A stretch of 24,227 bases of DNA from a virus (taxonomy: Duplodnaviria; Caudoviricetes): positions 1 through 24,227 of the IMG/VR virus record IMGVR_UViG_3300048881_000107; one strand, 5' to 3'. The number at the start of each line of letters is the position of its first letter. Within the stretch, counting starts at the first letter, position 1. A program made the position numbers and the translations under genes. Positions 1-24,227 of the stretch are shown here, in pieces. The notes under the pieces are model-generated. The model ran no database searches and was not told the origin of the DNA. It saw nothing but the letters and a program-made list of their open reading frames with translations.

Positions 1-42
1 TTACTTTAAATAGTAGAAATTAAATCCTTTATGTGATAAATT

Positions 43-66
43 ACCCTACTTTATGTGGGGTTTTTT
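43..66 (+). terminator. Probable rho-independent terminator for a gene upstream of the window
   Basis: ACCCTAC-TTTAT-GTGGGGT stem with G-U pairs, followed by a T run. Confidence 0.6.
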
Positions 67-149
67 ATTAATATATTTTTTCAATTGGGACAAGTTCAGC
101 AAATTTTATGCAAGGTTGTAGCAATTTAGTTAAAAGTTATAATTGTTTG

Positions 150-338
150 TTTAGCGGGGTTGTTTGATTCTTTGAGTATAAAGTGTTTACACAAGTACTC
201 CTTTAATTATCTCCAAAACCAACAGATTAGATAGTCGAATCTCCCCCGCTGACGCTCCTCTGATTCTCCATTTATCAGTTCTGTGATTAGGAGATTAAGG
301 AGTGGTTGGTGGTTTGTGTTGGTTAGCTTTTGAATTAT
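150..338 (-). ncRNA. Candidate structured non-coding RNA or origin-associated transcript
   Basis: Downstream of a minus-strand promoter (345-373) with no sizeable ORF. Long bulged hairpin at 197-303, and loop CCCCGCT (244-250) is complementary to AGCGGGG (153-159). Confidence 0.4.
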
Positions 339-344
339 AGTAAT

Positions 345-373
345 ATTATACCATACTTTTTATCATAAAGCAA
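345..373 (-). promoter_or_regulatory. sigma70-type promoter, leftward
   Basis: Minus strand reads AAAAATGGTTC-TTGCTT-17 nt-TATAAT, the same architecture as the other promoters in the window. Confidence 0.75.
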
Positions 374-505
374 GAACCATTTTTCTGAGGGGTGTTTGCG
401 TCTGGGTTGGAATTAGTTTTTGAAACGAAAAAATAAATTATTTTTTGGATAACGATAATGATTTTGTGTGTTGGTAGTCTCTGTGGTGACAATGTGACCA
501 ACGAT

Positions 506-730
506 TTAATACCAATGATTAGGTCTTCGCTTCATATATCTCTTTTCTGCTTCAGTTATCTTCTCTTGACGACGCTTGGCGGCATTGAGTTTTCTTTGTT
601 TTTTCTGGGCGGGTTTCTCATAATATTGCTTTTTTCTTACCTCTAGAAGAACGCCTGACTTATCCACTTTTCTACGGAAGATGCGCAGCGCTTTGTCGAA
701 GTTCATATTTTTGCAATATACTTTAGGCAT
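506..730 (-). CDS. rpsU: Phage-encoded 30S ribosomal protein bS21
   Basis: FDKALRIFRRKVDKSGVLLEVRKKQYYEKPAQKKQRKLNAAKRR matches the bS21 signature (ALRRFKR...E.RKRE.YEKP). Confidence 0.92.
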   Translation of the reverse strand: MPKVYCKNMNFDKALRIFRRKVDKSGVLLEVRKKQYYEKPAQKKQRKLNAAKRRQEKITEAEKRYMKRRPNHWY

Positions 731-893
731 CAGTCCTTCTATTAAATCTGAACCCTTTGCGTCTTAGATAATAGACATGCGAGCGAATCTGCTCAGCTGT
801 TCTGCTAAGTAGTATTTCAATCTCGCTAATTGGTAAAGAGTTGTAATGCTCTCTTAAAATAGCGTTTTCTTTGTCTGTCCAAGATTTACCCAT
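723..893 (-). CDS. Small Myb/SANT-like HTH protein (56 aa, not in ORF track)
   Basis: Manual translation MGKSWTDKENAILREHYNSLPISEIEILLSRTAEQIRSHVYYLRRKGFRFNRRTDA shows a WT.EE..IL...Y...RT..QI pattern. Its end overlaps the bS21 start. Confidence 0.75.
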   Translation of the reverse strand: MGKSWTDKENAILREHYNSLPISEIEILLSRTAEQIRSHVYYLRRKGFRFNRRTDA

Positions 894-899
894 ATAGTT

Positions 900-928
900 A
901 TTATACTAAAATTAGACATTAAAGTCAA
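900..928 (-). promoter_or_regulatory. sigma70-type promoter, leftward, for the HTH-bS21 operon
   Basis: Minus strand TTGACT (928-923)-17 nt-TATAAT (905-900), with ATG 6 nt after the -10 box. Confidence 0.85.
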
Positions 929-959
929 GGAATATTTTTAGGTAAGGTGTAATTAAATC

Positions 960-988
960 TTGACTTGGCTCTTGAAAATTGGTATAAT
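960..988 (+). promoter_or_regulatory. sigma70-type promoter, rightward, divergent from the 900-928 promoter
   Basis: TTGACT-17 nt-TATAAT. Confidence 0.85.
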
Positions 989-1016
989 ATATGTATATTA
1001 AAAATTAGGAAAGAAA

Positions 1017-1592
1017 ATGGAAAGACAGTATCATGGCTTTAATTTTGAAGATGCGGTTAAAAAAGTATTAGGCGAAGAAGATCGCGGATACACCGCTAAG
1101 TTTGATATAGTGCATAACGAAATGCCTATATCAGTAAAATTTATTAGAAACGGCGGTAGTGTAGACTGCGGTAGTTTCAAACGAATTTGGGAACATTGTG
1201 TTAATACTATAGAGACAGGAGAATCTTGGTATATGGTATTAGGTAGACATGAGGGCAAGAACTGCACGGCAGTATATGAACTTGAGTTTACTCCTGAAAG
1301 ATGCAAACAAGTAATGGGAAAACTACCAACAGAAGAAGTATACGCAGTATGTGATCTGATAAGTCTCAGCACTTTTCCAGTAGGAGAACACGCTGAATGT
1401 AGAGCAACTGCTCAAGAATGGAAAACTGAATGGAAACATTTATTTGGTAAGATAACCCCTGCCCCTAAAGTGGATAGTGGTTATCAACGCAGAATGCAAT
1501 GCACTTTCAATAACACTTGTTTAAAGTTCTTATTCGGAGATTTAGTTCAAAGTGAAAAGTATGAAAAACTAGTCGGAGTTCAGTTTGGATAG
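1017..1592 (+). CDS. Putative restriction endonuclease-like (PD-(D/E)xK-type) protein
   Basis: HGFNFE...YTAKFDI...ISVK arrangement (E...D...xK). Overlaps the start of a DNA methyltransferase. Confidence 0.5.
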   Translation: MERQYHGFNFEDAVKKVLGEEDRGYTAKFDIVHNEMPISVKFIRNGGSVDCGSFKRIWEHCVNTIETGESWYMVLGRHEGKNCTAVYELEFTPERCKQVMGKLPTEEVYAVCDLISLSTFPVGEHAECRATAQEWKTEWKHLFGKITPAPKVDSGYQRRMQCTFNNTCLKFLFGDLVQSEKYEKLVGVQFG

Positions 1593-2370
1593 TAAAGACG
1601 CAGATAAATTTTATACTAATTCAGATGTAGTGGAGTTCTGTGGTCTAATGTATTCTAAATATGTTAGAGTAGGAGTGGAAACAGTAGTCGAGCCTTCCGC
1701 TGGAGCGGGAGCTTTTGGCTTATATGTAGATATAATGCTAGACTTGTATCCCGAACCCAACGTGCCTGGCATTATAAAACAAGATTTTCTAAAGTGGGAT
1801 AGTAGTCAGTATAAATTCTACTTAGGAAACCCACCATTCGGAAGGAACTCATCATTAGCCAAGAAATTTTTTAATCACGCAGCTAAAGGCAAGGGCATAA
1901 TTGGATTTATCCTACCCAGAACCTTTAGAAAGAGTAGTATAACGAACAGTTTAGATTTGAACTTCTGGTTATTAGAGGAGTGTATTTTAAATAAAAACTC
2001 ATTTACATTAGAAGGCAAACCTTATGCTGTTCCGTGCGTATTTCAGATATGGGAATATAGAGTGGAAAAACGAACAAAAATTCAACTTCCAACAACTCAT
2101 TCAGATTTTAGTTTTGTTTCTAAAGAAGAAGCAGACTTCTCTATCCGTAGAGTAGGAGGCAACGCAGGTAAAATAAATCCGCATAATAATTATGCAGCAG
2201 CTTCCAATTACTTTATAAAAGTAGAGAATGACATGAAACACGCTCAGGCGGTATTTTCTGAAATACAATCAAGACTGCAGGAACGAGCAAAAGATACTGC
2301 AGGTAATCCAAGTATAGGCAAGGGTGAGTTAATCCTTGAATATACACAATTTATGAGGGAAAACACATGA
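1585..2370 (+). CDS. Amino-type (likely N6-adenine) DNA methyltransferase
   Basis: DKFYT motif X, EPSAGAGAF motif I and GNPPFG motif IV. TTG start with GGAG upstream. Confidence 0.88.
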   Translation: MDSKDADKFYTNSDVVEFCGLMYSKYVRVGVETVVEPSAGAGAFGLYVDIMLDLYPEPNVPGIIKQDFLKWDSSQYKFYLGNPPFGRNSSLAKKFFNHAAKGKGIIGFILPRTFRKSSITNSLDLNFWLLEECILNKNSFTLEGKPYAVPCVFQIWEYRVEKRTKIQLPTTHSDFSFVSKEEADFSIRRVGGNAGKINPHNNYAAASNYFIKVENDMKHAQAVFSEIQSRLQERAKDTAGNPSIGKGELILEYTQFMRENT

Positions 2371-2519
2371 TGTTATCACAAGACGATATTTTATTATTAC
2401 AAGCCATAACCATTTGTATCTGTTCGATAGGACTCGGTTATAGCTGGGGAAAATATAAAGGGATTTCAATAACCTTGGATTACTTGAATGAAGAAGGTTT
2501 CATCGACCTAGATGATTGA
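2367..2519 (+). CDS. Small membrane protein (50 aa, not in ORF track)
   Basis: Start overlaps the MTase stop (ATGA). MMLSQDDILLLQAITICICSIGLGYSWGKYKG... has one hydrophobic segment. Confidence 0.65.
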   Translation: MMLSQDDILLLQAITICICSIGLGYSWGKYKGISITLDYLNEEGFIDLDD

Positions 2520-2528
2520 AAATAGTTC

Positions 2529-2557
2529 TTGACAAGCAGTCCAATTTTTGATATAAT
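2529..2557 (+). promoter_or_regulatory. sigma70 consensus promoter for Hsp20
   Basis: AAAATAGTTC-TTGACA-17 nt-TATAAT. Confidence 0.9.
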
Positions 2558-2562
2558 TTAGA

Positions 2563-2648
2563 TAAGTGTGCGAAATGGGTTTGCATACTTAATAACTAGC
2601 TAATACCGCAAGGATTAGCATTAATTTAACGAAAGTGAATTAAAGGAG
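2563..2648 (+). promoter_or_regulatory. Structured 5' UTR of Hsp20 (three hairpins)
   Basis: Hairpins at 2563-2591, 2599-2619 (GCAA loop) and 2621-2643 (GAAA loop), the last abutting SD AGGAG at 2644-2648. Confidence 0.55.
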
Positions 2649-2654
2649 AAAACA

Positions 2655-3044
2655 ATGGTTGATACAATTAGTAGAGAACTATTTAGAAATTTTTGGTTAG
2701 GACACAACCCTAGTTGGTTTGATAATATGCCTCACTCGCAATCCTACCCAAGATATAACTTAGTAGATAATGACACAGGGTTCAAGCTAGAAATAGCGGT
2801 TCCCGGCTGGAGTAAAAAGGAACTAGAAGTAGTCCTTAAAGATAACGAACTCAGAATTTCTGGTTCAAAATCAAACAAAGGTGAAGATAGCTATCTCCAT
2901 CAGGGATTAAGCCAAAAGTCTTTTGATAGACGATTTGTTCTTAACTCAGATTTAGAGGTCAAGAGTGTGAAGTTGGAAAACGGAATGCTCGACATTGAAA
3001 TGACTCAGACTGCAGGCAACAAAACAGTTTTAGAAATTCAATAA
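2655..3044 (+). CDS. Small heat shock protein (Hsp20/IbpA-like)
   Basis: YPRYNL...LEIAVPG...YLHQGLSQKSFDRRF.L...LENGML alpha-crystallin domain motifs. Confidence 0.92.
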   Translation: MVDTISRELFRNFWLGHNPSWFDNMPHSQSYPRYNLVDNDTGFKLEIAVPGWSKKELEVVLKDNELRISGSKSNKGEDSYLHQGLSQKSFDRRFVLNSDLEVKSVKLENGMLDIEMTQTAGNKTVLEIQ

Positions 3045-3055
3045 AAAATTTTTTT

Positions 3056-3085
3056 TGGGGCGGTAGTTCTCGAGCTGCCGTCTCA
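3056..3085 (+). other. GC-rich hairpin after Hsp20 (possible terminator or processing site)
   Basis: TGGGGCGGTAGTT-CTCG-AGCTGCCGTCTCA, with no strong U tract after it. Confidence 0.4.
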
Positions 3086-3113
3086 TTAGTCTATTCTACT
3101 TAACAGGTAAAGT

Positions 3114-3614
3114 ATGAAAATTAAATGGATAATCATTTCGCTTTTAATAACAGGTCTAATTTGGAGTATTTATATGCAACTTAGCAATACAGGAACGCAT
3201 TTATTAAAGTATTTTGAGGGCTGCAAGACAGTCGCATATCAAGATAGCGTAGGCGTTTGGACAATAGGCTACGGACACACAAAAGGCGTGTATAAAGGTA
3301 TGACGATAACTCAAGACGAAGCAGATAGTATGCTTTTGACCGAGTTAGAGGAGTATGAAAGCTATGTGGAAAACATGGTCACAGTAGAACTTAATCAAGA
3401 ACAGTTTGATGCCCTAGTTGTGTGGATATACAACCTCGGACCGACTAACTTTAAAAACAGTACACTATTGAGGAAACTAAATAGTGGAGACTATAGTGCT
3501 GTACCCACCGAAATTAAAAGGTGGAACAAAGCAGGCGGTAAAGTTCTAGAAGGATTAGTTAAAAGAAGAGAAGCGGAAGCATTATTATTTGAAGGACAAG
3601 CGTGGCAAAATTAA
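3114..3614 (+). CDS. GH24 lysozyme (endolysin), possibly SAR-type
   Basis: FEG...AYQDSVGVWTIGYGHT (E-8aa-D-5aa-T triad) and RWNKAGGKVLEGLVKRREAE. Hydrophobic N-terminus, alternative ATG at 3174. Confidence 0.92.
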   Translation: MKIKWIIISLLITGLIWSIYMQLSNTGTHLLKYFEGCKTVAYQDSVGVWTIGYGHTKGVYKGMTITQDEADSMLLTELEEYESYVENMVTVELNQEQFDALVVWIYNLGPTNFKNSTLLRKLNSGDYSAVPTEIKRWNKAGGKVLEGLVKRREAEALLFEGQAWQN

Positions 3615-3961
3615 AAGCATTTTTTAGTAATACATTTATGAAAATTAAGTGGTATACTATTATCTTTTTTAGTAGAGCATATACTTGGACTAAAACAATG
3701 CCCCTGCGTTTTTGTAAATTTTTATGGAAATGGCTTAAGAAGGGTATCTTATGGCTTTATGAGTGGTTATATTATAAATTATTTCCACGATACAAACTAA
3801 CAGTCTCCTACGATAAAGAGTGGGAAAACGATGATGATAGAGAGTATGAAGTCAAAAAAATGATGATAGAAAAACCAAACTATCTAAAGTTCAAAACTGA
3901 TGATGGAATCGTTGAAATCCGTTCACCTTCAGGAATAAATACAAGACTTGAAGAACTTTAA
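3602..3961 (+). CDS. Hypothetical protein in the lysis cassette
   Basis: Overlapping ORF with an aromatic/basic amphipathic N-terminal half. Confidence 0.6.
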   Translation: MAKLKAFFSNTFMKIKWYTIIFFSRAYTWTKTMPLRFCKFLWKWLKKGILWLYEWLYYKLFPRYKLTVSYDKEWENDDDREYEVKKMMIEKPNYLKFKTDDGIVEIRSPSGINTRLEEL

Positions 3962-4110
3962 TGAAGAACATAAACGAACGTCGTAGGGCAAGACTCGGGC
4001 CAAACGACTACAAGAGAAGAAAGAGAGCAAAAAGACAAGAAGAAAGAGCCTTAAATGTGCTTACTTTTACTATCATATTAATGGTAGCTTGTTTAATTAC
4101 AACTCTCTAG
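3961..4110 (+). CDS. Small basic protein with C-terminal TM helix (holin/antiholin candidate, 49 aa, not in ORF track)
   Basis: TAATG coupling to the upstream gene. MKNINERRRARLGPNDYKRRKRAKRQEERALNVLTFTIILMVACLITTL. Confidence 0.5.
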   Translation: MKNINERRRARLGPNDYKRRKRAKRQEERALNVLTFTIILMVACLITTL

Positions 4111-4119
4111 GAGTAAAAT

Positions 4120-4515
4120 ATGAATCAACTTTTTGTAGGAATAATTCTAGTCATGGGAATAACTGGTTATTTCCTGTGGATAGAGAACACAAATTTAAAG
4201 GCAGAAAACATGGCGTATGAATTAAAACACGCAGCACAAGAAGAAGCCTTAGAACAACTACAGAATGACTTTGAATTACAGGGAAGTGCCCTAATGAATA
4301 TACAATCTAAGAGCCAAGAGATTCAGAACGAAATGAATCGCTACTTAGATATATTCAAAAGGCACAACTTGTCAAAACTAGCGGCTGCAAAGCCAGGATT
4401 AATAGAACCAAAAGCTAATAAAGCTACCAAGGAGGTATTTGATGGAATCGAAGAAGATAGTCGCCATATTGACGATCTCGACGATAATGTTGTCGAGTTG
4501 CAGCCTGTTCCCTAG
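4120..4515 (+). CDS. Putative i-spanin (Rz-like)
   Basis: N-terminal TM helix followed by coiled coil, AGGAG RBS, downstream of the endolysin. Confidence 0.7.
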   Translation: MNQLFVGIILVMGITGYFLWIENTNLKAENMAYELKHAAQEEALEQLQNDFELQGSALMNIQSKSQEIQNEMNRYLDIFKRHNLSKLAAAKPGLIEPKANKATKEVFDGIEEDSRHIDDLDDNVVELQPVP

Positions 4516-4891
4516 CAAGAAAGAGGTTAGTATAACAACTAAAGCTGTGGAAAGACAGATTATGCAACCTGTCATGCCTCGTGAGATAGACTTAAAAGAC
4601 CCGTATTGGTATGTAGTATCCGAGAAAAATATAGAAGAATTCTTAGCCAGAGTAGAAAAAGAACAGGGACAAGTAGTATTTTTTGCCATGTCAGTCCCTG
4701 ATTATGAATTAATGGCATATAATATGCAGGAGTTAAAACGATATATTCGTGAACTCAAAGAGGTAGTAGTCTATTATAGGACAGTTACAATGCCCCAAGA
4801 ACCTAAAAAGGAATCGAAGGCAGATGGAGAAAGTAAACGTCCAACAGTAGGAATATTCCCAAGAGATAAAAATGAAAGCAATACCGATTAA
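4442..4891 (+). CDS. Putative o-spanin lipoprotein (Rz1-like)
   Basis: Signal peptide with lipobox LSSC, overlaps the 3' end of the i-spanin in another frame, GGAGG RBS. Confidence 0.72.
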   Translation: MESKKIVAILTISTIMLSSCSLFPSKKEVSITTKAVERQIMQPVMPREIDLKDPYWYVVSEKNIEEFLARVEKEQGQVVFFAMSVPDYELMAYNMQELKRYIRELKEVVVYYRTVTMPQEPKKESKADGESKRPTVGIFPRDKNESNTD

Positions 4892-5564
4892 AAATTTAAC
4901 ACTTTTAAGAGAATTAGATAAATTATCAAGGTTTATATTAAAAAGACCTTACACCTTTAATGATGTAGGGAGGGATTTTCCTGACCTAACATTTGCTACT
5001 TTAGAAAAACATAAAGCAGACAGTGATTTTGTAGGGTTACCTAAAGAGTATAACATGGAGTCCAGAAACTATATATGGGAGAAATCTTATGTAGGAGCTA
5101 GTATGGATAATATGCAAAAGCTAAAGACATGGAAACCTTTAATAAAAGGTCCGTATCAAATGTTTAGAACTAACTTTATTAGGGGATTTAGACAATGGAT
5201 TCCCGGCGCAGAAAACCGTAATTGGTATTACGATACCATTGGTGTGCAACCCGCATACGCAGGTTTTCAAGGTTGGAGTAATTCTAAAAACAAACCAAGA
5301 CATTCTTTCCGTTTCATTTGGAATAGTGGAGACGGCTTTAGCAGAGGCGTAGCAGACGGAAGATATACTTATATCCCAGATCAAAAGAATATTGCAGGTT
5401 CTAAAAATTGGACTTGTATAACAAATACTTTTGATGAACAGGGAGAGACATGGTTTGCAGATAGGAATACAGGTCGAACCCCCAGAGTAGTTATTGATGT
5501 ATCAATACCTACAAGATACCAAGCTAGGTATAAAGAAGCACTTAATTTTATACAACACTACTAG
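4872..5564 (+). CDS. Hypothetical protein, possibly a degenerate 2OG-Fe(II) oxygenase-like fold
   Basis: GFQGWSN...FIWNSGDG...WFA...PRVV pattern recalls phage DSBH oxygenases but lacks the expected His residues. Confidence 0.45.
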   Translation: MKAIPIKNLTLLRELDKLSRFILKRPYTFNDVGRDFPDLTFATLEKHKADSDFVGLPKEYNMESRNYIWEKSYVGASMDNMQKLKTWKPLIKGPYQMFRTNFIRGFRQWIPGAENRNWYYDTIGVQPAYAGFQGWSNSKNKPRHSFRFIWNSGDGFSRGVADGRYTYIPDQKNIAGSKNWTCITNTFDEQGETWFADRNTGRTPRVVIDVSIPTRYQARYKEALNFIQHY

Positions 5565-5743
5565 TGTTAAAAACAATTAAACTACTCAAGATGAGAAGGA
5601 CTTTAATAAAAGAGTCCGATTGGTTTGATAACCACCCTGCAGTACAAGCACGATTTGAAGAATTAGAAGATTGGTGTGAAGAATTGGAGAATAGATTAAA
5701 CAAGTTGGAAAATGATATTAAAAAGCCAGAAAAACCAAGTTGA
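5564..5743 (+). CDS. Small hypothetical protein (59 aa, not in ORF track)
   Basis: GTG start overlapping the upstream stop. ...WFDNHPAVQARFEELEDWCEELENRLNKLE coiled coil. Confidence 0.6.
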   Translation: MLKTIKLLKMRRTLIKESDWFDNHPAVQARFEELEDWCEELENRLNKLENDIKKPEKPS

Positions 5744-6149
5744 AGCCTTTTTAGTGGAGAGTAATGAGGGGTTAGTTTGGCATGAGTATAATGCCGTGCC
5801 AGTTGATATTGAGGACATCTTTTGTCCTGTCAACCAAAGACAATCATTATCTGGGTATAAGTACCTATTCGATGTGATTTCGTCTGATAAGAGTATGAAA
5901 ACCCCTATCATACTTATTCGCAATACACAAACCAACTATGATATGGCTATAAGACAAGTCCGTAAGGATTTTGTAGTACCTAGAAACGAAAATAAAGATT
6001 TGTTAGCATACAATGGAAATCAGAGAATACAAATAGCTAAAGAGCTAGGTTATATTGCTATTTCTTCTATGCTAGTAGAAAGTGTCCAATGGGCATATAC
6101 AGTTCATTTAGTATTAGATGAAGGAAGAATAACTAATAATGAAGTTTAA
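5712..6149 (+). CDS. ParB/Srx-like domain protein
   Basis: MKTPIILI...YNGNQRIQIAKELG resembles the ParB-like G..R motif. Confidence 0.5.
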   Translation: MILKSQKNQVEAFLVESNEGLVWHEYNAVPVDIEDIFCPVNQRQSLSGYKYLFDVISSDKSMKTPIILIRNTQTNYDMAIRQVRKDFVVPRNENKDLLAYNGNQRIQIAKELGYIAISSMLVESVQWAYTVHLVLDEGRITNNEV

Positions 6150-6696
6150 TTATAATTTATTTAAAGAATTAAGTGATGACATTCTATATTATATGCCAGC
6201 ACAGAATGACTGGCGGTCTCCTAGAGCAGACTCTTATCAATTATATGATTTAGATACTCCTAATGGAATAGCAACATATAACACTTCTTTTCCTAAATGG
6301 AGAGAACAAAGAGTATATATTTTCGATGAAATTAGAAGATTAGTAGAAGTACCAGAACCTAAGAAAATACATAGAATAAACTTAGTAAAACATACTGATA
6401 GTTCTTTTTCTGTGCCTATACATACTGAAGGAAGAATGCACTATTACTTTATGATGAAAGCAAGTGCGGATATAGTTCTAGTAAGTAGAGGTATGAGTGA
6501 CGCTGTGAAACATATGAGCCACCCACAAAATGATTATGATATAATTCCTTATGGGCAGCCAGAGTCAGCTTATTCACACCTTCGAAGGCATAAAGCTAGA
6601 AAAGGAGACTGTTATTCAGTAGGAAATAGATGGACTTCTATATTATACCCTAAAAAAGATACACTATATTTTTATGTGGAGACAGATACAAAATGA
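6139..6696 (+). CDS. Hypothetical cupin/2OG-Fe(II) oxygenase-like protein
   Basis: VPIHTE (H-x-E) and K.GD beta-strand pattern, among oxygenase genes. Confidence 0.4.
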   Translation: MKFNYNLFKELSDDILYYMPAQNDWRSPRADSYQLYDLDTPNGIATYNTSFPKWREQRVYIFDEIRRLVEVPEPKKIHRINLVKHTDSSFSVPIHTEGRMHYYFMMKASADIVLVSRGMSDAVKHMSHPQNDYDIIPYGQPESAYSHLRRHKARKGDCYSVGNRWTSILYPKKDTLYFYVETDTK

Positions 6697-7496
6697 TACC
6701 AATTTTTATAGGAACTAGTAATTATGAGGACGCTTGGATTGAAAGAATCTTAGCATATAGTTTACTAAAGAATACAAAAGAGAAGTTAGATATCTATTGG
6801 CTTAGACCTAAATATTTTCCTAAGTGGAACAAAGATGGGTGGGGAACTCCTTTTACTAATTATAGATATGCAATTCCTCATTTAATGAACTATAAAGGTA
6901 AGGCAATCTATATGGATTGCGATCAAATAAACTTTAGAGATATTGCTGAGCTTTACGAAGAAGGCTTAGACGGCAAAATAGTAAGTATGGTATGGGACGC
7001 TTTAATGTGGAACGGATCAAAGTGGCGAGATACTCCTCATGAACGGGGTTTTTATTGTGATAGTGTTATGGTAATAGACTGTAAAAAGTTTGGAGACTTT
7101 ATAGGAAGTATAGATTCTATAAAAAATGCAAAATTTGGATTTAAAAGAGATGTATTTGATAGACTAGGGTGTCCAGATAGAAGTAAAGGAAAGGAACTGA
7201 TAAAAGAATTAAACCCTAGGTGGAATGCTTTCGATGGAAGGAACACTTCTTATATTATCAAGAGCTTGAAAGGTAGAGATAAATATTCAGAAGCTACTAA
7301 ACAACAACCTGAGTTTCCTTTAGAAGAAATATGGCATTTACATTTTACAGGTATGAGTACACAACCTTGGCACCCTAAGTATAGTCCTTGGGCGAAAGGA
7401 ATACTACCGAGAGAAGATATTTTAAAAGTTATGTGGGAACTAAACAGAGAAGTGTCTATGATAGAAAATAGAGGAGAAAAACCAAATGGCTGCTAG
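6693..7496 (+). CDS. GT-A glycosyltransferase (GT8-like phage family)
   Basis: IPIFIG, WGTPFTNYRY, GKAIYMDCDQ (DxD), SVMVIDC, WN..DG and LHFT....QPW. Confidence 0.82.
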   Translation: MIPIFIGTSNYEDAWIERILAYSLLKNTKEKLDIYWLRPKYFPKWNKDGWGTPFTNYRYAIPHLMNYKGKAIYMDCDQINFRDIAELYEEGLDGKIVSMVWDALMWNGSKWRDTPHERGFYCDSVMVIDCKKFGDFIGSIDSIKNAKFGFKRDVFDRLGCPDRSKGKELIKELNPRWNAFDGRNTSYIIKSLKGRDKYSEATKQQPEFPLEEIWHLHFTGMSTQPWHPKYSPWAKGILPREDILKVMWELNREVSMIENRGEKPNGC

Positions 7497-8001
7497 AGTA
7501 GAGACAGTCTATACAAAAGAAGAAATTGATTTATTCAAAGAAGAATTTGATGATTTATTTCCGTATAGTATAAAAAGATTAAATAACTTATTTCATATGA
7601 TAGGAAGGAGACCCGATCCTAAACATGAAATTGTTGTTGATAAGCCCGTTGCAGGATATAAAGAAGTAATAACTAATTACTACTTAGACTATATACCTGA
7701 CTCTTTTGCAAGATTTCATGCTGACCGCCCTCCTAAGATGACAGCAATAACTCTTATAGATAAATCAGATGACTTAGAAGGCGGAGAGTTTATAGTATTA
7801 AAGGCTTTTAAGAAAAAGCATTTTAATGAACGTTTTATATTTGATTCAATGGGAAGCAAACCTGCTAATGCAGGAGATTTTATTGTCCCTGAAATAATGC
7901 CTATGGAAATAGGTGAAACTTGTTTATTATGGGGCGAGCTACATGGAGTAACTGAAGTAACCAAAGGGTTTAGAAGAGTTCATGTGGCGTGGTGGGCATG
8001 A
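7486..8001 (+). CDS. 2OG-Fe(II) oxygenase
   Basis: HAD...LEGGEF...LHGVTEVTKGFRRVHVAW (HxD...H...R). Confidence 0.82.
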   Translation: MAARVETVYTKEEIDLFKEEFDDLFPYSIKRLNNLFHMIGRRPDPKHEIVVDKPVAGYKEVITNYYLDYIPDSFARFHADRPPKMTAITLIDKSDDLEGGEFIVLKAFKKKHFNERFIFDSMGSKPANAGDFIVPEIMPMEIGETCLLWGELHGVTEVTKGFRRVHVAWWA

Positions 8002-8708
8002 GTGTATTTTCTTTTGAAGATTTAATATCCCCTATCGGTAAAGAAAGGTTTTATGATGAGTATCAAGGTAAAAAACACCTTGCTATAAGATGTTCATATC
8101 CTAGATTCAAAGATCATTTTAGTTGGACAGAATTAGATAACTATTTGAACAGTATGGATCTAAATGGTTGGGATAGAATGCCGCAATGTGCGGTTGTATT
8201 ACCTGAGGGTAATAAATTAAATCCAGAAAACAACAATCAATGGACTAAAAAGACACATAAGAAAAAATTTAGTAAGCAATTGATATATGATTTATGGGAA
8301 AATGGTAATAGTATAATACTTCCATTATCAGAACATCTCAACAAAACTATGTGGAATCAATGTGAAGAATTAGAAAAAGAGTTTGGAAGTGGTTGTGCTA
8401 ATATTTATTGTAGCAATCAAAAGGACTCTAATAACTATCAAATTCATGCAGATTCTACTGATAACTTCCTTTTTCATGTAAGAGGGAAAATAAGGTGGCA
8501 TATTTATAATGAATTTGAACACCAATGTAAACCGGGAGAAGCAACAGAAAATACCTACATTGATTTAAGTGAGGGAGATTTGTTGTATCTTCCTATAAAG
8601 TTGTATCACAGAGTGACAACTTTAAGCCCAAGAATATCAATCAGTTATCATTTTACTGATGTAAAGTATAAGAGAACTAAATGGTATGACTGGATCGGAG
8701 AGATATGA
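7998..8708 (+). CDS. JmjC/cupin-4 oxygenase (YcfD/RoxA-like)
   Basis: CANIY...HADSTDNFLFHVRGKIRW...EGDLLYLP...YHRV. ATG at 7998 overlaps the upstream stop (ATGA). Confidence 0.85.
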   Translation: MSVFSFEDLISPIGKERFYDEYQGKKHLAIRCSYPRFKDHFSWTELDNYLNSMDLNGWDRMPQCAVVLPEGNKLNPENNNQWTKKTHKKKFSKQLIYDLWENGNSIILPLSEHLNKTMWNQCEELEKEFGSGCANIYCSNQKDSNNYQIHADSTDNFLFHVRGKIRWHIYNEFEHQCKPGEATENTYIDLSEGDLLYLPIKLYHRVTTLSPRISISYHFTDVKYKRTKWYDWIGEI

Positions 8709-9085
8709 TGGCACAACCATCTGAACAGTTCTCAGGCGATATGTCTAGGAACGAAGTAGAGATTGATCTCAATAAGTTCATGGCTATGGTAGCTGAAATC
8801 GGCGAACTAAAAGCAAAAATCATGGAAATGGAAAACGAAAGGGAACCAGATAATCCGTGGCAGAAATGGATATGGTTTTCTAACATGATTGACGCTTGGA
8901 GAATTTTCCCGAGGCTATTCCTTAGTGTGTATATTTACTTATTGTATTATTGTACAATTTGGTTTATGGAATTACCAGAACCGAGCTTGGAACAATCAGG
9001 ACTAATTTCCATAGTAGTAGGCGCAGGTGCAGCATGGTTTGGACTATACGCTGGAACCGCTAAAGATAAGATCAATAGTAAGTAA
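8705..9085 (+). CDS. Two-TM membrane protein (holin-like candidate)
   Basis: DAWRIFPR followed by two hydrophobic helices and GAGAAWFGLY. Confidence 0.6.
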   Translation: MMAQPSEQFSGDMSRNEVEIDLNKFMAMVAEIGELKAKIMEMENEREPDNPWQKWIWFSNMIDAWRIFPRLFLSVYIYLLYYCTIWFMELPEPSLEQSGLISIVVGAGAAWFGLYAGTAKDKINSK

Positions 9086-9111
9086 TACTTACACAAACCC
9101 AAAAATAGTTC

Positions 9112-9140
9112 TTGACAACTCCCGAAAATTTTGATATAAT
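9112..9140 (+). promoter_or_regulatory. sigma70 consensus promoter
   Basis: AAAATAGTTC-TTGACA-17 nt-TATAAT, with ATG 6 nt after the -10 box. Confidence 0.9.
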
Positions 9141-9146
9141 ACAAGT

Positions 9147-9284
9147 ATGAAAAATGGGAAAAAGTTAAAAACACGAAAATCGAATTGGACTGGTAGAGAA
9201 GTACCGCAGGATAAAAAATGTCTCTGTGGGTTGCTTTTAGAAAATTGCAAAGATGCTTATCTACATATGTCTAAAGGGATTTAA
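9147..9284 (+). CDS. Small Cys/His protein (45 aa, probably leaderless, not in ORF track)
   Basis: MKNGKKLKTRKSNWTGREVPQDKKCLCGLLLENCKDAYLHMSKGI with CxC...C...H potential Zn ligands. Confidence 0.65.
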   Translation: MKNGKKLKTRKSNWTGREVPQDKKCLCGLLLENCKDAYLHMSKGI

Positions 9285-9291
9285 GAGAACT

Positions 9292-9457
9292 GAGTACACT
9301 ACTGAGTGAACCATAAGCTAAGTAGAAACCCGACACCTAACCATAAGAGCAGATATACAAGCTCTGTCAAACAGCTGTATATTCAATCAGTATAGAATGT
9401 TGGGGGAAGGACATAGTGGCGGTAACTACCTGAAATAAGGATCAAGGTAGTGTACTC
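9292..9457 (+). ncRNA. Structured ncRNA, 6S RNA-like
   Basis: Perfect 11-bp closing stem GAGTACACTAC/GTAGTGTACTC, nested stems CCCGACA/TGTTGGG and ATATACA(A)GCT/AGCTGTATAT. CTGAG and ACCTGAA...GGATCAAGG motifs resemble proteobacterial 6S RNA. Confidence 0.55.
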
Positions 9458-9473
9458 TCCTGAGAGAAACAAT

Positions 9474-9701
9474 ATGGCAACAGATACATTTAACATAAAA
9501 GTACAAGAAGATGGTGAGCATAGAGTTTACGAGCAAGACGGCAAAAGAATTGTCGTTAAGGTAGGTACTTCTGACGAAGAAGTGCAAAAACTATTTGATG
9601 ACGCTCAAGTATTTACTCATATGAAAAGACAGCTTCGACTCCGTAAAAAGAACGGAACAGGTACTATTTTACGTTCGGTCAGATTACATGGCGAACGATA
9701 A
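9474..9701 (+). CDS. Hypothetical protein
   Basis: ORF with ATG at 9474 after GAGAG. The track's start at 9450 lies inside the RNA stem. Confidence 0.65.
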   Translation: MATDTFNIKVQEDGEHRVYEQDGKRIVVKVGTSDEEVQKLFDDAQVFTHMKRQLRLRKKNGTGTILRSVRLHGER

Positions 9702-9894
9702 AAAATTAATAGGAGTTCTTAATGAACTTCAGGATACTATTACGCATAGTAAAGCCTTAAAGACAGATTTAGAACAGCAAATAGTTCAAACTGAAGCTGA
9801 GATTGATGTCTTAGAAGGCAAACTTTTGCGATTAAGAGAGTATCGGGCAAAACTTGAAGGAGGAATAGACGTCATAGACGAACTCAACAAGTAA
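9688..9894 (+). CDS. Hypothetical coiled-coil protein
   Basis: Heptad pattern, overlaps the upstream ORF. Confidence 0.65.
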   Translation: MANDKKLIGVLNELQDTITHSKALKTDLEQQIVQTEAEIDVLEGKLLRLREYRAKLEGGIDVIDELNK

Positions 9895-9913
9895 TGCCCC
9901 ACAGAAAAAACCT

Positions 9914-10288
9914 ATGGAATGGTTACCAGACAATTATAATCCACCTTTAAACTATAAACCAAGTAAAGAAATGACAGAAGATTACAAAGCAGAGAAAAAC
10001 ATCTTCAATGAAGATGCAGCACTCAAAGAATTGAGAAAATATATTGATACTACCTATGAAAAGCATTACGCTAGTGGGAACATTCAATCTACAGAGTTCA
10101 TATTCGACGCTGGACATGGCGAGAGCTTCTGCTTGGGAAATATAATTAAATACGCACAACGATATGGTAAAAAGGACGGAGAAAACGTAAGTGATGTTCT
10201 TAAACTATGTCACTACGCTATTATGCTACTCGGTAACCACATTAACTACAATTTAGATCCGTTTGTTGATGAAAAAGAATGGCAATAA
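9914..10288 (+). CDS. DUF3310 family protein (T7 gp1.7-like putative nucleotide kinase)
   Basis: HY...IQ...FCLGNIIKYAQRYGKK.G...D..K..HY motif. Confidence 0.8.
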   Translation: MEWLPDNYNPPLNYKPSKEMTEDYKAEKNIFNEDAALKELRKYIDTTYEKHYASGNIQSTEFIFDAGHGESFCLGNIIKYAQRYGKKDGENVSDVLKLCHYAIMLLGNHINYNLDPFVDEKEWQ

Positions 10289-10986
10289 GAACTAAAGATT
10301 ACGAAAATATAACAGATGCAAACATACAAAAGGTAATAGATCTTTTAAATGCAGAGAGTCCTATCACTAAAAAGGACGCCTGTGAAATTCTAAATATAAG
10401 GTATAACACGACCCGTCTTCAGAAGATTATAGACGATTATTTAGAAGTTACTTCATACAGAGATAAAAGAAGATCTCAAAATAGAGGTAAAGGAGCTACC
10501 AGAGCAGAAATAACACAAGTCATTGAAGATTACTTAGATGGACATAATATTTCTGACATTAGCGCTAGAATGTATCGTTCTCCTGCGTTCTGCAGAGCAA
10601 TAATTGAGAGAGTGGGAGTTCCACCAAAACTACCAAAATCAGAATTGTCCTGTATGAAACACAGAACTGCTATGCTTCCCCAAGAATGTGTGGAGTATAG
10701 TTTTGAAGAGGGTGAAGTCGTATGGGCTGTTAGAGAAAACAAAGTCGCAACAATAATACGAGAGTATACTTTAGAATGGCAAGATACAATGGCAGGCATA
10801 AATAATTTTGATTACGAAAAAAATTATGGTTGTCCTTACTATCGAATCCATGTTAGAGACCCAATAGATATGTCAAAGACATTATTTCCTTGGGTTAAAA
10901 ACACAGGTTACTCTAGCGGCGCTCTAGCTTATGATCTAGGAAGTTTGAGGCATTTAGAACAATATGGAGTTAATCTTAACCCTTAA
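10279..10986 (+). CDS. T5 D2-like protein
   Basis: TKKDACEILNI...RGK...VIEDYLDG...YRS...GEVVW...YDLGSLRHLEQYGV parallels T5 D2, and gene order matches. Confidence 0.8.
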   Translation: MAIRTKDYENITDANIQKVIDLLNAESPITKKDACEILNIRYNTTRLQKIIDDYLEVTSYRDKRRSQNRGKGATRAEITQVIEDYLDGHNISDISARMYRSPAFCRAIIERVGVPPKLPKSELSCMKHRTAMLPQECVEYSFEEGEVVWAVRENKVATIIREYTLEWQDTMAGINNFDYEKNYGCPYYRIHVRDPIDMSKTLFPWVKNTGYSSGALAYDLGSLRHLEQYGVNLNP

Positions 10987-11239
10987 AGGGTTTATAGCAT
11001 TTTATGTATCTGGGGTAGTTATGAGCTATTGGAAGCTCTACTTTCCGTCTATGGCATTACTTAAAGCCGTAAATGAGAAAAGTGTTATCTTAAGGTATCG
11101 TTGGGTTTGCTTTGTAGTATGGTTCTTTGGTGCAACGATTTCATTGCCTTTCTTAGTTCCCGCACTACTATTTGATTCCATTGGAGAGAAATTTATAATA
11201 AGTTATGTACAAACACTAGAAAGAAAAGAGGAAAAATGA
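10964..11239 (+). CDS. Membrane protein following D2
   Basis: Two hydrophobic segments. Confidence 0.65.
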   Translation: MELILTLKGFIAFYVSGVVMSYWKLYFPSMALLKAVNEKSVILRYRWVCFVVWFFGATISLPFLVPALLFDSIGEKFIISYVQTLERKEEK

Positions 11240-11439
11240 GAGAAGCATTATATGAAGCACTAGAGTCCAAGTATAGAGGCGAAATAGCAGAAGGAAAAGC
11301 TAATGTAGAAGTGTATTTAAGAAATCCAGCAGGTATAGGTGAGCACCCAGATATCGTTGGAGCAATAGATACGCAGATGCATCGAATTGCCGAAGCAGAA
11401 GACAAATTAGTAGCTTTGAAAAAATATTTTATAAAATGA
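11236..11439 (+). CDS. Hypothetical phage protein
   Basis: VYLRNPAGIGEHPDIVGAID motif, ATGA coupling. Confidence 0.7.
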   Translation: MREALYEALESKYRGEIAEGKANVEVYLRNPAGIGEHPDIVGAIDTQMHRIAEAEDKLVALKKYFIK

Positions 11440-11609
11440 CAGGATTACACACAAATAAAGATTGTACAACCAAGCTGGTAGCTTTACTAGATAAAGTAGA
11501 AAAACTCGATGCTAGAGATATTACTTACAACCATCACGTCCTAGAAGATATGAAACAATTAGCAAGGGAATTAAAACGTGAATCAGAGTTTGTATCTGGA
11601 ATCAGATAA
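11436..11609 (+). CDS. Small hypothetical protein (57 aa, not in ORF track)
   Basis: ATGA coupling. MTGLHTNKDCTTKLVALLDKVEKL...RESEFVSGIR. Confidence 0.6.
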   Translation: MTGLHTNKDCTTKLVALLDKVEKLDARDITYNHHVLEDMKQLARELKRESEFVSGIR

Positions 11610-11931
11610 TAAGTTAATAGGAATAGTAAGAAATCCATACGAAAGAGTAGTATCACTATATAAGTTTAGTTATTACTGGATTGGTTTTGACAAGTGGCTA
11701 TTAGAAGAAAAGCCTAAAACACAGACTTCGCTTTATGAGGATTGTGATCATATCGTTCATCTTGAAGATTGGCGGGAAGAACTAGAAAAATTAGGAGTTC
11801 CTACAAATAACTCATTTTTAGAAAAAGTCTGGATATCAACGGACTATAAACGATGGTATACAGTTAAGAGTTTAAATTTAGTTACCCAGCTGTATCATGA
11901 AGATATTAAGAGGTTCGGGTATAGATACTAA
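11578..11931 (+). CDS. Short sulfotransferase-family-like protein
   Basis: IVRNPYERVVSLY and LYHEDIKRFGY motifs, N-terminal PAPS loop not visible. Confidence 0.65.
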   Translation: MNQSLYLESDNKLIGIVRNPYERVVSLYKFSYYWIGFDKWLLEEKPKTQTSLYEDCDHIVHLEDWREELEKLGVPTNNSFLEKVWISTDYKRWYTVKSLNLVTQLYHEDIKRFGYRY

Positions 11932-11941
11932 AATTTAATTC

Positions 11942-11970
11942 TTGACAACGCCCTTCATTTTTAGTATAAT
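11942..11970 (+). promoter_or_regulatory. sigma70 consensus promoter
   Basis: TTGACA-17 nt-TATAAT. Confidence 0.9.
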
Positions 11971-11993
11971 ATAAGTATAAAAGAAATATCATT

Positions 11994-12392
11994 ATGGGCG
12001 ATAGATTTTATCAACAACAATTAAACAGGAGAAAAAGAGTGCCTTGGGAAGAAGATAAGAAAAACCTAGCATGTCAATTATACCTAGATGAAGAACCCAC
12101 TCCAGAAACAAGTATGGAGATAGTTAAAGAAGTAGCTGAGAAGTTAAGCGAGAGCCCAAACGGAGTCAGAATGATTTTAACTAGGGCGGGTATCTATGTT
12201 AAAAAGACACCTGCTACGAAGGCAAGTAATGGATCAACTGGTGGTGGCAGAGTTTCTGTCGCAGACGCACAGCAATCATTAAAGAACGCTTTAAGTGATG
12301 CTGGCATGGAGCCAGATGAGTCAATAATTAGTAGGCTAACAGGGAAAGCAGCTAATTACTTTGCGGACATAGTAACAAACCTAAACAAATAA
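11994..12392 (+). CDS. T5 D3-like protein
   Basis: SMEIVKEVA...SPNGVRMILTRAGIYVKK...SDAG...IISRLTGKAA matches T5 D3. Alternative GTG at 12039 has an AGGAG RBS. Confidence 0.82.
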   Translation: MGDRFYQQQLNRRKRVPWEEDKKNLACQLYLDEEPTPETSMEIVKEVAEKLSESPNGVRMILTRAGIYVKKTPATKASNGSTGGGRVSVADAQQSLKNALSDAGMEPDESIISRLTGKAANYFADIVTNLNK

Positions 12393-12403
12393 CTACCCCT
12401 GTG

Positions 12404-12436
12404 CTTGGGGGATAGCAATATCCCCCAAGAATTTTT
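12404..12436 (+). terminator. Rho-independent terminator
   Basis: CTTGGGGGATA-GCAA-TATCCCCCAAG followed by AATTTTT. Confidence 0.8.
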
Positions 12437-12516
12437 GCAACCTAACGATTTAACCTCGTTTTATAATACCATGTTGAGACGGTACAATACATTATACTAA
12501 CTCACAAGGAAACTAA

Positions 12517-12792
12517 ATGAGGAAAGATGACTTTACAGATAACGTAAAGAAATGTGGTGATGCGATAATAACCTACAGAAGTCAAAATTCTAGAAGATTA
12601 AAGTATAATGTCTGTACTATGGATTTTGACAACAGATATATACAATCGAAGCGTAATAGAGCTAGACCTAATCAACATCAGGTACTTCTATTCTGTTGGG
12701 ATACGGACTCTTATAGACTCTTAATTCCAGAGAATGTTACTTCCATTGTTCCTTTACAAGCAATATTGAGGAACAAAAATGGAAATTCATGA
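12517..12792 (+). CDS. Conserved T5-like hypothetical protein
   Basis: KYNVCTMDFDNRYI...LLFCWDTDSYR, located between D3 and the PC4-like gene. Confidence 0.65.
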   Translation: MRKDDFTDNVKKCGDAIITYRSQNSRRLKYNVCTMDFDNRYIQSKRNRARPNQHQVLLFCWDTDSYRLLIPENVTSIVPLQAILRNKNGNS

Positions 12793-13078
12793 AGCCCCTG
12801 CTGTATATGAAAAGCTAATACATTACAATGAAGATAAACATATAAAAATCTATTTAACTGTAAGTTCTTTTCGAGACACAGAATATTTACACATACGAAA
12901 ATATTACCAAGACTTTGACGAGGAATGGAAGCCTAGCAAGGAAGGGATAGCTATACCCCTAGATTTCGATAACAGTAGAAACCTTTTTGACGCATTGATC
13001 GAAATACTCTCCATCTCAGAAGTTAAAGACATTCTGGAAGAACACTTCAAAGACAAGCTAGACGAAATCTATTTATAA
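12779..13078 (+). CDS. PC4-like ssDNA-binding protein
   Basis: LTVSSFRDTEYLHIRKYY...EEWKPSKEGIAI is the PC4 signature. Confidence 0.82.
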   Translation: MEIHEAPAVYEKLIHYNEDKHIKIYLTVSSFRDTEYLHIRKYYQDFDEEWKPSKEGIAIPLDFDNSRNLFDALIEILSISEVKDILEEHFKDKLDEIYL

Positions 13079-13100
13079 TCACATACTCTAAAAATAGTTC

Positions 13101-13129
13101 TTGACAAGGAACTTAAATTTCTGTATAAT
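13101..13129 (+). promoter_or_regulatory. sigma70 consensus promoter for ligase A
   Basis: AAAATAGTTC-TTGACA-17 nt-TATAAT, with ATG 6 nt after the -10 box. Confidence 0.9.
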
Positions 13130-13135
13130 ATACAT

Positions 13136-14089
13136 ATGAATAGAGATTTAGAAACATATCTAAACCGCTGTAGAATGTCTTACTACAATGGTAGACCCTT
13201 AATTCCCGACTCAGTTTATGATAAGTTAGTAGAGAATACTGACTTAGAATTTGAAGTCGGACACGAAACGGATTCTCGTTTCGCTCACCCCTTCCCCCTA
13301 TACTCATTACAAAAAGTATTTGAAGGCGAAGATACACCCCCATCATACGGAAACAACGCAGTAGTTACAACTCCCAAGTTGGACGGCGCTTGTGTGTCCG
13401 TCATTTATATAGATGGAAAATATAATCAAGCATTGACTAGGGGAGATGGAAAGTATGGAATCGATATTAGTAATAAAATGAAGCATTTAGTTCCTTCATT
13501 TTTAGAATTTGGAGAAGACTTCATGTCTGGAGTTAAGCAAATTACTGGAGAGGTAGTTTGTCCAAAAGAGTTGCCCAACGCTAGAAATTATGCGTCTGGA
13601 GCATTAAATCTTAAAGATGTAGCTGAATTTAAAAGAAGAAATCTTACTTTTATAGTGCATTCTATAAGACCTTATATTGGAATAGCTTGGACAGAGGACA
13701 TGAAGTTCTTAGATAACTGGTTTAATACCGCTACAATGGGTAATTATGATGAACATTTACAAGATGGAATAGTTTTTAGAGTAGATAATTATCTTGCTTA
13801 CGAAAACTTAGGCTGGACAAGCCACCACCCTAGAGGAGCATATGCTCTTAAAAAGAGGGGACGATCTGTAGTAACAAAATTACTTGATGTAGAGTGGAAT
13901 GTAGGGAAAAGTGGAGTCATTGCTCCAACCGCCCTACTTGAACCTATTGATATAGATGGTGCAACCATTTCTAGAGCTACCTTACATAATAAAGGTTTTA
14001 TAGAAGAAATGGGATTAGAAATTGGTTGTGATGTAGAACTTATTAGAAGTGGAGAAATAATTCCACGAATAATACAACGAGTAGACTAA
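13136..14089 (+). CDS. ligA: NAD-dependent DNA ligase subunit A (adenylation and OB domains)
   Basis: YYNG...D..YD, KLDG adenylation site, TRGDG, NARN, DGIV, RATLHN and RSGEIIP. Confidence 0.93.
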   Translation: MNRDLETYLNRCRMSYYNGRPLIPDSVYDKLVENTDLEFEVGHETDSRFAHPFPLYSLQKVFEGEDTPPSYGNNAVVTTPKLDGACVSVIYIDGKYNQALTRGDGKYGIDISNKMKHLVPSFLEFGEDFMSGVKQITGEVVCPKELPNARNYASGALNLKDVAEFKRRNLTFIVHSIRPYIGIAWTEDMKFLDNWFNTATMGNYDEHLQDGIVFRVDNYLAYENLGWTSHHPRGAYALKKRGRSVVTKLLDVEWNVGKSGVIAPTALLEPIDIDGATISRATLHNKGFIEEMGLEIGCDVELIRSGEIIPRIIQRVD

Positions 14090-14271
14090 TGTTATTATAT
14101 TTAGAAGAACAACTACATAACGCATACTTGGTATTTATAACTAAAGTACCACTAGGAGAGAAAGTGCCTAATGTAGAGGAGTTTAGATGTGCAGTAGAAT
14201 TAGATGAGGACTGGTTTGAAGACTTACTAATAGAGTATGAAAGAAACAAAGCAACATACACGCGACATTAA
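14089..14271 (+). CDS. Hypothetical protein
   Basis: TAATG coupling with ligase A. Confidence 0.6.
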   Translation: MLLYLEEQLHNAYLVFITKVPLGEKVPNVEEFRCAVELDEDWFEDLLIEYERNKATYTRH

Positions 14272-14286
14272 AGGAATAGAAAAAAG

Positions 14287-14463
14287 ATGGAAGATCCAAC
14301 GCAAGCAATCCATGCAGCTCTTTACCGAGCTGTTGAAAACGAAAAACGAAAAGCAGAAATCAATAGAAAAGTAAGCATTATTGCTTGGCTTTTACCTAGA
14401 TTTCGCAAAGGTATCTCAGACCCTAAGAACTATGAGGAACTCATAGGCAAGGTCGATGAATAA
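14287..14463 (+). CDS. Small hypothetical protein (58 aa, not in ORF track)
   Basis: AAGGA upstream. MEDPTQAIHAALYRAVENEKRKAEINRK...GKVDE fills the intergenic gap. Confidence 0.55.
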   Translation: MEDPTQAIHAALYRAVENEKRKAEINRKVSIIAWLLPRFRKGISDPKNYEELIGKVDE

Positions 14464-14722
14464 GAGCAAATGGTATAAATTAAAACACCCCACTTTTACT
14501 ATTGATTGGTATGTAAAGTGGTTGGCTTCTTTATTTATCATAGCGGCTATGATGATACGAACTACACAGCAATATCCTATTTGGGATATGTGGTTATCTT
14601 TAACAGGTTGTCTAGGCTGGTTAGTAGTATCGGTAATATGGAGAGATAGAGCTTTAATTGTGCTTAATGTTATAGCTTCCTTTATACTAGCCTCAGGATT
14701 ACTAAATCATTTTCTAACATGA
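14456..14722 (+). CDS. Three-TM small membrane protein (DUF6552-like)
   Basis: DWYVKWLAS...W..VS..WRDRALIVLN motif. Confidence 0.65.
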   Translation: MNKSKWYKLKHPTFTIDWYVKWLASLFIIAAMMIRTTQQYPIWDMWLSLTGCLGWLVVSVIWRDRALIVLNVIASFILASGLLNHFLT

Positions 14723-15087
14723 CAGGAGTATATAACGAAACATATTTTAGCACTCGTCCCGAAGAAAGGGAACGAGAAGGTGTTTTATACGGCGTTGTAT
14801 TAGTTAATAAAAAGACCTTTGAACGAGAATGTATTAAGGTAGGTATTGCCGCTGGAAAAGACTGGCGTCATGTCGTTAAGCGTTCTTATGGTTTTAAAGG
14901 CTATGATTTAAGAATACAACGAACTTGGACAAGCACTCTTTATAGAGTGTGGGAAGTAGAGCAATCGCTTCATAAAGAGTATGAAAACGATAGGTTTCAG
15001 CCTAGTCATAAATTTGGTGGACACACAGAGTGTTTTAATATAAACAGTAAAATTTTGGAGACATTCCCGAAGAAAAATGAAAGTTAG
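14719..15087 (+). CDS. GIY-YIG/T5orf172-like nuclease-domain protein
   Basis: GVLY...IKVGI...R...E..LH...FGGHTECF. Confidence 0.65.
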   Translation: MTGVYNETYFSTRPEEREREGVLYGVVLVNKKTFERECIKVGIAAGKDWRHVVKRSYGFKGYDLRIQRTWTSTLYRVWEVEQSLHKEYENDRFQPSHKFGGHTECFNINSKILETFPKKNES

Positions 15088-15772
15088 TGTAGAAAAAACA
15101 CCTAGCCAAAAAGTATCACAGTATGCAATTAATACTGCAGCGACTGTTTCTATTACTCATTTGGCAGGACATGACTTTAGTCAAGTAGTAAATGCAGCAA
15201 TTGAAGTAAATGATCGTGCTGGTAAAGCAAAAGCAATGCCTCATATAGCTGCTAGGAATTTAGGTTCTGAAGCTGGGCTGCATATAGCACTCGATAGAGC
15301 TAAAGAAGCGGGCATTGATAAAGTTCTAGTTATTGGAGGAAATGAACAAAAAGGAAGAGCATTTCAAGGAGTAGATGAAGTATATAGTGCAATTTCTAGA
15401 TATGGTTTTGATATGTATTGTGGTGTTTATCCACAAGAAGAATCCTTCTACCATGCTTGTTCCACTAAGTATACAAAATTCTTAAAAGGTATAACTCAAC
15501 TATGTTTTAATACTAAGATGTTAAACGCATGGCACGGTAAAACAATCATTGGAGTACCAACAAACTGCTCCACTGAAGGCTTACTAAAGTATATGAAAAT
15601 ATGTGGATTACTAATAAGTTTTAAACATATAGTAGGAAATCTAGAAGGAATACAATATCTTAATATGAAGGGATTTAATACAAGTAAGTTTATTAGTCGT
15701 TTAAATCACGAACAAGTACACTTATATAACTTTGGTAGATTAGACCAAACTTTAATGGAACTAGAAGTATGA
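15077..15772 (+). CDS. Methylenetetrahydrofolate reductase-like flavoprotein
   Basis: ITHL.G, PHIAARN, VLVIGG, YPQ, ITQLCFN and HLYNFG follow MetF-family motifs. Confidence 0.68.
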   Translation: MKVSVEKTPSQKVSQYAINTAATVSITHLAGHDFSQVVNAAIEVNDRAGKAKAMPHIAARNLGSEAGLHIALDRAKEAGIDKVLVIGGNEQKGRAFQGVDEVYSAISRYGFDMYCGVYPQEESFYHACSTKYTKFLKGITQLCFNTKMLNAWHGKTIIGVPTNCSTEGLLKYMKICGLLISFKHIVGNLEGIQYLNMKGFNTSKFISRLNHEQVHLYNFGRLDQTLMELEV

Positions 15773-17130
15773 GGTATTTAGGATTTAGTGAAGGCTTTCA
15801 TGACGCTGCAGTTGCTATAGTGGATCGCAATGTTTTTAGTAATAACATTGTATTCGCAGCTCATGCTGAAAGATACACAGGCATTAAGAACGATCCAAAA
15901 CTTCCAAAAGAACTTAGAGACATGGAACATGACCAGTCTATATTCTATGAAGATATAAGGTTAAAAAACATTAGAAGGGAACGTGCGGGACAAAGACCAC
16001 AAGCTACACCTTATAGCACTTTTCATGTTAAACATCATCAATCTCATGCAGCAGCAGGATACTATACTGCTCCTTTTGATAAAGAAGATACAGTATGTGT
16101 AGTAGTAGACGCTATAGGAGAATTAACAACTACAAGCATTTGGACTCATAATGGAGTTGAATTATCTTGTAAGTGGTATGAAGAATATCCGTGGTCGTTA
16201 GGTCTATTTTATAGTGCTATAACGAAGCGTATTGGATTAAAGCCAAATGAAGATGAGTTCATCACTATGGGCATGGCAGCGTATGGGGAACCAATAGTAG
16301 ATATGTCATGGTGTTTTGCTCCTGATAGTAATTGGCATAGAGGATTCTTAATGCAAGACTTTAAAGGGCATCATATTTATGATATCGCTGCAAGTGCCCA
16401 GTATTATTTACAAGATGAACTTATAAAGCTAATGGGACGAGCCTTTCTTCACGGAAAGAAATTAATTTATGGAGGAGGGGTTGCATTAAATTGTGTTGCT
16501 AATACAGAAGTAGCGAAACAATTTGATGATATTTGGATATTTCCTAACCCAGGCGACGCAGGAAGTAGTTTAGGCGCAGTAGCAGCTCATATGAACGAAG
16601 ATATAAGCTGGCGAGACTGTTATTTAGGATATAATATAAGTAGAAAAGTAAATCCAAAAGAAGTGGTAGCCTACTTATTAAAAAATAAAATATGTGGAGT
16701 AGCAAATGGAAAAGCAGAATTTGGACCTCGAGCCTTGGGCAATAGGTCTTTACTTGGTGATTGCCGTTATAATATTAAACGGAAAGTTAATCGCATTAAA
16801 AGAAGGCAGAAGTTTCGACCCTTTGCCCCCGCAATTCTTGAGGAGTTCGCAGATGAATATTTTGACGGATACAAAAACGAATACATGCAGTTTGTCTCAC
16901 AAGCAAAACACAACTGCAAAGCAGTCACGCATGTGGATGGTAGCGCAAGAGTTCAGGTCGTAAAGAAAAATTGTAGGTCAGTTTTAAGAGCTATACTAGA
17001 AGAATGGTATGAGCAAACTAGATGTCCTATGCTATTAAATACAAGTTTAAATATTAAAGGACACCCTATGGTAAATACCGAAAGAGATGCCCTAAGATTT
17101 GAAAAAGAATATGGAGTTAAAGTATTTTGA
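15769..17130 (+). CDS. Carbamoyltransferase (NodU/CmcH/TobZ family)
   Basis: HDAA, HHQSHAA, DAIGE, GGVALNCVAN, EFGPRALGNRS, FRPFAP, THVDGSARVQ and LLNTSLN. Confidence 0.93.
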   Translation: MRYLGFSEGFHDAAVAIVDRNVFSNNIVFAAHAERYTGIKNDPKLPKELRDMEHDQSIFYEDIRLKNIRRERAGQRPQATPYSTFHVKHHQSHAAAGYYTAPFDKEDTVCVVVDAIGELTTTSIWTHNGVELSCKWYEEYPWSLGLFYSAITKRIGLKPNEDEFITMGMAAYGEPIVDMSWCFAPDSNWHRGFLMQDFKGHHIYDIAASAQYYLQDELIKLMGRAFLHGKKLIYGGGVALNCVANTEVAKQFDDIWIFPNPGDAGSSLGAVAAHMNEDISWRDCYLGYNISRKVNPKEVVAYLLKNKICGVANGKAEFGPRALGNRSLLGDCRYNIKRKVNRIKRRQKFRPFAPAILEEFADEYFDGYKNEYMQFVSQAKHNCKAVTHVDGSARVQVVKKNCRSVLRAILEEWYEQTRCPMLLNTSLNIKGHPMVNTERDALRFEKEYGVKVF

Positions 17131-17930
17131 TTTATTTTAATGGTTGCAGTTTTGTTAAAGGATTTGAAATGGACGACAATAAAATAAATTGTTTTCCTGC
17201 TTTGATTGCACAGAAATTAAATACTGGTTTTTATAATCATGCAAAAGTGGGGGGTAGTAATGAGAGGATTCAAAGAACTACACAAAACTATATACTGATG
17301 GATAAGAAACCAGAAACATTTAATAAAGGAGGTTATCTTATGGAGTTAGAACATAAGTGCAAAACTGACCTAGCTATTATAATGTGGACTGGAATGAATA
17401 GATTAGAAACAATGGAAGGAACAAGATGGAGAACTGCTAATTGGAAAACCTTTAAACTAGATGTACCTAATGACTATTTACCTACACAAGACTCAAATCT
17501 TACAGAAGAAAATGCTAAAGATCCAAAGTATTATTTATACTTAAATGGATATGTAAAAACTTTAAGTGCTAGATATAATTTAAAGAGATCAATAACTGGT
17601 ATGTTAGCGACTAAGTATTTTTTAGAAGCGCTAAACATTCCTTATTTATTCTATAGTTTTTCTTCAAAGCACTTTACTCCACTACTCCATCTCTTAGATG
17701 AAGAATATAGTGAATATACGAATATAGGTTGGTCGTCGTATGAGATGAGTAAGAAAGAAGTATTAAGAGAACTTCCTTTTTTAAAACAAGATGGATTTCT
17801 TGAGATAACAAAAAAGGCAAAACTACCACTAGGAAGAAAAGACCACCCATTAGAAGAAGCCCATATTAATATGGCAGATATTATACTAGGAGATATAAAA
17901 AGACATGGCTATGATAAAACGATTAATTAA
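17127..17930 (+). CDS. SGNH-hydrolase-like protein
   Basis: FNGCSF (GDS-like), GGSNERI and DHPLEEAH. TTG start overlaps the upstream stop. Confidence 0.65.
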   Translation: MIYFNGCSFVKGFEMDDNKINCFPALIAQKLNTGFYNHAKVGGSNERIQRTTQNYILMDKKPETFNKGGYLMELEHKCKTDLAIIMWTGMNRLETMEGTRWRTANWKTFKLDVPNDYLPTQDSNLTEENAKDPKYYLYLNGYVKTLSARYNLKRSITGMLATKYFLEALNIPYLFYSFSSKHFTPLLHLLDEEYSEYTNIGWSSYEMSKKEVLRELPFLKQDGFLEITKKAKLPLGRKDHPLEEAHINMADIILGDIKRHGYDKTIN

Positions 17931-18030
17931 GAAAGTGAAAGCAAAATATTACGAGTTCAAAATCTGGCTTACATATCAACCAGATACCTATGTTTATGAA
18001 GACGAAACAAAAATTAAACCTCAAAAATAG
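17911..18030 (+). CDS. Small hypothetical peptide (39 aa, not in ORF track)
   Basis: MIKRLIKKVKAKYYEFKIWLTYQPDTYVYEDETKIKPQK, overlaps the upstream ORF. Confidence 0.5.
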   Translation: MIKRLIKKVKAKYYEFKIWLTYQPDTYVYEDETKIKPQK

Positions 18031-18051
18031 GTCACATTCAAAAAATATTTC

Positions 18052-18080
18052 TTGACAAGAGGTCAAATTTTTAGTATAAT
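18052..18080 (+). promoter_or_regulatory. sigma70 consensus promoter for ligase B
   Basis: TTGACA-17 nt-TATAAT, containing the inverted repeat TTGAC-N5-GTCAA. Confidence 0.9.
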
Positions 18081-18110
18081 AATACTATAAATTGGAAATA
18101 GAAGCAAACG

Positions 18111-18860
18111 ATGAAACAAATAGAAATTCCGACACATTGTCCTAATTGCGACAGTCCTGTAGAGGAGGTGAACGATCTTTTATATTGTAGAAACCCAAAC
18201 TGCACAGCACAATGGGATAAAAAATTAAAACACTTTGCTTCTACTCTCAAGATTAAAGGTCTCGGAGTGGCAACTATTGCCAAACTAGACCTTTTTGATT
18301 ATCCAGAACTATATCAGCTCTCGGTAGCGGAAATTACGGAAAGGCTAGGTTCAGAAAAGTTAGCAACTAAACTGTATGATGAAATACAGAGGTCAGCAAA
18401 AGTAGACTTACAAACTCTGATACCAGCTTTCTCTATACCGCTTTTCGGTCGGTCAGCTTCTCAAAAGTTATGCGAAAAAATATCTCATATCGAAAAGATA
18501 ACCGAAGCAAGTTGTACTGAAGCGGGTATCGGACCAAAGGCTACTTCCAATTTATTGAAATGGCTTGATTTGGAATTCTATCCAAATCATTATATAAGCA
18601 ACCTACCTTTTAGTTTCAAATCTAAAAGAGTAGTAAAACGCAATGTTATTGGTGTTGTTTGTATAAGTGGCAAACTCAAGAGTTTCCGCACAAAAGCCGA
18701 GGCGCAAGAAGTTCTGGAAAAACACGGCTTTGCCGTAAAACCTAGCCTGACCAAAGACTGCACTCATCTAATAAATGAGAGTGGAATTGAGTCAGCCAAA
18801 ACGAAGACTGCTCGGGAACGAGGAGTCACTATAATAAACAATATAACAACATTAATTTAG
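18111..18860 (+). CDS. ligB: NAD-dependent DNA ligase subunit B (Zn finger, HhH, BRCT)
   Basis: PTHCPNC...YCRNPNC Zn finger, IKGLG and GIG HhH motifs, VCISGKL...KAR BRCT. Confidence 0.9.
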   Translation: MKQIEIPTHCPNCDSPVEEVNDLLYCRNPNCTAQWDKKLKHFASTLKIKGLGVATIAKLDLFDYPELYQLSVAEITERLGSEKLATKLYDEIQRSAKVDLQTLIPAFSIPLFGRSASQKLCEKISHIEKITEASCTEAGIGPKATSNLLKWLDLEFYPNHYISNLPFSFKSKRVVKRNVIGVVCISGKLKSFRTKAEAQEVLEKHGFAVKPSLTKDCTHLINESGIESAKTKTARERGVTIINNITTLI

Positions 18861-18871
18861 AGGAAAATAGA

Positions 18872-19591
18872 ATGGCATTACCAAAATGGACAGACGAAAG
18901 AACCCAACAACTAACAGACTTTGTTGGCAGTGAAAGCCCAGTTTCTCAAGCTACTGTTGCTGATGCTGCTGAAGAATTAGAAACTTCAGTTAGATCAGTA
19001 TCTAGTAAACTTAGAAAAATGGGATTTGACGTAGAGCTAGCTTCCAGCTCAAACACTAAAACTTTTAGTGACGAACAAGAAGCAACTTTAAGAAACTTTG
19101 TAACCGACAATAGTCAAGGTTACACTTATGCAGAAATAGCATCTTCATTCGAAGGTGGACACTTTACTGCTAAGTCTATACAAGGAAAAATCCTTTCTAT
19201 GCAACTTACCGAGCATGTAAAACCAGCTCCTAAGGTCGAAAGTGTTAAAACTTATTCAGATGATGAAGAAGTTACATTTATCGGCATGGTTAATGATAAC
19301 GCATTTATTGAAGAAATCGCAGCTGCTTTAGACAGAAGCGTAAATTCTATCAGAGGAAAAGCATTATCTTTACTAAGGGCAGGTTCCATCAATGCAATAC
19401 CTAAGCAAAAAGAAACTAAAGGTTCTGGAAAAGCAGATCCTTTAGCAGGTGTGGAAATTGATAACTTAACTGTAGAAGAAATTGCTGATGAAATCGGCAA
19501 AACAGTTAGAGGTGTCAAAACTATGCTTACTAGACGTGGCTTAGTTTGCGTTGACTACGACGGAAGTGCTAGAAAAGAAAGAGTTCAGTAA
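18872..19591 (+). CDS. T5 D5-like DNA-binding protein
   Basis: Repeated HTH units (SVRSVSSKLRKMG, SIQGKILS, SVNSIRGKALS, KTVRGVKTMLTRRGL) between ligase B and helicase, as in T5. Confidence 0.82.
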   Translation: MALPKWTDERTQQLTDFVGSESPVSQATVADAAEELETSVRSVSSKLRKMGFDVELASSSNTKTFSDEQEATLRNFVTDNSQGYTYAEIASSFEGGHFTAKSIQGKILSMQLTEHVKPAPKVESVKTYSDDEEVTFIGMVNDNAFIEEIAAALDRSVNSIRGKALSLLRAGSINAIPKQKETKGSGKADPLAGVEIDNLTVEEIADEIGKTVRGVKTMLTRRGLVCVDYDGSARKERVQ

Positions 19592-19607
19592 GTAACTTTT
19601 CATTGTA

Positions 19608-19653
19608 CAGTAGGGTTCGTATCGGAATTTTCCGATTATTACGAACCCTGCTG
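19608..19653 (+). other. Long intergenic hairpin (processing site or attenuator)
   Basis: CAGTAGGGTTCGT-ATCGGAA-TT-TTCCGAT-TATT-ACGAACCCTGCTG. Confidence 0.6.
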
Positions 19654-19666
19654 ATTCTTGGGAGAG

Positions 19667-21028
19667 ATGATGGCGATAGAAAGTGCATTACTGAAACAAA
19701 TCGTTGAACATGGTGATTTTGACACATGGAACGATCTTAAACAACACTATCTTCCACAAGGCGAATACCAAAAGCTCTGGAAGGTTGTGGATAAACACGT
19801 CCATAAATACCATGAGCTACCATCATTTGAGGATCTCAAGTCTGAGATTCGATCCCGTGAACTACAAGAAAAGATATATGCGATAGAATCCGTAGATACG
19901 GACGTGCCCGCGTATAAATTACTAGAGTATCTTAAAGATCAGTTTACTCAAGCAGAGATACTAGAAAGAATAGAGGAGTATATAGACGAACATATTACTA
20001 TTGCAGATGCAGGAGAAAATATTGATTACATGCAAAAAATAGTAGTAGATGTTCAAGATAGAGTAGAGACTGCAACTGATAACGAGAGTATGGAATCAGT
20101 TGAGTTATTCGACTCAGAAGAAGATTTAGCAAAATATTTACCCCTTGGACTTAACAATGATTATGACAAGGATAATAATTTCTCTCCCAAAGACTTGGTC
20201 ATTGTGGGAGGCGGAAGTGGTAAAGGTAAATCATTCACTTGTTGTAATATAGCAGATTCAGTCTATAATAGAGGAAGATCTGTATTATATTTTACAATAG
20301 AAATGGATTCTCGTAGTATTCTACAGAGATTAGCCGCAGTAGCTACAGGAGTTCCCTTGAAACGACTTCATGCAAGAAATTTAGTCGATTTTGAATGGGA
20401 AGCAGTAGCTGGTTGGTGGGCTAACCGTTTCGAAAATGGAGATGAACCTTTAGAGACCTTCAAAAAAGAAAGAGATTTTGATAAGTTCACTTATGAACTT
20501 CAAAGAAATCCTTTAAAAGAAGGAGCCCAAATTGATGTATTTTACGATCCTGGGCTCACTCTTGCTAAAATAATAGCAGTAGTGAGACAGAAGAAAGTAG
20601 AACACAAAGATTTAGGATTAGTCATAGTAGACTATCTAAACCAAGTACGCCGCCACAATGTTCCAGGTCGCTCTGGTCAATATGATTGGACAGAGCAGAT
20701 AGAAATATCTAAGGGAATGAAACAGTTGGCTCAAGAGGTAAATATCTTGTGTTTAAGTGCATTTCAAACCAATCCTAAAGGAGAGGCGAGATTTGCTAGA
20801 GGAATATATGATGCAGTAGACGCTGCATATGTAATAGAGCATTGGGGCAAAGAAGAACCAGCAATTAAACTTAATTGTGTAAAGATGAGAAACGGAGATC
20901 CATCAGGATTTACAAGTACGATGGATTGGGACTCATTAAAAATTGGACCAACTAGCACACTAGATCCCGAAGAAAGGGATAAGCTAGAAGAAGCTATGAA
21001 GAAAAATGAATCAATAGACGATATGTAG
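19667..21028 (+). CDS. DnaB-like replicative helicase (T5 D6-like)
   Basis: Walker A GGGSGKGKS, FTIEM, Walker B IVDYL, KMRN. ATG after GGGAG. Confidence 0.9.
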   Translation: MMAIESALLKQIVEHGDFDTWNDLKQHYLPQGEYQKLWKVVDKHVHKYHELPSFEDLKSEIRSRELQEKIYAIESVDTDVPAYKLLEYLKDQFTQAEILERIEEYIDEHITIADAGENIDYMQKIVVDVQDRVETATDNESMESVELFDSEEDLAKYLPLGLNNDYDKDNNFSPKDLVIVGGGSGKGKSFTCCNIADSVYNRGRSVLYFTIEMDSRSILQRLAAVATGVPLKRLHARNLVDFEWEAVAGWWANRFENGDEPLETFKKERDFDKFTYELQRNPLKEGAQIDVFYDPGLTLAKIIAVVRQKKVEHKDLGLVIVDYLNQVRRHNVPGRSGQYDWTEQIEISKGMKQLAQEVNILCLSAFQTNPKGEARFARGIYDAVDAAYVIEHWGKEEPAIKLNCVKMRNGDPSGFTSTMDWDSLKIGPTSTLDPEERDKLEEAMKKNESIDDM

Positions 21029-21102
21029 GGGCTGTAGCTCAATGGGAGAGCATCTGCCTTGCACGTAGAAGGTTGAGAGTTCGAATCTCTCCAGCTCCAC
21101 CA
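21028..21102 (+). tRNA. tRNA-Ala(TGC)
   Basis: GGGGCTG/CAGCTCC acceptor with G3:U70, anticodon TGC, TTCGAAT loop, encoded CCA. Confidence 0.95.
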
Positions 21103-21112
21103 AACTAATAAA

Positions 21113-21188
21113 GGCTCATTAGTTAAGTGGTATATAACACCGCCCTGTCACGGCGGAGTCAGGAGTTCGATTCTCCTATGAGCCGCCA
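21113..21188 (+). tRNA. tRNA-Asp(GTC)
   Basis: GGCTCAT/ATGAGCC acceptor, CCGCC-CT GTC AC-GGCGG anticodon arm, G discriminator, encoded CCA. Confidence 0.95.
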
Positions 21189-21206
21189 AATTTGAAAGGA
21201 AGTAAA

Positions 21207-21380
21207 ATGGAAATGATGAAAATATTAACCAAACTGCTAGTTGTAAAAGGACAGCTTCAAGCAGCTAATGATTATCAAGCTATGCTTATGGATAAACCAT
21301 TAGCTATTGTTGAAGAAATAATAGAAGAAGTTACAAAAGAAGTGCAAATGCGACAACAGTTTGAGGACGAATGTGGCTAA
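21207..21380 (+). CDS. Hypothetical protein
   Basis: AAGGA RBS then ATG at 21207. Confidence 0.6.
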   Translation: MEMMKILTKLLVVKGQLQAANDYQAMLMDKPLAIVEEIIEEVTKEVQMRQQFEDECG

Positions 21381-21570
21381 GGGAAAGAAGCAAATAGTAT
21401 ATTTGATTCCAGAAAGTGAGTCAAGGAATAGCCATACCTATCATTATTCAGTATATAAGACAACAAGAATGATATCGGAACAGAGAAAACTTAGAATGAA
21501 AAAATATAATCCGATAAAGGGGAAACACGAATTTTTTATAGAAGCTAAGTTACCTAAACACACGAAGTGA
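21373..21570 (+). CDS. rpmG: Phage-encoded 50S ribosomal protein bL33 (Cys-free type)
   Basis: MAKG...VYLI...HYSVYK...KLRMKKYNPIKGKHEFFIEAK aligns with bL33 (KLELKKFDP..RQHV.YKEAK). GTG start after GAGGA. Confidence 0.78.
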   Translation: MAKGKKQIVYLIPESESRNSHTYHYSVYKTTRMISEQRKLRMKKYNPIKGKHEFFIEAKLPKHTK

Positions 21571-21848
21571 GAAATTGGGTATCAAAGCATGACAAAAACA
21601 AGGGCGGAGCTCATAAGTCCAAGAAGGACTATGACCGCAAGGATAGGAGCAAAATGGAAGAAGAATTCGATTATTTGAATTTGGATACACAATTAAACAA
21701 CTTACAAGTAGCAATACATGTAGTAAGACAGCTTCAACAGAACTGTAATAATGCAAGTCTGTGGACGCAGTATCAAGAAGAAATAGATACATTAAACAAA
21801 AAAGTAGAGGAACTTACAAATGACAAGAGTGAAAAAGGACACATTTGA
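21567..21848 (+). CDS. Hypothetical protein with basic N-terminal peptide and coiled coil
   Basis: GTGA coupling. N-terminus NWVSKHDKNKGGAHKSKKDYDRK, with an internal AGGAG-ATG in frame at 21654. Confidence 0.55.
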   Translation: MRNWVSKHDKNKGGAHKSKKDYDRKDRSKMEEEFDYLNLDTQLNNLQVAIHVVRQLQQNCNNASLWTQYQEEIDTLNKKVEELTNDKSEKGHI

Positions 21849-22116
21849 GCAGAGGCTGGAGCGAAGAATGAAAAATTGGAAACAAGAACAGCACGAAAAG
21901 AAAGTCTTTGGTGACCCAGAGACAGAAGAAGTTGAATGGAAAATCGTAAAACTAGAAGGTGGTGGATATATGAGAAAGCCTTTTAAGAAGAAACAAGCTA
22001 CCGTTTATGACGGCTGGCATTGGAATGGACATTTAAACAAATTTGAAAGGTGGAAAGAACATTTAGAGAGTATGAAATCGAAGGCTTTTAAGGAGTGGTA
22101 TACTCGTGGCGGCTGA
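21820..22116 (+). CDS. Hypothetical protein
   Basis: ORF with GAGGA RBS. Confidence 0.6.
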   Translation: MTRVKKDTFEQRLERRMKNWKQEQHEKKVFGDPETEEVEWKIVKLEGGGYMRKPFKKKQATVYDGWHWNGHLNKFERWKEHLESMKSKAFKEWYTRGG

Positions 22117-22663
22117 TAGAGTAAGCAGAGAAACTGCACATATGGTTCCCCTTCCACCACATAGTTGGCAATGGAAGAAAGTAGGTTGGCTTTTAGAACA
22201 AGCTAAAATAAAAGAAAATATTGCGAATGTTCCAGAAAATAAACCACTAGAAGAAAGTTTAAGATTACATGGTATGCTAAATCCAATACTATGTATGCCT
22301 AATTGGTGGCCGATTGCAGGATCTCAAAGATTGAGGGTTCTAAATGATATGGTTAAAAGACAAGCCACAGTTAATGACTGGGAGGTAAATGTTTGCACAT
22401 TTGATGCAGAATACTGGTTATTGTGGTATCTCTGGGGTGATGTAGACTTTAGAGACAAAGCGGTAGCAATTACATTTCAAATGTTAGAATTAGTATGGAA
22501 ATCACGATACTACAAGTTTGAAACCGACCCTGATGGAACAGAAATGACTTATTTCGAGAAACTAGGAGACGAGCTAGAGTGGAAGCATACTGGGAGACTA
22601 GCAAAAATGAGAGAAGAAAGCAGAAGGGCGAAACTAGATGAGGACAATCTTCCTATAGGATAG
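22106..22663 (+). CDS. ParB/Srx-like domain protein
   Basis: SLRLHGMLNPIL...IAGSQRLRVL. Confidence 0.55.
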   Translation: MAADRVSRETAHMVPLPPHSWQWKKVGWLLEQAKIKENIANVPENKPLEESLRLHGMLNPILCMPNWWPIAGSQRLRVLNDMVKRQATVNDWEVNVCTFDAEYWLLWYLWGDVDFRDKAVAITFQMLELVWKSRYYKFETDPDGTEMTYFEKLGDELEWKHTGRLAKMREESRRAKLDEDNLPIG

Positions 22664-22674
22664 GAAAATAGTTC

Positions 22675-22703
22675 TTGACAATGCGTTCAAAATTTGATAT
22701 AAT
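22675..22703 (+). promoter_or_regulatory. sigma70 consensus promoter for primase and polymerase
   Basis: AAAATAGTTC-TTGACA-17 nt-TATAAT. Confidence 0.9.
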
Positions 22704-22712
22704 AGAGGGATA

Positions 22713-23552
22713 ATGACAGCAGAAGAATTACTTGCGGAGAAAGGTTTAGATTACCAGCTTAAAGGGCAGGACGCACTTATTAGTTGTCTTAATCCTGAGC
22801 ATGACGATACGAACCCTAGTTTGAGGGTAGATAAAGTAACAGGTATCATGCATTGTTTCTCCTGCGGTTTTAAAGGTAACCTATTTACATATTGGGGAGC
22901 TCCAGCAAGTCCTTTAGAAGTAAGAATACACAGAATTAAAGAAAAAATAGCGGCAACAAGATCACAAACAGTTGGTATTTCTCTCCCGAAAGACCGCATA
23001 GAATGGGCAGGCGGTGGCTTCAGAAACATATCTGAAGAAACCTTAAGAATTTGGCAGGCTTTCACATGGAACGCCCCAAAGTTCGAAGGTCGCATCGTCT
23101 TCCCCATTCGAGATATAACTGGAAAGACTGTTGCATTGATAGGTAGATTAATAACAGGTATGGGCTCAGAAAAGTATTATATCTATCCGCATGGAGTTAA
23201 ACTTCCATTTTGTCCTGCAAAGGTTAAGCCTATACAAAACAGAGTCATATTGGTTGAGGGAGTATTTGATGCACTCAATCTTTGGGACAAGGGGTTAAAG
23301 AATACTGTGTGCTGTTTTGGCACACAACAAATGGATTGGGTTAAATTATCCTTGCTAAAATTGCAAGGAGTGAACGGAGTAGATATTATATTTGATGGAG
23401 ATGAGGCTGGAAGACGAGCTGCCGAACAGATAAAAGGAGTGGCAGAACAATTAGAAATGTCAGTACAAATAGTAAATCTACCAGAAGGAGGCGACCCAGG
23501 CGATCTAGTTTTAGATCAAATAAACAGATTAAAAGAGAAATTATACGCATGA
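22713..23552 (+). CDS. DNA primase (CHC2 Zn finger plus TOPRIM)
   Basis: CLNPEHDDTNPS...HCFSCG, LVEGVFD and FDGDEAG. Confidence 0.92.
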   Translation: MTAEELLAEKGLDYQLKGQDALISCLNPEHDDTNPSLRVDKVTGIMHCFSCGFKGNLFTYWGAPASPLEVRIHRIKEKIAATRSQTVGISLPKDRIEWAGGGFRNISEETLRIWQAFTWNAPKFEGRIVFPIRDITGKTVALIGRLITGMGSEKYYIYPHGVKLPFCPAKVKPIQNRVILVEGVFDALNLWDKGLKNTVCCFGTQQMDWVKLSLLKLQGVNGVDIIFDGDEAGRRAAEQIKGVAEQLEMSVQIVNLPEGGDPGDLVLDQINRLKEKLYA

Positions 23553-23722
23553 GAATACGAGATAAAGAATATCAATCATTTGGAATAAACGAATTAAAAA
23601 TGCTATCAGATGATCACCCATCTGATGAAGCTCTGGGCAAGGCTATAAGAGCCATCATACGAGACAAGACATCTAAAGAGATGTATGAATATTATAACGA
23701 ATTACAAAGGAACGCAACATGA
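23549..23722 (+). CDS. Small hypothetical protein (57 aa, not in ORF track)
   Basis: ATGA-coupled at both ends, between primase and polymerase. Confidence 0.6.
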   Translation: MRIRDKEYQSFGINELKMLSDDHPSDEALGKAIRAIIRDKTSKEMYEYYNELQRNAT

Positions 23723-24227
23723 AAATAGCACTAGTAGAAACCAAGCCATCGGCAACTAACTTTAATAAATACTTTGACTTTGATTTCGACAGATTTGCTT
23801 TATGTAGTAATAGTCGGATTCAAAAAGTATTGAAAAAAGATGTTGATATAAACATAAATGCAGATGACTATGATTGGTTAGTATTAGTGGGAGCAGAAGC
23901 GTTTAAGTATTTTACAAGAAAAAGTTCAGTTACAGAATATAATGGCAAAATTATTGATGAGAAGTTTTTAGCATTAATGAACCCTGCCGTTATAAAGTTC
24001 AGACCTGAAGCAAAGAAATCTTTTGAAACAGCAGTAGAAAGTATCACTAAATATATTAGTGGTGAGTTGAAAATCGAAACATTAGATGAGGAAAAATGTT
24101 ATGGAATCCAAGACAAACAAACAGCACTTAAATTCTTACAGGACGCAATTGATGCTCCAAGACCATACATTGCCCTTGACTCGGAGACCAGCGCTCTTTA
24201 TGCTAGAGATGGTTATATGCTTGGCTT
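23719..24227 (+). CDS. T5-like family A DNA polymerase, 5' part (truncated by the window end)
   Basis: Manual translation MKIALVETKP...LVLVGAEAFKY...YIALDSETSALYARDG shows the Exo I DxE motif and a T5 polymerase-like N-terminus. Confidence 0.88.
   Translation, partial: MKIALVETKPSATNFNKYFDFDFDRFALCSNSRIQKVLKKDVDININADDYDWLVLVGAEAFKYFTRKSSVTEYNGKIIDEKFLALMNPAVIKFRPEAKKSFETAVESITKYISGELKIETLDEEKCYGIQDKQTALKFLQDAIDAPRPYIALDSETSALYARDGYMLG

Follow-up and report, generated by a model that had tools for sequence, protein, structure and literature searches.

The DNA analysed here (24,227 nt, referred to throughout as the window) is a 24-kb fragment of a T5-like phage, 23% complete. Its gene content is T5-like, with D2-like and D5-like genes, a split NAD ligase, a helicase, a primase and a lysis block. 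T5 relies on the host polymerase, and in the complete relative G001 no polymerase or sigma family was detected among 82 ORFs (82 of 103 ORFs of at least 110 aa). Near-identical DNA is present in marine and hydrothermal-vent metagenomes, at least half of the words being found in 14 of the 24 runs listed (three possible source runs).

At one slot of the marine T5-like phages the features follow a fixed order: a sigma70 promoter, an optional small Cys-rich ORF, an RNA element and a small basic gene (Table 1). The promoter matches the consensus at 12 of 12 positions and has an extended −10 TG in addition. A comparable promoter lies upstream of 33 of the 34 copies of the RNA described below, the 34th being cut by the end of its contig. 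The 17-mer ending in TTGACA occurs seven times in the window, against 0.26 copies expected. These copies look like a class of near-consensus sigma70 promoters used throughout the phage; several have an ATG within 6–7 nt and are likely to give leaderless mRNAs.

Table 1 Features at and around the RNA locus, in window coordinates
Feature	Position	Strand	Remarks
Promoter 17-mer copies	2518, 9101, 11931, 13090, 18041, 22664; 923	+ (first six); − (923)	
Sigma70-type phage promoter	9101..9140	+	A-rich upstream motif, TTGACA 9112–9117, 17 nt, TG, TATAAT 9135–9140
Small 45-aa ORF	9147..9284	+	CxC..C..H pattern; likely leaderless; optional part of unit
Structured RNA element, including both closing-stem strands	9292..9457	+	Fold, 34 members, covariation
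P1 closing stem, 5′ strand	9292..9303	+	Pairs with 9446–9457
5′ island AGUGAAC and covarying base 9312	9305..9312	+	Pairs with 9421–9427: AG/CU, GAA/UA internal loop, C-G, N-X
P2c helix, 5′ strand	9317..9320	+	Pairs with 9414–9417
P3 helix, 5′ strand	9329..9335	+	Pairs with 9398–9404; borders large loop
Large loop, 5′ strand	9336..9352	+	Family median 15 nt; predicted non-template (−10-like) strand in inverted model
Apical hairpin, 30 nt	9353..9382	+	Divergent window class
Large loop, 3′ strand	9383..9397	+	Family median 15 nt; predicted template strand in inverted model
3′ island X-GUAnCU	9421..9427	+	Conserved partner of 5′ island
P5 side hairpin at three-way junction	9428..9448	+	Short form 9429–9431/9438–9440, probability 0.87–0.89
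75-aa protein, basic C-terminal half	9474..9701	+	Candidate RNA partner; next gene in 30 of 34 members
T5 D2-like gene	10279..10986	+	At most about 31% identity to cultured Demerecviridae D2; T5-like replication block 3′ (D5-like, split NAD ligase, helicase, primase)

Among the 33 members with a visible promoter, the Cys-rich ORF lies between promoter and RNA in 16 and is absent from 17. The window copy of this ORF has no Pfam or PHROG match. The first ORF behind the promoter encodes a small Cys-rich peptide of two unrelated-looking forms (one at window 9147–9284, the other at L040:5420–5533 and in L079), with the pattern CxC..C..H in RNA carriers and CxxC..C..C in RNA-less relatives. The ORF upstream of the RNA also has a strain variant with seven changes. 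The basic protein downstream of the RNA is 75–82 aa long across the family and has only 12 close homologs. In the window it gave no match in Pfam, PHROG, Atlas or fold searches, and its AlphaFold model is poor (pLDDT 62).

The RNA element sits between these two ORFs. The earlier note on this DNA described the segment as intergenic, and this holds apart from an alternative GTG start at 9450, the sole ORF overlap, which covers the last 8 bases of the element. A run of at least four U follows the closing stem in 28 of 33 members; the window has no such run. The element is likely transcribed from the strong upstream promoter. Contigs from RNA libraries span it in runs X15, X16 and X17, span most of it in X18, and do not cover its middle in X20; these are assembled contigs, from which ends, strand and level are not readable and whose depth cannot rank the parts.

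The plus strand of the window element folds as a bulged rod of −45.4 kcal/mol (z −3.1, 0 of 200 shuffles), against z −2.3 for the reverse strand (3 of 200 shuffles). The earlier note had picked out a perfect 11-bp closing stem, and this inverted repeat (9292–9302 with 9447–9457) is indeed present, all 11 pairs having a predicted probability of at least 0.97. The rod and its named helices, namely P2c, P3 and the apical hairpin, were likewise recovered in the plus-strand fold. From base to tip, the order is P1, a three-way junction with P5, the AG/CU pairs, a GAA/UA loop, a C-G pair and the covarying pair, P2c, P3, an A-rich loop and the apex. The two strands of the large loop together are 53% A. 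The loop is predicted to be partly open (family median unpaired 0.57 and 0.72 for the two strands), and in the window its 5′ strand is partly paired in the fold of that sequence (mean unpaired 0.62). Across the family the median length is 160 nt and the folding energy is modest, with a median z of −1.5 and 10 of 33 members below −2.

Family members were sought at loci reached through the two flanking proteins, then by motif scans of viral and metagenome contigs, and then by profile search, giving 34 distinct copies (cores). The first viral pattern scan returned 88 hits, mostly chance matches in coding sequence, which were removed by eye and with the profile. A looser scan, covering 26 of 64 parts with a pattern that would miss the window itself, gave 120 hits, of which two were known members. 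A second looser viral scan gave 55 hits, with 14 known members and no new ones, L391 being coding sequence. A covariance model built from the 34 members recovers all of them at 37–124 bits, as it must by construction, and found no motif-less member in 95 sources. Bacterial homologs were considered and rejected: a scan of GTDB with one main-class pattern gave four hits that resemble chance matches, the strongest at 19.4 bits (E 0.58). Against cultured phages, blastn with the element returned short chance matches only.

The members form 5 clusters at 70% identity and 10 at 80%. The window copy is the most divergent, with 70% identity to L001 and at most 41% to the other members. These two make up a divergent class without the main-class apical motif, the main class comprising the remaining 32. 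Of the 55 alleles of the upstream gene, 11 come with the RNA, mostly in one clade, and 44 are without it; 39 of these 44 have at least 1 kb of downstream sequence. The presence of the RNA on the tree needs 3 changes, against 10.2 when shuffled. It is single-copy in the one complete carrier and absent from four of five long records.

The features of the rod have been further analysed across the family. P1 has a longest stacked run of 6–14 bp (median 9, 33 members). In the conserved islands, the A-U, G-C and C-G pairs near the closing stem are each canonical in 34 of 34 members, and the covarying pair at 9312 is also canonical in 34 of 34, with five pair types. The search pattern imposed motif invariance on the members found by pattern and left it free for the 11 distinct ones found by way of flanking proteins, all of which have the 5′ island. 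Further along the rod, the two central pairs of P2c are canonical in 33 of 34 members each, with compensatory changes, and the flanking pairs in 17–28 of 34. The main-class apex is a module of 28–29 nt in 32 of 32 members, consisting of a 4-bp helix, a GAAC loop and a 3-bp hairpin, and the 4-bp helix is canonical at each pair in all 32 (one-base bulge allowed); the window and L001 are excluded from these counts because neither has the main-class motif. The window copy has a differently paired hairpin of 30 nt, so the size of the apex seems to be kept. In contigs of runs X12 and X17, this hairpin has one extra G at window 9358.

The side hairpin P5 is about 10–60 nt long in relatives, mostly with CC..GG base pairs. 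It resembles a swappable cassette: a near-identical side-hairpin insert occurs in distant classes (the side stem of L001, L022, L058 and L199; L036 and L191), and L191 carries a nested extension of it. Two motif assignments were dropped. A loop E or sarcin-ricin motif was considered for the islands, and was abandoned since the covarying pair implies that the G in GUA pairs with a C. A pseudoknot at the main-class apex was rejected because the 5′ AGC varies without compensation and the nested 4-bp helix is canonical throughout. An H-type pseudoknot is possible at the apex of the window class.

The earlier note had proposed covariation among related phages as a check on the fold, and this bears it out. 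In the model alignment, which was fitted, 90.3% of cells pair, compared with 77.0% when shuffled and 24–41% when slid. Under a tree-aware null, with a tree built from the same RNA, co-changes at the eight variable pairs number 17.9, where 4.0 are expected (0 of 20,000 simulations); taken singly, four of the pairs have P < 0.03 and four do not. Wobble pairs are G-U in 43 cases and A-C in 1, which marks out the plus-strand RNA as the selected molecule. The clear conclusion is that the element is under selection for RNA structure. It is a conserved structured non-coding sequence of uncultured marine T5-like phages and apparently represents an uncatalogued RNA family: in searches with all Rfam models, no family matched the element in the window or at 10 homolog loci, and 6S gave no hit at E ≤ 10.

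The earlier note went on to interpret the element as a phage 6S RNA. The two RNAs are of the same size class, and both are bulged rods with one internal loop of about 15 × 15 nt and a conserved island some 20–24 nt from it. The rod of about 160–200 nt with interrupted helices that is typical of 6S is thus seen here (median 160 nt, with covariation), but the phage rod also has a three-way junction with a variable side stem, is phage-borne and is patchy in its distribution. The 6S model RF00013 matched 0 of 1 and 0 of 4 records, in a search whose positive control matched 7 of 14 genomes. Likeness to E. coli ssrS, the sole 6S compared directly, is at chance level for the window (P = 0.84 with permissive and 0.47 with strict scoring), and none of the 34 members reaches P ≤ 0.05 under either scoring. 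The two strings said to recall 6S are not kept in relatives.

The architecture differs as well. An open bubble had been placed beside the closing stem, which is where the invariant canonical pairs and the covarying pair lie; the large loop is distal. The 5′ junction strand at this place has a median of 4 nt and shrinks to 0 nt in four of the L004 group. The supposed pRNA-triggered release hairpin corresponds to P5, which in most members forms alongside the closing stem (the automatic helix choice behind the junction and side-stem measurements was wrong in 2 of 33). With the bubble paired and P5 compatible with P1, the register of the earlier note is unlikely. A closing arm, a bubble and a long apical (−35) arm are not found in this order: the loop is present, but the apical arm is 28–30 nt in the phage element and 73 nt in E. 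coli 6S (limits set in this analysis), and at 28–29 nt in 32 of 32 main-class members it is too short for a 6S −35 arm. In the normal 6S orientation, a −10-like element on the 3′ bubble strand scores 2.28 and 2.47 of 6, in the range of controls, with U at −7 in 5 of 32 and 4 of 32; the enrichment lies on the 5′ strand. The premise that weak −35 promoters are the 6S-sensitive ones is reported to have ‘many exceptions’ (PMC2848244), and the same source reports extended −10 promoters as a sensitive class; the phage promoter (9112–9140) is of this kind. What stands of the earlier interpretation is a structured phage non-coding RNA element behind a consensus sigma70 promoter; the 6S homology, the bubble and the release hairpin are not supported. 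The element is not a 6S family member, any promoter mimicry in it would run in the opposite direction to that of 6S, and it is in this opposite orientation only that the decoy idea would survive.

We hypothesise that the element acts as an inverted, 6S-like mimic of an open promoter that binds host sigma70 RNA polymerase. We hold this to be possible rather than probable, with a ribonucleoprotein formed with the neighbouring basic protein as a close rival. The RNA would be cut from a longer early transcript at the closing stem. With positions numbered as in promoters, the bulged arm between P3 and the junction would play the part of upstream DNA, the AGUGAAC/GUAnCU island lying near the −35 position; the last P3 pair (mostly U-A) and the following A would play −12 and −11; the 15 × 15 nt loop would stand for the promoter bubble; and the apical module of 28–30 nt would take the place of the duplex downstream, capped by its loop. 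This would reverse the layout of 6S, in which the ends are on the downstream side and the loop on the upstream side. Holoenzyme bound in this way would not be available to weaker promoters, and the consensus promoters of the phage would go on competing for it.

Several observations are consistent with the inverted arrangement. The main-class loop strands have medians of 15 + 15 nt (32 members), compared with 16 + 13 nt for the bubble of E. coli 6S (limits drawn in this analysis). The loop entry often reads as a −10 fork about 22 nt from the conserved island, the spacing from island to −12 being 21–24 nt in 32 of 34 members. The A-anchored hexamer at this entry matches TATAAT at 3.56 of 6 positions (controls 2.29 and 2.58); it has U at −12 in 27 of 34 members (controls 25–27%), at −7 in 18 of 34 (controls 15–20%), and at −7 or −6 in 31 of 34 (controls 29–35%). 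The lack of a polymerase or sigma family in G001 and the seven copies of the sigma70 promoter motif in the window also favour a decoy of the host enzyme. 6S RNA trimmed to the bubble and short arms is reported to keep holoenzyme binding with approximately 10-fold lower affinity, and a circularly permuted 6S with a capped downstream helix to bind approximately 10-fold more weakly and to make pRNA poorly (PMC8876501).

Other observations count against the inverted decoy. The model is post hoc and rests on 5–10 lineages. Under the same automatic fork rule the window copy and L001 score 1 of 6, a poor fit to a −10 element. RNA loops are commonly closed by a U-A pair and continue with A. Binding of E. 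coli 6S tolerates mutation of bases 131, 135 and 136 (PMC8876501), and the −10 likeness is on both these grounds a weak marker. The conserved ‘−35’ island of E. coli 6S includes residues 110–113, 17–20 nt before residue 130 (PMC3988568), and the phage island lies 3–6 nt further out. The model leaves the strong sequence conservation of the apical module unexplained, and transcription of the phage itself would face competition from a decoy. The partly open loops, the lack of an Rfam match to 6S or another RNAP-binding RNA and the absence of the RNA from most alleles argue in the same direction. A fuller version of the proposal is that of a naturally inverted, independently evolved phage 6S, whose loop-sealed downstream duplex would trap the sigma70 holoenzyme of the host and let it escape only slowly by pRNA synthesis, the basic protein inherited with the RNA perhaps adjusting the trap; we regard this as possible, if slightly less so than the simpler form.

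The RNA could instead be the partner or scaffold of the downstream basic protein, in a phage ribonucleoprotein in which the protein would read the conserved GAA/UA loops. This is a tentative reading, and one compatible with the inverted decoy. In the protein-anchored set, all distinct loci with the RNA (11 of 11) have a full-length protein encoded behind it, and 16 of the 17 contigs with a full-length protein hold the RNA, the 17th ending 734 nt upstream. RNA-less relatives give only weak, shorter protein matches of about 40–60 aa. A clade nested among the RNA carriers is without both at 4 of 4 loci with more than 2 kb of downstream DNA, an apparent joint loss, and the window and L001 diverge in both the RNA apex and the middle of the protein. 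However, all of these co-occurrences are confounded by descent, since RNA presence needs just 3 changes on the tree and the co-occurrence therefore amounts to 1–3 events. Moreover, a 62-aa version with a basic C-terminus occurs without the RNA, other genes can intervene between RNA and protein gene, and the poor model of the protein revealed no RNA-binding fold.

Control in cis, a primer function and true 6S homology are weaker than the inverted decoy and the ribonucleoprotein. A cis-acting leader (an attenuator, or a processing or translation switch) controlling the downstream genes toward D2 is unlikely. It would account for the constant position of the element between promoter and downstream genes on the same strand and for the common U-run, and deleting the 5′ closing strand in silico lowers predicted ribosome-site access by more than 0.2 in 9 of 33 members and raises it in 2, but the median shift in access is small (from 0.57 to 0.51), the next gene is exchangeable and the window is without a U-run. 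Nor does the stem, with its 140-nt insert, look like that of an intrinsic terminator. That the RNA is structured to serve a replication origin as primer or R-loop is improbable: the position some 0.8 kb upstream of D2, where in T5 the origin-binding-protein gene is found, the strong promoter and the single copy in the complete relative would suit it, but the absence from 44 of 55 alleles and from four of five long records would not, and no iteron-like repeats were found. Least credible is a true, diverged 6S homolog in the register of the earlier note, which would put the bubble next to the closing stem and make the long arm the −35 arm. The length and rod shape would fit, the 3′ hairpin of the window resembles the E. 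coli release hairpin when aligned by eye, and free B. subtilis 6S-1 RNA is reported to have a small 3′ bubble hairpin (PMC8876501), but RF00013 gave no match, similarity is at chance level, a covarying pair lies inside the supposed bubble and the junction strand can be 0 nt. The probability left over from these readings is reserved for other functions. The idea that the RNA replaces a glycosylase was rejected, as PF03013 matches elsewhere in two of four RNA-bearing records and is missing from the RNA-less G006; the 198-aa gene in RNA-less slots is thus at most a putative glycosylase. No reverse transcriptase, which would point to a retron msr-msd, was found among 37 window ORFs or the 82 ORFs of G001.

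Among known RNAs, the topology proposed for the phage element is that of the engineered 6S82cp, a circularly permuted, loop-capped B. subtilis 6S-1 with a bubble and a loop-closed downstream helix (PMC8876501). Unlike the phage RNA it is artificial, 82 nt long and without a −35 arm, and its binding has been demonstrated, that of the phage RNA being a prediction. Ms1 and CoRP provide a precedent for RNAP-binding RNAs that escape 6S models, but they are bacterial and larger, CoRP being 516 nt (PMC11077062). The stable RNAs of T5 (RNAI, RNAIII, RNAIV, RNA1-3, RNA2H and RNAX in AY543070) come from the same phage group, and RNA2H, at 172 nt, also has a closing stem; they differ in lying in the tRNA region, and RNA2H folds as a multi-arm junction. 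The covariance model of the phage RNA scores at most 12 bits on T5 AY543070 (E 1.1) and matched none of four cultured Demerecviridae genomes.

No paper on a phage 6S-like RNA was found in literature searches, and the catalogue of candidate RNAs from IMG/VR (PMC10690425) gave no match in the part of its supplement searched; part of the phage RNA may be an unnamed candidate there. The result is a 34-member family, supported by covariation and new to Rfam, with an alignment ready for structure and binding work. If the inverted mimic is correct, phages would use RNA, and not only proteins, to take over the host polymerase, promoter-mimic RNAs would exist in a topology invisible to 6S models, and, as far as the literature searches reach, no earlier case of a viral RNA acting as a decoy for bacterial RNA polymerase would be known. 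A ribonucleoprotein, if that is the answer, would be a new phage RNA-protein pair.

It is worth adding some observations on the wider neighbourhood. IscU-like Fe-S scaffold genes, assigned by sequence recognition, occur in relatives at L240:134–508 and, in L056, L063 and L079, about 1.9 kb past the TM gene, and hint at a gammaproteobacterial host (cf. PMC5332604). Acyl-carrier-protein-like ORFs, identified by eye, fill the slot just after the TM gene in the RNA-less L027, L031, L033, L076, L081 and L099. In the window, the intergenic stretch after the D3-like gene (12353–12434) contains a strong terminator-like hairpin at 12404–12429 and a weak match to sroB (E 2.8). Two blocks of host-like modification genes (4872–8708 and 15077–17930), holding glycosyltransferase, JmjC, carbamoyltransferase, sulfotransferase-like and DUF6071 genes, lie among the core genes, and tRNA-Ala(UGC) and tRNA-Asp(GUC) are found at 21028–21188, between the helicase and the primase.
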